DNA of 64,000 nt from a virus: the IMG/VR virus record IMGVR_UViG_3300036770_008028, positions 93,499 through 157,498 of that record; one strand, written 5' to 3'. A program made the position numbers and the translations under genes. Under the pieces are notes generated by a model. It saw nothing but the letters and a program-made list of their open reading frames with translations, did no database searches and had not been told where the DNA came from. This document shows, one piece after another, positions 1 through 64,000 of the stretch (position 1 is its first letter; the number at the start of each line of letters is the position of its first letter).

Positions 1-501
1 TCTGTTGGAGCCAGCTTGGACGCACAGGAAGAAAAAGCAGAATACATCCGGAAAGGCACTGATTGGGCCGCAGTAGAACAGAACAGACGAGACATGTTGG
101 CCATATGTCCAGAAGTGGATTTCTATGTATCCCCCACACTGAGTGTGCTCAATGCCTGGCATTTGCCTGATTTTCATCGATCCTGGGTTGATAAAGGCTT
201 GATACGAGCACAGGATCTTAATGTAAACATTTTGCAGGATCCGGCATATTATCGTATAGACATAGCGCCCATGGAGTACAAACAGCGATTGAGAGTGAAG
301 TTTGAAGAACATCTTGATTGGTTACGATCTCGAGACCCGTTGCAACGTGCTACAGTGGGATTTACCAGCGCGATTAAATTCATGATGGCCACCGATAACA
401 GTCATCTCCTTGACAAATTTTGGTCAAAAACCAAAGAACTGGATGCTATCCGAGGAGAAAACATACTGCAAGTGCTGCCAGAATTAGAGGCCATGCAATG
501 A
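1..501 (+). CDS. Radical SAM protein, C-terminal part (5' truncated by the window)
   Basis: Open from base 1. The SVGASLD...AEYIRKGTDW segment and the LDAIRGEN tail resemble the C-termini of the adjacent radical SAM paralogs. Confidence 0.7.
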   Translation, partial: SVGASLDAQEEKAEYIRKGTDWAAVEQNRRDMLAICPEVDFYVSPTLSVLNAWHLPDFHRSWVDKGLIRAQDLNVNILQDPAYYRIDIAPMEYKQRLRVKFEEHLDWLRSRDPLQRATVGFTSAIKFMMATDNSHLLDKFWSKTKELDAIRGENILQVLPELEAMQ

Positions 502-1715
502 ATGTGCCTCACGAAAAATTCTGTATCCTGCCCTGGATCAGTTTAGAAGCCAGCCCTGTTGGCACAGTGCGACCTTGTTGTCTGGCAGAAGAAGAGATCT
601 CTGACGATGACGGAAACAAGTTTGAATTGATCGACGCAGAATTTTCTTCAGTGCAAAACAGTAGATACATGCGAGATCTCAGACAGCAATTCTTGGATCA
701 AAAACAACCACGCACCTGTCGCAAATGCTGGAACGAGGAGCGTGCTGGCCGGACCTCCAAGCGCATGCATACCTTGGACCGTCTCAAACACATGGTCACG
801 GACCGTGATTGGACCGCAGATGCCAAGCCATTGATGTTCTTGGATCTCAAATTGGGAAATATCTGTAATCTCAAATGCCGTATCTGTGGGTCATGGAGCA
901 GCAGCCAGTTTGCCGCCGAAGAGTTGCATTTCTTGAGGCAAGAAGAAAAAAAGACCAGTGTACACTATGAGATGCTGAAAAAAGGAGCATGGCCTCGAGA
1001 GAACAAACGATTCTGGCAAGAAGTCGACACTGTGCTTGACCAGATACGCTATATCGAATTCACCGGCGGCGAACCTTTCATGATACGTGAGCACTTTGAA
1101 ATGTTACAGGGCATCGTGGATCGTGGTATCGCACACCAGGTCGAGATACACTATAATACCAATGGTACACAATGGCCGGAAGCTGCCGAACAGATCTGGC
1201 AGCACTTCAAAACAGTAGAGATCGCTTTCAGCATCGACGACCTTGACAGCAGATTTGAGTATCAAAGAACCAATGCGATATGGCAAGAAGTGATCACGAA
1301 TCTACAGCGTTTCCGAGATCTTAGGTCTCGATACAAAAATATAACTCTGCAGGTATGTTCCACAGTGAACGTGTTCAATGTGTTTTATCTTGAAAGCCTG
1401 GCACACTGGATAGACTCTCAGGATTTTGATTTCATTTATTGGAACATGCTACACGAGGCCTATTATCTTTCTGTGGGCACCATGCCAGACAAGGCCAAAC
1501 AAGAAGCCATACGTAGGTTAGAAAACGCCGAGGTGAGAGATTTCCATCGCAGCGAATTCAATCGAGTGGCTGATTTCATCCGCAATGGTAACAGCCTGGA
1601 CGGGAATATCTTGCGCATGAAAGTGGCCGACCTAGATCGCAAACGCAGTACGGATCTCAGAGTGGATCATCTGGATCTGGCCTTGGCCATTGATTACAAC
1701 GGTCCCAATGGATAA
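498..1715 (+). CDS. Radical SAM protein with N-terminal SPASM/twitch-like Cys cluster
   Basis: CNLKCRIC (CxxxCxxC) and FTGGEP motifs; N-terminal C..PW...PCC...CxxCW. ATG at 498 overlaps the upstream stop (ATGA). Confidence 0.9.
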   Translation: MNVPHEKFCILPWISLEASPVGTVRPCCLAEEEISDDDGNKFELIDAEFSSVQNSRYMRDLRQQFLDQKQPRTCRKCWNEERAGRTSKRMHTLDRLKHMVTDRDWTADAKPLMFLDLKLGNICNLKCRICGSWSSSQFAAEELHFLRQEEKKTSVHYEMLKKGAWPRENKRFWQEVDTVLDQIRYIEFTGGEPFMIREHFEMLQGIVDRGIAHQVEIHYNTNGTQWPEAAEQIWQHFKTVEIAFSIDDLDSRFEYQRTNAIWQEVITNLQRFRDLRSRYKNITLQVCSTVNVFNVFYLESLAHWIDSQDFDFIYWNMLHEAYYLSVGTMPDKAKQEAIRRLENAEVRDFHRSEFNRVADFIRNGNSLDGNILRMKVADLDRKRSTDLRVDHLDLALAIDYNGPNG

Positions 1716-3006
1716 ACCGACTACCTTGTGTATGGCGCCCTGGACTCATACCTATCTGAGTCCGCAGACTGAGCGTCGCCTGTGCTGCGCCAGCCGAGAA
1801 CCTGCACAGAATTTCCAGCAGTACATTGACACAGCCGCGGGCACAGGCGAATACATTCCCATCACGCTGGAACAGCACTGGAACTCGGAACACATGCGTT
1901 CGGTTCGCAGGCGCATGATGGCCGGAGAGATCTTGCCCGAATGCGACGTGTGCAACAACAAACTGTTGAACACCGATGTATATCGCACATACTTCAATGG
2001 ATTGTTCGGTCACAAATACCAAGAGGCCATGCACAGCACAGACCAAGATGGCCGTACCACTATGCTGCCAGTGAGCTGGGATTATCGATTCAGTAATCTC
2101 TGTAATTTCAAATGTCGTACCTGTGGCGACATGCTGAGTTCGGCATGGGAAAGTGAACAACGGCAGCACAAAATGATAGATTGGACCAATCCTAAGAACG
2201 GTTGGATGGTTCCAGCAGTACGTCAAGAAATCGTCAAGTTCCAAGAAACTCAGATAGAACAAGAATTCGCAGAAGCAGTAGAACAACACCGTGTGGAAGA
2301 AATATATTGGGTGGGAGGCGAGCCATTGATGTATGAGCAACACTGGCGATACATGAAACGTATCGTAGAACTCGGTGATGGACCCAGACTCTATGCCAGA
2401 TATAATACCAATCTCTCTAGGGTAGATTATCGCGGTATCAATCTTTATCTGGACATCCTACGTCATGTAAGAGATTGGCAGATCTGCGCCAGCCTCGATG
2501 GAACCGGTGCTGTGGGAGAATATATCCGCACCGGACTTGACTACGAGCAGTGGAAACAAAACTTTGCTCGCGGACTAGACATATCCCGCCATCGCAGGCA
2601 GATGAGAATCGACTTCACTCTTACACTTCCGGGACTGTTCGAAGTAGCCAATATTCAAGCATTGTCTCAAGAATTTGACGTGGACATCCTGGCCAAGGTT
2701 GTGTTCAGTTTCACGCCGGACATCATAATGAGTCCGTTGGTATTACCACGTAATTTACTGGATCGCATGATAGATCGATCACTAGATGGTCTACCCCCGG
2801 GCGCACTGCGAGACGTATTGACTCAATTAAAAACCAGACCAACCTTCCAGGAACAATGGCCGGATACATGGCAGGCAGGATTGATCAAAGGCAAGCGACG
2901 AATTCTCAAGATTGAAAGTGTACGCAATGATACCTACAAATTTGAGGACATCATACAACAAGATGAGGAGATATATGCCTGGTGGCAAGATATTAGAACG
3001 GATTGA
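1708..3006 (+). CDS. Radical SAM protein with N-terminal SPASM/twitch-like Cys cluster
   Basis: CNFKCRTC, VGGEP, YNTN and SLDG motifs. Confidence 0.9.
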   Translation: MDKPTTLCMAPWTHTYLSPQTERRLCCASREPAQNFQQYIDTAAGTGEYIPITLEQHWNSEHMRSVRRRMMAGEILPECDVCNNKLLNTDVYRTYFNGLFGHKYQEAMHSTDQDGRTTMLPVSWDYRFSNLCNFKCRTCGDMLSSAWESEQRQHKMIDWTNPKNGWMVPAVRQEIVKFQETQIEQEFAEAVEQHRVEEIYWVGGEPLMYEQHWRYMKRIVELGDGPRLYARYNTNLSRVDYRGINLYLDILRHVRDWQICASLDGTGAVGEYIRTGLDYEQWKQNFARGLDISRHRRQMRIDFTLTLPGLFEVANIQALSQEFDVDILAKVVFSFTPDIIMSPLVLPRNLLDRMIDRSLDGLPPGALRDVLTQLKTRPTFQEQWPDTWQAGLIKGKRRILKIESVRNDTYKFEDIIQQDEEIYAWWQDIRTD

Positions 3007-4069
3007 AATAGGTTTACGCAACACAACCGATGAATCGATTCTCAGGATTTATATGGATGCCTATGATAACAGCTTGAGTCGAAAATGGCTGCAATCACTA
3101 GAGCACTGCCTGGCGGAACAATATCATCTAGAGAAAAATTACTGTTTCATGGGCTTTGTCACACATCGTCGTGACGGCGAATTTATTCTGCGTCAGATCA
3201 ACAACTCGATCGCAGCCATCAATGACAGTGCGCTGCCATATCACATAGATGATCAGTTTACCATGGAGAACACTATCCATGAGCATCCGTTGCCTGGCTG
3301 GCAGCATGGTAAAATGCTGAATCAAGATAAATTTAATGCGCTACATAGATATTTTGAAGATCTACAAGGAGTCAGCGGCAATCTCAGTGGATTATACAAA
3401 CAGGCCACTGCTGAGATTCGTTGGCACATCAGGCAATTGAATTTGCTCTGTCACGAATTTGAAACATGGGCAATCAGTTATCGCAAATTACACATGGCAC
3501 CCGAATGGCAGAGACCAAGTCAATTGATGTGCTGGCTAAATGCTCCAAGATTTATGCTGGATCAAGAAGACTACGAACTTTTTGGCATTGACACCATCAA
3601 TAGATCACTGGGCGGAGTGTTTGTGGGTGTAAACAAAGCTGTGGGCAAACATCATTGGGAGGTTTTCCATGATGAAGGTAGGGACAGTAGAATAAATGAA
3701 CTTACAACGTCAACCATGAAGGTTCAGACAGAGGCTTCGGCAGATTTTGACATTGAGTGGGCCAGAGATCCCGGTGGGTTTGACTGGCAGATACAGGAAC
3801 TCAATGAATTTCGACGATGGTTGATAGTCAATGGATTTGATCCAGAAGACAAATCATTGACCATCGGTCATCCTCAGATTGGCCAGATAGATCTTTTGAA
3901 CTCCTTTGGTACAGACCATTATGACAGCATATGGAAAATATTGTCCCAGCATCTAGATGTGAAATACATAAAGACATCGACGGTTAGAGCGGATTATCCT
4001 TACTGTTGGAGCGATCAAGATTTCATGCATCAACAGATAGAATTGATTGAAAATGGAGCATCATTATGA
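2975..4069 (+). CDS. Hypothetical protein
   Basis: Long ORF in the operon; GAGGAG Shine-Dalgarno before ATG 2975; no recognised motif. Confidence 0.7.
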   Translation: MPGGKILERIEIGLRNTTDESILRIYMDAYDNSLSRKWLQSLEHCLAEQYHLEKNYCFMGFVTHRRDGEFILRQINNSIAAINDSALPYHIDDQFTMENTIHEHPLPGWQHGKMLNQDKFNALHRYFEDLQGVSGNLSGLYKQATAEIRWHIRQLNLLCHEFETWAISYRKLHMAPEWQRPSQLMCWLNAPRFMLDQEDYELFGIDTINRSLGGVFVGVNKAVGKHHWEVFHDEGRDSRINELTTSTMKVQTEASADFDIEWARDPGGFDWQIQELNEFRRWLIVNGFDPEDKSLTIGHPQIGQIDLLNSFGTDHYDSIWKILSQHLDVKYIKTSTVRADYPYCWSDQDFMHQQIELIENGASL

Positions 4070-4167
4070 AATGGCTTAAAAATATTTTCTACAAGATACG
4101 CCTGGAAGTGCGTTACCGGAAAAAATTACGAGACCTGCGCAAAAGAGATCCGTTTATCTATAAATGA
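4066..4167 (+). CDS. 33-aa basic peptide MKWLKNIFYKIRLEVRYRKKLRDLRKRDPFIYK
   Basis: Not in the ORF track. Overlaps both neighbours by ATGA coupling. The PFIY end resembles small proteins found beside carbamoyltransferases. Confidence 0.65.
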   Translation: MKWLKNIFYKIRLEVRYRKKLRDLRKRDPFIYK

Positions 4168-4814
4168 AACTTTTGACACTGGGATGTAGTTTTACCCGAG
4201 GCAGCGAATTAGTAGAACCAAATGTCACGTCGTGGCCAGTCGTGTTGGCCACAAAGTTGGGATGGGACGTCGATAACCGCGCAGAATTTAATGGTAGCAA
4301 TGACATGATGTTTCGTAAGGCCATAGAGCGAGATCAAGATTACGATCTTGTCATAGTGGCCTGGAGTGAGGCACATCGCATGGAAGTGTGGCTCAATGAC
4401 AAGATAATTTCAGCACGCCGACGCCATCCCATTGGGCCGTTCAGTGTGAATCACAATTCAGCAGGACAGACACTGGAATGGGTGAAACCTTTTTTCGCCA
4501 ACCACTACGACGAACAGTATTTCTTGAGAAAGTGGTTGTGCCAAGCGGTAAGTTTACAGGATCATTTCAAACTGCACAGTCAGCGCTATGTTTTTCTCAC
4601 GGCTTTTGGCAACGAGGAACCTTTGAAAAACTATCAAGGTGTGTTAAAATCTAAGATTGACACAGATCGTTGGGTAGGATGGCCGGATCAGAGTATCATG
4701 ACATGGACTGCGGGTCTGCCCTATGGTCCCTACGGACACCCACTAGAACAAGGACATGCTGTAGTGGCAGATAAAATCTATGAACATATTAGGCATCTCG
4801 GCTGGGTTTCATGA
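4164..4814 (+). CDS. SGNH/GDSL-like hydrolase or acyltransferase-fold protein
   Basis: N-terminal GCSFT, GSN block, and C-terminal GHPLEQGH. Confidence 0.65.
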   Translation: MKLLTLGCSFTRGSELVEPNVTSWPVVLATKLGWDVDNRAEFNGSNDMMFRKAIERDQDYDLVIVAWSEAHRMEVWLNDKIISARRRHPIGPFSVNHNSAGQTLEWVKPFFANHYDEQYFLRKWLCQAVSLQDHFKLHSQRYVFLTAFGNEEPLKNYQGVLKSKIDTDRWVGWPDQSIMTWTAGLPYGPYGHPLEQGHAVVADKIYEHIRHLGWVS

Positions 4815-6261
4815 TGCTGCTGTGAGCATTGTGTCGCCTCAGGGCGACATACTGTTCGCCGGTCACAGTGAACGTTATAGCCGTATCAAGAATGACTCCA
4901 GCATACATCCAGATCTGCTGAAAGAATGCTGCGACTATGAGTTTGATACCGTGGCCTTCTATGAACGTCCTTGGATGCACAATTATCAACAGTGGAGATC
5001 TGGACAACGGGTCTACGGACCCTGGACCACCCGACAGGCTATACGACAGCATCTTGGTTCATGGTATCAACATCCGGCCAGGCGAGAAGTCAGTTATCGC
5101 CATCATCTCAGCCATGCCGCATCTGGATTCCAGACTTCACCTTTCCAGGAAGCTGCTGTGGTAGTGATAGATGCCATCGGCGAGATGGATACCATATCAA
5201 TCTGGCAGGCCCACTACGATGATCGTGGTCAAGCACAGTACCGATTGCGCTGGCGTCAAGGCTATCCACACAGCATAGGATTGTTTTATTCTGCAGTGAC
5301 CAAGGCCGTGGGACTGAAACCCATGGAAGAAGAATACATCACCATGGGCATGGCTGCATATGGCACGGGTCTGGGCACAGCCTGGATGAAACAACAGGTC
5401 ATTGACAGCATGACGGATGTGCGCTTCCTGCGCAATCTACATATTGGGTTTGACGACCATGAGTGGTCATCTTACCACAAAGAAGATCTGGCTGCAGCAG
5501 CACAACATCTCACTGAACTGTTGATCCGCAATGTGATGCTGCGCGCCAGGTCCTTGATCCACAGCGACAACTTGGTTTACATGGGCGGAGTGGCCTTGAA
5601 CTGTGTAGCAAACTCTAGACTAGGAGACATCTATGACAAAATCTGGATCATGCCCAACCCGGGCGATGCGGGTTCCAGCCTTGGAGCCGCCGCTCTGGCT
5701 CACGGAGGACGGCTTCGCTGGCGCGATGCTTTTCTTGGGCACGATATCCATGGTGCTTACCCTGTTCGCGATGTTCTTGATCATCTCCATACCCATCGTA
5801 TCGTTGGCGTGGCTAGCGGTCGCGCTGAATGGGGCCCGCGAGCGCTGGGGAATCGTAGCCTACTCGCAGACCCCCGAGGGTCTGAAATCAAGGATCGGGT
5901 GAATGAGATCAAACGCAGACAGAAATTCCGACCCTTTGCTCCAGTCATACTGGAAGAGTTGGCTGATGAGTATTTTGCTATGCCCCGCGGCTGGGGTCAT
6001 TGCCGTTACATGCAGTCAGTCGCTCGTTGTCGGGAGCCTGACCGTTTTCCTGCTATATGCCATGTTGATGGCACCAGCCGAGTACAGACAGTACCGCAGG
6101 ATGGTTCAGGCATCCGGCAACTCCTAGAGCAATGGTATCTGCTCACAGGATGTCCTATGCTGCTGAACACCAGTCTCAACATCCGAGGAGAACCCGTGGT
6201 CAACGATCGTGCGGATGCTGACCGATTCGAACAACTGTATGGCGTGAAAGTGTGTAGTTAG
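4780..6261 (+). CDS. Carbamoyltransferase (NodU/CmcH/TobZ family)
   Basis: ILGISAGFHDAA, HHLSHAA, GGVALNC, GPRALGNRS, FRPFAP and LLNTSLN motifs. Confidence 0.95.
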   Translation: MNILGISAGFHDAAVSIVSPQGDILFAGHSERYSRIKNDSSIHPDLLKECCDYEFDTVAFYERPWMHNYQQWRSGQRVYGPWTTRQAIRQHLGSWYQHPARREVSYRHHLSHAASGFQTSPFQEAAVVVIDAIGEMDTISIWQAHYDDRGQAQYRLRWRQGYPHSIGLFYSAVTKAVGLKPMEEEYITMGMAAYGTGLGTAWMKQQVIDSMTDVRFLRNLHIGFDDHEWSSYHKEDLAAAAQHLTELLIRNVMLRARSLIHSDNLVYMGGVALNCVANSRLGDIYDKIWIMPNPGDAGSSLGAAALAHGGRLRWRDAFLGHDIHGAYPVRDVLDHLHTHRIVGVASGRAEWGPRALGNRSLLADPRGSEIKDRVNEIKRRQKFRPFAPVILEELADEYFAMPRGWGHCRYMQSVARCREPDRFPAICHVDGTSRVQTVPQDGSGIRQLLEQWYLLTGCPMLLNTSLNIRGEPVVNDRADADRFEQLYGVKVCS

Positions 6262-7283
6262 AGATAGGACTCTAGTCCGCCACGGCGGCGTATGTCTTGA
6301 GTGCAACAACTGATTCCGCCGTCCCAGAAATAACTGTGACGCAGCTCTGACACGATGGGTTCTATGCGATGTCGACGGCAGAAATCAAACACATCTCGAT
6401 TGTAGGCTGAAAATATCACGTGACTCTCGTCTAGCACCAAGCAGTTGACATCAAACACTGTCTCGGCCACGAATCCGGTCCACTTCTTGAGATAGGTATC
6501 AACGAATGCTGTGAATTCTGGAGTAGGAGTCTGTCCCTGCACATACCAAGCTCCCGGAGATTCTTCATATTTGAACTTGCCTACTTCCATGGCAGCCCAG
6601 ATAGAACTGTCCCAAATCTTCAGCACTTCCCAACCGGGAAAGTCTCTGGCCAGATCTAGATTGACATCGTGCTTGCTGCTGAGGATCACTCCGGGTTTGA
6701 GGATCGCGAATACAGCATCTCCATGCCCATCTGTGACAGCTTCATGTACGCGATATTCTGGACCCAGCACGTTATCCACGATCCAGCGAGTCTGTTCCGG
6801 GCGCAGGAAATCGCTGTTGTCGAAAAACACGTCCTGACCCACTCTCACGATACAACTGGCGCTGGCTCCGTTGAGTATGCAGTCGGGATTCCAAGTACCG
6901 CCATGGGGATCTATCACCGCTGCTCCATAACTCTGACAGATGCGATCTAGTTCTGGCATGGGCAACACACGCAGGAGTTTTTGTCCCAGCGTGATCTGCC
7001 AGTCTCTGGGAGTGAGTGGCGGCAACGGAGCACCCTGTCCCGAAGTCTGTTGCTGTTGGAACTGGTCTTTATCTGGTAGATCCGGTCTCAGCACACGTGC
7101 ACCAAACTGTTCTATGGTGCGCTGCAAATTATCGAGATCTTCCGCGGTCTCTGACAGGATCTGTTGTAGTTGATTCCTGACCTGCGCATCTTCTATGAAA
7201 TCAAAATAGTCGGGATCATAGGCACGCCCCACTATGACTTCTTCCAATGGTTGCCAACTGGTGTATGAGTTTACTGATGACAT
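6258..7283 (-). CDS. Amidinotransferase (glycine/inosamine-phosphate amidinotransferase family)
   Basis: LEEVIVG, TPRD, GHGD, FDVN and DGGISCCT motifs (penteine fold, catalytic Cys). Confidence 0.88.
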   Translation of the reverse strand: MSSVNSYTSWQPLEEVIVGRAYDPDYFDFIEDAQVRNQLQQILSETAEDLDNLQRTIEQFGARVLRPDLPDKDQFQQQQTSGQGAPLPPLTPRDWQITLGQKLLRVLPMPELDRICQSYGAAVIDPHGGTWNPDCILNGASASCIVRVGQDVFFDNSDFLRPEQTRWIVDNVLGPEYRVHEAVTDGHGDAVFAILKPGVILSSKHDVNLDLARDFPGWEVLKIWDSSIWAAMEVGKFKYEESPGAWYVQGQTPTPEFTAFVDTYLKKWTGFVAETVFDVNCLVLDESHVIFSAYNRDVFDFCRRHRIEPIVSELRHSYFWDGGISCCTQDIRRRGGLESYL

Positions 7284-8458
7284 CGTAATCCTTGTATCAA
7301 AATATTTAATCTATCGCGCTTGGAGCTCAAGAAAAGTTGTTGATTGTGGGCGACGATATCCCAATTTTCGAGATACAACTGATGCAATGATTCTAGATCC
7401 ATGGCCAATAGTCTTTTTGTTTCCGCCATGGCTGCTTGATATCTTTCAGTGGTATCAGATATATCGTCGTAGCTATTATCTATTCCCCTGGGCAATCGGT
7501 AGCCAAGATCAGTCAGTGTGCGTAAAGTCCGCGAACATCCCAATACTACAAATGGCTGTGCATGTTTCAATGGTTTGAAGATTTTTTCAGTTAGAAAAGC
7601 ACCACCACTCTGATCTGCATCCATGTGTGTTTCCAGCACCAGATTAAAATAAGAATCTGAATAATGCTGATCCACATGTAGACTATGATCATTGTGTTGA
7701 TCGCTGGTGAGATCGTCTGCAGCGAAAGGGCAACAAGCAAGGAACGCATCAAGACTTGATCTGAGACCGAGAAAACGATCTATTTCTATAGGATTATCTT
7801 CGCTGCGATCGCCCACAGACACAGAATTGTCGTAACTGAAAAAAACGTCTCGAGCAAGATCCAAACGCCAAATGTCGGCCATGGCAGTGGCACGCCACCA
7901 TTTGTGAGTCCTTACCAGGGCAGTGCATTTATGAGATCTTGGTCGGTCGTGCATCTCGGCGGCCGGGATGTCTTGATTACGCAGGCGGTACAACAGTTCA
8001 TCGTCCGCGAAATACACACATTGTGATAGATCGTTGGCCCGTGTGTTAGCGGAAACCAGCCATATGCGATCAGCACAGATACCGGCCTCTTGTGCTTGCT
8101 GATATAGATGCTGTTGTATTTTCTGTGGATCGTCACCTTCGCTGTACCAAAACAACAGTTTCATGAGTCTGTGTTTTAGTCTGTCCAATGCAGCGGGAGA
8201 TAGAAGTTCAAACCATCGTACACCAAAATCAAAAAAAGAAACAGACACGATGTAAAAACTATCTCTGTCGCTGCGATCCACGGTCTGTATTTCGTGATCC
8301 ACATGTTCGGTCCGGAGATAATCCAGGAGCATAGGAGGTTCTGAATACGGCCATGTCACGCTGAATTTTTTCCAAGATTCCTCTCCTGGTGTGGCCACGT
8401 GTGTCGCTAGATTTGGGTAGAATCTATTTCGTACCTGTTGATCGATTATCAATTTCAT
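7271..8458 (-). CDS. Glycosyltransferase-like protein (ET..FLTEK..K...QPF family)
   Basis: LVLETH...FLTEKIFKPLKHAQPF...LGY...DNSYD. Start placed at the ATGA overlap. Confidence 0.6.
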   Translation of the reverse strand: MKLIIDQQVRNRFYPNLATHVATPGEESWKKFSVTWPYSEPPMLLDYLRTEHVDHEIQTVDRSDRDSFYIVSVSFFDFGVRWFELLSPAALDRLKHRLMKLLFWYSEGDDPQKIQQHLYQQAQEAGICADRIWLVSANTRANDLSQCVYFADDELLYRLRNQDIPAAEMHDRPRSHKCTALVRTHKWWRATAMADIWRLDLARDVFFSYDNSVSVGDRSEDNPIEIDRFLGLRSSLDAFLACCPFAADDLTSDQHNDHSLHVDQHYSDSYFNLVLETHMDADQSGGAFLTEKIFKPLKHAQPFVVLGCSRTLRTLTDLGYRLPRGIDNSYDDISDTTERYQAAMAETKRLLAMDLESLHQLYLENWDIVAHNQQLFLSSKRDRLNILIQGLRCHQ

Positions 8459-9615
8459 TTCAGCAACCTGATCATTGGTTCTAATGCGAGCCATTGGCGT
8501 TGGGAAAACCAATATCGATTCCACTCAACGTCGTGTAGACAGCGACGATATAGATCTTTTATCTTTGAAGATTTGATATCTTGGAGCAACTTTTTGATCG
8601 CTAGCCATCTTTCTGTGGGGTCAGAGATACCATCATAACTGTTGTCCAACACAGAATCAAACACCCTGTAGCCCAGATCTCTGAGATGTTGCAAAGTTCC
8701 TGCTGGTCCAACGATCACAAAAGGTTGCGCATACTTGATGCATTTCCATGTTTTTTCAGTCAAGAAAGTACCGTCGCTCTGATCTGCGTCAAAATGTGTT
8801 TCCATGACGACGTGGAAACAAGATCGACTGTACAATTCTTCGTTGACATAGCGATGATCATTTTTCTGGGCACGGTCAAGATCGTCACAGATGTAGGGGC
8901 CGCTAGATAAAAATTCGCCGGTTGCTTTCTCCCAACCTGGAACGGTTTTTATAGATATAGGGTTGTCTATGTCGCTGTCAATGATTTTAACAGAAGTATC
9001 ATAACTCCAAAGACTATTTTCTAGCAGTCCTTCCCTCCAGAGATCCGTCACACAAGACAGTCTCCACCATTTGTTTACACGGTTTAACAGAGTAAAATCA
9101 TGCTCCGGAATGCTGTCTATCTGTTTTCTAGGAGACTGATTCCTGTTGACATATCTGAAAAAACATTCGTGGTCGTCGAAATAGTTCTCTGCCGCGGTAT
9201 TGGCCGAGACAAATATGAATCGATCTAGTAGACCATGCGCTGTTGCTAACTCAACGAGTCTCGACGAGATCCTCGAAGGATTGTCTCCTTCGTGATAATA
9301 AAATAAAATCTTAAATTTTCCCTGCTTCGCCCGGTCTCTGGTAACCTCAGGAATCAGCGAAAAATAATCTATATCAAAGTCAAACCAGTTCAATCCAATA
9401 GGGTACCAACCGTTTTCTGCCCATTGGGTCTGTTCCACTCTATATGATATGTGGTTGTGATCTAGATACATCAAAAATCTAAAAGGTATGACCCAAGGCC
9501 AATGCTGTCCAAATTCGTGCCATTCTTTGGTGAAAGGTTCCGCTTCCATGAGAGACAGATTCGGATGGCCGATATTACTGCCCGCTGTGTGATCGTATAC
9601 CCAAGTCAATTGCAT
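8455..9615 (-). CDS. Glycosyltransferase-like protein, paralog of 7271-8458
   Basis: VVMETHFDADQSDGTFLTEKTWKCIKYAQPF; clearly similar to its neighbour. Confidence 0.6.
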   Translation of the reverse strand: MQLTWVYDHTAGSNIGHPNLSLMEAEPFTKEWHEFGQHWPWVIPFRFLMYLDHNHISYRVEQTQWAENGWYPIGLNWFDFDIDYFSLIPEVTRDRAKQGKFKILFYYHEGDNPSRISSRLVELATAHGLLDRFIFVSANTAAENYFDDHECFFRYVNRNQSPRKQIDSIPEHDFTLLNRVNKWWRLSCVTDLWREGLLENSLWSYDTSVKIIDSDIDNPISIKTVPGWEKATGEFLSSGPYICDDLDRAQKNDHRYVNEELYSRSCFHVVMETHFDADQSDGTFLTEKTWKCIKYAQPFVIVGPAGTLQHLRDLGYRVFDSVLDNSYDGISDPTERWLAIKKLLQDIKSSKIKDLYRRCLHDVEWNRYWFSQRQWLALEPMIRLLK

Positions 9616-10694
9616 GATACTTTGATGGAATCCAACATCTGTGTTAATTCCTTCCACAGTATTGATTCGAAATCACCTCCATAGAAGTGTCGGAAATTGT
9701 GTTCCACCGTGGATCGGGCATGCCGATGATATTGTGAGAGTTCATGAGCACTGCAGTCGTCGAGGTGTTTGAGCAGATCAGCCACGGCAATCAAACGATC
9801 ATGATCGTTCATGGTATCATAGTCTTCAGACCATAGATGATCAAAAGTCTGGAATCCATAACGCCGTAGATATTCTAAACTACCTTGTGTGGATACCATC
9901 ACGAAAGGCATCCGCAGGCAGATGGGTTTGAATGTTTTCTCGGTGAGGTGATTCCTACGTCCTGTATACACAGTCTCAGTGATCACATGTGCCAGGCTAG
10001 TGGCATTTTCCGCAAACAGACTCAACCAGCAACTGTGCATGGGATGGTCAGTTTCGCCCGGAAAACACATGGGCAATGATGCTTCGCGGAAAGTTTGTTG
10101 CACTGTTGGTCCGAACTTTGCACTGAGTTCTACCACATCCTGCCCCTCTACTGGGCATACCCAGGGAAAACTGATCCAGGCGTTGCGGACCTTTCTTTCC
10201 AGGAGATGATACATCAACAAGATTCGATGATCTCTTTTACCGCCGATTATACGGTTGGGACTGATAAAACTGCGGGTGATTTTCCTCTGCTCTGGCGGTG
10301 CGATCAAGAAGGTACGATCATACCCTCTGTACCAATCTAGGGCAGCCCATCCATGGAAAAAATAATAGAATGGAGTGAATCCATATTCTTTACACAGTGC
10401 GTCCACAAACTCGCTTTCTGACTCGCTGGTAATTATTATTTTTTGTCCCTCTATATCGCTATTTTTTTCTCGCACTGCATCAAACAAAGGTTGATGTGTG
10501 TCCAAATGAATAGGCTCTTGGTCGTGAAGTAATATATAATGTTGTTCGTAGTCTATATCCTGGCCAAAATTAAACAGGCTGTCGGGATCAGATCTCCCCG
10601 GAGGGTCACAGAACCACATGCGTGTAGGTAAAGTGATGTTGTTTCTGATCCAGGGCCAGAATATGTTGTTGTAAATCTCATCTATACGGATCAT
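9606..10694 (-). CDS. Glycosyltransferase-like protein (same family)
   Basis: HVITETVY...HLTEKTFKPICLRMPF...GFQTF...EDYD. Confidence 0.6.
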   Translation of the reverse strand: MIRIDEIYNNIFWPWIRNNITLPTRMWFCDPPGRSDPDSLFNFGQDIDYEQHYILLHDQEPIHLDTHQPLFDAVREKNSDIEGQKIIITSESESEFVDALCKEYGFTPFYYFFHGWAALDWYRGYDRTFLIAPPEQRKITRSFISPNRIIGGKRDHRILLMYHLLERKVRNAWISFPWVCPVEGQDVVELSAKFGPTVQQTFREASLPMCFPGETDHPMHSCWLSLFAENATSLAHVITETVYTGRRNHLTEKTFKPICLRMPFVMVSTQGSLEYLRRYGFQTFDHLWSEDYDTMNDHDRLIAVADLLKHLDDCSAHELSQYHRHARSTVEHNFRHFYGGDFESILWKELTQMLDSIKVSCN

Positions 10695-12525
10695 GTTTGA
10701 CGTTTTTTATCTAGGAAAAAAGCCAGGATTGTTTGCCCACGAGCGCGAGGCAGATAGCATTGAGCATGCCATGAGCCTGAGTCGTACTCGATATTGCTGG
10801 GTCGTAAATTACTTAGCGGATTACACTGGTTGGGATTTCCTTTGGGAACCCCCTCCCTGGCAGGCTCATCAGCGTCATGCCTGGGCGAGCCAATGGCAGC
10901 GAGATTCGGGAACTTATCTCGTGCCCCAATCTGGGTATATTGACACTAATTATCATGATCGTCCCCAGATCACTATGACAGCCGACATGGATCTCTGGCA
11001 GAACATCGACAGTGTGGCAGAGTTTGATTTTTCCTGGCATCCAGATTACACAGATCCAGTATTCAATTACGAATTTGGTACTCAATGGCAAAAAACTGGG
11101 GGTCCTCGATATCCCATGCCAGGCGCAGCGGAGACCAAATACGTGAGCCAAAGTGGCAGCACAGTACGAGCCGTGGCACAGCATGTCTATGTGATCGATC
11201 ACATGGACGCACATGCACAGATCACAGCGGGCGAAGTTCCGATGACCGTGGTCAAGACTGTGAGATTTTTTGACAACTACAAGGATACATTGACTAGACT
11301 AGCCAATTCTGTGCCTGCGGATCAAGAATTCATCTGGATCGTGAGCAGTGTGTGTGATTATCAAGATTTTGATTTCACTTGGCATCCAGAAGCCTGGCAG
11401 AACCACATGTTGCATGTTTTTGCTTCCGGAGATCAAAAGTTCGGTGATACCTTTTTCATGCATGTTCCCACTTTCAGATCCAAGATCTCGGAGTTCGAAC
11501 TGCTGGATTGGTATGATCTCAATTTCGTTTCCGGTATCCGGGTACCTCGACGGCCAATGCCGGTAGTACTGCACAGCGGAGATTCTCAAGTCGATGCTGT
11601 GAGGACACAGGACTGGCCGGGCCCATTGGCATTGTTTACTGTCAAAGACTCGGTCAGTGATGCCATGACCACTGTTCCATTATGGAGAGAAAAGACTCGT
11701 ACCATAGTGCCTCTCAGCAATGGAGCCGGTTCAGTGATCGTGCCGAAATCAGCGGTGTCTTATATCAAGACTCAGTTATATGATTATCCATATATCGATC
11801 GTGATCATAGGATGTTGAAAGATGATCCATCGGATGTGGTTTTTATCAGCAATGGGGAATATGGCGCAGAGCATCATTGGGACGTTTTAAACCAGTCAGT
11901 TTCAAAACACAACAACAGAGTGTGCCGTGTCGATGGAGTAAATGGCAGGGTGGCTGCTTATCAGGCCGCGGCCAAAGCCAGCCACACTGATTGGTTTTTT
12001 GCTGTGTTTGCCAAACTACAGGTCAATGAAGACTTTGATTGGTCATGGCAGCCCGATCGTATGCAACAGGCCAAGCACTATATCTTCCATGCCTATAATC
12101 CTGTGAATCATCTCACCTACGGTCACCAGGCCATGATCGCCTACAATCGTAGATTGGTCTTGGACAACACCGGACACGGCCTGGACTTTACCCTAGATGA
12201 TGCACACGAAGTGGTGCCCGTGGTATCAGGAACCGCATACTATGACAACGATCCCTGGACCTGCTGGCGCACTGCTTTCCGAGAGTGTATCAAATTACGG
12301 CACAGTCTTCCAGATGTTGAAAATGACTATAGATTACAACAATGGTTATCGGTTGGGGAAGGTGCAAATGGACACTGGTCGACCACAGGTGCCAATGACG
12401 CTGTGAATTACTACGATTCAGTGGGAGGCGATTTTGACCAACTCCGAAAGAGTTATGAATGGGCATGGTTGGCTTCATATGCCATGATGCTTCATCCCGA
12501 ACTGGTCACGCAGTCTCGTACCTGA
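10693..12525 (+). CDS. Multi-domain glycosyltransferase-like protein
   Basis: Internally repeated FDFSWHP-like modules; C-terminal DVVFIS..E and WRTAFRECIKL blocks. Confidence 0.5.
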   Translation: MFDVFYLGKKPGLFAHEREADSIEHAMSLSRTRYCWVVNYLADYTGWDFLWEPPPWQAHQRHAWASQWQRDSGTYLVPQSGYIDTNYHDRPQITMTADMDLWQNIDSVAEFDFSWHPDYTDPVFNYEFGTQWQKTGGPRYPMPGAAETKYVSQSGSTVRAVAQHVYVIDHMDAHAQITAGEVPMTVVKTVRFFDNYKDTLTRLANSVPADQEFIWIVSSVCDYQDFDFTWHPEAWQNHMLHVFASGDQKFGDTFFMHVPTFRSKISEFELLDWYDLNFVSGIRVPRRPMPVVLHSGDSQVDAVRTQDWPGPLALFTVKDSVSDAMTTVPLWREKTRTIVPLSNGAGSVIVPKSAVSYIKTQLYDYPYIDRDHRMLKDDPSDVVFISNGEYGAEHHWDVLNQSVSKHNNRVCRVDGVNGRVAAYQAAAKASHTDWFFAVFAKLQVNEDFDWSWQPDRMQQAKHYIFHAYNPVNHLTYGHQAMIAYNRRLVLDNTGHGLDFTLDDAHEVVPVVSGTAYYDNDPWTCWRTAFRECIKLRHSLPDVENDYRLQQWLSVGEGANGHWSTTGANDAVNYYDSVGGDFDQLRKSYEWAWLASYAMMLHPELVTQSRT

Positions 12526-13598
12526 TCCGCGATGTACTCCACTTGCAGATCCGTAAGTTCGGGATAGATAGGTAGGCTCAACACTCTACGACACAACGCA
12601 GATGCTGAACTAAGGAATGAAGGTCCTGGCCATTGCCGATAGATGTCGATCTCGTGCAAAGGCTGGGCGTAATGTACCTTGGTCTCGATGCCACGTATAG
12701 CGAGATTTTTTTGTAGGATATCACGACCTTCTACATCGATCACGAATTTATGGAATGAATGATCATGCCAATTCTCGCGTGTGGTCAGACAGCGCACAGC
12801 ACTTGCTCCTAATTTATCCATCCAAAACTGGGCTATCTCGGCCCTGCGTTTCTGCCAATCATCAAGATAACGAGTCTTTACCAAAAGTCCTGCACAGTCG
12901 ATTTCACTCATGCGGCTATTGGTTCCAACATCATGATGGTTGGGCTTGCCGTTGTTACGCCGTGACTGTGCGTAGCGATAAAGATCGGGATCATTGGTCA
13001 CAACAGCACCACCGTTGCCGTAGGCAGCCAGATTTTTCATGGGATCAAAACTGATAGCGGCAGCCTGACCGATGCGCACAGCGCCGCCAGCCAGCCAGTG
13101 TTGAGCAGCATCTTCTATTACAAGACCATCATGGAGCACTGTATGGCGCCATATTTTGGTATCCCCGATGTGCGTGATTGATGCTCCGTAGAGACCCACC
13201 AACACCATGGCCTGATAGCTCACGTCCGGTATTGATCGCATGTCAAAGATGCCCGAGGCATCTACATCAACAAAATGAACGTCCCACCCTGCACGCATGA
13301 ATGCATTGGCAGTGGCCACATAGGTCACAGCCGGTATCAGCACAGTGGGAGGATTGGGTGCGCTATTCCGAGTGGCATAGTAGGTGGCAATGATTTCCAA
13401 AGCCTGTGTACCAGAATGGCAGGTCACTGCATATTTGCTGCCATTGCGTCGTGCCAGCCAGTTTTCGAACTCTGCTGTGAAATTGCCATCCATAAGATTG
13501 CCCGATCTCAGCACCTCATCTGTGGCATCTAGGATCTCAGATCTGAGATTGCTATACTGTTTTTGGAGCCCAGTAAACGGAATCTTTAAACCAAGCAT
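12492..13598 (-). CDS. DegT/DnrJ/EryC1/StrS PLP-dependent sugar aminotransferase
   Basis: SGTQAL, EDAAQ, SFDPMKNL..YGNGG, GTNSRM and LSLPIYPEL motifs. Confidence 0.93.
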   Translation of the reverse strand: MLGLKIPFTGLQKQYSNLRSEILDATDEVLRSGNLMDGNFTAEFENWLARRNGSKYAVTCHSGTQALEIIATYYATRNSAPNPPTVLIPAVTYVATANAFMRAGWDVHFVDVDASGIFDMRSIPDVSYQAMVLVGLYGASITHIGDTKIWRHTVLHDGLVIEDAAQHWLAGGAVRIGQAAAISFDPMKNLAAYGNGGAVVTNDPDLYRYAQSRRNNGKPNHHDVGTNSRMSEIDCAGLLVKTRYLDDWQKRRAEIAQFWMDKLGASAVRCLTTRENWHDHSFHKFVIDVEGRDILQKNLAIRGIETKVHYAQPLHEIDIYRQWPGPSFLSSASALCRRVLSLPIYPELTDLQVEYIADQVRDCVTSSG

Positions 13599-14538
13599 GA
13601 TATCTCTGGAATCCTTCTTCAATGTCCACCTTGGGGTCAAAGCCAAAATCCCTGCGAGCCCGATCGATGTTCAGAGCGCCGCGGCTGGGGAAATCCGCGT
13701 CTTTGTCACGTACTTCTACGGTGCCACGGCCTGCTATCTTCACAGCAAGATTGGCTGCATCCAGCAGGCTCCATGAATGGCTTTTGGTTATGTTATAGGT
13801 TTGATTTCTCACTGTGGGACTCACGGCAGCAGCCACGATACCATCAGCGGCATCTTCTACATAGGTAAAATCCAAGGTCTCAGAGGCACCATTGACTTTG
13901 AGTGTTCCGCCGCGCATGGCAGTGAGCAAGAATTTAGAGATCACTCGATCTTCTACATCAAGTTCACCATATACCGCACTGGGACGGATGATCACATGAT
14001 CGAACAGACCGCGCCGTGTGTAATCGCGCACCAACCATTCTCCGGCCAATTTCATGATACCGTACTGTCCTTGTGGCCGGCATTCAGCATCTTCTCGCAC
14101 ATCGTCAGTGAAGTCACCATAGACCATACTGGACGAGATATAGATGAATCGACTTACATGGTGTTTTTTAGATTCTTCTAAGAGATTCAACAGACCTTCA
14201 CTCATGGCGCGGCTGCCAATCATGGGATTCACGTTGACCACTTTCTGTCTAGGAAAACTGGCCATGTGTATCACCATATCGGGCCGATATTGGCGCATCA
14301 TCCAATTGATACCGTCATTGTCAGCGATATCGATCTTGTGCGTTTGCAGTCCGACCTCTGGGATCTTCTTGCGCCGTTCGGCCATGAGATAGTCTAATTC
14401 ATCTTGGGGGACCAAACCGTAGTTTGTGCGTGTGTCGGCGATCGAGACATCGTGCCCTAGGTCCAACAATCTACGCACTACATTGTGTCCAATAAGACCC
14501 AGCCCACCGGTGACTAGGATTTTTCTTTTTATTTCCAT
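13552..14538 (-). CDS. NAD-dependent nucleotide-sugar epimerase/dehydratase
   Basis: VTGGLGLIG, SSSMVYG, YGIMK (YxxxK) and DFTYVED motifs. Confidence 0.93.
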   Translation of the reverse strand: MEIKRKILVTGGLGLIGHNVVRRLLDLGHDVSIADTRTNYGLVPQDELDYLMAERRKKIPEVGLQTHKIDIADNDGINWMMRQYRPDMVIHMASFPRQKVVNVNPMIGSRAMSEGLLNLLEESKKHHVSRFIYISSSMVYGDFTDDVREDAECRPQGQYGIMKLAGEWLVRDYTRRGLFDHVIIRPSAVYGELDVEDRVISKFLLTAMRGGTLKVNGASETLDFTYVEDAADGIVAAAVSPTVRNQTYNITKSHSWSLLDAANLAVKIAGRGTVEVRDKDADFPSRGALNIDRARRDFGFDPKVDIEEGFQRYHAWFKDSVYWAPKTV

Positions 14539-14765
14539 TTTAAAAAATACTCCGTGGCTTGTTTTTCTTCCAACGATCCTCTTATGGTGATTTTGTGACC
14601 GAACGTGCTAGGATCTGCAGATGTGTGGTACGCTAAGTCTCGGGCATTTTCCATCACCCACTTGCCCTTTTCAGTCTGTTGCCATTGATAGATTGGTTCG
14701 GCCACATAGACATCAACATCGTCAACATCGCCCATGATAAAAGAGTGGAAAGTTATGCTGATCAC
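14529..14765 (-). CDS. Hypothetical phage protein
   Basis: 78-aa ORF in the operon ending in FLKWK, like other small ORFs here. Confidence 0.6.
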   Translation of the reverse strand: MISITFHSFIMGDVDDVDVYVAEPIYQWQQTEKGKWVMENARDLAYHTSADPSTFGHKITIRGSLEEKQATEYFLKWK

Positions 14766-14783
14766 TGTGACATTATAACAGGG

Positions 14784-15476
14784 CTAGGCTGATTGATCTA
14801 CGAAGTCTGACGACATTGGAAAGATTTTTGCGATCACTTCAGCACAGGCCCTGGCCACAGCCTGATGCTCTCGTTGTGTACCGTTGGCACTCCTGAGCTC
14901 GATGAAATGCACCCATGATCGCAAGGTACCGTTCATGTATAGCCGGCTTTCGGTAAGACCCTCGGGCAACACAGCACGGGCCTGCTCTTTGGCTATGCCA
15001 TTACTGATAGCCCAGATGTAGGCATATCGTGCTGATCGTATGACTTGATCTTGCTTTTCCTGCCAAAGTCGTGCGAGTTCTCGATCATCTGGATCGCTGA
15101 GGTTGAGTTCTGTGGAGTTCTGTCTGTTTTTTGTATCTTGCAGTCGTGCATCTCTACGAACAAACGCGAGATCTTCAACAGGGTTAGCATATCGCTGGCT
15201 GAACTCTTGAAATGAGAATGATCGGTGTCTGAGGATCTGTCGGGCGATGTCTCGGGTGGTTCGGATTTCAAGACAAGCTGACACCATTTCGAGTGGCGAC
15301 CAGTGTTGGTGCCGGACCAAGTATCGGATGAGTGTCTCGGACGTCTCTGTGTTGAATTGATTGGCGGGATTGGACACACGGGCGCAATACGCGATGAGTT
15401 CTTGCGCATCCGAGATGCCCAGATCTCGGAATTCGCCTGTGGGTTGACTGTGGGATACCAAGCGAACATGCATCAC
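14784..15476 (-). CDS. thyX: FAD-dependent thymidylate synthase
   Basis: Signature RHRSFSFQEFSQRY; HWSPLE; EQARAVLP. Confidence 0.97.
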   Translation of the reverse strand: MMHVRLVSHSQPTGEFRDLGISDAQELIAYCARVSNPANQFNTETSETLIRYLVRHQHWSPLEMVSACLEIRTTRDIARQILRHRSFSFQEFSQRYANPVEDLAFVRRDARLQDTKNRQNSTELNLSDPDDRELARLWQEKQDQVIRSARYAYIWAISNGIAKEQARAVLPEGLTESRLYMNGTLRSWVHFIELRSANGTQREHQAVARACAEVIAKIFPMSSDFVDQSA

Positions 15477-15775
15477 ATACCCTTCAAAAGTTTGTCTGTT
15501 TCGGGCTGGATAATGCCAGCCACTGCCTCTACATCCAGCACCAATTCCATGCTCACGATTTCTTCTTCATTGTTGTTGATGAAGTTGGTGACGGCCTGTT
15601 CTATGGATTCGTCGTCAATGCCCTGCTTTCGCAGGGTACGCAAATTGATAGATTTTTGTCTCCGATCGCGTGTTTTAAAGACTACTTTTTTAACGCACGA
15701 GATGGGACAGTGATCTTTTTCTACGTCATTGACGATGCGTTCCCATTTGTCTAAAAAGTCGCTATCAAGCCGCAT
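15473..15775 (-). CDS. Hypothetical protein
   Basis: Coupled 100-aa ORF. Confidence 0.7.
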   Translation of the reverse strand: MRLDSDFLDKWERIVNDVEKDHCPISCVKKVVFKTRDRRQKSINLRTLRKQGIDDESIEQAVTNFINNNEEEIVSMELVLDVEAVAGIIQPETDKLLKGM

Positions 15776-16454
15776 CAGCAGTCTTGGCCTTCTTGGGGCG
15801 GCCTGCTTTGCCGGTAGTTACTTTCTCTGGCACAGCGCCAGACATAGCAGAAGCTTCTTTCATCAAGCGTTGGCTTTCTGCCAGGAGTCCCTGTGCTTCT
15901 CTATGCATGCGTTCTGCTTGTTGGCGGAAGTTTTCGGCCAAGGACATGTCATCCAGCGCACGAGCCGCATCACTGCCGGCCACTGCCGCACCACGAGTAT
16001 TCTCCGCAGGAGCACCCACTTCACGCCCAAAATCATCGCGAGGTTTCACTTTGCCTGTCATACCACGATTGGCATCAAGATCTGCCAGGCGCTTCACGGC
16101 ATCTTCGCCCATCTTCATTTCGCGGATGATAGAATTCATTTCTTCGAGATTGACATGACTAGTTGCATTGGGAGTGACCACTACCTGCTTGGTCTGCACT
16201 TTTTTGATCATGCCTTCGCTGTGTAAGGTCTGCAGGATGGGTCTACCATCGGGCAACAGACTGCGGAATAGGGCATCTCCGAGATTTTCTGCGGTTTGCC
16301 CTACATCTGACTCGATCACTTTCATGATGCTGTCATGCATACTGACCGGAAGGGTTTCGGGATAGATAACCAGGCACATGTGTTCCTCGCCCGGCACTTC
16401 TCTGAATACGATGGCGACCTTGCGATCTCCGTGTTTACCGATGTGTTTGATCAT
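15765..16454 (-). CDS. Hypothetical protein with C-terminal coiled coil and GRP (AT-hook-like) tail
   Basis: AGGAG Shine-Dalgarno; tail KAGRPKK. Confidence 0.7.
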   Translation of the reverse strand: MIKHIGKHGDRKVAIVFREVPGEEHMCLVIYPETLPVSMHDSIMKVIESDVGQTAENLGDALFRSLLPDGRPILQTLHSEGMIKKVQTKQVVVTPNATSHVNLEEMNSIIREMKMGEDAVKRLADLDANRGMTGKVKPRDDFGREVGAPAENTRGAAVAGSDAARALDDMSLAENFRQQAERMHREAQGLLAESQRLMKEASAMSGAVPEKVTTGKAGRPKKAKTADAA

Positions 16455-16654
16455 TTTACTTCTCCTTGTGTATTTGCGTTGGCTTCGGCCTCGGCGACTA
16501 CTGCGGTCAAAAATGCAGTTAATTTTTCGTAGGTTTCGCCCACGGTTTTCATCTCCGACGCCCGGAATGCACCACGTTCGCAGGCCAGATCGATGATGTT
16601 CTTGATCACGGCAAGATCGGTGATTGACAGTGGGGTCAAGGTTTGATTTTCCAT
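16451..16654 (-). CDS. Small conserved-type phage protein
   Basis: IIDLACERGAFRASEM motif; TAAATA motif just upstream. Confidence 0.65.
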   Translation of the reverse strand: MENQTLTPLSITDLAVIKNIIDLACERGAFRASEMKTVGETYEKLTAFLTAVVAEAEANANTQGEVK

Positions 16655-16723
16655 GCTGATATTTACGTCATAAAAAAACCCTACTAACGGAAATCAGCAG
16701 GGTTTTGGGGGATTTTGGATGAA

Positions 16724-18013
16724 TCAGTCTTGATCGTCTCCGTACTCTGCCCACACACCAAATGGTGGGCTTGGGTTTTTGTTACCATGTATGATCCATA
16801 CTGTATCGCAATAATTCTCATCGCCCCAGGATCCAAATGGGTACCCATCTGTGAACACCACCAATTTCCGAGGTTCGATCTCTTCGGCTTTCATGAAGTT
16901 GAAGATCGCTTCGAAATCAGTACCACCACCGCCTTGCACGTCGTACTCTCCGATGTCTTCGAGATTGTCCGACGTGTAAACCTGGGGATTGTAGCACTGG
17001 GTATCGAAAGTAAACACATGGATACGATAGGAATCAAAACTCTCCATGATACCTTGTATCTCGCTCAAGAAGTCTCGCGCCTGCTTGTCCGAAATGGATC
17101 CGGAAGTATCGATGGCCACAGCGATGTCGATGGCATCGGTGGTCTTCATGCCTGGCATCACTGCATCTACGTGCCAACCTTTGCGACTTGAACGCAACCA
17201 GGTAAAGTCAGACTTGATGGTGCTCTCCAGTTGCATGCGGAGCAGTTCACGCCAGTTCATCTTGGGTTCAGTGAGTTGCTGGATCAGACGCTTTACACCT
17301 AGGGGCAAGTTACCGGCGTCGCAGGTCTGTGCGGCACTGAGCATGGCTTCTTTGATCTCGTCTTTGATCTTGTCACGCTCTTCCTGACTTAACTTGGGTC
17401 GACCCTTGCCTTCTTTTCCATCTTGGCCGGAACCTCCACTTTCGCCTTCGCCGTCCAAGTGCTCGTCAATCACACGATCCAGTAGATCATTGATGGAGAT
17501 TTTTTCTGCATTCTCATACAGTTCGTCGTAAATCTCTTCGGAACTCTTGCCTTCGTATTTGGAATCGTAGAGACAGGGCACCGAAGTGATGAACTCGCCC
17601 ACGCGATGTTTTTTCAAGTCACCGTTGACACAGAAGTCATTGGCGATGTTCCAGAGCTGGGGATCACGATTGCCTCGGCGACCAAAATGATCATACACAC
17701 AATGGAGCACTTCATGCCCAAACAAGAATTCAATTTCTTTTGGCTTCAGCATCTTGATGAAGCGGCTGTTGTAATAGAAATTCCTACCATCCGTGGCAGC
17801 GGTGGCGCACCATTCATCGGCATTGACCAGTTTGAGCCGTGTGGCCAGATTGCCAAAAAACGAAGCACGGAGCAACATGCCCACACGGGCAGTGACCAGC
17901 AGTTCGCGTACCTCTCGATCCAGTTTGGGATCCATGGGACCGATGAGATTGGCAAAACGCTTGGCATCGTCCTTGTTGACAGTATCCGTGGCAGTGGCAT
18001 GTAAAACAGTCAT
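16724..18013 (-). CDS. Metallopeptidase-like (HExxH) plus VWA-domain protein (DUF2201-like), partner of the MoxR ATPase
   Basis: TAATDG, HEVLH, MIDAS DTSGS, GGGTDF and VFTDG motifs. Start moved to ATG 18013, which follows AAAGGAG and a promoter. Confidence 0.9.
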   Translation of the reverse strand: MTVLHATATDTVNKDDAKRFANLIGPMDPKLDREVRELLVTARVGMLLRASFFGNLATRLKLVNADEWCATAATDGRNFYYNSRFIKMLKPKEIEFLFGHEVLHCVYDHFGRRGNRDPQLWNIANDFCVNGDLKKHRVGEFITSVPCLYDSKYEGKSSEEIYDELYENAEKISINDLLDRVIDEHLDGEGESGGSGQDGKEGKGRPKLSQEERDKIKDEIKEAMLSAAQTCDAGNLPLGVKRLIQQLTEPKMNWRELLRMQLESTIKSDFTWLRSSRKGWHVDAVMPGMKTTDAIDIAVAIDTSGSISDKQARDFLSEIQGIMESFDSYRIHVFTFDTQCYNPQVYTSDNLEDIGEYDVQGGGGTDFEAIFNFMKAEEIEPRKLVVFTDGYPFGSWGDENYCDTVWIIHGNKNPSPPFGVWAEYGDDQD

Positions 18014-18038
18014 ATCGGCTCCTTTAAGCATTTCTACT

Positions 18039-18067
18039 ATTATATATGAATGGTATTTTTCGGTCAA
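18039..18067 (-). promoter_or_regulatory. Sigma70-like promoter
   Basis: TTGACC-17 nt-TATAAT. Confidence 0.8.
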
Positions 18068-18122
18068 CCTTGCAGCATGAGAAATTTTGCAGGCCATGAC
18101 ATGGTCATCAAATACATAAAGC

Positions 18123-19277
18123 ATGATCACAGTGGAAAATTTGTATTGGGTGTTATTTGAGCAGTTGCTCAAGCCAGTAGGGCTTGATTGTTTTTATTAC
18201 TACCCTTTTGGAACCCAAAACAATCTCAGCAGGACGAACGAGTTCATAGTTCCGAGGTGTTTTAAAGAGCAACATCATGTGCTGTTTCATTTTGATCAAG
18301 AGCCATTGTGGCAAAACAATCTGGGATATCTTTATGATAAATTGGGCTACGAAGCATGGTCTCAAAAACTGATGAGAGTGTTGGCCAACAGCGAACATTC
18401 GCAGATTAAAAAAGACATCTGTCGAGATCGTGGTCATCTGGATTGGTATTTTTTCTTCCATGGATTTGCGGCACTGGCATGGTACAATGACAGCCAGTTC
18501 ATCCTAGATCAAGAACCGATCTCCAAGGTATTTCTCTCATTGAATCATTTAATCAGAGATAAAAGATCGTATCGTATCGCCCTGCTGGCCAGACTGGCGC
18601 ACCGAAAGATACTGCATCATGGAGCCATCAGTTTTCATGCCACCAGGTCCGAAGTTGATCTAGAGGCTGCTCAAGAGCACAGCCTACTGACCGATAAAGA
18701 TAGGTCCATGCTGACAGATCTGCCCGATCTCCCCATGATATTGGATCCAGTTGAACCCAGCGGATCGATGAGCGCACAATTTGGTCATGCTGAATACAAA
18801 ATGTGGCAGAGTGCTTTTGTGCATTTGGTGAATGAAACGGTGTTTTATGAGCCCAAACTTCACCTAACAGAAAAAATCTTCAAACCCATAACCTGTCTAA
18901 GACCTTTTGTGTTGGCGGCTGCGCCCGGAAATTTGGCCTATCTTCGCAGTTATGGGTTTTTGACATTTTCTGACTGGATCGACGAGTCCTATGATCAGGA
19001 AACAGATCATGACAAACGACTCGACATGATCGCCGATGAATTGCAAAAACTCTGTTCACTGTCAATACCACAGTTGCAACGCATGTTGGATGATATGATG
19101 CCGATCTTGCAGCACAACAAGCAACATCTGTTTACAAATTTCCGACGCATCATAGTTAACGAACTGGTGGACAATTTTGACGCCTGTGTTCGGATCTGGA
19201 ACAATGGCCGGGTAGACGGCAGGCAGCGGCCTTGTATTCCCGATGTCGACTCGGTCAAACGATTGCTCCTGGCATAA
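18123..19277 (+). CDS. Glycosyltransferase-like protein (same ET..LTEK..PF family)
   Basis: LVNETVFY...HLTEKIFKPITCLRPF; the FFHGFAALAWY motif is shared with 9606-10694. Confidence 0.6.
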   Translation: MITVENLYWVLFEQLLKPVGLDCFYYYPFGTQNNLSRTNEFIVPRCFKEQHHVLFHFDQEPLWQNNLGYLYDKLGYEAWSQKLMRVLANSEHSQIKKDICRDRGHLDWYFFFHGFAALAWYNDSQFILDQEPISKVFLSLNHLIRDKRSYRIALLARLAHRKILHHGAISFHATRSEVDLEAAQEHSLLTDKDRSMLTDLPDLPMILDPVEPSGSMSAQFGHAEYKMWQSAFVHLVNETVFYEPKLHLTEKIFKPITCLRPFVLAAAPGNLAYLRSYGFLTFSDWIDESYDQETDHDKRLDMIADELQKLCSLSIPQLQRMLDDMMPILQHNKQHLFTNFRRIIVNELVDNFDACVRIWNNGRVDGRQRPCIPDVDSVKRLLLA

Positions 19278-19517
19278 TTATCTTTGATATTTGAGACCAA
19301 AAATCATGGCATCATGTGGGTCGCGGAAATGGAAATCAATGATCCAGACGTTGCCTTGGGTATCCGGCGTCGATGCTGTGACGAATTGCCATCTTCGGTT
19401 CTTTCCGGGATAACCAAAATCTGATGCGACTTTTGCAAGTAAATCTTTTACTTCGCCGTGGCTGTATGGTCTGAACTCGATACGCACCACAGATGTAGGG
19501 AGGGCAGGATCCGACAT
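19278..19517 (-). CDS. Hypothetical phage protein
   Basis: Ends F.F...DA..F.LKY, a pattern also seen at 45907-46131. Confidence 0.6.
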
Positions 19518-19560
19518 AGCCCTATGTCCGCTTGCGCGATGGACCCTGCCCTATTGACAC

Positions 19561-20652
19561 TTACGAGTTGGCCTGCAGGATGTACTTGCCGTAACGCTGA
19601 TGGAACTCGTCAAAATTCTTGAGCTTGGTGGGCTGGAATGGCAGGTTGTAGGTTGTGAGCGCGATGCGAGCACCCATCACCACCAGCTCGGTCTCGAAGT
19701 TCTTCATCATGTAGCCGAAGAAATTATCCGCCATGGCATGGAACTCTTTGTCTGTGACCTTGCGGACCTCCAAGGCATCTTTGAGTTCATAGCACAATGA
19801 AATCACCAGGCTGTACATGGCCGAAACTTCTTTGACCTGCAGTTCTTTTTCTTTGCCCGACAGAATGTCTTCTGGCTGTGGCAGTTTGCCGGAGATCTTG
19901 CGATGTGCCTGGAATTTCACTGCCAAGCCCTCGCCCACTGTACCAGCGATCAAGTCAGTGGCCGAAGCATCATCGAGGTCCTCGTCCTCTAGCAGTTCGC
20001 TCACAAAGGTCCATGAACGTGGTGTAGCGAATGCACGGCTGGACGATTTAGCATCGAAGTCGTAGAGGTCCTGCTTGGCGAAACTCAAGTATCCGACCAC
20101 GTCTTTGTGGATGCCGTTGAGCACAGCCCACTCTTGCCAGACTGCAAAGTCAGGACGCATCTCCACATGGACGAAACGATTGGCCAAGGGCGTGGGCATG
20201 CGATAGGTAACACCCTTGTCAGATTCACGGTTGCCCGCGGCGATCATCACAACATTGTCGGGCATGCGGTATTTGCCGATGCGTCGGTTCAGCACCAACT
20301 GATAGGCCGCGGCCTGTACCGCAGGTGCCGCCGAGTTCATCTCGTCCATGAACAACACCACCACAGGATACTGGCTGGCCAGTTCATCGTCGGGCAAGTC
20401 GATGGGCGGCGCCCAGTCCATCTTGCCTAACTCTTTGTTGAAGAACGGAATACCACGGATGTCGGTTGGGTCCATCTGTCCCAGGCGCAGATCGATCATG
20501 AAGCCGCCCAGTTCCTGGGTGATATCGGCCACTACCTCGCTCTTGCCGATACCGGGAGGCCCCCACAGGAACATGGGTCGTTTTTTGTTGAAACACTTTT
20601 TGATTGCTCGGCGGGCACCAATCGCAGTAACGGTGCGGGTTTCTACGGACAC
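19561..20652 (-). CDS. MoxR-like AAA+ ATPase
   Basis: GPPGIGKS, LFMDE, AAGN, PLANRF and TPRSW motifs. GTG start follows GAAAGGA. Confidence 0.93.
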   Translation of the reverse strand: MSVETRTVTAIGARRAIKKCFNKKRPMFLWGPPGIGKSEVVADITQELGGFMIDLRLGQMDPTDIRGIPFFNKELGKMDWAPPIDLPDDELASQYPVVVLFMDEMNSAAPAVQAAAYQLVLNRRIGKYRMPDNVVMIAAGNRESDKGVTYRMPTPLANRFVHVEMRPDFAVWQEWAVLNGIHKDVVGYLSFAKQDLYDFDAKSSSRAFATPRSWTFVSELLEDEDLDDASATDLIAGTVGEGLAVKFQAHRKISGKLPQPEDILSGKEKELQVKEVSAMYSLVISLCYELKDALEVRKVTDKEFHAMADNFFGYMMKNFETELVVMGARIALTTYNLPFQPTKLKNFDEFHQRYGKYILQANS

Positions 20653-20690
20653 AGGGCTTTTCCTTTCGATCGTTGACTTACTGTACAATC

Positions 20691-20719
20691 ATTGTACGAT
20701 ATAACAATTTAGTGGTCAA
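20691..20719 (-). promoter_or_regulatory. Sigma70-like promoter
   Basis: TTGACC-17 nt-TACAAT. Confidence 0.75.
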
Positions 20720-20756
20720 GTCTAGCGATATCGAGAGGTTAGTAGGTGCTTACCTA

Positions 20757-21983
20757 CTAGTAGCGTCCCTGTAGTTCCGGGATCAGTGCATCCAGGCTGG
20801 TGGACCGGATGGTATCATAACTACGTATTATGTCCTGCATCTGCGCCCATGCAGGATCAACAACTGCTTGCTGGCAGTGAGCCAGCATGGCTTGTACGCA
20901 TTCCATAGATCGATGCCAATCTGATACACAGCGAAAGTTGCTTTGTCTGGACTGGACCAATTTCGCAGCCCTAGTCAACCTTTCGATAGACAACTGGATG
21001 AGATCTGTGGGCAAATTGGCCACTGCCAGCGAACGGGGCCACATGATATATTCTAGGCTGTGGCGAAGTCCCCGTTCGCTGGCAAAATCGATCAGACGAT
21101 CTACAGCCAACACATTGAGTCCGTACAGCACTGTGTGCAGATCCATGTCGGGAAATCTAAGTTGACATGCGTCTACAAATTGCATTTTTTTTTGCCAATT
21201 GCTGGGATATCTCAGATATTCGTCCAGGGCACCGTGACCATCCACGCTGACAGTGATTGAGACCTTCTGGAACTGATCCAACAAGTCCATGAAAGACTCT
21301 TTGACATTCACACCATTGGTGGTAATTATCAGTCTTATATGTTGACTATGACCTTGATCCACACACCACCCTAGATAGTCATGCAATGGTCTACTGATGG
21401 TGGGCTCGCCGCCAGCCAAATTGATCCATTGCAGTTGTGGGGTGATCAGTTTTAGTCTATCGAGATCGTCTACAGTGAGCGAAAACACCTGATCTGTTCC
21501 AGCGGTCACAGCAAATCTTGATTTTTCGTGGATAGGCCAGCCAAGTCGATCGTAATCTTTTTTGATACTGCGGCTGTAATTGGGATTGCAAGTGATACAG
21601 CGCAATTGGCATAGATTGCCGCAACTGAGATTGAGTCCCTGGATCAGTGATCTGGACTCAATGTTATCGATCAAATGCTGCATATCAATATCATCGACCT
21701 CGTTCCGACCTAGATACCGAAGGTTGCGACGTTGGCGCATGCTGGTTTTTCCATCGGCTTCATTGCGCCAACACAGATCGCATTCGGGCACCGCATCGCC
21801 GTTGATAAATCTCCTACGGAGATCGACCATGTATCCGCCGTACCAGTGTTGATCAAGACCAACGGAACGGCTGTCGTTGTGCTGCACTAAACTTTGATTC
21901 TCTTTGCAACATAGACCATACTTGAATTCCGGATTGATCCATATTTCATACCATGGCACTGAGCAAATGCGCTTGGCAGTCAT
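20757..21983 (-). CDS. Radical SAM protein (twitch/SPASM-type)
   Basis: CQLRCITC, AGGEP, TTNG, SVDG and YLRYPSNW motifs. Confidence 0.9.
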   Translation of the reverse strand: MTAKRICSVPWYEIWINPEFKYGLCCKENQSLVQHNDSRSVGLDQHWYGGYMVDLRRRFINGDAVPECDLCWRNEADGKTSMRQRRNLRYLGRNEVDDIDMQHLIDNIESRSLIQGLNLSCGNLCQLRCITCNPNYSRSIKKDYDRLGWPIHEKSRFAVTAGTDQVFSLTVDDLDRLKLITPQLQWINLAGGEPTISRPLHDYLGWCVDQGHSQHIRLIITTNGVNVKESFMDLLDQFQKVSITVSVDGHGALDEYLRYPSNWQKKMQFVDACQLRFPDMDLHTVLYGLNVLAVDRLIDFASERGLRHSLEYIMWPRSLAVANLPTDLIQLSIERLTRAAKLVQSRQSNFRCVSDWHRSMECVQAMLAHCQQAVVDPAWAQMQDIIRSYDTIRSTSLDALIPELQGRY

Positions 21984-22726
21984 TGATCAAACCATTGTTG
22001 TTTGACGCTGCAGTTCGTCATGTGCAACAGTTCTGCGTTCAGGCTGTGCCGATCGATCCGACCAACCAACACGTAACGAGTCCAACTGTCGGTATTGATC
22101 ACGCTGTGCAGCCAGGTCTGATTGTTCACCAAGTAGATGTACCCGCATCTGTGTTGCAGGTAACCCGCTGGCCAAAATTTCAGATTGGCTGCGCAAGGGT
22201 TCAACGGCATCCAGAAATATTCCATAGTGGTGGTTCCCTGGACTTTGGGATCTCGATGAGGTTGTATCCAACCTCCTGGTGCCAAGGCCTTGACATCTGC
22301 CCAGTGAAGGCGTATGCCTAATTCGCGCATGCGTTCGCGGATGTCTTGACACACTTCGGGATGCAACCGTGGACGGACAACTTCTGCTGGCATTTGTGTG
22401 CCGGAAATCTGAGCCGCCAGGGCAGGATAGTGGTCACGGAGAATAGCACATTGTTGCCAGCCTTTTTGGTGCTCGGTTGCGAACCATGAACGCCCTTGCG
22501 ACTGATTGTGTAATCTACGATTCTGTTGTTCTGCGATTTCGTCAAACAATACGTGGTGTTCTTGTTCCAGAATCTTAGCACTGTGGTGAGTATCGAATTT
22601 GATGGGCAGTTCAACCCAGGGAATGTCAGTTCTATACCAAAAGGTTTCTGGATCCCACGACCACACTCCGGTAGGCCGGTAGCCGGGAAAATCTGCTGCA
22701 TGGAAATCTGCGGTGTATTGATTCAT
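21980..22726 (-). CDS. 2OG-Fe(II) oxygenase (aspartyl/asparaginyl beta-hydroxylase-like)
   Basis: LAPGGWIQPHRD (HxD) ... LHSVIN...R. Confidence 0.75.
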   Translation of the reverse strand: MNQYTADFHAADFPGYRPTGVWSWDPETFWYRTDIPWVELPIKFDTHHSAKILEQEHHVLFDEIAEQQNRRLHNQSQGRSWFATEHQKGWQQCAILRDHYPALAAQISGTQMPAEVVRPRLHPEVCQDIRERMRELGIRLHWADVKALAPGGWIQPHRDPKVQGTTTMEYFWMPLNPCAANLKFWPAGYLQHRCGYIYLVNNQTWLHSVINTDSWTRYVLVGRIDRHSLNAELLHMTNCSVKQQWFDQ

Positions 22727-23193
22727 GAGCGCTCGGCACACCATTGCCAGAATGGCGTGGTAAAGTCCATGCTCCAGATGCCATTCAACCTTAGTTGAGT
22801 GGCTCCGGCATATATGGGGTCGATATGGATACCGCGTGCGGACATGTCGTTGACCCAGGCCTCCGGCATGCTGTGGCGGAATGTGCCCGCGCCATACAAA
22901 AGATGTTCCAGGCGTATACTGGCTATCTCGATGTCCATGATTTCAACATAATGATCTATAATATCGTCCTGGTCCAGCACTAGATCCTGATCTGTTTTGT
23001 CTCGCATGATCAATTGCAAACGATTGACAGATTGTAAATCAGCATCATAGGCTAGTATCTGGCATTCTTGACACTGCGAATACGGGCTGGCCCACAGCAG
23101 ACGCTGTGCTAACCGCTGACCATTGAGCCAAACTTCGACGGTTGGTCTGCGACGGCCATAATGGAACTGCAAGAAAAATTTGATTGTTGTCAT
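22723..23193 (-). CDS. Hypothetical protein
   Basis: Coupled 156-aa ORF. Confidence 0.6.
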   Translation of the reverse strand: MTTIKFFLQFHYGRRRPTVEVWLNGQRLAQRLLWASPYSQCQECQILAYDADLQSVNRLQLIMRDKTDQDLVLDQDDIIDHYVEIMDIEIASIRLEHLLYGAGTFRHSMPEAWVNDMSARGIHIDPIYAGATQLRLNGIWSMDFTTPFWQWCAERS

Positions 23194-23213
23194 CGATAAT
23201 CACTGTGTGGCAC

Positions 23214-24338
23214 TTACTTAGCGTGTGATAGATGTCTGAGATTTGATGCCAGAGGCCTCACAGGATACCAATCACTCAGTATGACTGGCAACCAATCACT
23301 ATCTCGCTGGTGTGGCACAGCAATTTTCGTAATCGTTTCTATGTCGCGCAATCCTTGTTGCCAGACTCCAAGTTCACTGCTGTTTTTATCATGGATGAGG
23401 TTTTTGGCTGACATACTTTCGGGACTGTTTGGATTTTGCGCGACTCGTGACTTAAGCCATCCCTGCCGCGCGCTGCTGTTGTCTACACAGGTTCGGCCCA
23501 TGGCTCGGTTCCACACTTCATATTGCCAGTCCAGACATTGGTTACCTTGCACTTTGTGGAAATGATCAAACCCGTCAGGACCCATGACCATTATCATATT
23601 TTCAAAATGATCTATGGCCATGTGACACTGAGCCACGTGCAAATCGGTCAGATCATTGGTCATGTAGAAGAATTCGCAATCGGTATTCATGTACTGATAC
23701 ATTCCGGCATCAACACCGAAATTGTACCATGTACCGTCGGCAAGCAGCACCCGAGGTTTGTCGTGAGCCCAGATATCAGCGCGTCGGCTGTGTTGGTCAA
23801 TGATCCGGGCAGTGCTAGATATATGATTTTGTAAAAAATATCTATGCATTTTTGGATACATAATGCTGCAGCCAGGACTGAAAATCCAATCTTCCCCTAG
23901 ATCACAGTATACCGAAGCAAAATGCCAGTGGTTGACAGGTACATGATTTACCACAAGTTTGGGCATGTGCTGTTGTTTTACCTGATGTGCGTAAGATACC
24001 GCACTGTGGATTTCGGGATCATCAAACCACTGCCGATCATAGATCACCACCTCATCCAAGGCGATGCCATTGGCAACGAAGGCATCCAACACAGTGGTAC
24101 TGTCCCATCCCCCGCTGAACCATAGAGTCAACCAATCATATCGGTCGCGCAGTTGCAGGCAACGCTGTCGAAGTAGGTCTTGCCATGTCGCAGACGGTCT
24201 TGCAAAATTGCACTGCCCAAATGTGGAGCGTAAAAAATTGAAACGTATACGAGATACATCTCCTTGTGCCTCTCGGAAAGCATCTATCTTGCTATGTGTA
24301 CGATAATTTCCCACCTCATAATAAAGTTCCTGTATCAT
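23214..24338 (-). CDS. PP-loop (adenine nucleotide alpha hydrolase-like) protein
   Basis: LWFSGGWDS PP-loop motif. Confidence 0.65.
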   Translation of the reverse strand: MIQELYYEVGNYRTHSKIDAFREAQGDVSRIRFNFLRSTFGQCNFARPSATWQDLLRQRCLQLRDRYDWLTLWFSGGWDSTTVLDAFVANGIALDEVVIYDRQWFDDPEIHSAVSYAHQVKQQHMPKLVVNHVPVNHWHFASVYCDLGEDWIFSPGCSIMYPKMHRYFLQNHISSTARIIDQHSRRADIWAHDKPRVLLADGTWYNFGVDAGMYQYMNTDCEFFYMTNDLTDLHVAQCHMAIDHFENMIMVMGPDGFDHFHKVQGNQCLDWQYEVWNRAMGRTCVDNSSARQGWLKSRVAQNPNSPESMSAKNLIHDKNSSELGVWQQGLRDIETITKIAVPHQRDSDWLPVILSDWYPVRPLASNLRHLSHAK

Positions 24339-25084
24339 CTACGTGGTATCAATCTTGAAAATGACCATGACATGATGCCACCCAAAATCATGATCATGAG
24401 CAGGCACGCGTAGACCTCTAGGTGATCGAATCTTCCCTTGAAGTCATACATCAAGGTACCAATGCCAATGTGTCCACCCACTGTGCCAAACACTATTTCG
24501 ACCGCAAACAGGATGCGCCACAGGAACATGAAATAGGTTTTGCTCAATGACACCAATCCCGGCAGCATGCTGGGCACATAGACCTTGATCACTGCCTGCC
24601 ACGGCGTGAGTCTTAGGTCACGTATCTGTCGGCTCCATGTGTCGTGACTGATGGTCACTAAGCTGTACACACTAGGCAAAAAAACCCAAAGCACGCCCCA
24701 TGTCATGAGGGTGAAAATCAGGCTCTGTGAAAATCCAAAGAAGATCAAAAAAACCGGTAACCAACTCATGGTCGGGGTGGGTCCCAGCATATCACAAAAA
24801 TTTATGGTGAGCCGTCGGGCAAATTTGTTAGGGTATGTGGCCAGTACAATGACCAACATAAGAATCGACACCATGGCAAATGATACCACTGTCATCCAAA
24901 CGCTGTTTGCCACTGCCTCTAGAAATTGCACCCTGCCCAGCATTTCAACCAGTTTTATCAGTACCAAATGTAGATGCGGCCACAGCAGCTGATTGTCTAC
25001 CACCCATGCTGTGGTCTGCCACAGCATGGCCAGCAGTAGCAGCATGGCCAGTCTAGTCTGAAAGGTATTGTTTGACATGGTCAT
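24335..25084 (-). CDS. ABC transporter permease (NitT/TauT/SsuC type)
   Basis: Multiple transmembrane segments; WLPVFLIFFG, VYVPSMLP, W..LFAVE and GIG motifs. Confidence 0.85.
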   Translation of the reverse strand: MTMSNNTFQTRLAMLLLLAMLWQTTAWVVDNQLLWPHLHLVLIKLVEMLGRVQFLEAVANSVWMTVVSFAMVSILMLVIVLATYPNKFARRLTINFCDMLGPTPTMSWLPVFLIFFGFSQSLIFTLMTWGVLWVFLPSVYSLVTISHDTWSRQIRDLRLTPWQAVIKVYVPSMLPGLVSLSKTYFMFLWRILFAVEIVFGTVGGHIGIGTLMYDFKGRFDHLEVYACLLMIMILGGIMSWSFSRLIPRR

Positions 25085-25682
25085 AGGTGATTTGTTCCGG
25101 TCGGAGTTTGATCAATGAGTCTGGGGTCAGCATGCAGCAGTGATCCGACAGCAAAGCGGCCTCGTCGATGTTGTGTGTGATCCATAGCACTCCTAAATTT
25201 TGTTCCCTGACCAATCTACGGAAGTCATCTGCTATGGTCATCGCAGTGAAACTATCCAGATGATTCAACGGTTCATCGCACAGCAGCAGTTCTGCTCCAC
25301 GATATATAGATCTCAACAACACAAAGCGCTGCCGTTGACCACCGCTGATCTCGTCAGGTCTGCGATCGATCAGCGGTGTAAGTTTCCAGCGCTCCGCCAC
25401 TGTGGTCCAGGCTTCATTGACCTTGGCCAGCAGGAAATTTTGTTTCACGGTCATCCAGGGAAACAGTTGATTGTCTCCCTGGTACACACTGTGCAAGATT
25501 GGCTTGCCTATGATTCGACCTTGGTGTGCAAGGTCACCTCTGATGGACTCCAACAAGGTAGTTTTGCCCACCCCACTGCGGCCCATCAGTACCAGAATTT
25601 CTCCTGGCCTGATTTCGAGGTCAACCTGCGGTAGGCAAGCCACACCCTGCCGCAAGGGTTGAAAACCTTCAAGACGTATCAC
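25053..25682 (-). CDS. ABC transporter ATP-binding subunit
   Basis: GRSGVGKT, ISGGQRQR, LLLCDEP and ITH motifs. Confidence 0.93.
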   Translation of the reverse strand: MIRLEGFQPLRQGVACLPQVDLEIRPGEILVLMGRSGVGKTTLLESIRGDLAHQGRIIGKPILHSVYQGDNQLFPWMTVKQNFLLAKVNEAWTTVAERWKLTPLIDRRPDEISGGQRQRFVLLRSIYRGAELLLCDEPLNHLDSFTAMTIADDFRRLVREQNLGVLWITHNIDEAALLSDHCCMLTPDSLIKLRPEQITYDHVKQYLSD

Positions 25683-26641
25683 AGCAGATCTTCGCGCCAG
25701 ATGATGCTTTTTTGGTCCCAAGACTTCATGCTGCCTGCAGGTAGCATGCCCATTTCTTCAGTTAGATGCAACCAATCCATCACAGCAGGTGTGAATTTGG
25801 TAAAGGCAACTATGTTCATCTCTTTGTAGTAGCGCACGATGGTATCAGCGTCAAGGTCTTTGAGATCATGTCTTTCTACCATGGCTCGCGCCAGGACCGG
25901 CATGTTAGTGTTGTACTCCTGCTGAGCCACCTTGATGGTATCCAGCAAGGCCAGTGCCAATTTGGGATTGTCTTTGGCCCATTGTGTGTTGATCACTGCA
26001 GAATTAAGAAAGCCGGTTTGACCGGGATACAGCACTCGGTTACCCATTTCGCGCAATTTATTGCTGATTGGTGCTCCTTGGATAGCACAATCAATACCTT
26101 TCGTCCCACTGGCAAATGCCTGCAGTGTCTGTACTTGGCTGAGCAACACGATCTGGTCTTCCAGCGCCAAGGGGTCACCAAAATTATCGCGGGCCAGTTT
26201 CTGGATGATCAGATGACTGCCGCTCTGCTTGCCCGAAATGATGATGCTGCGTTTGTTGGCTTTGATGTCCTGGATATCTTTCACATAGGGCTTGCAGACC
26301 AATGGGGCGTCTGAAGTATTGAACATGCTGATAAATTGCAGTTTTCCCGGAGACTCTTTGTGCAGTTTTACGATGGTGGGCAAACTGGCAATGTTGATGT
26401 GGCTCTTGCCAGTCATGAGATTGGTCAAGGCCTCCACTGAGCCTCTGGAATATTGGATTTCCAATTTTGCGTTGTTGATGCCGTGGCGCTTGGCCACTTC
26501 CGGAAAGTGTTTTTGCATGGACAGCACGATCATTTCCGGACTGGCCAATTTTACTGCGGTCAAAGTGAGCGTCTCGGCCCAGGCCACGGATGTGGTCAGT
26601 GCAGCGGCCATGACGGTCCCTAAAAAGATGCGTTTCATCAA
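25679..26641 (-). CDS. ABC transporter substrate-binding protein (NMT1/SsuA-like)
   Basis: Signal peptide ending AWA; first gene of the ABC operon. Confidence 0.8.
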   Translation of the reverse strand: MMKRIFLGTVMAAALTTSVAWAETLTLTAVKLASPEMIVLSMQKHFPEVAKRHGINNAKLEIQYSRGSVEALTNLMTGKSHINIASLPTIVKLHKESPGKLQFISMFNTSDAPLVCKPYVKDIQDIKANKRSIIISGKQSGSHLIIQKLARDNFGDPLALEDQIVLLSQVQTLQAFASGTKGIDCAIQGAPISNKLREMGNRVLYPGQTGFLNSAVINTQWAKDNPKLALALLDTIKVAQQEYNTNMPVLARAMVERHDLKDLDADTIVRYYKEMNIVAFTKFTPAVMDWLHLTEEMGMLPAGSMKSWDQKSIIWREDLL

Positions 26642-26818
26642 AAAATCTCCATAAAGATGTAAGTGAAATTGCTAGTAGAAGAACTCTACACACGGTAGGC
26701 GTTCTGTAGTAACACTACAGTAAAGACATTGATATGTCAAGCGTCTAAGAAAATCCGACGTCGAACCATTCGGCGCTGCTGAATTTATTTATTGCAGCAA
26801 ATCGTGTTAAATAAAAAA

Positions 26819-27382
26819 ATGAATGACTATTTTTTCCAACCAATAGATCTGCCACCGCTTCCGGAGCGCTTTGTCGAACAGGCTCTGACTGGAACTCGGA
26901 CTGATCTCTTGGTGACCAGCGTTGACAGGCAGATACATGATCGAGGCAGTGTTTATCGTAATGCACAACTACAACGCTGGCGACTTAGCCAAGATCTGGT
27001 AGAGTGGCTGCACCAACAGGGCATCAAAGGATTCGACGACGTTTCGGTACAGACCATACAGCAAGGCGATACCTTGGGCCCGCACACTGACAGTTGGCAA
27101 AGCTGCAAACTGTTCTATCTTTTGGAACCGGGTGGTCCAAACGTGGAAACGATATGGTATCAGCAACCAGGACATGATTTGATCCGGGAAAAATTCCTTT
27201 TGATTGAAGATACCAAGGACCTTGAAGTGGTTCATAGGATGGTTATTCCACCGCGGCAGTGGGGCTTCATCAATGTGCGAATTATACATGAAGTAAAAAA
27301 CATGACCAACCGCAGAGAAACTGTGGTTGCCAGTTTCACTGACTACATCGATTTCTCACCTTTGGTGGTGCAGAAAAAATAG
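26819..27382 (+). CDS. Cupin/2OG-Fe(II) oxygenase-like protein
   Basis: LGPHTD ... IIHEV..M...R; paralog of 49581-50216. Confidence 0.6.
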   Translation: MNDYFFQPIDLPPLPERFVEQALTGTRTDLLVTSVDRQIHDRGSVYRNAQLQRWRLSQDLVEWLHQQGIKGFDDVSVQTIQQGDTLGPHTDSWQSCKLFYLLEPGGPNVETIWYQQPGHDLIREKFLLIEDTKDLEVVHRMVIPPRQWGFINVRIIHEVKNMTNRRETVVASFTDYIDFSPLVVQKK

Positions 27383-27401
27383 GCCCCATAACAGGGCCTA
27401 T
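27375..27401 (-). terminator. Intrinsic terminator after tmRNA
   Basis: ATAGGCCC-TGTTATG-GGGCCTAT hairpin followed by a T run on the minus strand. Confidence 0.75.
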
Positions 27402-27706
27402 CCTGACATTTTTGATAACAAGGCATGTCTGCCCCGGAGATCATGCTGCTAAGGCAAAGATCTCGTCATTGGATGCGTTGGCATCTATTGGTTTTGCTTG
27501 ATTTAGGGTCATCGCCTACCCCGCTGTCCACTCGGCTACTCCTTGCCCTGTCGAAACCATGTTCAGGCCCATCATAAGCAGTCGCAATCGGTATAGGTTG
27601 ATCAAATCTATACCAATCCGTCCTAAGCGTAACAACTGCTTATGGTGGACCTGCCGGGATTCGAACCCGGGTCCAGAACACATTTTGCTCTGCTTCATAC
27701 AGCGAT
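27402..27706 (-). ncRNA. ssrA: Circularly permuted (two-piece) tmRNA
   Basis: The acceptor piece (...GGTTCGAATCCCGGCAGGTCCACCA, ends 27643) precedes the coding piece (GGGCCTGAACATGGTTTCGAC, starts 27570). G3-U70 pair present. Tag ANASNDEIFALAA* at 27482-27441. Outer ends are approximate. Confidence 0.93.
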
Positions 27707-27826
27707 AATGACGAAACTGCCAGGACATGTACGGGCTTCGCCTGCCCTAAGGCCTCACACCTTATCGATCTTGCCAGTGGATTGATCAAGCGCCACTGGG
27801 GATATACTCCTGCACAGTAAGTCTAT

Positions 27827-28825
27827 TTATTTTACACTGATTGCAAGATTTTGCAACCAGTTTCCAAAATCTCCTGTCCAATCTTGTCGCCACTGGCGCA
27901 GGAGAGACTGGTTGTGCTCGGCCGCCTGCTGCAATCTCCCTGCATGACACCCGAGATCTTTTATGCTGGCCAGAGCCGACACAACGAATCGATCTGTCTT
28001 GGCCTGTGCTCGTGTCAGTGTGTCATATCCATGATCTACCAGATCATCCAAGACATCAAACCCAAGATAGCGCAAACGTTGCACAGCGAATCTGCCGGCA
28101 AATACCACCCAGGGTCTGGGCAATTGCAGTGCTGTAAAGATCTTCTCGCTGAACGCCACAGAATCGTCGCTGCTGTAGGTCTCAACCACGATGTTTAATC
28201 GGGCAGATTGCAGGGCTTGATCATGATCAAAATCGTGATTGCGATAGGGCATCTTTGGCGCCAATCGCCCATAGGTTTTTTGATAGCGATTCTGTATCTC
28301 GGATCCAAGATTGGTCCATTGGTGTCGTAAGTTGTCTTGGGCCTGTTGGTGATTGTGCTGGCGCCAATTTTCCGGAATCACACAGTTGAAATTAACAGTG
28401 CCTTGGTGTAGATGTATTTTTTCGCTGAGTGCCAGCATGAGTTCCAACCGCACAGCATCTATTCTGTTGATCAAGAAACTGTAGTCACGCTCAGCGGGTT
28501 GATTGATCACAGGGCTGTAACCATAGATCCCATGCCAGGAATCTGGCAAACGGATCACGGTGGCGTTGCAGGGCCTGGATATCACGGTGTCAGTGATTAC
28601 GATGTCTCCCGCTGCAAAATCATTTATGTCGATCATGGCGGCAACATCGTCTACCAGGCATATGGCCGCTCTTTTTTGACCACGCCGCCAGACGTATGTG
28701 TGTTCTTGTTGGAATCCTGCGATTTCTACACAGGTCTTGACAAAGGCCAGAGAATTGGCTTCTGATTGGACATATCCACTGCGGGACATGATTTCATTTT
28801 GGAACACATCGTGTGCAGTGGTCAT
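27827..28825 (-). CDS. Glycosyltransferase-like protein (same family)
   Basis: IVVETY...FSEKIF.AL...PW...GFDVLDDLVDHGYD. Confidence 0.6.
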   Translation of the reverse strand: MTTAHDVFQNEIMSRSGYVQSEANSLAFVKTCVEIAGFQQEHTYVWRRGQKRAAICLVDDVAAMIDINDFAAGDIVITDTVISRPCNATVIRLPDSWHGIYGYSPVINQPAERDYSFLINRIDAVRLELMLALSEKIHLHQGTVNFNCVIPENWRQHNHQQAQDNLRHQWTNLGSEIQNRYQKTYGRLAPKMPYRNHDFDHDQALQSARLNIVVETYSSDDSVAFSEKIFTALQLPRPWVVFAGRFAVQRLRYLGFDVLDDLVDHGYDTLTRAQAKTDRFVVSALASIKDLGCHAGRLQQAAEHNQSLLRQWRQDWTGDFGNWLQNLAISVK

Positions 28826-28840
28826 GATGCAAAGGTATAT

Positions 28841-29398
28841 ATGGACATGAGATATTTACTGTGCTGGCTGTCTGACACTGACATTAATCTGTTGCGTCCG
28901 GCCTTGGATGTGGATGGATTGTTAGATCTGGCCAATCAGGGCGATCCAGATGCCTTGGCCAATATGGTGCGATTGAATTGGATGGTATCGGATGTGCGCC
29001 ACACAGGCATCATCAAACCTGTGTTCGTACGAGATCACACCATGGATGTGATAGTGGGAGACACACGCATCATGGCTGCTCGTTTGGCAGGACTACAGCG
29101 CGTACCGGTAATGGCTTATCTCAAACAGGCACAGGGCATGACATGTTCATCTATACATGATATCTTGACACTGACCGGGTTCGGCTCTGATGCATCAATA
29201 CACTGGACTCCTGCCGACATAGACATACTGTCAGAACCACCTGCCTGGATAGACATCGGCGATAGTCGCACACAGCATCACGGACACGATCAGCAACGGC
29301 GACTAGAGGTCATGCAAGATTATGTCAAAAAAAATCCCCAACCCTTAAGCCGAGACTGGTTGCTCGAGCCCAGAGATTGGGGAGACATTTTTAACTAG
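28841..29398 (+). CDS. ParB/Srx-like domain protein
   Basis: GIIKPVFV...VIVGDTRIMAARLAG...VPV. Confidence 0.5.
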   Translation: MDMRYLLCWLSDTDINLLRPALDVDGLLDLANQGDPDALANMVRLNWMVSDVRHTGIIKPVFVRDHTMDVIVGDTRIMAARLAGLQRVPVMAYLKQAQGMTCSSIHDILTLTGFGSDASIHWTPADIDILSEPPAWIDIGDSRTQHHGHDQQRRLEVMQDYVKKNPQPLSRDWLLEPRDWGDIFN

Positions 29399-29549
29399 GC
29401 ACCTGTCTCGGAAGATAAGGCACCGATCGTGGCCCATGCAATTGTTGCAACAAGCGTCGCGCTTCTTCGGCAGTTTCGGCCCCGATCCTGACCTTTATTT
29501 CTTCGGTGCCCGGACCTGGCTGCCTCACAGTGGCTTCCCATAGTTTCAT
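29391..29549 (-). CDS. Small hypothetical phage protein
   Basis: MKLWEATVRQ...AETAEEARRLLQQLHG. Confidence 0.6.
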   Translation of the reverse strand: MKLWEATVRQPGPGTEEIKVRIGAETAEEARRLLQQLHGPRSVPYLPRQVPS

Positions 29550-29551
29550 AG

Positions 29552-30160
29552 TCAGTCCACTATGGGTCCGTTGCCGTTGCGAAAGCCCACGGTACCACCT
29601 TCGGCTTCGATGCGCTTGATCACATCCTCGAACAAGATAGGCGCGAAGTCCGGAGTCTGCTCTACACAAACGCAGTGGTAACGACTATCGAGTTCTGTGC
29701 CGTAAAGAGTCGCTCCGGTACGAGCATCAACGCCACGAGCTCGACGCACGCGTTGGTAATGCAAGTGTCCATGGATGTTGGTGCCAAAGCGACCAAGGCT
29801 GGCTTCGTGAACAGGAATATGACTAAGGATCATTCCGTTCATCACATGGTAAGCACGCAGTTCACGGAAGTACTCACGGTATTCATCATCGCGGAAGATG
29901 TCGTGGTTGCCACGGATAAGCACCTTGTCGCCGTTGATGCGAGCAAGAGTCTTGAGACTCTTCCGGTTGATTACGACGTCTCCGAGGTGATATACCTTGT
30001 CTTGAGGTCGGACACGTTCGTTCCACACCCGCACCAGATGTTCATCCATCTCTTCTGGATCTGTCCAAGGCCGCAGTTTGCTACCGTCGTCTCGGGTGAA
30101 GCGGCACACACCAGCGTGACCAAAGTGCGTGTCAGATACTAACCATACTGCTGGCATCAT
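29552..30160 (-). CDS. Calcineurin-like metallophosphoesterase
   Basis: SDTHFGH, LGDV, GNHD, SHIP and HGHLH motifs. Confidence 0.92.
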   Translation of the reverse strand: MMPAVWLVSDTHFGHAGVCRFTRDDGSKLRPWTDPEEMDEHLVRVWNERVRPQDKVYHLGDVVINRKSLKTLARINGDKVLIRGNHDIFRDDEYREYFRELRAYHVMNGMILSHIPVHEASLGRFGTNIHGHLHYQRVRRARGVDARTGATLYGTELDSRYHCVCVEQTPDFAPILFEDVIKRIEAEGGTVGFRNGNGPIVD

Positions 30161-30178
30161 GCCCCCCTTTCTTGGTGA

Positions 30179-30340
30179 TTATCTGCCCCGACCAGTGGTT
30201 TTTTTCTGCGGTCGGTTGTTACCCACACGCACTGGTGCGGTGGCTGTGATCTTGACTTCAGTACCATCTGTAGTCTTGGTATCGGGATTTTGCTGTGCTC
30301 TTTTTTTGGCCAGCGCTTCTTTCAATCCTTTGATGCTCAT
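30179..30340 (-). CDS. Small basic protein
   Basis: CAGGAG Shine-Dalgarno; MSIKGLKEAL...GRGR. Confidence 0.55.
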   Translation of the reverse strand: MSIKGLKEALAKKRAQQNPDTKTTDGTEVKITATAPVRVGNNRPQKKTTGRGR

Positions 30341-30395
30341 TGAGATCTCCTGTCGGGGCATGGCAGCGAGAGGTCGATGCTTCGTAAGCATCTGC

Positions 30396-30548
30396 GGGCG
30401 TTGCAGACCCTAACATCGCTGTGAATCCATGTCTAGTAGTTATCGCGAGAGGCCAAGACCAACTGCATCTCTCTGACTGATAGAGCATCGCGATAGTGAA
30501 CGAGCATGAGGCTAGCGGCGCCGGGCGTTAGGGCTTACAAGGCCGCCC
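30396..30548 (-). ncRNA. Candidate rod-shaped ncRNA (6S-like topology)
   Basis: Nested pairings GGGCG/CGCCC, AGCCCTAACG/TGTTAGGGTCT, CGCT/AGCG, CATG/CATG and TATCGCGA/TCGCGATA flank an internal bubble. Confidence 0.5.
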
Positions 30549-30575
30549 CGGTTGACATAACGCATTGCCCTTGAC

Positions 30576-30790
30576 CCATGGTCAAGCCCACTGTGCTGTG
30601 TTTAAGACGCCAATGCTGGCGGAACCAGCCTTTGCCGGGCTACCAACCCGGCCTTGACATCCCCTGATGCGTGTTCATCTCCAGCCACGGAGCACGGCCT
30701 ATAACGGCTACAGCGGCCCAGGGTGGTAGTGCTTCCCTCACAGTTGGGATATAGTGGCCAGCCTGCTTTCTCTCACAGGCTTGACCATGG
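30576..30790 (-). ncRNA. Candidate structured ncRNA of unknown class
   Basis: Perfect 13-bp terminal inverted repeat CCATGGTCAAGCC/GGCTTGACCATGG encloses several hairpins; no credible ORF. Confidence 0.5.
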
Positions 30791-30799
30791 ATCATTGGT

Positions 30800-31036
30800 T
30801 TAATTGTCCTGAGGTGGACGCTCGCGTCGATCAAGATTTGCCGGCTTCAGGAGATAATCTCGACCGATGTTGCCGGCTTCGATCTCTCGTAGTGCAGTGA
30901 CCACAGGACCATTGTCGCAGGTCACAGTTGGTCTCCATCCTCGGTTTAGTTCGCGCGCCCGTCGGGCGCCAATCAGCACGAGATCGTATTTGCTGCCCAC
31001 TGCTCGTGCTGCCAGTTCGCTTGAAATCCTTGCCAT
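30800..31036 (-). CDS. rpoZ: RNA polymerase omega subunit homolog
   Basis: MARI...KYDLVLIGARRARELN.G......GPVVTALREIEAG. Confidence 0.92.
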   Translation of the reverse strand: MARISSELAARAVGSKYDLVLIGARRARELNRGWRPTVTCDNGPVVTALREIEAGNIGRDYLLKPANLDRRERPPQDN

Positions 31037-31062
31037 TGTGTGCTCCGATCATGTAAACAACA

Positions 31063-31091
31063 ACTGTAACACATCTGGCCGGATGTGTCAA
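31063..31091 (-). promoter_or_regulatory. Sigma70-like promoter for rpoZ
   Basis: TTGACA-17 nt-TACAGT. Confidence 0.65.
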
Positions 31092-31098
31092 TAGAGTT

Positions 31099-31174
31099 TG
31101 GCCCGTCCAGGAGGAATCGAACCCCCGTATAGATGTTTAGAAGACACCTGCGTCATCCACTACGCTATGGACGG
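31099..31174 (-). tRNA. tRNA-Arg(TCT)
   Basis: Cloverleaf, anticodon loop CTTCTAA, encoded CCA. Confidence 0.9.
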
Positions 31175-31181
31175 ATTGTGC

Positions 31182-31255
31182 TGGAGCGCCCGGAGAGAAT
31201 CGAACTCTCGATCCCACGTTGGCAACGTGGCGTTTTGCCCCTAAACTACGGACGT
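31182..31255 (-). tRNA. tRNA-Gly(GCC)
   Basis: Loop TTGCCAA, U73, CCA. Confidence 0.9.
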
Positions 31256-31258
31256 TAG

Positions 31259-31732
31259 TTATGCGGCTCTCACGCTCTTGAGCCTGTCGGCGGCATAACT
31301 GGCAGCCCAGGCCACGGGCTTTACCATGGGGATCACATTGCATGTACCACGGATGTATCCGATAGCCTGTTGCACCACGCAACTGGATCCATGCATCTCG
31401 TTGGGATTTAGATCTAGGTGCACTTCGATGGGCCACCCTGCCAGCACCGGAGCCAACCTCTGGAACAGTTCGCTCACGCGATACACTTCGTTCATGAGAC
31501 GCATGCTGGGACGATTGTACCGCTGATCATAGTCGCGTTCGCGGTCCATCTCACCAAAGATCTTGCAACCATTGTTGCCGTTGCGATGGATCACAGCCAC
31601 GGTGGTGTATTCGGCCCACCACTGTCGACCCACTTTGAAACGTTCTGAATCCGCACCAATATAGATGCGTGTGCCAGGCCCTAAGTCATGCACATAGATT
31701 TGTATTTGTTCTGGATCTATCCTTGGCATCAT
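31259..31732 (-). CDS. RNase H-like YkuK/DUF458-family protein inside the tRNA array
   Basis: IYIGADS...RLMNEV...EVHLDLN...KP.AWAASYAAD; GGGAGG Shine-Dalgarno. Confidence 0.8.
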   Translation of the reverse strand: MMPRIDPEQIQIYVHDLGPGTRIYIGADSERFKVGRQWWAEYTTVAVIHRNGNNGCKIFGEMDRERDYDQRYNRPSMRLMNEVYRVSELFQRLAPVLAGWPIEVHLDLNPNEMHGSSCVVQQAIGYIRGTCNVIPMVKPVAWAASYAADRLKSVRAA

Positions 31733-31754
31733 GCCTCCCTTGGTTATTTACTCT

Positions 31755-31831
31755 TGGCCGGTCCTGACGGATTCGAACCGCCGGCTTCCTGTTTCGAAGA
31801 CAGGCACTCTAGTCCACTGAGTTAAGGACCG
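31755..31831 (-). tRNA. tRNA-Arg(TCG)
   Basis: Loop CTTCGAA, CCA. Confidence 0.9.
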
Positions 31832-31835
31832 CGAC

Positions 31836-31928
31836 TGGTGGAGAGTGTGGGATTCGAACCCACGGCCCCGATTTCTCGAAGCAACACCTTAGCAGGGTGC
31901 CGATTTAAACCGACTCATCCAACTCTCC
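31836..31928 (-). tRNA. tRNA-Ser(GCT)
   Basis: Loop CTGCTAA, long variable arm, CCA. Confidence 0.9.
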
Positions 31929-31932
31929 GACA

Positions 31933-32025
31933 TGGTGGAAGAGGTGAGACTCGAACTCACACACCCATCTCTGGGCCTTCGGTTTTCAAGACCGCTGCCG
32001 CTATGCCGATTCGGCTAACTCTTCC
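31933..32025 (-). tRNA. tRNA-Ser(TGA)
   Basis: Loop CTTGAAA, long variable arm, CCA. Confidence 0.9.
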
Positions 32026-32138
32026 ATATTCGTACCGGTTACCGGATCCGGTGCAGACTTTTGGTCCCTGCGGCTCGTAAACTCACCCACCCTTGACGCC
32101 ATGCTCTGCAGAGGGCCAGCCGGGTGACGCTGTGTGCT

Positions 32139-32216
32139 TGGTACCCCTGCTCAGATTCGAACTGAGAGTGCTTCTCCTTTTGAGAGAGACGGCTTTACCA
32201 ATTTGCCCACAGGGGT
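32139..32216 (-). tRNA. tRNA-Leu(CAA), short variable region
   Basis: Loop CTCAAAA, 78 nt, CCA. Confidence 0.85.
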
Positions 32217-32217
32217 C

Positions 32218-32294
32218 TGGTGCGGAACCTGGGATTCGAACCCAGACTGTGAGGTGTTTAAGACCTTGACCTCTGCCGATTGGGCTAGTTCCGC
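32218..32294 (-). tRNA. tRNA-Leu(TAA), short variable region
   Basis: Loop CTTAAAC, 77 nt, CCA. Confidence 0.85.
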
Positions 32295-32300
32295 TTGATA

Positions 32301-32378
32301 TGGTACCCCAGGAGAGACTCGAACTCTCAATGAACAGTTTCTAAGACTGCCGTGTATACCTGATTCCACCACCGGGGC
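32301..32378 (-). tRNA. tRNA-Leu(TAG), short variable region
   Basis: Loop CTTAGAA, 78 nt, CCA. Confidence 0.85.
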
Positions 32379-32384
32379 ATTGAT

Positions 32385-32460
32385 TGGTGCTGATTGAGAG
32401 AATCGAACTCCCGACCGGCGCATTACGAGTGCGTTGCTCTACCAACTGAGCTAAATCAGC
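32385..32460 (-). tRNA. tRNA-Thr(CGT)
   Basis: Loop CTCGTAA, CCA. Confidence 0.92.
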
Positions 32461-32465
32461 GTGTA

Positions 32466-32541
32466 TGGTGCCGACTCCTGGTTCCGCGCCAGGCTCTCCT
32501 GCTCTTCAGGCAGGCGCTTTCACTAGATTAGCTTAGTCGGC
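32466..32541 (-). tRNA. tRNA-Phe(GAA) with atypical T-loop
   Basis: Loop CTGAAGA; T arm CCTGG-CGCGGAA-CCAGG; CCA. Confidence 0.8.
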
Positions 32542-32654
32542 AAAAGGTTCCCGAGACCGTGCTTACCCGCGACACGATAGTCATCACTAACCAGAGGATG
32601 GGTCCAGAGCCACTGGCGGCCGGCTGCACTTACTGAGATGACTGGAACAAAACT

Positions 32655-32728
32655 TGGTGCGTCGTGAAGGAATCGAACCTCCGTCTGATCCTTGTAAGGG
32701 ACCGGCCCTACCATTAGACGAACGACGC
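32655..32728 (-). tRNA. tRNA-Val(TAC)
   Basis: Loop CTTACAA, CCA. Confidence 0.9.
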
Positions 32729-32729
32729 A

Positions 32730-32804
32730 TGGGGTATCCTAAGGGTATCGATCCCTTGCCGTGGGCTCCACACGCCCAAGTGCTGCCATTACACCAAGGA
32801 CACC
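32730..32804 (-). tRNA. tRNA-His(GTG)
   Basis: Loop GTGTGGA, G-1:C73, CCA. Confidence 0.85.
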
Positions 32805-32806
32805 AT

Positions 32807-32881
32807 TGGTACCACCGCCAGGAATCAAACCTGGTTCTCAGCCTTCGCAGGGCTGTGTGACCGTCATTTCACCACGGTGAT
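32807..32881 (-). tRNA. tRNA-Arg(GCG)
   Basis: Anticodon arm CAGCC-CTGCGAA-GGCTG; T-loop TTTGATT; CCA. Confidence 0.8.
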
Positions 32882-32934
32882 ATCGAGAGACGAGAGGCTG
32901 GCTTACAAGGCTCGTTACGGCATCGTCCTCAAAC

Positions 32935-33008
32935 TGGTCTCGGTGGCAAGAATCGAACTTGCGCCACATGCTCCCAAAGCACGCATGATACCATTTCACC
33001 ACACCGAG
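32935..33008 (-). tRNA. tRNA-Pro(TGG)
   Basis: Loop TTTGGGA, CCA. Confidence 0.9.
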
Positions 33009-33012
33009 TACA

Positions 33013-33086
33013 TGGCCGGGGCACTAGGACTTGAACCTAGACTAGCACAGTCAAAGTGTGCGGTGCTGCCATTACACTATGCCCCA
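33013..33086 (-). tRNA. tRNA-Gln(TTG)
   Basis: Loop CTTTGAC, G73, CCA. Confidence 0.9.
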
Positions 33087-33091
33087 AAAAT

Positions 33092-33166
33092 TGGTGCTGA
33101 TGAGAGGAATCGAACCTCCGACTTACGCCTTACCAAGGCGTTACTCTACCCCTGAGTTACATCAGC
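33092..33166 (-). tRNA. tRNA-Thr(GGT)
   Basis: Loop TTGGTAA, CCA. Confidence 0.92.
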
Positions 33167-33167
33167 T

Positions 33168-33244
33168 TGGTGGCGATGGAGGGATTCGAGCCCCCGATCT
33201 TCCGCGTATGAAGCGGCTGCATTAACCTGCTATGCTACATCGCC
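33168..33244 (-). tRNA. tRNA-Met(CAT), elongator-like
   Basis: Loop TTCATAC, paired G1-C72, CCA. Confidence 0.85.
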
Positions 33245-33248
33245 TGGG

Positions 33249-33323
33249 TGGTAGGGGCAGCAGGGATTGAACCTGCGACCTCGATGTTAAAAGCATCTTG
33301 CTCTTCCGCTGAGCTATACCCCC
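33249..33323 (-). tRNA. tRNA-Lys(TTT)
   Basis: Loop CTTTTAA, CCA. Confidence 0.88.
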
Positions 33324-33324
33324 A

Positions 33325-33372
33325 TTACTGCACATTGTCTCTGATCCACTGCCAGTATTCTGCTGCGGTCAT
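33325..33372 (-). CDS. 15-aa micropeptide MTAAEYWQWIRDNVQ
   Basis: AAGGAG Shine-Dalgarno 6 nt before the ATG; fills the Ile-Lys tRNA spacer. Confidence 0.55.
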   Translation of the reverse strand: MTAAEYWQWIRDNVQ

Positions 33373-33391
33373 GATCATCTCCTTGTGTGAT

Positions 33392-33465
33392 TGGTACCCG
33401 ATGATGGTTACGATCCAACGTCGCGCGATTATCAATCGCGTGCTCTACCATTGAGCTAATCGGGT
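33392..33465 (-). tRNA. tRNA-Ile(GAT)
   Basis: Loop TTGATAA; T-loop ATCGTAA; CCA. Confidence 0.85.
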
Positions 33466-33466
33466 C

Positions 33467-33540
33467 TGGAGCGGCGAAGGGGAATCGAACCCCTGTCATC
33501 AGCTTGGAAGGCTGTCATAATACCATTATACTACCGCCGC
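33467..33540 (-). tRNA. tRNA-Gly(TCC)
   Basis: Loop CTTCCAA, U73, CCA. Confidence 0.9.
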
Positions 33541-33545
33541 TGGCT

Positions 33546-33620
33546 TGGTGGAGATGGAGAGAATCGAACTCTCAATTCCTGCTTGCAAAACAGGTGTGTT
33601 CCCATTAGCACTACATCCCC
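33546..33620 (-). tRNA. tRNA-Ala(TGC)
   Basis: Loop TTTGCAA, G3-U70, CCA. Confidence 0.9.
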
Positions 33621-33625
33621 GTTGG

Positions 33626-33703
33626 TGGAAGTGAGGGTGGGATTCGAACCCACGGTTGCACCGGGTTGCAGCCGGTTGCCTTGGACCACTCGGCCACCTC
33701 ACT
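33626..33703 (-). tRNA. tRNA-Cys(GCA)
   Basis: Loop CTGCAAC, U73, CCA. Confidence 0.9.
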
Positions 33704-33709
33704 ATGTTG

Positions 33710-33796
33710 TGGCTCCAAGGGCAGGGATCGAACCTGCGTCCACTCACGTGCTCACCGGTTAACAGCCGGGGCCCTTACCTCTAGGGGTACCTTGGA
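33710..33796 (-). tRNA. tRNA-Asn(GTT) with extended variable arm
   Basis: Loop CTGTTAA, G73, 87 nt; CAC-GTGA-GTG mini-hairpin in the variable region. Confidence 0.82.
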
Positions 33797-33803
33797 AAGA
33801 ATT

Positions 33804-33877
33804 TGGTAGCGGGACCCGGAGTCGAACCAGGAACGGAGGCTTATGAGACCTCCATGATGCCATTTCAATATCCCGCA
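33804..33877 (-). tRNA. tRNA-Met(CAT), initiator-like
   Basis: Loop CTCATAA; mismatched 1:72 pair (U:U); 5' TGCGGG. Confidence 0.78.
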
Positions 33878-33885
33878 TGGATCGG

Positions 33886-33960
33886 TGGTGCTGGTGGAGA
33901 GAATCGAACTCCCAATCTACTGATTACAAATCAGTTGCCTTACCATTGGGCCACACCAGC
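33886..33960 (-). tRNA. tRNA-Thr(TGT)
   Basis: Loop TTTGTAA, CCA. Confidence 0.92.
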
Positions 33961-33979
33961 AAGAACTTTACTTATATCA

Positions 33980-34053
33980 TGGCTACGGTGGAGGGAATCG
34001 AACCCCCATCATCAGTTTTGGAGACTGAGGTAATACCATTATACCACACCGTA
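33980..34053 (-). tRNA. tRNA-Trp(CCA)
   Basis: Loop CTCCAAA, G73, CCA. Confidence 0.9.
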
Positions 34054-34058
34054 ATGAT

Positions 34059-34149
34059 TGGTACTCCCGGGGGGAGTCGAACCCCCATCGGCCGATTATC
34101 TGTCGCTACGGGGTATAAGCCCGCTGTTTTACCATTAAACTACAGGAGC
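34059..34149 (-). tRNA. tRNA-Ile(TAT) with long variable arm
   Basis: Loop CTTATAC, 91 nt, CCA. Confidence 0.82.
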
Positions 34150-34157
34150 GAAAAATC

Positions 34158-34232
34158 TGGCGGTGCCAAGGGGTAACGATCCCCTTCTTCGAGCGTGACA
34201 GGCTCGTGTGCGTCCATGAACACTTTGGCACC
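34158..34232 (-). tRNA. tRNA-Asp(GTC)
   Basis: Loop CTGTCAC, G73; T-loop ATCGTTA; CCA. Confidence 0.88.
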
Positions 34233-34238
34233 TAGAAC

Positions 34239-34313
34239 TGGTACACGGTACGGGAATCGAACCCGTCTTTACGGCGTGAAAGGCCGTTGTCCTAACCGAT
34301 AGACGAACCGTGC
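34239..34313 (-). tRNA. tRNA-Glu(TTC)
   Basis: Loop CTTTCAC, CCA. Confidence 0.9.
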
Positions 34314-34319
34314 ATGACA

Positions 34320-34406
34320 TGGTGGGTGCCCACGGATTCGAACCGCGAAGGCCAAAGACAAGAGATTTACAGTCTCCCCCCGATACCGTTACGGGACTAG
34401 ACACCC
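34320..34406 (-). tRNA. tRNA-Tyr(GTA)
   Basis: Loop CTGTAAA, extended variable region, CCA. Confidence 0.88.
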
Positions 34407-34411
34407 AAAAA

Positions 34412-34616
34412 TGGCGGTTCTTGTGGACTTTCACCACACTCTTGCATTCTGAGAGCTTTACCAGTGTCCCGTATCGTCACCGGTCAGGGCTATTGTCAGG
34501 GGTTGCATGACGACCTAGGCTAGACATTGCGTGTGACTAGCACGCCTGTTTCTCGCCTGTCCATCACTACCTGGCAGGGAACTGAGAGCTCAGAAGGAGT
34601 ACCTTTCCAGAGAACC
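34412..34616 (-). ncRNA. 205-nt tRNA-like RNA (acceptor stem, T arm and CCA around a large structured insert)
   Basis: 5' GGTTCT pairs with 3' AGAACC-G-CCA; T-like arm TGTGG-TGAAAGT-CCACA; inner stems TTCTGAG/CTCAGAA and CAGTTCCC/GGGACACTG. Confidence 0.6.
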
Positions 34617-34850
34617 ATACTTGAACACACTACTGAGTCGGCGACCGTGCAGCCGAACGTGATCGGTCCTCTCCGCGGATGCTCCGTGTTCTGAGAGTAA
34701 TGTGTTCAAATATGGTGCCACTTGCGTGGCCACCATCGACAGGATCGTGTCCTGCCCAGTGATTTTTCACACCACACAAGGTGCTTCATCCCACTGTCCG
34801 CCCGTTTGTCCTTTTATTGTACGCTGACCTGGCCCTCGTTGCCTGGCGTA

Positions 34851-34886
34851 TAAAACAAAAAACCCTGGTATCTCTCGATCCAGGGT
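34851..34886 (-). terminator. Intrinsic (attenuator) terminator upstream of the tRNA array
   Basis: ACCCTGG-ATC-GAGA-GAT-A-CCAGGGT followed by TTTTTGTTTT. Confidence 0.88.
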
Positions 34887-34928
34887 CCCGGTAGTTTGAA
34901 CTGATTACAACTCGATCTACTGGGACCC
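34883..34928 (-). promoter_or_regulatory. Antiterminator hairpin overlapping the terminator 5' arm and the leader-peptide stop
   Basis: GGGTCCCAGTAG (34928-34917) pairs 11/12 with CTACCGGGACCC (34894-34883); bases 34886-34883 are shared with the terminator stem. Confidence 0.8.
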
Positions 34929-35048
34929 TCCACTATCACTATTCTCGATCGCACGGGCATAGACTGATAGGGATCCAAACCATGTAGGCTGGCAACCTAG
35001 CGTCTTGGGCAAATGCATCGATATGAGTGATAATTGTTGAGTCATCAT
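34917..35048 (-). CDS. 43-aa leader peptide MMTQQLSLISMHLPKTLGCQPTWFGSLSVYARAIENSDSGGSQ containing all 20 amino acids
   Basis: Hand translation; starts 7 nt after the -10 box; stop codon lies in the antiterminator 5' strand. Confidence 0.8.
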   Translation of the reverse strand: MMTQQLSLISMHLPKTLGCQPTWFGSLSVYARAIENSDSGGSQ

Positions 35049-35055
35049 AGTATCT

Positions 35056-35084
35056 ATTGTATGGGTTTATTTATACCTCGTCAA
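35056..35084 (-). promoter_or_regulatory. tRNA-array promoter: sigma70-like with embedded T4-late-like TATAAATA
   Basis: TTGACG (35084-35079)-17 nt-TACAAT (35061-35056); TATAAATA at 35075-35068. Confidence 0.85.
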
Positions 35085-35095
35085 CCTTTGTTTTG

Positions 35096-35122
35096 AAAAA
35101 CCCTACCAAAATTAGGGTTTTT
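35096..35122 (-). terminator. Terminator-like inverted repeat after ahpD
   Basis: AAAAACCCTA...TAGGGTTTTT; would insulate the tRNA leader from ahpCD read-through. Confidence 0.65.
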
Positions 35123-35124
35123 GG

Positions 35125-35637
35125 CTAACCAGCCATCACACGGCTCACTGCAGTCATCACGGCCGCGATGCGACCAATGTCTCTCAGTTGCTCCACAGAG
35201 TAGCCTTCTGCCTTCAAGGTGTCGTAGTGCGCCTTAATGCAAAAGTGACATTTACCCACGATCGAAGCGGCCAGGCTGTAGGATTCAAAACGAGCCTTGG
35301 TGGTGCCACCGTGAGTGGCGATGGCGTTCATCCTCAATTGCGCGGGTAATCCTTGTAGATTAGCATCTTCTGCCATCTCTACATAGGGATACCATACGTT
35401 GGTCATGGCCATAAGGCTGGCAGCAGTGATCGCGGCCTCGGCTTCCTGTTGGTCCGCCAACTGGCTTTGGATCCAGGTCCACAGTTTAGTGTTACCAGTG
35501 GCGAACACAGCAGCCAAGGCCACTGCTTCGGCTTCTTCTGCAGCCAAGGTATTGCGTTTGACCACCGCATCGATGTTCAAGCGAGTGTCTTTGGCGTAGT
35601 CAGGCAGGCCATCTTTGAGTTGATCTACCCACTGCAT
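35125..35637 (-). CDS. ahpD: Alkylhydroperoxidase AhpD
   Basis: LPDYAKD..LN, MAMTNVWY and CHFCIKAH (CxxC..H) motifs; adjacent to ahpC. Confidence 0.93.
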   Translation of the reverse strand: MQWVDQLKDGLPDYAKDTRLNIDAVVKRNTLAAEEAEAVALAAVFATGNTKLWTWIQSQLADQQEAEAAITAASLMAMTNVWYPYVEMAEDANLQGLPAQLRMNAIATHGGTTKARFESYSLAASIVGKCHFCIKAHYDTLKAEGYSVEQLRDIGRIAAVMTAVSRVMAG

Positions 35638-35639
35638 CG

Positions 35640-36200
35640 TTAGGCCGCTTTCTTGAGTTTTTTAGTTTCAAGAGTATCTGCACCAACTTGGCGATTGCAC
35701 TCGCACAGTTCACCGGTCTGGAGAGCATCCAGCACACGAAGGGTTTCGTCAGCACTGCGACCCACGTTGAGGTTATTGACCGTGACATGCTGGATCACAC
35801 CTTCGGGATCGATGATAAAGGTGGCACGGAGAGCGGCACCTGCCGGCGCAAAGAACACGCCCAATTGATTCACAAGGCTCAGTTCACCACGCTGGGTGTC
35901 TGCGAACTGGATGTGACGGATTTTGCGCAGATCTTCATGGGAGGCCTGCCAGCCCAGTTTGCAGAACTCGTTGTCTGTGCTACCTGTGAGCAACACAGCA
36001 TCGCGGTCCTCAAAGTCCGAGAACAGTTTGTCGTAAGCCACGATCTCGGTGGGACACACGAAAGTGAAGTCTTTGGGGTAGAACACGATCACTTTCCATT
36101 TACCCACAAAGCTCTGCTCCGTGATGTCAAAAAACTTGTCAGATCCAGGATTCACACCTGTCACAACAAATGGTTCAATCTTTTCACCTACTGTTTTCAT
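35640..36200 (-). CDS. ahpC: Peroxiredoxin AhpC
   Basis: FYPKDFTFVCPTE, RATFIIDP and LQTGELC motifs. Confidence 0.96.
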   Translation of the reverse strand: MKTVGEKIEPFVVTGVNPGSDKFFDITEQSFVGKWKVIVFYPKDFTFVCPTEIVAYDKLFSDFEDRDAVLLTGSTDNEFCKLGWQASHEDLRKIRHIQFADTQRGELSLVNQLGVFFAPAGAALRATFIIDPEGVIQHVTVNNLNVGRSADETLRVLDALQTGELCECNRQVGADTLETKKLKKAA

Positions 36201-36353
36201 ATTTTTTTTCCTTTTGGTTTGGGGGATTTTGAGACCCTATGTCTCAGTGTTTCTACTATGATACACGAGTATATATCATAGAGTCAACCTAATTTTTATA
36301 AAATTTTATTACTTTTTTCCTATGGGCGCTATAGCCTAGCACAATAGGAAAAA

Positions 36354-36608
36354 CTGCTCTGACAGCTCCGTCGCGGTGTTTTAAGTTACGCCCTATCACA
36401 CCTGGTTAGACTTACACAGACAGCCATCGCTTCTGTGCGCCCTCAGCAGGTCGAACTCCATTAAATGGATAAGGTGATAGGCACCTCCGCTCGCCACAGG
36501 CCCGTTGTCGCATTGCCAGCGCCAGTTCGGTTGGACTGGAACCACCCGTGGCTGTCACACCACTTCTCATCGTCTGGGTCGGACTATCCGGTGACGCCGG
36601 AACGTTCT
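36354..36608 (-). ncRNA. Candidate multi-stem ncRNA (about 250 nt), class unknown
   Basis: Stems GTGGTGT/ACACCGC, GCCACGGGT/GCCTGTGGC, CCAGT/ACTGG, CCTATCAC/GTGATAGG and GCACAGA/TCTGTGT; G-U pairs form only on the minus strand. Confidence 0.55.
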
Positions 36609-37520
36609 TTACTCAGCGGGTTGACTCAGTCCCCGCCATTGGTTTACTATCACAGGTTGGTCGCTCTGTTTCCACAGCACACCGTCCCAGTGGCACCGTT
36701 GCGGAAACGGCCAGGTACCGATGATCACTTCGTATTCACCTTCTCTCACAGGATCCAGGCTGGCAGGCCACCAGGGTGTGAGTTCAATACCTTCCCAGGT
36801 TTCGATCTCAGAATCGATGGCCTCTTGGGCCCACATCTCTTCACCTTCTGGAATAGGAATATCTAGATCATCTTCTTGCTCCACACGATATACCTTGAAC
36901 TCCATGCCCTTGCCAGTGGTACTGTAGCCATCATGGCCTTCTACGTCTTCGCCATCATATTCCACGCCCGAGATCAAGCGCCACCCATCGCAGTCCTGCC
37001 AGGAGATCGACAGTTTCTTGGGATCAAACGGTTGGGTGATACGGATGGTGCCAGAGAAAAAGGTGCCCTTTTCGATGCTCTGTGCCAGGAACACACAGGT
37101 ACCGTCGGGCTGGTCCTCCTCGGGGCAACAATGACTGTGATTCATGGTATCCACGCCCTGGGAGGCCAGGTGATCGAGATCGAGGTTACTCTCAAACAGA
37201 TCTCGTCCTTCCAGTAAATCTGTCACAGTGATCCAGCAGGCATTGGATGCTTCACAGCCCGACTCGTGGCAGATATCATCAACGTCATGCCAGGCACCAT
37301 CGGTGCAGAAACGTGCATCCGCGGGCACATCCATGGTGCCATCCCAGTCGTAAACAAAGTCATCTAGGTCGTCGCGATCTTGCCAATAGTCGTAGGCTTC
37401 TTCAGAGATGCTACCGATCACGATCTCCCCACCGTAGCCACTGAGGCAGATCTCTACATCCCGCGGAGTGAATTTTAATGCATCTACTAGATCTTGTTTC
37501 TGTTTACGAGTGGCCATTGG
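36609..37520 (-). CDS. Acidic hypothetical phage protein
   Basis: Long ORF (GYGGE..., EKGTFF); start chosen at MATRK. Confidence 0.7.
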   Translation of the reverse strand, partial: PMATRKQKQDLVDALKFTPRDVEICLSGYGGEIVIGSISEEAYDYWQDRDDLDDFVYDWDGTMDVPADARFCTDGAWHDVDDICHESGCEASNACWITVTDLLEGRDLFESNLDLDHLASQGVDTMNHSHCCPEEDQPDGTCVFLAQSIEKGTFFSGTIRITQPFDPKKLSISWQDCDGWRLISGVEYDGEDVEGHDGYSTTGKGMEFKVYRVEQEDDLDIPIPEGEEMWAQEAIDSEIETWEGIELTPWWPASLDPVREGEYEVIIGTWPFPQRCHWDGVLWKQSDQPVIVNQWRGLSQPAE

Positions 37521-37681
37521 CATCACCGGGATTGGAAAACAGTGCTTTTGAAATTGTTGAAAAACAGTGCGGAATCCAACCTGCAAAGGCCACGGCATAG
37601 GCCGCTGCCAAAGGTGTATCCCAGTGAACGAAGATCAGCACCAGGCAGATCAAGGCAATAATACCGGCCATGACTCTCATG

Positions 37682-37933
37682 TTATTTCCTCATCAGTTCC
37701 TGTTGAACACGGGTCTGCTCATTTTCGTAGATGCTGTAGCTGAGCCGGAACCACGAGATGCCGGCATCCAGGATCACCAAGCCTGCACCCGTGGCTGCCA
37801 CAGTCATGACCAAGGCAGCGGGTGCCGCAAACAGCATCAGCACAGTGGCCACGGCTAAGCACAAGAAACCCCAGAAAGTGGGACTGGCGAAACAGCCCCG
37901 GAACCGCCATTTAATGAATCCTTTAATGTTCAT
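37682..37933 (-). CDS. Small two-TM membrane protein
   Basis: AAGGAGG Shine-Dalgarno; two hydrophobic segments. Confidence 0.7.
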   Translation of the reverse strand: MNIKGFIKWRFRGCFASPTFWGFLCLAVATVLMLFAAPAALVMTVAATGAGLVILDAGISWFRLSYSIYENEQTRVQQELMRK

Positions 37934-37979
37934 TGATACCTCCTTGATGTGTTGATAGCGTTAGTATAACAGGCTGTGA

Positions 37980-39032
37980 TTAATTGGTCAAGCGGCGAAT
38001 TGAATCCTCAAATCTATCAAACATGTCAGCAACAACATGATTCAGTCGGAAAAAGTTGTTTTGATTTTTCATCGCAATGTTCATCAGGACTGGCTTGTTT
38101 GTTTGCCAATCAAAATTTTGTAAAGTATCGCACAGACGCACTATCATATCTATTCTATCACGGTAGTCTGTGACAGTATCATAGGTTTCATCCCAGACCG
38201 TGTTGTAGGTTTCGAACCCTAGTTCTCTCAGGTGTTTCAAAAAATAAGGTGTAGAAACAGAAATAAATGGCATGCCGGATATTAGGACTTTTACTGTTTT
38301 TTCTGTAAGGAAGAATTGCTCCTGAAAATCAATGTCGGTTTCCACTACTAGATTAAAAAATGCCTGGTTATACATCTTGATAGGCAGTGTCTGGCTGACA
38401 TTATGATAGTGTTTTTCCACCAGATCACTATAGGGATCAAATGTTCCTGGCGCAAAATCAACAACATCGGCATGACAAGGCATGCCACGATCTTGGCCGC
38501 TGTAGCGCAAAATATAGTTTGAATATGATAATTTTGACCGCAGTTGATCCACGAGATAGGTTCGTTCCGATCGGATATTACCAATGGTGCTGACAAACAC
38601 AGCCGATTTAGCACAATCATAGTCATATTTTTTTTCAGAATAGTAACAGAATTTGTAAGGATTTAGATAGGTGTTTGACACGTCCAATAAAAAAAACGGA
38701 TAGTATATAAGCTCATATTCAAAAAACAATCTATAGTGATCTTGATTCCACCATCCATTGCTTAAAATTAGGTATTTGTGATCGGATCTATATTGATCAA
38801 ATAACTGTTTGCTATGTATACCTTCGGTGATACAATCAATCACCACGATTTCACTATCGCTGGTGTTAATTGATTCTATATCGGAATGATGGAAGCAAGG
38901 CCAGCCCTGCTCGCAGGATGTCACTAGGGACTTCCTGCTAGAGATATAGAAGTTGCTGTTATCGATGTACGAGTTATACATGTCCAAAAAGTCTTGAATG
39001 CCATTGCAACCATTTGTATTGATTTTAATCAT
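37980..39032 (-). CDS. Glycosyltransferase-like protein (same family), AT-rich
   Basis: FNLVVETD...FLTEKTVK...MPF...GFETY...DETYD. Confidence 0.6.
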   Translation of the reverse strand: MIKINTNGCNGIQDFLDMYNSYIDNSNFYISSRKSLVTSCEQGWPCFHHSDIESINTSDSEIVVIDCITEGIHSKQLFDQYRSDHKYLILSNGWWNQDHYRLFFEYELIYYPFFLLDVSNTYLNPYKFCYYSEKKYDYDCAKSAVFVSTIGNIRSERTYLVDQLRSKLSYSNYILRYSGQDRGMPCHADVVDFAPGTFDPYSDLVEKHYHNVSQTLPIKMYNQAFFNLVVETDIDFQEQFFLTEKTVKVLISGMPFISVSTPYFLKHLRELGFETYNTVWDETYDTVTDYRDRIDMIVRLCDTLQNFDWQTNKPVLMNIAMKNQNNFFRLNHVVADMFDRFEDSIRRLTN

Positions 39033-39405
39033 GGTGGTCCACAGGATGCCATCCAATCTCGGCTAGATCATGCCGGATCTCGTCCGTGATGTGACCTTCT
39101 GCCACACGCAGTTCTTCTTTGCCGTTGTGCACCAAATCGTCATCGGGATGGCTCTGCATCATGCCCGAGCAGTACCAATCCATGTAATCTCCCTCGCCTC
39201 GGATATCGGCTATGATCGATCCGGCTGACCTCCAGGAACATGACCATGTCTTATCGGTCAACACGGTCCAGACATCTTGATACTGCCATTCTTGGTTGCA
39301 CATGGCCGCATAGAGATTCTGCGCATACACATCGTTGTCACGTACTTTAGACACTAGCCAGTGGCACTGGCACATGTCCGTGTCCATCTGCCCAGTTGGT
39401 TCCAT
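39025..39405 (-). CDS. Conserved-type hypothetical phage protein
   Basis: YAQNLYAAMCN...WSCSWR...GDYMDWYCSG. Confidence 0.75.
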   Translation of the reverse strand: MEPTGQMDTDMCQCHWLVSKVRDNDVYAQNLYAAMCNQEWQYQDVWTVLTDKTWSCSWRSAGSIIADIRGEGDYMDWYCSGMMQSHPDDDLVHNGKEELRVAEGHITDEIRHDLAEIGWHPVDHHD

Positions 39406-39448
39406 TTGACTGATGGACTACAGGTCACTGCGTCTTGTCAACACGATG

Positions 39449-40507
39449 TCATTTCAATAGATGTTCTTTGAAGACGCTAGGAAAACGATAGGCATTTTCA
39501 TGCCACCAAACCATGTTTGTGAGTTTGGGTGCGGTGATATTTGCTCGGAGACGATTTACCACTTGGTTGCCATCATCAGCCGTGATCCACTCATAATTGC
39601 CAGTATCCTTTTGCAAGGCAGCAGCGGCATCTGGATCTGTGATCATTTTACGTAAAGCAGTCCTTAGACGTTCTGTGTTGGGATTGCCTTTGTTAACCCA
39701 CAATGCTTTTTGCAGAACATCCCGGAAGTTGCGGCTCAGGGTATATGCTTCGTAAAGAGGTCCTCTGGGTTCCTGGCCATGCAACTTCTTGAACACATCT
39801 TCAAATCTGAATCCGGCAGGAAAGTTTGGATCATCGTGCTGTTTCCTGGTGGCAAGATCGTAGATACCATGATGGAACCACAGTTCGGCCGCTGCTTCTG
39901 GCTTTTGATAATGCTTGAACCAGGCAGCCACTGATTCGCGAGCCACGTTGAATTCGCCACGCATGAATCCCAATCTTCGCTCACTGCCGGGCACACCATT
40001 GACCCAGATCACATTTTTGTTCCAGCAGTCAAGATAGGCCTGCATAGTGGGTAGATTACCACACACCAGCATGGCGATGGCCATACCGTCGGTTTCTTGA
40101 CCCGAACTGCCTGCAATCTTAACACGTTTTCCGTCTATGAGATCTTCGCCGCGTTTCTTGCCCACCACGATGTTGAGATTCATCATGCCGATTGAATCAT
40201 AGTGCTTGTAGTCATAGGCCACGTTGTCCACGAGATAGCCAATGCCGTTGCCGCCATGAGACACCATGATGACTTTGTCATCAAATCTCAGTTTGTTGTG
40301 GAACTCGTTGAAGCCGGGTATGTCTTTGGCTCCAGGAATGTGCTGGATAACAATGGGTTCACCCAACTGTTTTTCCAGATGTTTGGCTATGATTGCTGCC
40401 CAGACTGCTGTGCCGTTGCCGGCTGCCTGCGGCACAATCATGCGATATTCGGCCTGTGCAGCCGTGATGACAAAAAATGCAGCAAATGCCGCTAGTAACT
40501 TCTTCAT
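39449..40507 (-). CDS. TctC/Bug-like periplasmic substrate-binding protein
   Basis: Signal peptide MKKLL...AQA; MIVPQAAGNGT...LGEPIVIQHIPGA; next to TctA. Confidence 0.8.
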   Translation of the reverse strand: MKKLLAAFAAFFVITAAQAEYRMIVPQAAGNGTAVWAAIIAKHLEKQLGEPIVIQHIPGAKDIPGFNEFHNKLRFDDKVIMVSHGGNGIGYLVDNVAYDYKHYDSIGMMNLNIVVGKKRGEDLIDGKRVKIAGSSGQETDGMAIAMLVCGNLPTMQAYLDCWNKNVIWVNGVPGSERRLGFMRGEFNVARESVAAWFKHYQKPEAAAELWFHHGIYDLATRKQHDDPNFPAGFRFEDVFKKLHGQEPRGPLYEAYTLSRNFRDVLQKALWVNKGNPNTERLRTALRKMITDPDAAAALQKDTGNYEWITADDGNQVVNRLRANITAPKLTNMVWWHENAYRFPSVFKEHLLK

Positions 40508-40527
40508 TTGAATTTCTCCGTTGTAAT

Positions 40528-41970
40528 TTAGGTGTAATCGATACCACGATTTCTTCGCAACAAACTCCAGGCCATGATGCCTAGGCCGATCGTGATAATG
40601 CATACGAACAGTGGCCGTGCCAGGAGATCAATGAAAGAATATAGGGCCAGCGTCTGTTGCGAATAATTTTCTAACTTCTCACTGAGTATGTATGCCACCA
40701 GCACAGCCGGACGAGAAATTTTGAATCGCACACAGACCACGCCCAGCATCGAGCATATGGACAATACATAAAGATCATTCCATGTGCCCGAATACTGCCA
40801 ACAACTCCAGACTACCACGATCATGATCACCACGGCGTAGATCCAGTAAGGAATCTCCAGGATTTTCACTATCCAACGTGTGGTAAAGATACAGAGAAAG
40901 AAACACAGCACAGTGCCCACCATGAAAGCCATGCCTAGGGCTGTGATAAAGTTGGTGTCTGACAACAGTTCGGGTGAACCCAGCTCCAGACCAAAGTACA
41001 TGCAGATGGCCATCATGATGGCAGCAAATGGTGCGCCCGGTATGCCAAACAAAACAGTAGGTATGAGACTGGCAGGTTTCTGGGCATTGTTGGCGCCTTC
41101 GCAGCCCAAGAGTCCTTTGTAGTTACCGCATCCAAATTTCTCAGATCGGTGCCGGGCCACTGTGGCTCCGTAAGCCAGGATGTCACCGATGGTGCCGCCC
41201 ACACCCGGCAACAGCCCAGTAAAAAAGCCAATGGCTCCGCCTCTGGCCACGTCGCCTCGATGGTGCCAGCAGTCACCAAACCCTTGGCGAAGTTGTCGCC
41301 AGTAGTCCTGGATGGGTTCGGGTCGGTTGTTCTGGTGACGGAATCCTTGAAAGACCTCGGGCACAGCAAACAGGCCCGCGATCAAGGGAATCATCTGCAC
41401 ACCGGCAGCGAGATATTCCCAGCCAAAAGTGAGACGATGTGCACCGGTAGCAGGGTTCTGGCCGATCATGCCGATGAAGATGCCCAGACCAATGCTGATC
41501 ACGCTGAGCCAGGGATTGCGAGTGGTGATGAATCCCACGCAGGCCAGGCTCAAGATCATAAAGGCCATAAATTCCGGAATGCCAAAAAACATTATGAGCT
41601 TTGAATAGAACGGCATAAGGCCAAAGGCTATGGCTCCCCAGAACAACCCGTTCACAGTAGAATCCATCAGCGCGATGCCGATGGCGCGGCCAGCCTCACC
41701 GCGCTGAGCCATGGGATAACCATCTATGATTGATGCTGCCGTGGTGTTTGATCCCGGGATGCCGGTGAGTATGCTGGTAAAAGAATCTGCCGTGCTGCAG
41801 GCTGCTATCAGGCTGGTCATGAATACCACGCCTAGATAGGGATTGGCCATGAACTGATCTGCCAATCCAAACACAGTCAACAATCCGGTGGTTACTCCGG
41901 CCATGGGCATGATGCCTACTAACACACCATACAGGGTACCCAACAAGCACCAAATTATATATTCAATCAC
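40528..41970 (-). CDS. tctA: Tripartite tricarboxylate transporter large permease TctA
   Basis: G.LVGIMP, SILTGIPG, DGYPMA..GEAG.A, EGANNA and FGIPG motifs. Confidence 0.9.
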   Translation of the reverse strand: MIEYIIWCLLGTLYGVLVGIMPMAGVTTGLLTVFGLADQFMANPYLGVVFMTSLIAACSTADSFTSILTGIPGSNTTAASIIDGYPMAQRGEAGRAIGIALMDSTVNGLFWGAIAFGLMPFYSKLIMFFGIPEFMAFMILSLACVGFITTRNPWLSVISIGLGIFIGMIGQNPATGAHRLTFGWEYLAAGVQMIPLIAGLFAVPEVFQGFRHQNNRPEPIQDYWRQLRQGFGDCWHHRGDVARGGAIGFFTGLLPGVGGTIGDILAYGATVARHRSEKFGCGNYKGLLGCEGANNAQKPASLIPTVLFGIPGAPFAAIMMAICMYFGLELGSPELLSDTNFITALGMAFMVGTVLCFFLCIFTTRWIVKILEIPYWIYAVVIMIVVVWSCWQYSGTWNDLYVLSICSMLGVVCVRFKISRPAVLVAYILSEKLENYSQQTLALYSFIDLLARPLFVCIITIGLGIMAWSLLRRNRGIDYT

Positions 41971-42073
41971 TGTGTACTTTCATACTCACGATTCGATGAC
42001 ACGTTCCACACGAGTCTGAAAGCAAACCATGCCATCGATCTCACTTGCTTGCCTTTGATGTATGCATCAAGGA

Positions 42074-42301
42074 TCAATTAAGCCTATGCGGTGCCATCTT
42101 TTCTAATGCTTCTGCGATGATGTCTCTGTCTTCGTCATCCAGATCATCCCAGTCCTCCAAGGCCACGGAATTCTCCGCCAGTTCGCCCGATTCAGCCATG
42201 CGTTCGAGCTCGGCGACCAGGGCATCCAGTTCCTCCTGGGTACCGTCGAATGTGTCAAACGCGCCTGGCGCAAATTCTATCTTGATCTTTTTGTCTGTCA
42301 T
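42074..42301 (-). CDS. Small acidic hypothetical protein
   Basis: IEFAPGAFDTFDGTQEELD. Confidence 0.65.
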   Translation of the reverse strand: MTDKKIKIEFAPGAFDTFDGTQEELDALVAELERMAESGELAENSVALEDWDDLDDEDRDIIAEALEKMAPHRLN

Positions 42302-42317
42302 GTCTTTCTCAGTAGAA

Positions 42318-42392
42318 TGGTACCCCGGGCAGGAATTGAACCCGCACTCTGTCGATTATGAGTCGATTGCTTTACCATTAAGCTACCAGGGT
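42318..42392 (-). tRNA. tRNA with CAT anticodon, Ile2 (lysidine)-like
   Basis: Anticodon arm CGACTCATAATCG as in proteobacterial tRNA-Ile2; CCA. Confidence 0.8.
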
Positions 42393-42400
42393 ATGTAATG

Positions 42401-42429
42401 ATTATAACAGTACTGGCATATCAAGTCAA
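42401..42429 (-). promoter_or_regulatory. Sigma70-like promoter for the orphan tRNA
   Basis: TTGACT-17 nt-TATAAT with extended -10 TG. Confidence 0.8.
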
Positions 42430-42446
42430 TGTCATATCACGGTCAT
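42429..42446 (+). promoter_or_regulatory. Pho box
   Basis: ATGTCAT-ATCA-CGGTCAT, 11-nt period, upstream of the PlcP-like gene. Confidence 0.7.
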
Positions 42447-42487
42447 AGTTGCCGTTTTGGTACCTATGATACAGGTTAAATAATTGT

Positions 42488-43375
42488 GTGATGCCGCATA
42501 CCTACCGAAGCATATTCATCTCAGACGTGCATCTGGGAACCCGCGACTGCCAGGCTGATCGGCTCAACAGTTTCCTAAAACATCACACCTGCGATACCCT
42601 GTATCTGGTAGGCGACATCATAGACGCCTGGAAGATCCAGCAAAATAAATGGCGCTGGAGACAGAGCCACACCAATGTGGTTCGGCGCATCCTGGGTCAT
42701 GCCAAACGCGGCACCCGCGTGATATTCATAGCAGGCAATCACGATGAATTTCTCAGACCCATGATTCCGTTTGGCATATCATTTGGCCTGATCGAGATCG
42801 CGAACCAGGCGGAACACCAGGGTGCGGACGGTCGCCGCTATCTGGTCACCCACGGAGACATGTTTGATGGCATCACGCGCCTGGCGCCCTGGCTGGGATT
42901 CCTAGGTGACAAGGCCTATGATTTCGTGCTGACTCTCAACAGCCGTTTCAACGCTGTGCGCCGCAGACTGGGCCTGGGCTACTGGAGCCTGAGCCGGTAT
43001 CTCAAGCACCGAGTGAAAAAGGCCGTAGATTTCATATTCGAGTTTGAACGCAATCTCGCAACCTACTGCCGAAAACGAGGATTCGACGGTGTGATCTGCG
43101 GACACATACATCATGCCGAGATCAAAGAAATAGACGGTGTTTCTTACATGAACGACGGTGACTGGGTGGAATCATGTACCGCTCTGGTAGAACATCATGA
43201 CGGTCGCTGGGAGATAGTGACCTGGACTCAGGAGAAAGACGATGTGGATCATGATCTTGCTGGCAGTACACACCAACGATCCCCAAGACCGGCCAGGCAG
43301 GATCGAACTCACATTTCCGGACCAGGTCCAGTGCCAGACAGTGCTGGCAACCATGCAGTACGAACTGAAGTTTAA
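42488..43375 (+). CDS. PlcP-like phospholipase C (LpxH-family metallophosphoesterase)
   Basis: FISDVHLGTR.CQA, LYLVGDIID.W, GNHDE, HGDMFD, CGHIH and NDGDWVES motifs; next to a GT4 gene and a Pho box. Confidence 0.85.
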   Translation: MMPHTYRSIFISDVHLGTRDCQADRLNSFLKHHTCDTLYLVGDIIDAWKIQQNKWRWRQSHTNVVRRILGHAKRGTRVIFIAGNHDEFLRPMIPFGISFGLIEIANQAEHQGADGRRYLVTHGDMFDGITRLAPWLGFLGDKAYDFVLTLNSRFNAVRRRLGLGYWSLSRYLKHRVKKAVDFIFEFERNLATYCRKRGFDGVICGHIHHAEIKEIDGVSYMNDGDWVESCTALVEHHDGRWEIVTWTQEKDDVDHDLAGSTHQRSPRPARQDRTHISGPGPVPDSAGNHAVRTEV

Positions 43376-43445
43376 ATCATTCCAGGTACGAGGCCAATGC
43401 GTAGAAAAATCCTCATCATCACAGACAATGTCCCAGATCAAATAA
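43242..43445 (+). CDS. Small hypothetical phage protein overlapping the PlcP-like tail
   Basis: AGGAG Shine-Dalgarno; MWIMILL...F.....C......C pattern. Confidence 0.5.
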   Translation: MWIMILLAVHTNDPQDRPGRIELTFPDQVQCQTVLATMQYELKFKSFQVRGQCVEKSSSSQTMSQIK

Positions 43446-44398
43446 ACGGTGTGGTAACCACGTTCCGCAACATAGAAATACCGGCCCAACACGATGGATA
43501 CGATGTGTCCTATATTGATCCCACGCACTTCCGGTCATGGCCGGCACCGGGCTATCCTGAAGTGCGACTGAGCTGGCCTCGTGGTATCGGCCGGCGCATA
43601 GAAGCACAGCACCCGGATCATGTACACATCGCCACGGAAGGTCCTGTGGGCCTGGCCGCCAGACTCTGGTTGGACCGAAAAGGCTGGCGCTACAATACCT
43701 CCTATCACACCAGATTCCCCGAATTCATGTCTCAGATCTATAGGGTGCCCACTGCATGGACCTATGCCTATGTGCGCTGGTTCCACAAGCATTCAGGTCG
43801 TGTGCTCACAACAACTGACACCATGGTGCGGGATCTCAGGGCACATGGATTTTCTGGAGACATACGGTCATGGACACGCGGTGTGGATCGCGTGATCTTT
43901 GATCCCGGTCTGCGCAATAGATCGGGTGGAGATAAGATATTACTGAATGTAGGCCGTGTGAGCCGGGAAAAAGGCCTAGACGATTTCTGCGAACTGCAGA
44001 TACCAGGCACACGCAAGATCGTGGTGGGTGATGGTCCTTATCTCGCAGAACTGCGTGACCGGCACCCCGACGTGGAGTTTGTGGGTGCCCGTACTGGACG
44101 CGACTTGGCACAGTATTTCGCCGATGCCGATGTGTTTGTGTTCCCTAGTCGCGTGGACACATTCGGTGTTGTGATAATAGAAGCCCTGGCCATGGGTACA
44201 CCGGTGGCCGCCTACCCGGTACCCGGACCGCGCGACATCCTCACAGCCGGCATCACCGGTCACATGGAACTGGATCTGGAATCTGCTGTGCTGCGCTGCC
44301 TGGATCTGGATCGTGCCCAGGTGCTGGCAGCTAGCCATGCCTGGACCTGGCAGGCCTGTTGGGAGATCTTCCGTGACAATCTAGTAGATTGCATGTAA
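43397..44398 (+). CDS. GT4 glycosyltransferase, Agt-like (diacylglycerol glycosyltransferase)
   Basis: ITDN...QINGVVTT, YPEVRL, HIATEGPVG, TSYHTRFPE and FPSRVDTFG..IEA motifs. Confidence 0.87.
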   Translation: MRRKILIITDNVPDQINGVVTTFRNIEIPAQHDGYDVSYIDPTHFRSWPAPGYPEVRLSWPRGIGRRIEAQHPDHVHIATEGPVGLAARLWLDRKGWRYNTSYHTRFPEFMSQIYRVPTAWTYAYVRWFHKHSGRVLTTTDTMVRDLRAHGFSGDIRSWTRGVDRVIFDPGLRNRSGGDKILLNVGRVSREKGLDDFCELQIPGTRKIVVGDGPYLAELRDRHPDVEFVGARTGRDLAQYFADADVFVFPSRVDTFGVVIIEALAMGTPVAAYPVPGPRDILTAGITGHMELDLESAVLRCLDLDRAQVLAASHAWTWQACWEIFRDNLVDCM

Positions 44399-44421
44399 TA
44401 ATACTGTCATATAACGGTCAC
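44393..44421 (+). promoter_or_regulatory. Pho box (three half-sites) upstream of pstS
   Basis: ATGTAAT-AATA-CTGTCAT-ATAA-CGGTCAC. Confidence 0.85.
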
Positions 44422-44465
44422 TAAGTATCCTTAGTGCAATTCGCACTTTCACAAAGGAGACCTCA

Positions 44466-45476
44466 ATGAAGAAGTTTATTGCCGCCCTGGCTGTATCTCT
44501 ACTGGGCACCACGGCCATGGCCGCAACCATCACCGGCGCTGGCGCCACATTCCCTTATCCCATCTATGCCAAATGGGCTGAACAGTACAAAAAAGAAACC
44601 GGCGTGAGCCTTAACTATCAGAGCATCGGTTCATCCGGCGGCATCCGCCAGATCAACGGCAAGACTGTGGCTTTTGGTGCCACAGACGCACCTGTGAAAG
44701 GTGCGGATCTTGACCAAAGAGGCCAGGTACAGTTCCCCGCCATCATCGGTGGCACCATTCCTGTGTTCAACCTCGAGGGCTTCCGGCCTGGCGAACTTCG
44801 AATCACGGGTGATGTCCTGGCCGAGATGTTCATGGGCTGGATCGTGAACTGGAACGACCCCAAGATCGCCGCGCTGAACCCTGGCAAGCGGCTGCCTGAC
44901 CAGACCATCACAGTGGTGCATCGTGCAGACGGTTCGGGCACGACCTTCAACTTCACCGATTACCTCACCACCGTCAGCAAGCTCTGGGCTGAGAAGGTTG
45001 GCCGGGGCGCTGCTGTGAAGTGGCCTGCAGCCTCTTCGATCGGCGGCAAGGGCAACGAGGGTGTGGCCGCTAACGTGGCCCGTGTGAAAGGTGCTATTGG
45101 CTACGTGGAGTATGCGTATGCCAAGAAGAACAACCTGCCCTACTTTCAGATGCAGAACCGGGATGGCAAGTTCGTTCGCCCAGATGACAAGACCTTCGCT
45201 GCTGCCGCTGCTGGTGCTGACTGGTTCTCAACCCCGGGCATGGGCATCTCCATAGTGGATCAACCCGGTGCTGCAGCCTGGCCCATCTCTACTGCCAGTT
45301 TCATTATCATGTACCGTGATCCAGAGAACAAGGCAGCATCAGCAGAAGTGCTCAAGTTCTTTGATTACGCCTTCCGCAACGGCAAGAAAGCCGCTCTGGA
45401 ATTAGACTATGTGCCCTTGCCCGACGCGCTCACAGAGCAGATCCGGCAGCGTGTTTGGAACCAGATTAAGAATTGA
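44466..45476 (+). CDS. pstS: Phosphate-binding protein PstS
   Basis: GAGATFPYP, YQSIGSSGG, FGATD, HRADGSGTT and GNEGV motifs. Confidence 0.97.
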   Translation: MKKFIAALAVSLLGTTAMAATITGAGATFPYPIYAKWAEQYKKETGVSLNYQSIGSSGGIRQINGKTVAFGATDAPVKGADLDQRGQVQFPAIIGGTIPVFNLEGFRPGELRITGDVLAEMFMGWIVNWNDPKIAALNPGKRLPDQTITVVHRADGSGTTFNFTDYLTTVSKLWAEKVGRGAAVKWPAASSIGGKGNEGVAANVARVKGAIGYVEYAYAKKNNLPYFQMQNRDGKFVRPDDKTFAAAAAGADWFSTPGMGISIVDQPGAAAWPISTASFIIMYRDPENKAASAEVLKFFDYAFRNGKKAALELDYVPLPDALTEQIRQRVWNQIKN

Positions 45477-45622
45477 AACTGGCGGATTCAGTCTTGATGA
45501 TCATGGTGATCCCTGTGATCGTGCAGGCAGGGATCATGATCGGCATCACTTTCTATGGATTCCTCATGGTAGGACTGCAACAACTCGCTGCGTGACGGCG
45601 TATAATAAGCCAAATAGTCACG

Positions 45623-45646
45623 ACCGCCCCTGGGGGCGGTTTTTTA
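45623..45646 (+). terminator. Intrinsic terminator
   Basis: ACCGCCCC-TG-GGGGCGGT followed by a T run. Confidence 0.8.
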
Positions 45647-45916
45647 TTGGCTCCAGCGCAGGGCTATGATGGTTTCCAAATGTGGGTCCCGGCAGGCGAC
45701 TTCGATCCGGTGATTGCGAGCACTCTGTCGCACCCGCCAGAGATCGTCGGCTCCGCGCCACTCTGCGATCTGTGCCGTGGTAGAAACATAGTAGGGATTC
45801 CGACGGCTGTCTGGGGTGCGTTCTGCATCGGGTACACGGTAGGGCTGATTGGGTGCGACTTCTCGATCCAACCAGTCGATCACTGCCGTGGCGTTGTGTC
45901 GGGGGATCAGGACCAC
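45644..45916 (-). CDS. Hypothetical phage protein
   Basis: Coupled ORF ending ALRWS. Confidence 0.55.
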   Translation of the reverse strand: MVLIPRHNATAVIDWLDREVAPNQPYRVPDAERTPDSRRNPYYVSTTAQIAEWRGADDLWRVRQSARNHRIEVACRDPHLETIIALRWSQ

Positions 45917-46131
45917 TTCAGCCGAAACAAGATAGCATCACGTTCTGTGCCAAAACGATACAAATCAGGCATCTGTGTGTCCAGCACGCCGTTGGCTATG
46001 TCGGATCCCAAACGATACCAGTTGAGATCAAACTCACCTATGTTGGCCTTCAGCCACGGTACCACGGATTCATGATTGTGCCAGGTCCTACATTCCCAAG
46101 GGAACCGTTGTTCTACAGAATCCCAGTCCAT
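45907..46131 (-). CDS. Hypothetical phage protein
   Basis: Ends YRF..ERDAILFRLKWS. Confidence 0.6.
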   Translation of the reverse strand: MDWDSVEQRFPWECRTWHNHESVVPWLKANIGEFDLNWYRLGSDIANGVLDTQMPDLYRFGTERDAILFRLKWS

Positions 46132-46826
46132 TACCAGGATCCTGGCCAGGCCGCATAGCGGTTGATTGAACGATGGGCGCTGACAATCTTCTTGGCCACG
46201 TCTGTGCGATACACATTGTGCCAGTAGCGACCAGCAAGGGCCGTAAGTTCTTCCAGTTCTTCGCGCTCGCCCGACCAGCGCAGTTTTGCGATGCTGGGGG
46301 GTCTGCCGCGCCAGGTGGCGAAGCCTAGATCCCAGAACGCGCGGATGATCTGTTCACGATTGGTCATGCGGCGACCAGTGGCAACCTCATACACACCTTG
46401 ATGCTCTTTAAGGCAGAAGCAGTGGCGCCAGGTCTGAAGCGTGACGACACCACCGCGACGGGTCTGTTCCGTGGCCGGAGTGACACAACTGATTGCTGCG
46501 GTCTCATCCATCCACTCTGCAAAATCCTGTCGCCACTCCACCGGTGCCATGCGACTGGCCACCTGGCCCACCGAACGCTCGCCCGCGATCTGGATCTTGC
46601 TGTCGGTGAGTATCACGTACTGTTGGTCATGGGCCCGGGCCGTGGCCAGCAAGAAGTTGAGATTGTCGGCACTGTCTGTGAGGGCCTGGGTCTCGAACGT
46701 GAACAAGGAGAGTTGATCAGCGTCGCGGGTGCGTCCGTCTTGGCGCCAGGCGTATCGATCTCTGCGGCTGTCGCCCATGCGCCGGCGTGCGTTTGATACT
46801 TCATGGATCTGTTCGTACCTCAGCAT
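46131..46826 (-). CDS. Hypothetical protein
   Basis: AAGGAAG Shine-Dalgarno; 231-aa coupled ORF. Confidence 0.6.
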   Translation of the reverse strand: MLRYEQIHEVSNARRRMGDSRRDRYAWRQDGRTRDADQLSLFTFETQALTDSADNLNFLLATARAHDQQYVILTDSKIQIAGERSVGQVASRMAPVEWRQDFAEWMDETAAISCVTPATEQTRRGGVVTLQTWRHCFCLKEHQGVYEVATGRRMTNREQIIRAFWDLGFATWRGRPPSIAKLRWSGEREELEELTALAGRYWHNVYRTDVAKKIVSAHRSINRYAAWPGSW

Positions 46827-47938
46827 GATGCTTCCTTGATAAACATTTCAAAACTGTTACCGCGGATGGTGTCGCGCATAACAATATTTTTTTTGAATAA
46901 TTGCCACATCGTGGGATCATACCTGGATCCACTCAACACGTTGCGAGCCGAGCGCACTGCTTCCATTATTTGTGGAGATAATGTAGTAGTAATCAGCTCA
47001 TCCAGGTGCGTTAGAGCATAAGCCTTGTGTGCCGGAGGCAGATTTTGCATCTGGAGATAATCCGGAGTAGTCAAAGATTCAATTTCTAGGTATAAATCGT
47101 TTTCAGCGCACCATGTGATCAACGGACCAAGATTGGCTACATTGAGATTTTGGCACACAGCATGTACAAGGCATTTTACATTGGGCAAACGCCGCATGAT
47201 CTGTATGTTTTGTTCTACGGCTTGCCATGATGCAGGGAATCTCATGTATTCGTACAATGGTCCTACAGCATCTACGCTAAACATGATACGCACCAATCTG
47301 AATTTTGCCAATGCTTTTTGCCATCTTTCACTCCATGTAGTACCATTGGTCGTGACATGTAAAAGCATGTCTTTGGCATGCGCGGCCGGAATATTGTTTA
47401 TCAATGACAGCAAATCTTTGTTATAAAAAGGTTCGCCACCGCGGATATTCACCACGTAAGGTCGCTGGTCAAGTAATTTTTGTAAATTATCATAGCCAGT
47501 TGATTGCCAGGCGATGTCAGTTTGTTGGATAGAATTCACACCTAATCTTACATTTTCTGCCAAAATCGCGCTGCTATTTTTTTCATCACACATCAGACAT
47601 CTTAGATTGCAAAGATTGCCAAGGTCGATCTCTACGGTACGGATCGGGCGATCAGGACGAGTAGGCAGGATGCTGAACTCCTTCATGGCACGCGTGCGCA
47701 AACTGGAAAAACCTGCATCTTCTCTTTGCCAGCATTGCACACATCCTGGATGTCGATGATCTGCCACGAAACTCTGGCGTACATCTGTCACATATTGACT
47801 AGCCAACCAATGCTCGTGCGAATGCCTATTGATATTCATCCGGACGTCACGTGGCATCACATGCTGGCAACATATATTGAATGTTCCGTCTGTTCTAATC
47901 ATCACATGATCAAAAGGATATGAACAGTGATTTTGCAT
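46820..47938 (-). CDS. Radical SAM protein (twitch/SPASM-type)
   Basis: CNLRCLMC, RGGEP, TTNG and YMRFPASW motifs. Confidence 0.9.
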   Translation of the reverse strand: MQNHCSYPFDHVMIRTDGTFNICCQHVMPRDVRMNINRHSHEHWLASQYVTDVRQSFVADHRHPGCVQCWQREDAGFSSLRTRAMKEFSILPTRPDRPIRTVEIDLGNLCNLRCLMCDEKNSSAILAENVRLGVNSIQQTDIAWQSTGYDNLQKLLDQRPYVVNIRGGEPFYNKDLLSLINNIPAAHAKDMLLHVTTNGTTWSERWQKALAKFRLVRIMFSVDAVGPLYEYMRFPASWQAVEQNIQIMRRLPNVKCLVHAVCQNLNVANLGPLITWCAENDLYLEIESLTTPDYLQMQNLPPAHKAYALTHLDELITTTLSPQIMEAVRSARNVLSGSRYDPTMWQLFKKNIVMRDTIRGNSFEMFIKEASC

Positions 47939-48177
47939 TAAATCCAGCCTTGATCGCGACAGATTTTATCAAGCACGGACCTGGCCTGCGATAAATCACT
48001 CTCGGCCTGCCGATCGATCTCGGCTGCAATGATCATCTGCATCACGATCCAGGCCTGCAGGGCCACCGATCGGGGCATGCTTTGCACCCAGGTCACGATC
48101 TCGTCTATGGAGTCCATCTGCCACATGCGGTCGGCCAGTTCCTGCTGTAGGGGTGATAATCCGGTGAGTTCGATCAT
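47938..48177 (-). CDS. Hypothetical protein
   Basis: AAGGAG Shine-Dalgarno; 79 aa. Confidence 0.65.
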   Translation of the reverse strand: MIELTGLSPLQQELADRMWQMDSIDEIVTWVQSMPRSVALQAWIVMQMIIAAEIDRQAESDLSQARSVLDKICRDQGWI

Positions 48178-48335
48178 GACTGCTCCTTTCCTATCCTGTT
48201 GATTTCTTCAGTGAGAACCCGTTCCACCAGTTGGTTCAGCGTGATATCTTGTTCATGGGCTATTTTCATCAGGGTGTACCACTCTTCGTCGGTGAGTTCG
48301 ATTTCGATATCTACTCGGTTGTCAGTTTCGGTCAT
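48174..48335 (-). CDS. 53-aa protein, possible ribbon-helix-helix DNA binder
   Basis: Hand-translated MTETDNRVDIEIELTDEEWYTLMKIAHEQDITLNQLVERVLTEE...; GGAGG Shine-Dalgarno. Confidence 0.6.
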   Translation of the reverse strand: MTETDNRVDIEIELTDEEWYTLMKIAHEQDITLNQLVERVLTEEINRIGKEQS

Positions 48336-48463
48336 ACAGCCTCCTGGTTGCGGTGCTTGGGTTGACGTTGATAATCCGTGGCCGCACGATGCCGAGCCGG
48401 ACGGTTTTGGTTATTTTTGGCCACCCAATTGCGTTGTCTTATCTGTTGTTTTATTTTGGTCAT
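48332..48463 (-). CDS. 43-aa basic peptide with ArfA-like C-terminal motif
   Basis: MTKIKQQIRQRNWVAKNNQNRPARHRAATDYQRQPKHRNQEAV; coupled to neighbours. Confidence 0.5.
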   Translation of the reverse strand: MTKIKQQIRQRNWVAKNNQNRPARHRAATDYQRQPKHRNQEAV

Positions 48464-48464
48464 G

Positions 48465-48653
48465 TCAATCTACCTGTATGTCTGCTATCTGTCCATCACG
48501 AAAAATATAAAAGAAATCTAACCACGCCGATCCACTTCGCACCGCGGCCCAGACACAGTCATTGCCGGGCTGTAGTTCGAAATCGAAGTAACCTTTTTGG
48601 GCAAGATCCTCTTGCACCTGCATCACTTCAAACTCGTTCATGCTGTGATCCAA
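48465..48653 (-). CDS. Hypothetical protein
   Basis: Coupled small ORF. Confidence 0.55.
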   Translation of the reverse strand: MDHSMNEFEVMQVQEDLAQKGYFDFELQPGNDCVWAAVRSGSAWLDFFYIFRDGQIADIQVD

Positions 48654-48967
48654 TCTACACTGTCACGAGTCTCGATGTCCTCGCTGCCGTCGTATTCTGA
48701 AATTCGAAACTGAGTTCCCACTGGCAACCATCTGACCTGGAGATCCTGTAATCCACCCAGATATGATTCTGGATACTTGATCTGGGCTATGGCTTCGGCC
48801 TTCTCCTGCCAGTTTGCACCACCTTGATCCACAATGTCCGCGATCTGAGGGTCAAACAGCATGGCCATTTTTACATCATGGTCATGTTGCCAAGTGCTCC
48901 ACCCTGCACCGAATCCAGGCGAATACAGCACTGCTATCTGTCCGTCGCGGATCAGTCTATCCGTCAT
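48638..48967 (-). CDS. Hypothetical phage protein
   Basis: [15 protein letters not shown]...[10 protein letters not shown]. Confidence 0.7.
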
Positions 48968-49305
48968 GCCGCCCTCACTCGCACATCAGTATTTAAGTTG
49001 GGCCGCAGTTCGCGGATCAGGGCGCGCTCAAGCTGGTGCGCTTCGGTCTTGCCGCGCACCACTGCCACGATTGAGTAGCAGAAGCACTCGGGCCCACGTC
49101 CACGCAGGGCTTCGTACAAGGCCCAGGATTTGTCTTCTGAGCGGCTACGATACAGATGTTTATTCATACGCACCCGCACCGACTTCAGCACTGTCGATTC
49201 AGTCTTGGCTGTCACACCGATATAGAAGTCCGTGCCCGATTGGATCTTGTACACGATGTGGGTGCGATCTGCTCGCTTTTTACGGGGTGCTTTTTTGATT
49301 TCCAT
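48964..49305 (-). CDS. GIY-YIG-like nuclease-domain protein
   Basis: IVYKI....FYIGVT...R...H...E..LI....PNLN. Confidence 0.7.
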
Positions 49306-49311
49306 GTTATT

Positions 49312-49340
49312 ATTATATCAGAAAAGGCTTTTCTGGTCAA
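49312..49340 (-). promoter_or_regulatory. Sigma70-like promoter
   Basis: TTGACC-17 nt-TATAAT, 6 nt before the ATG (leaderless-type). Confidence 0.8.
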
Positions 49341-49350
49341 CCCACGAAAA

Positions 49351-49398
49351 AGTAGGTAAGTGCGCACTAACTCTGTGGTTAGCAAGCACTTACCTACT
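49351..49398. repeat. Inverted repeat made of two GTTAG-N6-CTTACCTACT motifs
   Basis: AGTAGGTAAGTGC/GCACTTACCTACT; a third copy of the motif lies at 20737-20758. Confidence 0.75.
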
Positions 49399-49555
49399 CT
49401 GGACCAAGTGATTGGTTGGCGCGTCCAGTGGCACCATAGGAGCGGGGCGAGCAGAACAAAGCATCACGACACCGGCTGCTCGGGACTGATGGAGTTTTGA
49501 CCCCTAAACATCACTTACGCTTTCAAATGATTCCGGTGCGCTTCATGATGTATAC

Positions 49556-49584
49556 ATTGTATGTAAACAGTTTTTTTTGGTCAA
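49556..49584 (-). promoter_or_regulatory. Sigma70-like promoter in front of an ORF-less structured region
   Basis: TTGACC-17 nt-TACAAT. Confidence 0.75.
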
Positions 49585-50216
49585 CCATGCTGCGAATTTG
49601 CATGCACGGAAAAATAAAAATCTTGTGGACGCACAGTGACACTGAACTCTAACCTGCGGTGAGTGAGTCCTGTCATGCCATGGCACACAAAACCATTATG
49701 AATAGACCATGACCGGACTGGAAACTGGCATCGATCTATCACCAAGAGTTCATCCATGTTGGTCCAGGACAGGCGCTGTCCTTGCTGCACATTATGTATG
49801 ATGCCGATCTGTCCCGGAACTTGATAGAACTCAGTCATGGCATCGGAGCCGCCCTGCTCAATCACCCAAATCAATTTCAGCATCCTGCCATCAACATGTG
49901 CACCTTGCACTGTCTGTCCTTCATGGTCGGCTGCGTTGACTCTCAGCGTAGCATCGCTAAAATCTGGCAGAATATTTTGGCGGATCCATTGCTCAAATTC
50001 TGGACCCATCGACACTGCTGCCTGACATCTGGTTATATATGGCTGTCCTTGATAAGTCACTTGTCTTTGTCGGTATTCTGCATGCCCATGATATCGTTGG
50101 TGAAGCAGGTCTTGATAATTTCGACTCTCGGCCAAATGTATGGCTTGGTCCACAAAATGTTCAGGGGGTGCGGGAAGATCAGGTAGAGGTAGCCAGGTGA
50201 ATACGGGGGGCAACAT
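49581..50216 (-). CDS. Cupin/2OG-Fe(II) oxygenase-like protein
   Basis: GAHVD...CHGM....R; similar to 26819-27382. Confidence 0.55.
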   Translation of the reverse strand: MLPPVFTWLPLPDLPAPPEHFVDQAIHLAESRNYQDLLHQRYHGHAEYRQRQVTYQGQPYITRCQAAVSMGPEFEQWIRQNILPDFSDATLRVNAADHEGQTVQGAHVDGRMLKLIWVIEQGGSDAMTEFYQVPGQIGIIHNVQQGQRLSWTNMDELLVIDRCQFPVRSWSIHNGFVCHGMTGLTHRRLEFSVTVRPQDFYFSVHANSQHG

Positions 50217-50321
50217 AGCAGTTCCTTTGGCAGTATTTACACACTTACATGCCATATTCAAACAAAGTCAGGCATACGATATATATACATATGATAGTGT
50301 CTCCTTTTAACAATTCTTATC

Positions 50322-51386
50322 TTGCTCGATAAAAACCTACAAAATTTTGACCAGGATCTAAGACTGCAGTCTACTGTGTCATTGGATCACTACAATGATA
50401 TATTTTGCAAGCCATGGTTAAAGGATCAGTGGCATGTGATCTATCGACCCAGTTGCCTGCGCCGGCCTTACGTGGATCTTTACTGGAATATCGATTATCC
50501 AGAAGTACAATGGACCGATCATACCATCGTGATCTTGCATTGCCAGGATTTCCTCAGCATACACGATCATGGCTGCGCTGAACTCTATAATATCGAACGA
50601 CACTACGGAGATCGCAGCCGGCAGGTAGTGGTCATACACTGGAACTATGATCTCTACAGAGCCTATCGAGGTCCATTGAATCTTATCTACTTTCCCACAC
50701 ACACCTACGAAATATTGTGCAACCTCCGCAGTGATCAGTTCCAGGAATGGCGGCAGCGCAGTATCCCCCAACGATCTCGCACATGGCAATGTCTCAATGG
50801 TATCCCCAGACCACATCGGAGATGTGTGCATGACTGGCTCAAACCCTTGACCAATGGAATCACTTGTCTGGGAAAGATTGATCCTTTGCCGCAGGATGCC
50901 TATCATGATACCTATACCTGGACCGGAGATCCCATGATCAACGAGAACAATCTCATGAGATTGAGTTGGTTGTATGATCATACCTGGATCAATGTGGTCA
51001 CAGAAACACAGTATACCGAGACACCGGGTATCATATCTGAAAAAACAGTGTTCGCTCTGCTGGGACGACAGATACCCATCTTGATCGGCTATCGTGGCAT
51101 AGTAGAAGACTGTCGCCGATTGGGATTTGACATGTTTGATGATGTGGTGGACCATGGCTATGATCACTTGGAAGATGGCTATCGCTGGCGCCGGGCGCTG
51201 GAACTCAATGAAGACCTACTGAGAAATCATCGAGATCACAGTGATCTCATACCGCGATTACAACGTCAGCGCGAATGGTGTCTTGATAATTGGCCCGCGA
51301 TCATGATCCAGGATCATGATCGTCGTTGTGACGAGATATCACGGTCTCTAACCACCGATCCAGATCTCCATACATCTGAGCCATGA
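50322..51386 (+). CDS. Glycosyltransferase-like protein (same family)
   Basis: NVVTETQY...ISEKT..AL...IP...GFDMFDDVVDHGYD; start uncertain. Confidence 0.6.
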   Translation: MLDKNLQNFDQDLRLQSTVSLDHYNDIFCKPWLKDQWHVIYRPSCLRRPYVDLYWNIDYPEVQWTDHTIVILHCQDFLSIHDHGCAELYNIERHYGDRSRQVVVIHWNYDLYRAYRGPLNLIYFPTHTYEILCNLRSDQFQEWRQRSIPQRSRTWQCLNGIPRPHRRCVHDWLKPLTNGITCLGKIDPLPQDAYHDTYTWTGDPMINENNLMRLSWLYDHTWINVVTETQYTETPGIISEKTVFALLGRQIPILIGYRGIVEDCRRLGFDMFDDVVDHGYDHLEDGYRWRRALELNEDLLRNHRDHSDLIPRLQRQREWCLDNWPAIMIQDHDRRCDEISRSLTTDPDLHTSEP

Positions 51387-51729
51387 GTGCTTCTCGGCTG
51401 CCAAAGAAGATGATGCGTTTGGTCTTGTTTCTCGAGTCGAAATCGAGATAATAAGGCCATTCAAGTTTGTGATCCAGATCCAGTATGGTTCGTTTGCTGA
51501 TACGGGATCTGTGTGCGCTCTGATGATTCTCGTTTGCCAGATCTAGTTGCCAGGATTCCAGTTTCAAGATCGAGTGCAGGATTCTATAGCCATGGTTGGT
51601 GAGTCTCAGGCCACCCTCGGGCCGTAGATTGGCCCACCAGGTGATCATGGCCTGCTCGATGCTTTCTCTATGTTCTTCGGGTATGCCGTCACGCAGTCGC
51701 GTGACGATGTCAAGTTTTCGGGTTGGCAT
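51301..51729 (-). CDS. Hypothetical phage protein
   Basis: WW.N.R..GGLRLT..G...PYY. Confidence 0.7.
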   Translation of the reverse strand: MPTRKLDIVTRLRDGIPEEHRESIEQAMITWWANLRPEGGLRLTNHGYRILHSILKLESWQLDLANENHQSAHRSRISKRTILDLDHKLEWPYYLDFDSRNKTKRIIFFGSREALMAQMYGDLDRWLETVISRHNDDHDPGS

Positions 51730-52015
51730 GGGGGAACACAGTCTCCCCTTGTTTCAATAGCACTACCGAAAACTTATCGGTCTTGAATTGTGCATTGAGT
51801 TTCTTGGCCAGGTTGATGGCATGTCCTTGGTTAGAGAATGACACTTTCTTGTACTTAGGACCGGGATACTGCACCAGCATGTTGGCGGTTTTGAGATTGA
51901 TAGGAGCGCCGTCAAAAAACACCGCCCAGATACCCGTGGCTGCTAACACTTGCTCTGTTTTGTAGGTACTGCGATCTGTTGTTTCGACCAGTACTCGGGG
52001 TTTGGGTCTGCTCAT
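51710..52015 (-). CDS. Hypothetical phage protein
   Basis: MSRPKP...GPKYKKVSFSN.GHA; AGGAG Shine-Dalgarno and TAAATA upstream. Confidence 0.75.
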   Translation of the reverse strand: MSRPKPRVLVETTDRSTYKTEQVLAATGIWAVFFDGAPINLKTANMLVQYPGPKYKKVSFSNQGHAINLAKKLNAQFKTDKFSVVLLKQGETVFPHANPKT

Positions 52016-52058
52016 TGATATTAAACTCCTAGTTTTATTTATCTTTTATATAGGTAGT

Positions 52059-52268
52059 TTAAAATCGCCCTCCGTCGATCTCGATGCTGTCGTCTGGGGC
52101 TGACCGTGCCGATACCTGCTGCTCTTGCAGGATCTGCAAGGCCAGTAACAGCCGTGTGATATCGGTGTGCAGATCTCTGGATTCGTTGAGACTCAGTGTT
52201 ATTTCTCTTTGCCCACGATTTTCTGCTGCCTTTACTCGATCTAGGAATCGATTGATATGTAGGCTCAT
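52059..52268 (-). CDS. Hypothetical protein
   Basis: Coupled ORF ending IDGGRF. Confidence 0.65.
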   Translation of the reverse strand: MSLHINRFLDRVKAAENRGQREITLSLNESRDLHTDITRLLLALQILQEQQVSARSAPDDSIEIDGGRF

Positions 52269-52714
52269 CGTGCTGCTTCGGCCTGTTCACGACTATGGAA
52301 TGGCCCACGATATTCATGGCGTTGTATGATGATCAGTTTGGGACAGTTCACGGCCTGCCAATCTCTTCCTTGCCGTACCAGATACCATCCGGCTGCATAC
52401 CAACTTTTACTCTTGGGTTCGCGCGTCCACAATGGTGCCTGATGCTTGACATCGTATACAGCATTGTAGGCTCGGCCTGTGGTCTGGTAACCATAGACCA
52501 TGTCATTGTGTGTGCGACGTGAACGACCGGTGCTCGCAGGTTCAAAATCTATGGCGACCTGCTGCTTGATTTTGGTGATGCTGGGAAATTTTTCTACGTG
52601 ATTATTGATGCGTACTTGGAAGCCATCGGGCCCACTCTGGATGTTACCGACCTTGCGATCATCCTGCTTGAGTATCCAGTACTGATTTGGTATCACTGCT
52701 TTGGCTAGGATCAT
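52265..52714 (-). CDS. Hypothetical phage protein
   Basis: SKSWYAAGWY...CPKLI...Y.GPF. Confidence 0.7.
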   Translation of the reverse strand: MILAKAVIPNQYWILKQDDRKVGNIQSGPDGFQVRINNHVEKFPSITKIKQQVAIDFEPASTGRSRRTHNDMVYGYQTTGRAYNAVYDVKHQAPLWTREPKSKSWYAAGWYLVRQGRDWQAVNCPKLIIIQRHEYRGPFHSREQAEAAR

Positions 52715-53711
52715 TGAGTACTCCTTGATAAGTTTGATTTAACCAGCGACCAAACTGTTCGGCCTGTTCGCTGGCACGGTTCAGTTCAAATTTTCCACAA
52801 AACTTCATGAACCTTACCCCTACTTGTCCTACATCTTTGTGAGAGACCTGCGTTCGGATGGCATCATCTACATAGGCCTTGACTGTGTCGGGTTGTGCCC
52901 GTAGGTCTATCAGGCTGCGATTGCGCATGTAATCATCCAACACGCGATGCTCTTGTCCCTCGTGATCAGTCCATCTCTGTAGCATGAGATTGTTCCAGGC
53001 ATATCCTTTGGTGTTGCGATCTGCGTAGGCTTCCTGCAATCCCACCTTGTTCTTGGTGCCTTTGGTACGCACACCAGGATAGGCCGAAAACACATTGTCA
53101 GATGCATCACCCCGCATGCACTTCTCGAACAGCAACCATTCTGGATCGGGTATGGTCTTGGGCTGCTTGGTTTTTTTGTCTGTGACCGGCTGGCCTTTGG
53201 CGTCAAATATCCCTTGAACAGTCAGGAGTTCGTCTGTGATACCGTTGTACTGATCTACATTGTGGCCTAGTAGTTGCACGAAATCGGTATCGCTTGATAC
53301 TATGGTATGATGATCTTGGGGATGTAGTGCGATCCAGCGGGCTATGATATCGTCCGCTTCTGCTGCTTCATGTCTGATCACTGAGCAGTTGGTCTGTTCA
53401 GCCAAGTATTTAGTAAAGTTATCATAAGTTTCCCAAAACAGGCGATCTTCTTCGAGTTCTTTGTCTGTCAGGGCCGCACGGGCCTCGGCACGATTTCGCT
53501 TGTAAGGAGCGTAGTGATCTTTGCGCCAGGATCGTCCTTCCAAGGCAAAAATCACATGATCTGACCGGAATCTCTGGGCCACTTTGTTAACTGCGCTGAG
53601 CGTGATGTGCAAAGCATATCCCACACGTTCCCAGGCGTCCTCAGCACGGAAAGCCACATGACGGGCCCGGAAAAACATGTTGGCAGTATCGATCAAGACG
53701 TAGTTCATCAT
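52659..53711 (-). CDS. T4 RNase H-like 5'-3' exonuclease (FEN family)
   Basis: LIDTAN, WRK..Y..YK.NR, EADD, SSDTDF.QL and GDASDNV motifs. Confidence 0.92.
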   Translation of the reverse strand: MMNYVLIDTANMFFRARHVAFRAEDAWERVGYALHITLSAVNKVAQRFRSDHVIFALEGRSWRKDHYAPYKRNRAEARAALTDKELEEDRLFWETYDNFTKYLAEQTNCSVIRHEAAEADDIIARWIALHPQDHHTIVSSDTDFVQLLGHNVDQYNGITDELLTVQGIFDAKGQPVTDKKTKQPKTIPDPEWLLFEKCMRGDASDNVFSAYPGVRTKGTKNKVGLQEAYADRNTKGYAWNNLMLQRWTDHEGQEHRVLDDYMRNRSLIDLRAQPDTVKAYVDDAIRTQVSHKDVGQVGVRFMKFCGKFELNRASEQAEQFGRWLNQTYQGVLNDPSQSSDTKSVLDTQAG

Positions 53712-54415
53712 GGCACCAATTTGTTAGACACACAGTATTGTAACACGAAACGAGCCCAGGCTGTGTGTGCTTCTGGCCCAAAATGCCAAGAATCGGGTGC
53801 CACAGTTTGGAAACCTTGCCTTTGTAGCCAGGCCGAATAGGTGGATTTGGAATCATAGGGGCCGATATAGTTCAGCCCCCAGGGTTTTTGATGCTTGATC
53901 AAACTGAAGTCATTGTTGCCATTGAAAAACACGTGCCGGATTCCGTGATCCTGGAGCTCCTGATGGAAATCCCAAATATGCGCATGTTGATCATGTACGC
54001 AAGCCCGCCAGTCTATAGCACTGACAAATTGACGATAGCGTTCTCGCAAGACCTCAGGAACGCCATCGGTACCGCTGGCTCCTACCTGATGCCAAACATC
54101 TTCAAAAAACCATTCCTGCCGTTCCCAGGTGCTCCATTGGATGATCACGAAATATTGTCCTGGAATCACATCTGGTCGGAACAGATGCTCTCGTGTGGTC
54201 CTCATGATGCGGGCATTGCTGCCGCCGGCCTGGGCCTGGCAATTGAGTCCCATCTTGAGAGTATCAGCCAATCGCCGTCCCCAACTCACAGCCAGATTCG
54301 CAGGATGTGGTGCACGGCCTAGATAAAAATACTGGCTGTCGTCCTCAGCAAACGCATGAGGTGTGACTGCTTCAGCGGCTGCTGTATGGCTGTCGCCATT
54401 GACGTACAGGATCAT
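53708..54415 (-). CDS. SGNH/GDSL-like protein, paralog of 4164-4814
   Basis: NGDSHT, GGSN, QWST.ER and HFGPEAH motifs. Confidence 0.65.
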   Translation of the reverse strand: MILYVNGDSHTAAAEAVTPHAFAEDDSQYFYLGRAPHPANLAVSWGRRLADTLKMGLNCQAQAGGSNARIMRTTREHLFRPDVIPGQYFVIIQWSTWERQEWFFEDVWHQVGASGTDGVPEVLRERYRQFVSAIDWRACVHDQHAHIWDFHQELQDHGIRHVFFNGNNDFSLIKHQKPWGLNYIGPYDSKSTYSAWLQRQGFQTVAPDSWHFGPEAHTAWARFVLQYCVSNKLVP

Positions 54416-54945
54416 TTGGTCTGGAGATAAGGGTCGACGGGATCTGGTGTCAAGACCAATGCTTGATCTGGCGGTGTGCGGAGATTTTTTTCAATCTCGG
54501 CCTGTACCACACGTTTGCGCAGGCTAGAACTGGAAAATGAATGATCACGTGCATTGAATATGCATTCAATCTCCCTTCGTTCACATTCATACCGGCCACT
54601 GAAATGCTTGCCTTCGTATTCTACTCCTAGCACACGCACATCTAGAGGCAGGATCAGCAAGAGATCAACGAGATCTTGTTCCGTCTGATAAACCACCACC
54701 TCATCCACGTAGCGGCAGGCTGCCAATTGAATTTGTCGTTCCACGATGCTCTGCACGGGTCGATTTTTGGTGTCGGGCCGATCTATGGTAGGATCTGTTT
54801 GCAGCCCAGCGATAAGATAATCGCAGTGGTTTTTGGCTTCACTCAGCATGGCGATGTGTCCAGCATGTAGCATATCAAAGGTACTGAAAGTGATACCGAT
54901 CTTTTTGCCCTGAGATTTTAGTTCTTTGATGTGATTGAAGATCAT
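54412..54945 (-). CDS. Cytidylyltransferase (TagD-like)
   Basis: FDMLHAGH, YVDEV and SSSSLR motifs. Confidence 0.9.
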   Translation of the reverse strand: MIFNHIKELKSQGKKIGITFSTFDMLHAGHIAMLSEAKNHCDYLIAGLQTDPTIDRPDTKNRPVQSIVERQIQLAACRYVDEVVVYQTEQDLVDLLLILPLDVRVLGVEYEGKHFSGRYECERREIECIFNARDHSFSSSSLRKRVVQAEIEKNLRTPPDQALVLTPDPVDPYLQTK

Positions 54946-55313
54946 GATATCTCCTTGCGACCTCCACCGATGTCACGCTCTCGGGTGAATCTAGGATTCA
55001 TGGCCTGTTCCTGTTCCCAGGTCTCCATTACAACATGTCTGCAAACATTCTGAAACCACTGGTCTACAATGTCTGCATCGGTTTTTCCTTGATATCCAGC
55101 ACGCAGGAGATTGGCCACAAACTTTTCGTTCCAGTCTAGTTCAAAACTACCTTCATGGAGATTTTCAGGATTGATGTCCATGCTAAGAATAGACACATAG
55201 GGTTCGCCGCGTTCTGTGGCTAGGTCTTTGGCAGATTTTGTTACCTTTGCAGGTCGTTCTTTGATTTCCGCGGGTCTTTGAGATTTTTTCTTGAATCTGT
55301 CAAACAGTCCCAT
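54942..55313 (-). CDS. Hypothetical phage protein
   Basis: GEPYV...GSFELDWN...IVDQWF. Confidence 0.7.
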   Translation of the reverse strand: MGLFDRFKKKSQRPAEIKERPAKVTKSAKDLATERGEPYVSILSMDINPENLHEGSFELDWNEKFVANLLRAGYQGKTDADIVDQWFQNVCRHVVMETWEQEQAMNPRFTRERDIGGGRKEIS

Positions 55314-55575
55314 TGGGATTTCCTTTCAACATCATGATCACGCCTTCATCTCTGTGTAGCCAACGGCGTTCGACGATGGGCTCGCCGGGTCCAGTCCACA
55401 TGGCCTCGGCCCTCACGGCCGGCCCCCATACTCTGCGTTGGGTACGATAACAGCGCCTAGGCCATACACTCCAACAATATTCAAATCTTGCCCGGCGTTC
55501 GAAGTCATCTTGATCCGCCAACAACCGGATGGCACGGGCCATGGTGCCTTCTATGGCCCACATCATGTACCCCAT
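55300..55575 (-). CDS. Hypothetical protein
   Basis: Coupled ORF. Confidence 0.55.
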   Translation of the reverse strand: MGYMMWAIEGTMARAIRLLADQDDFERRARFEYCWSVWPRRCYRTQRRVWGPAVRAEAMWTGPGEPIVERRWLHRDEGVIMMLKGNPNGTV

Positions 55576-56456
55576 TCGTTCTTGTAAATATCAACCTGAA
55601 GTCTGGGACTGTATCGCCACCCTCTTTCGAGTGCTAGATTTGCCACTTCTTGCGTGTTGAGATTGTACACCTGCGGTACCCCACCCGCGGGCATGAGATA
55701 GATTGGACCACCGAATCCGGCTTCTCGGTATTCAGCCACGGCACGCTCTGCATCTTCCACATCCTGTCTAGTGGCCACAACGAATTTGAGATAGGTCGAT
55801 CCTACCAGTTCATAACTCTTGACTATGGTGGGATTGATGGCCTTTTCCCATGCCTCTCCTGAACAGGGCAATTTAGGACTCACAGAGAACGTAAGCCGAT
55901 CGTAGTCTCGACCGTGACGGGTGAATTCTTCAAAGAAATAGTCACGTACCTCGGGATACAGTTCCTGGCTACCATTGGTCTCGATTGTGAGATCTTTCAG
56001 TCCTTTCTGTCTCAGTAGATCCAGCAGGGTGGGATACAGTTGCTGATAGGCAAGGAATGGTTCTCCACCAGTGATGATGAAATGTATCTGATCGCTCCAG
56101 TCTTGATCCCACTTTCCTTGTGGCAACAGCGCATGGATTTCGGCGGCAATGGTATCAACGTCTGCTTGTTTATTGAATCGCTTGAATTCAGGATAGATCG
56201 ATGCGTAGGTGTCGCAACCTGTGGTGACCAGGGGCAGGTCCCGGAATTCTCGGTACCGATCCGGGTCGGCTTCGACCCGGCGCAGGATTTCTACTACTTC
56301 AGGATTATGACCTTCGATATTCTCGTCTCGTGGCCGCCCAAACTTCCGGCAACGGAAGTTACAACCGTATGTGCGAAAAAAGATACTGGGCACACCGGCC
56401 CATTTGCCTTCACCTTGCAGGCTGTAAAATATTTCAGTGTATGTGATTTTTTCCAT
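55563..56456 (-). CDS. queE: 7-carboxy-7-deazaguanine synthase QueE-like radical SAM enzyme
   Basis: EIFYSLQGEG...F.R..GCNFRC...GCDT, ITGGEP, IETNG, SVSPKL, LKFVV and SPRLQ motifs. Confidence 0.88.
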   Translation of the reverse strand: MEKITYTEIFYSLQGEGKWAGVPSIFFRTYGCNFRCRKFGRPRDENIEGHNPEVVEILRRVEADPDRYREFRDLPLVTTGCDTYASIYPEFKRFNKQADVDTIAAEIHALLPQGKWDQDWSDQIHFIITGGEPFLAYQQLYPTLLDLLRQKGLKDLTIETNGSQELYPEVRDYFFEEFTRHGRDYDRLTFSVSPKLPCSGEAWEKAINPTIVKSYELVGSTYLKFVVATRQDVEDAERAVAEYREAGFGGPIYLMPAGGVPQVYNLNTQEVANLALERGWRYSPRLQVDIYKNEWGT

Positions 56457-56458
56457 GA

Positions 56459-56953
56459 TTAGTCCTGAGATTTTTCGTTATCGTAAGGTTCGATATTTTC
56501 TTCGATGACGGCAGTATCGCCGTAACCATCGGCATCTACGAGGTCGATTTTTACAGGACCCAGGATGCACACATGATCGTCTTCGATCTCCCAGGCATGA
56601 TCTCCATCGTAGATCCAGCCCGTGCCCCAGCGGCCATAATCGTCCTGTTGCTCGCCGCGACACAGGGCTTCGATCTCTGCTTTTTCTTCATCGGTAAATC
56701 CGTCGCTGAAATTTACATAAACAGCACATAAGTCATCCAGCTCACATCCCCAACCGCATTGCGGATTACAATTAACCCGGTCTATTTCGAACTTCCATAC
56801 AGGTTCATCTTCTTCTCGAAATCCATACCCCCATCGCCATGTTTCAGTGACATCAAACCCGCGAACAGTTCCATCAGGCCGGCGTTCAAACACATCAACG
56901 AAGTATTCTACTGATTTTTTTTCCAAAGGCGTGATGCGATATAATTTTTCCAT
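56459..56953 (-). CDS. Acidic hypothetical protein
   Basis: Start MEKLY after AAGGAA. Confidence 0.65.
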   Translation of the reverse strand: MEKLYRITPLEKKSVEYFVDVFERRPDGTVRGFDVTETWRWGYGFREEDEPVWKFEIDRVNCNPQCGWGCELDDLCAVYVNFSDGFTDEEKAEIEALCRGEQQDDYGRWGTGWIYDGDHAWEIEDDHVCILGPVKIDLVDADGYGDTAVIEENIEPYDNEKSQD

Positions 56954-57294
56954 CAATGATTCCTTTTGCCTTGGAACACACAATTGAACAACATATGACT
57001 ATCTCCATCGTTTATGACTCTATGAAAGGCCCCGTCAGGGATCAAGACCACATCACCAGGGCTCACAGCAAACGGTTCATCGGTTTCTTCGCCTACGATC
57101 ATGTGACCGCGTCCCTGTACAAAAAAGTATACTTCTTCCTGCCCTGCGTGCCTGTGCCCACGGGTTTGTTTTCCACGATACAGCCATGTAGAACTCAGTA
57201 CGAGATTATCGAGATCGTGATTGTCCTTGAGTCGGTAAACTTCGTTGTCTTTGACGACGTCACCGCCGACGTCATGTACAGAATATTTCTTCAT
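56953..57294 (-). CDS. Cupin domain protein
   Basis: GHRH..QEEVY.F..G.G ... GD...IP.GAFHRV.N. Confidence 0.85.
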   Translation of the reverse strand: MKKYSVHDVGGDVVKDNEVYRLKDNHDLDNLVLSSTWLYRGKQTRGHRHAGQEEVYFFVQGRGHMIVGEETDEPFAVSPGDVVLIPDGAFHRVINDGDSHMLFNCVFQGKRNH

Positions 57295-57697
57295 TCAAAT
57301 ATCTTTTCAGTTCTTTGTCTGTGGGTTCGACACCATAGTTTTGTTTGAAAAAGATCTCATATGAGTCCGAACCATACTTGCCAATGCCATACAACATTGT
57401 AGCATCTGTGCCGTCCCAGGTCAAGTAGTCTGCTGTCATTCGTCGCAGCCGTTTGGAGCGCACATTGACCATGCCCAGACTCCAGATCACATCTCTTACG
57501 TCTTCGTCGTGAGCACAAAGAAAATGCTCAGGTCCCGGCCAAGTATCCAAAAATATGGGCAGGACCGTTTTGACAGGCCTACGTCCAGTCTGGTTCAGCA
57601 TGATCACGGCCACCATATGTTGCCACGCACGATAAAATCTATCCGTGGACGGCAACTGCTGTTGCACCATGAGGTCATCGCGCAAAGGTTGGATCAT
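57272..57697 (-). CDS. HhH-GPD/MBD4-like DNA glycosylase
   Basis: WQHMVAVIMLNQT...LGM...R...LYGIGKYGSDSY.IF...DKEL. Confidence 0.82.
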   Translation of the reverse strand: MIQPLRDDLMVQQQLPSTDRFYRAWQHMVAVIMLNQTGRRPVKTVLPIFLDTWPGPEHFLCAHDEDVRDVIWSLGMVNVRSKRLRRMTADYLTWDGTDATMLYGIGKYGSDSYEIFFKQNYGVEPTDKELKRYLNEEIFCT

Positions 57698-58047
57698 CGC
57701 AGGAATTTTTTGAGTTCGGGTGGTTTCCACCCTTCGGGTTTGAGTACTTTACCATCTTCACGTTTACGCACTTTACCTGTTTGTTGATCGATCTTGGCGA
57801 AGTTGGTATGCATCACTTCGTTCCAGGCACCCTGGCCGTCCGCGCCTAGGCTGTGTATAGCACCCACCGTGACCACCAAGATATCGATCAAGGCGTCGAG
57901 GTCGTCCTCGGCTGTGCGGCTAGCACACAGTTCGTTGAACTCTTCGCGGATGAGATTACAGTACATCTGGTACTGATCCGGGTTGAGTTTGCCCACTGTC
58001 TGATCGCAGGCTCGCATGAATACTGCTTGGTCTAAAAACACGCTCAT
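57694..58047 (-). CDS. MazG-like/PRA-PH nucleotide pyrophosphohydrolase
   Basis: LIREEFNE, DALID, EV..TN.AK and REDGKVLKP.GW motifs. Confidence 0.88.
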   Translation of the reverse strand: MSVFLDQAVFMRACDQTVGKLNPDQYQMYCNLIREEFNELCASRTAEDDLDALIDILVVTVGAIHSLGADGQGAWNEVMHTNFAKIDQQTGKVRKREDGKVLKPEGWKPPELKKFLR

Positions 58048-58541
58048 TGATGTTGCTCCTCTGGATTCCAACGTCTCCACCACTCTTCCCAGGGAAACAC
58101 TATCCACTGCGGATCTGCGGCTTTGTTGATATTTTCTGCGGCATAATCTGGGGTGTGCTTGCTCTCGCTGGATTCGTTGTCATACAACACCGCCACACGC
58201 ACATTGTTGCCCCAGCACGACTCAATGTTCCAGTCTTGATGTATCCAGTTCAAGGTATCTCCAGAATCGTTGATGTCGTCTACGATCAAGATGTTACGAT
58301 GTTTTGTGGCATCTTCCTGCATCCAGAAGTTACTTTCACAGTCGGGCTCTTCGCCACGTAGACTGACCTTGAGTGTTTCCATAGGAACATCGAGATACTG
58401 GCTGATGAGATTGGCCGGGGTGAGTCCGCCCCGGGTTATGCCCACCACATAATCGGGTACCCACCGATCCTGCCACATCTGCCGAACCAGTTCTTGTACC
58501 TGCCGTTGCACATCATTCCAACTCACATAGATTTTTTTCAC
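58044..58541 (-). CDS. Purine phosphoribosyltransferase (Gpt-like)
   Basis: GITRGGL, LIVDDINDSGDT and WIVFPWE motifs; GTG start overlaps the upstream stop. Confidence 0.88.
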   Translation of the reverse strand: MKKIYVSWNDVQRQVQELVRQMWQDRWVPDYVVGITRGGLTPANLISQYLDVPMETLKVSLRGEEPDCESNFWMQEDATKHRNILIVDDINDSGDTLNWIHQDWNIESCWGNNVRVAVLYDNESSESKHTPDYAAENINKAADPQWIVFPWEEWWRRWNPEEQHQ

Positions 58542-59317
58542 AATTTCCTCGCTTTGATCAATAGATGCCATCCTAGATATTCGCGCACAGCATCTCTCAT
58601 CACATCGGGCATGGCTTCGAACCAAGATTCCAGTTCAAATCGGCCTTGTTTATAGGCCGGAACATTGTACATGAAACAATGATCTTGGCGTATGCGTTCG
58701 AGATGGAACACACCTTGTAGTAATTCCAGTATTTCGTCACGGGTGAATGCTTCGGCATAGGGGCACTGTGCCTGTGCTTCGAATTGATCTAGGCCTTTCT
58801 GGATCATGGCATACTTCCAGGAATTCTTGGCATAGACCATGAATCTTAGTTCGCTGCCAGTATGCATCACTTGAGAAATGTTGACTAGATGATCGCGCAT
58901 GCCAGGAAAATGATGCAACACACCATAACTGTAGACCAGATCAAATTCACCCAGGGTCTTGAGGAAATCCACGTCAGTAACGCTGTTCTGATGGAAATCT
59001 CCATCTAGTCCGTACACTTCGAATCTCTTGCGACTGAGTTCCAGGCTTTCTTCGGATATGTCGATGCCGGTATATTCAGCACCGTGACGTGCGAATTGTT
59101 CGGCATCGGTACCAATGCCGCATCCGATCTCCAGTACTCGTTTTCCCCGCCAGAGATGGAAGCCAGCGAAGTCAAGTATGTGTGGTTCTGCACGATAGCG
59201 TTTGACCGTGACCGCATCAAAGTAGGCTTCAGTGCCCACAGGTTCGGTGCTGTGTCCTACGTTGCAGGGCTGTCGGTTCCAGTATTCTGTGATACGCTGA
59301 TCAAGATCTGTGTTCAT
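58538..59317 (-). CDS. SAM-dependent methyltransferase
   Basis: VLEIGCGIG, GIDIS and FDLVYSYGVLHH motifs. Confidence 0.9.
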   Translation of the reverse strand: MNTDLDQRITEYWNRQPCNVGHSTEPVGTEAYFDAVTVKRYRAEPHILDFAGFHLWRGKRVLEIGCGIGTDAEQFARHGAEYTGIDISEESLELSRKRFEVYGLDGDFHQNSVTDVDFLKTLGEFDLVYSYGVLHHFPGMRDHLVNISQVMHTGSELRFMVYAKNSWKYAMIQKGLDQFEAQAQCPYAEAFTRDEILELLQGVFHLERIRQDHCFMYNVPAYKQGRFELESWFEAMPDVMRDAVREYLGWHLLIKARKL

Positions 59318-60156
59318 TTAAACACTGTCAGTTGGCGATTGGGATCAAATTCTTCACTGGTCATCTTGGCCCAGGGATTTTGTTGGCCCGACAGCACTGA
59401 TCGGAACCAAGACATGGCCTGTCCCTGTGATTCCAACATCTCACAGATGCGCAAGGCATCGGCCATGCGTCTTTTGCGCCAAGTGACGTGATTGAAATCT
59501 CTAGGATCTGAAGGCCTACCCTCCAGCATGATGCGTTCATGATAAGTGTCGTCGCCGTTGTTGCCAGTGAGATCATGCCGGTCATGTATGACTCGAACAT
59601 CGATGTTGTGCATGATGTCTAGCATGTAGGCTACCTGGCTCACCCAGGCGTCGCTGATCTGATGCGCAGAGACGTAACCAAACAGGTCATGCCAGGCCCT
59701 GGGCAAGATTGGAAATATAGCATAGGGGTGATCTCGGTGTGTGGGCATGCGTAGCACGCGGAAATGACCGTCATGGCGGCATATTTCTTGATCCCACCCC
59801 TGTGTTTCCATCACGGCGTCATCATTCCAGAACATCAGCCATTGCCCTTGAGAATTGGCAGCCAGGGTGTTCACATACTCGTTCAGACGCACATACCCAA
59901 TGGGTTCGAATTCCATCACAGTGTAGTACACACTGGCCCGGTCCAACAAGGGTGCTAGATTTTCTAAGAACCATGATGAAGTCTCGGTGTCATCTGAATC
60001 AAATCCTAGCATCAGTTCGATACAGGACGCATCAGCCACAGTGTCTACCAGACTCATGATCGATCGTTGCAGTGCATCTGTCCTCCCGCGGGTAGGCAGC
60101 AGGACAGAAATGGCGCAATCACCCTTCATAGATAGCGGAGTTTCCTTCGTGTTCAA
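59314..60156 (-). CDS. GT2-like glycosyltransferase
   Basis: ISVLLPTRGR, D.DD and WNDD motifs. Confidence 0.8.
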   Translation of the reverse strand: MNTKETPLSMKGDCAISVLLPTRGRTDALQRSIMSLVDTVADASCIELMLGFDSDDTETSSWFLENLAPLLDRASVYYTVMEFEPIGYVRLNEYVNTLAANSQGQWLMFWNDDAVMETQGWDQEICRHDGHFRVLRMPTHRDHPYAIFPILPRAWHDLFGYVSAHQISDAWVSQVAYMLDIMHNIDVRVIHDRHDLTGNNGDDTYHERIMLEGRPSDPRDFNHVTWRKRRMADALRICEMLESQGQAMSWFRSVLSGQQNPWAKMTSEEFDPNRQLTVFK

Positions 60157-60652
60157 AAACTTCTACCGAACGCAGTCTAACGCCTTGGCCTACCGGATAG
60201 CGAGGTGTGAAATCAACGATCTTGTCATCCTTGAAGAAATGCCAGGACTTTCCGGCCTGGAACTCTTTCAGGATATCCGCCATCACGCTGTAGGCCAGTT
60301 CCGCGAACTTTTCACAGCCTACTGCTTCTACCAATCTGAGATCACACACACCGCCCTGATCCTGCAGGCCCAGTTCGGCCATCTTTAGGAACATGGGCAA
60401 ATGCGGATCATCCTTGGCGACCACAAGTGTGTGATCAAACATGTGATCGGCCCAGTCTTTGAATGCTTTCAATCCACCGAAGTCCATAACCCAATTCCTA
60501 TCATCAAGGGTATCAGACTCAAATACAAGACGGATGCCAATGCTATAACCATGCAATAGGCTGCAATGACTGTGACTGCTACGCCATTGACGGAAACAAC
60601 ATGAAAGTCCACGATCATTGCCATAAGTTTTTGTTGAAACGTAAGTTGCCAT
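60119..60652 (-). CDS. queD: 6-carboxytetrahydropterin synthase / PTPS
   Basis: C..LHGY, WVMDFG, FDH, CE.FA and V.E...N.A motifs; AGGAG Shine-Dalgarno before MATY. Confidence 0.9.
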   Translation of the reverse strand: MATYVSTKTYGNDRGLSCCFRQWRSSHSHCSLLHGYSIGIRLVFESDTLDDRNWVMDFGGLKAFKDWADHMFDHTLVVAKDDPHLPMFLKMAELGLQDQGGVCDLRLVEAVGCEKFAELAYSVMADILKEFQAGKSWHFFKDDKIVDFTPRYPVGQGVRLRSVEVFEHEGNSAIYEG

Positions 60653-60727
60653 TTTTTGTCTCCTATGATAGCAAGACACGCAGAATTTGTAGAGCGGGAT
60701 GAGCGTCAGGAAGGCCGCTGAGAAACA

Positions 60728-61153
60728 TTATTTATCTGTAGGGTTTTTATACCCCGGTTTTTTGTAGTTGGCCTGGCCTGGAACCACACCACGCACACCA
60801 CCCACAGGATCTTCAACGTCATTTTTGCGTCTGGGTATGAGATGCACATGCGGATACATCACGGTTTGACCGGCCTCTGCGCCCATGTTGATACCCACAT
60901 TGAAACTATCGCATTCACCTCGACGTACCATGGCCGTGCCCATCAGCAAGGCCAACCGGAAGGCTTCTGTGATATTACCAACAGCATCTCGTTCGGGCAC
61001 GAAAAGACGATGTCCTGGAGTCACGGGATACTTGTCTAGGAATACCCGCACATCTCCTAGATCTATGTCTAGTTCGGTCCAAGGAGCCACTCCATCGATC
61101 TGGGCCTGTTTGAGACTATAATGCGTGAGATATTGATCTTTGGGCTCGGGCAT
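60728..61153 (-). CDS. HIT family hydrolase
   Basis: DKYPVTPGH, AGQTV.YPHVHLIPRR. Confidence 0.92.
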   Translation of the reverse strand: MPEPKDQYLTHYSLKQAQIDGVAPWTELDIDLGDVRVFLDKYPVTPGHRLFVPERDAVGNITEAFRLALLMGTAMVRRGECDSFNVGINMGAEAGQTVMYPHVHLIPRRKNDVEDPVGGVRGVVPGQANYKKPGYKNPTDK

Positions 61154-63555
61154 TAAAACTGATATCCATAAGTTAGTTTGACTTGGTACTGCGATTGATC
61201 GTTCACCACACCTCCCAATTTCACTGAATGGGCCTGTTGCTGCCAGCGTCGTTCCGCCCCAGCAAACCCCACGGGCCGATTACGGATCTTCACAGTTTTG
61301 TCAGTATAATGCATAGTTCCAGAATTGTCAACACTGGTAGGGAGTTTCATCTCCAAATGTCCTGCGAAAATAGTGGGCTGGAGACCCAGGTACACACTGA
61401 ACTGATCTGTTTGGTAACCGCCCACGGCATAGCCGGCCCATAATGGAGACACTGACTGGACCAATCCTTTCTGGATCTCGGTACTGGTCTGCATCACACC
61501 GGTCTGCGCAAACATGCCAGTGGACCATACTCGCGTGGCGGTAAAATCTAGCACCGTGCTGGATTCCACTGTACCAAATACTCCCGAGAAACTGAACCAC
61601 GGGCTCCCCGGCATGCGTGTGATGCCCACTCGATATGTGATCGGATCTTTGTCACCAAAGTGCCTGTTGGTGATGCTGGTGCTAAAACGTGTGTGATCCT
61701 GACCGCTCAGGCTCATACCTTGCCAGTCTCTGCGATCTTCGGCCACGAACCTGCTAGACCAGTTGTGTGTGACGTCTTGGGTGTTGGGTTCGAGATAGTC
61801 CACAGGCATGAATCCGGTCTGGACATTCATTCCAGCGAGATCCACCTGGAAGTTCCGACCCAGGGCATCTACTGCCTGTAAATTGCCCAGCAACCCTCGA
61901 TCCATGCCCGGCACACTGATCTGTCCTACCAATGGTCTGCGTGTACCATTCCTACCATCGAGACTGATGCCAAGCCCGCCGATGGGATCCATCACAGCCT
62001 GCCAGTCGATCACAGGGATGCCGTTGACAAAACTTGTGGCAGTACGAGCCAGTGCGTCGTTGGCTTCCACACCACTGAGGTAAGGCCATACTGTGCTGAT
62101 GGCCGCCAAAGTGGCCTGCACGGAAGTGGTGCCATTGCTACCGATCCTGGCAGCGTACACAGCGGTGCGTCCCACACCATTGTCATTGTATGGTACTGCC
62201 GTGATCAGATACAGATCTCCATTCGGCCCGGCAGCGACATTGACCATGTTATCCTGGCTGGATGCACCGGCCATGGTCTGTGTCTGTGTCCAAAAATCTC
62301 GCAGTACCGATCCGTAGGCTTCGACGAACTTGCCATCCGATGTGGCCAATAAAACTCTGTGACTATTGTGAGATCCTGAGTGATCTGGCGAACTCATCAG
62401 TATATCAGTCAGACCATCTTTGTTGACATCGACCAGGGTCGGTTGATAGGTCTGGTAACTCGCATGATCGAACTGTGCCAATACCGAATCGGTCACGTCC
62501 ACGAACACGCCACCGCCGCTGTTGCGCAGGAATTGCACTTCGCTGTATCCATGGGTAGTACTGATGCCATCGGGCAAGGTACTGAACACTATCACATCCA
62601 TGACTCCGTCGCGATCGAAGTCCATCGCTATGTTGCGTATTTCGTGGCTCGCGATACCAGCCGCTGCCAACTGTGTGCTCCATTTAGGCAAATGGAATCT
62701 ATTGGCCGGTAGTGCGGCTATCTCAGTCAGTACCAGTTGTCCTCCCACATCGCTCCAACTGAAAAGTTTGGTATCTTGGTTACCAGTGGCGCTGGCATCA
62801 CTCAGTATGATCGTCCGAGTACCGTTGCCGAGATAGTCTGCCACGGAGATGCCACTGCCGCCGCTGGCACCGATGGCCTGCAATACCGTGAATGATCCGG
62901 CCGCTGATCCAAATGCGATGGCTGGACGACTGTTATAATCAGTGATCACGATATCGGCATAGCCGTCGCCGTCCATGTCAGTCACGGCAGCATCATGGCT
63001 CCATACATTGCCAAAGTTTATGTCAGTGCGAGTGGTAAAAGAACTTGTTCCGCTGTTTAGGAATACCGAGCCCGGAGTGTTGGTCATTTTACCATCTGTG
63101 CTCGGAGCCACGAACATGTCTATATGCCCGTCACCGTTGAAGTCACCAAAACGGATGGCAGGTTCAGTGCCTTGCACACTGTTACTGACCCCCGAAAACC
63201 ATGATCCAGTTTCGTTGCTGAAAGTGCTGGCCCTGTTCCATCCATAGACCTGCAAGTTATGATTGCTCCAGTTGGATGCGTCAGCACCTCCGGCACTCAT
63301 GCGTCCGCCTACGACTACTTCTTGTACCGAATCGTTGTTGAGATCCTGGGCGAACACATCCTGGATCACGCTCATAGTGCTGCCATTGGCCAGAGTCTGG
63401 AAACTGCCCCCGGACTGGGGAGTGTAGTAGGGCACAGAAGATCTTTGATATGGACTCAGGGTTGAACTGAGTCCTCCACCGCCTCCTCCTCCCCCTCCGC
63501 AAGCGGTAAGGGCCAAACTGACCGAAACGGCTAAAGTTCTTTTGGTAAACCGCAT
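61153..63555 (-). CDS. Large lipoprotein with FG-GAP/VCBS repeats and a putative C-terminal outer-membrane beta-barrel
   Basis: Lipobox LTAC followed by poly-Gly; repeated D.N.DG..D motifs; ends in alternating YQVKLTYGYQF. Confidence 0.75.
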   Translation of the reverse strand: MRFTKRTLAVSVSLALTACGGGGGGGGGLSSTLSPYQRSSVPYYTPQSGGSFQTLANGSTMSVIQDVFAQDLNNDSVQEVVVGGRMSAGGADASNWSNHNLQVYGWNRASTFSNETGSWFSGVSNSVQGTEPAIRFGDFNGDGHIDMFVAPSTDGKMTNTPGSVFLNSGTSSFTTRTDINFGNVWSHDAAVTDMDGDGYADIVITDYNSRPAIAFGSAAGSFTVLQAIGASGGSGISVADYLGNGTRTIILSDASATGNQDTKLFSWSDVGGQLVLTEIAALPANRFHLPKWSTQLAAAGIASHEIRNIAMDFDRDGVMDVIVFSTLPDGISTTHGYSEVQFLRNSGGGVFVDVTDSVLAQFDHASYQTYQPTLVDVNKDGLTDILMSSPDHSGSHNSHRVLLATSDGKFVEAYGSVLRDFWTQTQTMAGASSQDNMVNVAAGPNGDLYLITAVPYNDNGVGRTAVYAARIGSNGTTSVQATLAAISTVWPYLSGVEANDALARTATSFVNGIPVIDWQAVMDPIGGLGISLDGRNGTRRPLVGQISVPGMDRGLLGNLQAVDALGRNFQVDLAGMNVQTGFMPVDYLEPNTQDVTHNWSSRFVAEDRRDWQGMSLSGQDHTRFSTSITNRHFGDKDPITYRVGITRMPGSPWFSFSGVFGTVESSTVLDFTATRVWSTGMFAQTGVMQTSTEIQKGLVQSVSPLWAGYAVGGYQTDQFSVYLGLQPTIFAGHLEMKLPTSVDNSGTMHYTDKTVKIRNRPVGFAGAERRWQQQAHSVKLGGVVNDQSQYQVKLTYGYQF

Positions 63556-63584
63556 GATCGCTCCTAGATCATTGACATGATACT

Positions 63585-63613
63585 AGTGTACATTTTCCAG
63601 AATTTCTGGTCAA
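63585..63613 (-). promoter_or_regulatory. Sigma70-like promoter
   Basis: TTGACC-17 nt-TACACT. Confidence 0.65.
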
Positions 63614-63619
63614 CCAGGT

Positions 63620-64000
63620 TTATCTGGGTGCGAAATCCTGTTGCAGTTTGATGTTGTCGATGAACTCTTTCTTCACGGCGGCATCTGTCCTGAACGCACC
63701 ATGTAGCACAGTGGTCTGCGTGAGGCTGCTATGGGCCATGATACCCCTGTTGGTACAGCAACCGTGTTCTGCTTGGATATACACTCCGATGTCTTTGCTA
63801 TCAGTGGCCCGCATGATCTCGCGCGCGATGTCGTTGCAGAGTTCTTCCTGTAAGGTACCACGCCGGCTGCACCATTGTGCGATGCGTGTGTACTTGGAGA
63901 GTCCTATGAGTTTTTCTGCAGCCAGAATGCCAATATAAGCAACGCCAACAACGGGTTGGTGATGATGACTACACATACTGCGAATTTCACTGCGAACCAC
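63620..64000 (-). CDS. folE: GTP cyclohydrolase I (5' truncated by the window)
   Basis: SMCSHH, GLSK..R, LQE and H.C...RG motifs. Confidence 0.95.
   Translation of the reverse strand: MVRSEIRSMCSHHHQPVVGVAYIGILAAEKLIGLSKYTRIAQWCSRRGTLQEELCNDIAREIMRATDSKDIGVYIQAEHGCCTNRGIMAHSSLTQTTVLHGAFRTDAAVKKEFIDNIKLQQDFAPR

Follow-up and report, generated by a model that had tools for sequence, protein, structure and literature searches.

The tRNA array of an uncultivated phage is preceded by a short leader open reading frame (ORF) and a pair of competing RNA hairpins, which together quite likely form a transcription attenuator coupled to the ribosome, whose role would be to gauge how much usable tRNA is available. 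As judged from modelled folding, this phage would probably make its own tRNAs only when ribosomes stall on some codon of the leader. The mechanism would be a known one, leader-peptide attenuation, in a new design and with a new cargo; classical leaders repeat the codons of one to three amino acids, whereas the phage leader contains all 20.

The element lies on the minus strand of the window, by which we mean the whole 64,000-nt stretch of DNA analysed here (positions 93,499 to 157,498 of IMG/VR record IMGVR_UViG_3300036770_008028; coordinates below are those of the window). The viral contig holding the window is 157 kb long and linear and was judged 44% complete, so that the phage genome is probably about 350 kb in size. 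A permuted tmRNA of betaproteobacterial type was found 3' of the tRNA array (27350-27735, minus strand), an RNA polymerase omega-like gene (PF01192; 30800-31036, minus strand) lies downstream of the array, and short contigs binned with Polynucleobacter contain leaders of relatives; we infer that the host was a freshwater betaproteobacterium. Apparent host-chromosome copies of the element in Polynucleobacter, Haliscomenobacter, and Flavobacteriales bins were rejected as such, as they lie on short contigs with phage-type leaders and are probably co-binned phage.

Promoter and leader ORF

As the first-pass annotation of this DNA had described, a sigma-70-type promoter (35056..35084, minus strand; TTGACG at 35084-35079 and TACAAT at 35061-35056, with a 17-nt spacer and 10/12 consensus matches) precedes an ATG-initiated ORF of 43 sense codons (34917..35048, minus strand), which holds 20 amino acids in 34 distinct codons and in which codons 5-26 are the longest run without a codon repeat. 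Ten residues occur once each, there are no runs of control codons, and the Trp codon is located at 34982-34980 (minus strand). Because the ATG is 8 nt past the -10 box and lacks a Shine-Dalgarno sequence, the leader mRNA is probably leaderless, with the ORF starting at the predicted transcription start; the same leaderless geometry was seen in 34 of the 82 family leaders. The promoter spacer also contains a T4-late-type motif, TATAAATA (35068-35075, minus strand), that is common to most relatives (TAAATA occurs at most 70 nt upstream in 63/82 leaders), and of the 17 ATAAATA sites in the genome, 11 have an ORF start no more than 40 nt away. The TATAAATA motif may be used as a late promoter, which would keep the sensor transcribed late in infection, and the combination of sigma-70-type promoters and ATAAATA motifs would fit the use of host RNA polymerase.

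Upstream of the leader, a hairpin and T-run read from the sequence (35096..35122, minus strand) end an ahpC-ahpD unit, whose genes were assigned by Pfam. This hairpin is also present in two relatives (L003 and L006) and would insulate the leader promoter from the ahpC-ahpD unit. A link between ahpCD and the attenuator was considered and dismissed as incidental, since the element is absent from most ahpD relatives.

For one single ORF, the presence of all 20 residues is suggestive and not decisive: it is found in 1.5% of 43-codon windows of the genome's genes and in 3.0% of stop-free nucleotide shuffles, in agreement with the 2-3% estimated earlier for a random ORF, while all 20 residues together with at least 34 codons occur in 0.16% of gene windows. 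The spread of synonymous codons over isoacceptors, which had also been read from this ORF, did not stand there (P=0.17 versus uniform synonymous choice) and held only across the family (see below). No family or relative of the leader peptide was found in Pfam or Atlas.

Antiterminator and terminator

The final three codons of the leader and its stop (34917..34929, minus strand) form the 5' strand of a putative antiterminator, and its 3' strand (34882..34894, minus strand) overlaps the 5' arm of an intrinsic terminator (34852..34886, minus strand; -17.5 kcal/mol) with a GC stem, a GAGA loop, and a U tract at 34862-34852. The hairpin proposed at first (34928-34917 with 34894-34883) was recovered with 11/12 pairs plus a closing A-U, and it does compete with the terminator for ACCC(U), so that pairing and covariation identify the two structures as mutually exclusive. 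Such an attenuator architecture was found at 1 of the 15 terminators of the 157-kb contig, and a search of bacterial genomes for the same GGGUC/GACCC geometry returned true his, trp, and leu attenuators as a positive control.

Covariation of the stem among relatives, suggested as a check, was evident in an alignment anchored on GGG and CCC only (79 cases): the next antiterminator positions pair in 70/79 and 68/79, versus at most 62 and 60 on permutation, and the substitutions include changes from C-G to U-A. In two relatives (L156 and L181), the antiterminator and both terminator arms have changed jointly.

We then modelled stalled ribosomes by blocking the mRNA 9 nt beyond the A site and folding the nascent RNA. 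In this model, stalls at codons 1-36 leave the antiterminator with a probability of at least 0.95, which falls to 0.87 at codon 37, to 0.48 at Asp38, and to about 0 later; the terminator is certain from codon 38 on. Family medians agree with this profile of stall positions. The predicted sensing zone would comprise codons 1-37; a ribosome held at codons 1-36 would let transcription continue, one that has reached codon 38/39 would cause termination, and the position of the ribosome would decide the outcome: a ribosome at the end of the ORF would block the antiterminator, and stalls upstream would not. An earlier concern that ribosomes stalled at Glu35, Asn36, and Asp38 might partly cover the antiterminator was apt for Asp38, which is borderline, and not for the other two, which are both predicted inside the sensing zone. 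By codon 36, 19 amino acids have made their first appearance in the window leader, and across the family the last new residue lies a median of 5 nt before the antiterminator, as would follow from a sensing zone filled right up to its limit. Folding at full equilibrium gave a different result for stalls at codons 24-27, which favour the terminator (0.8), and this counts against the attenuator reading. In classical attenuators, a 1:2 helix brings about termination on an untranslated leader; here, in the absence of a ribosome, the terminator has an equilibrium probability of 0.89 in the window phage (family median 0.35), and on nascent RNA the antiterminator is favoured (family median 0.98).

Downstream RNAs and the tRNA array

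The order of terminator and tRNAs given in the first-pass annotation was right as to the array, but about 450 nt of other RNA lie between the terminator and the first tRNA. The first product of read-through would be a conserved structured RNA (34757..34848, minus strand) with an invariant AACGAGG loop, AAACGGGCGG, and variable stems; the AACGAGG/AAACGGGCGG pattern was matched in at least 120 viral contigs, and the first hairpin (the AACGAGG stem) covaries. This RNA may serve as a signal for processing or be an RNA in its own right. Next are a long predicted hairpin RNA (34613..34712, minus strand; fold of -34.4 kcal/mol), the ends of which are partly common to L003 and L008, and a non-coding element of about 205 nt with a CCA end (34412..34616, minus strand), which folds no better than shuffles (z -0.02). 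None of these three RNAs had a match in Rfam. In many relatives (L081, L094, L095, L099, and others), the first gene past the attenuator, located between the terminator and the conserved RNA, is an ORF that encodes about 50 basic/helical residues with the motif HTL..E/Q and is itself conserved; it is absent from the window.

The array itself (31099..34406, minus strand) consists of 30 tRNA genes for all 20 amino acids, the number and coverage reported at first: ARAGORN detected 28 tRNAs within 31099-34313, and Rfam added tRNA-Phe (32469-32541) and tRNA-Tyr (34323-34406; 31.9 bits, cut-off 29). An RNase-H-like gene (PF04308, assigned by Pfam; 31732-31259, minus strand) lies inside the array. 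A consensus scan from 35056 to 31554 found no strong promoter and, with the upstream hairpin ending the ahpCD transcript, the array seems to depend on read-through. Two of its members, a tRNA-Ile with a UAU anticodon and a long variable arm (34059-34149, minus strand; also in L003 and phage DLP_6) and a tRNA-Arg with a GCG anticodon (32807-32881, minus strand), would both bypass lysidine and inosine, two modifications made by the host. GOLLD RNAs were observed within the putatively attenuator-controlled tRNA blocks of relatives (L130:3512-3976 and L090:1-458).

A family of leaders selected for residue coverage

About 295 loci were collected by terminator pattern, by ahpD, and, independently of the leader, by the conserved downstream RNA. 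Applying one rule (a terminator, an overlapping upstream helix, and the longest ATG ORF ending within that helix) gave 115 distinct complete leaders of 22-63 codons, which precede tRNA arrays or the conserved downstream RNA. Terminator, antiterminator, and ORF were all present at 67 of the 82 loci chosen by the downstream RNA alone, and the arrangement, whose conservation in related phages had been put forward as a check, is kept in more than 100 phage loci. Outside this collection, a blastn search with the region returned only chance matches from cultured phages. The tRNA regions inspected in three cultured phages (DLP_6, BUCT-ZZ01, and XacN1) show no such leader, and no cultured example of the element emerged.

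All 20 residues are present in 55 of the 115 leaders, versus 2.9 expected from length-matched gene windows or 4.3 from shuffles. The corresponding count was 39/65 in the set found solely via the downstream RNA motif, and 6/16 (versus 0.35-0.5 expected) in the independent set clustered at 35% identity, while the two other frames of the same DNA gave 3/115 and 4/115, with 3-4 stops each. A pooled-composition null yielded 2.4 all-20 leaders (maximum 8) versus 35 observed, and column permutation yielded 4.3 (maximum 10, 2000 permutations) versus 23, under permutation nulls that do not fully remove the relatedness of leaders. Rare residues are under-dispersed (Trp mean 1.07, variance 0.09; His mean 1.26, variance 0.28), and they move yet are kept, so that the anticipated retention of all 20 residues despite drift was found. 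For example, Val, Phe, Cys, Lys, and Pro shift between columns in the window's subfamily, where leaders have a mean of 19.4 residue types versus 18.1 (maximum 18.8) on permutation; a leader 88% identical to that of the window (L115) has lost the Phe after Trp and gained a Phe after Tyr, and Val was found in four different columns among the closest relatives.

The leader sequences diverge to below 35% identity, and a check for arrest motifs found only one Trp and the RNA-dictated terminal Gly-Ser widely kept in the peptides. A pN/pS of 0.46 over 31 disjoint leader pairs, with an excess of third-position changes, suggests ORFs that are translated-like and weakly constrained. At the codon level, decoding classes given the peptide number 2395 versus 2271+-15 expected (767 versus 735+-7 with 40% clustering), and in four- and six-codon families, C/U pairs, both read by one tRNA, are depleted (77 versus 111) and A/pyrimidine pairs are enriched (429 versus 346). 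Codon repeats are also avoided in one-tRNA amino acids, Asn type (z -3.4), which counts against the attenuator reading. Judged by these sequence statistics, the leader family is real and strongly selected, and not a product of chance.

We also observed a single Trp that is retained almost without exception, usually 13-17 codons ahead of the antiterminator, in contrast to other rare residues, which change position. An RNA element or an exit-tunnel contact are candidate causes of this retained Trp.

Leader composition and the downstream tRNAs

The interpretation in the first-pass annotation is supported overall by these comparisons, but its claim that the loss of any host tRNA would induce the array is too strong. 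What a leader contains tracks the tRNA block that follows it in the same phage. Amino-acid types of downstream tRNAs that are missing from their own leader number 16 of 1136, versus 61+-6 on permutation (15 versus 27+-4 with 40% clustering), a match that rests largely on short block-specific leaders (P=0.23 for long leaders only with 40% clustering). Tandem leaders in L130, L181, L223, and L228 divide residues as their tRNA blocks do, and in four phages whose Glu/Tyr/Asp tRNAs sit in a block apart, headed by a short leader of its own, Asp, Tyr, or both are gone from the main leader. A counter-example is L068, in which the leader lacks Glu and Val and the array has both tRNAs.

Coverage is much stronger at the amino-acid than at the isoacceptor level. 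An isoacceptor-exact match of leader and array was rejected for the window phage alone (21/28, P=0.24), and across the family the isoacceptor match is modest (P 0.003-0.015). Measured against an E. coli-type set of 41 anticodons, which we assume as a yardstick and which may not fit the actual host, the leader probes about 33; most decoding classes are therefore covered, but not all of them, since Leu-CTG is absent, as are Arg-AGA and Arg-CGA, the codons of the phage's own Arg-UCU and Arg-UCG tRNAs. The best reading of these sequence comparisons would be a cargo-matched attenuator, of which "all 20" is the limiting case and not a test of every host tRNA; the window leader would hold all 20 amino acids because its cargo covers all 20. 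As classical leaders need tandem control codons, single codons would by analogy answer near-total loss of a tRNA rather than graded starvation. Such a response fits, and does not prove, tRNA cleavage by host defence (PMC10264068), and host anticodon nucleases may be the natural trigger.

Proposed mechanism and alternative explanations

We propose that host RNA polymerase would start at about 35048, and that a ribosome would load on the leaderless AUG and trail the polymerase. Upon prompt decoding, the ribosome would arrive at codons 38-44 and cover the 5' strand of the antiterminator, the terminator would fold, and transcription would end near 34855. If the ribosome were held at codons 1-37, or none had loaded, the antiterminator would form first, and the polymerase would continue into the non-coding RNAs and the 30 tRNAs. 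With one or few codons per kind and no runs, mild starvation would be ignored and near-complete loss of any of many tRNAs would be sensed, and the phage tRNAs, by restoring decoding, would shut the operon in a negative feedback. That single codons pause weakly unless depletion is severe speaks against the attenuator reading. The chances seem to us evenly balanced that this is, more broadly, a widespread "tRNA audit" element, with a leader that would have evolved to contain each amino acid and the majority of decoding classes once, through which the destruction of almost any tRNA by host defence would call up the full replacement set and which would, in some genomes, have an RNA ligase as its cargo.

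Alternatively, the attenuator may be real but serve as a general gauge, either of how fast translation runs or of amino-acid starvation, so that uncharged tRNA, antibiotics, ribosome toxins, or scarce free ribosomes would all uncouple the ribosome and induce the array, and residue diversity would merely broaden the range of insults caught. We consider this unlikely, although the antiterminator is the predicted default on nascent RNA without a ribosome (family median 0.98), amino-acid-level coverage far exceeds isoacceptor-level coverage, E. coli toiL has been published as a uORF that serves to sense stresses of several kinds (PMC12121999), an Anabaena tRNA array is induced by general translational stress (PMC8421152), and RNA ligase genes rather than tRNAs follow similar leaders in two Myxococcota bins. 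A general gauge would keep the residues whose tRNAs have shifted to another block with its own leader, yet the leaders lose them; nor does it account for the larger-than-expected number of decoding classes for the given peptide, in which C/U pairs are scarcer and A/Y pairs more frequent, and extra tRNA is no cure for a shortage of amino acids.

The peptide might itself be functional, as an arrest peptide or a small protein, with hairpins that just terminate its transcript, and the pN/pS value with its excess of third-position changes and the nearly constant Trp 13-17 codons before the antiterminator would accord with this. It is nevertheless very improbable for peptides of 22-63 residues that fall below 35% identity, whose rare residues move, and that have no Pfam or Atlas relative, as nothing about a protein would call for each rare residue exactly once (variance far below the mean). 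Hardly credible is that the ORF arose by chance within an untranslated leader and that the terminator behind it is an ordinary one: a single all-20 ORF does arise in 1.5-3% of cases and this one lacks a Shine-Dalgarno sequence, but the family statistics, frame specificity, and covariation refute it.

Relation to known systems and significance

Leader-peptide transcription attenuators control amino-acid operons through trpL, hisL, pheL, leuL, and thrL, and the leader of ilvGMEDA is multivalent (Ile/Leu/Val). Like these classical leaders, the cargo-matched attenuator proposed here has a short ORF and a mutually exclusive antiterminator and intrinsic terminator, between which ribosome position decides (here as modelled). 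Unlike them, it is phage-borne with a leaderless start and one to few codons of all 20 amino acids, without runs or clusters of control codons for one to three amino acids, and its cargo is non-coding RNA and tRNA genes instead of biosynthetic or synthetase genes. T-box riboswitches bind uncharged tRNA directly, with one specifier codon and no translation; the phage element would resemble them as a terminator/antiterminator switch reporting tRNA status, and no T-box (stem I, specifier loop, T-box bulge) was matched by Rfam at the locus. Rfam leader families had no match in the window, and the short leaders of two relatives scored 26-29 bits on Rfam Trp_leader (cut-off 41).

Mycobacterial poly-Cys attenuators are leaderless short ORFs that act as ribosome-stalling sensors heading an operon (bioRxiv 10.1101/834739), and they share with the phage leader a leaderless sensor ORF at the operon head; unlike it, they have a single-amino-acid tract and control a ribosome-binding site, not an intrinsic terminator. 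The E. coli uORF toiL responds to many insults through stalls at different positions (PMC12121999). Unlike the phage leader, it senses antibiotics, acts via translation repression and Rho, and has a toxin-antitoxin cargo, and for it no selection for full residue coverage has been described. In Anabaena (trn operon/TrcR), a long tRNA array is silent until translational stress (PMC8421152, PMC10272220) and is co-induced with an rtcB RNA ligase gene (PMC8421152); this array is controlled by a repressor at direct repeats, unlike the attenuator-led phage array, and a leader or attenuation is not mentioned (PMC8421152). That phage tRNAs counter host anticodon nucleases is a hypothesis on tRNA sequence (PMC10264068); it supplies an ecological reason for a replacement tRNA set, and its abstract names no sensor or conditional expression. 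In our literature search, of incomplete coverage, neither all-residue leaders nor phage tRNA arrays under attenuator control turned up.

The purpose of phage tRNAs has been open for over 50 years (PMC10264068), and a regulatory element tells the purpose of a gene set. If the arrays are switched on by stalled decoding, their tRNAs would be an inducible response to tRNA loss and not a constant supplement to codon usage; if the "audit" reading also holds, the array would be a counter-defence that is conditional and limits itself, and would directly show that responding to tRNA loss is what phage tRNAs are for. The attenuator design would be inverted, in that coverage replaces repetition and selection acts on the composition of the peptide and not on its sequence. 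At about 240 nt, the element is testable directly in E. coli and is a potential general reporter for tRNA-targeting defence systems.

Similar leaders beyond phage-type loci

One scan of bacterial genomes, small in numbers, gave loci in bacterial bins, on contigs that may be chromosomal or mobile. In two Myxococcota bins (L309:1129-2700 and L337:4478-5870), related 49-codon leaders with the same switch contain 20 and 18 residues, respectively, and have as cargo a DRB0094-family RNA ligase (TIGR02306) and an HNH-type gene. Metagenome relatives of this ligase were found at two loci; one of them offered no DNA upstream, and the other has no evident leader. The RNA ligase cargo fits RNA-damage sensing. 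A Planctomycetia bin (L304:133-3350) has a 56-codon all-20 leader with the same switch, located 40 nt upstream of an array that is high in GC and comprises at least 21 tRNAs, and at a further locus (L301) a short leader precedes Lys/Asn/Pro tRNAs.
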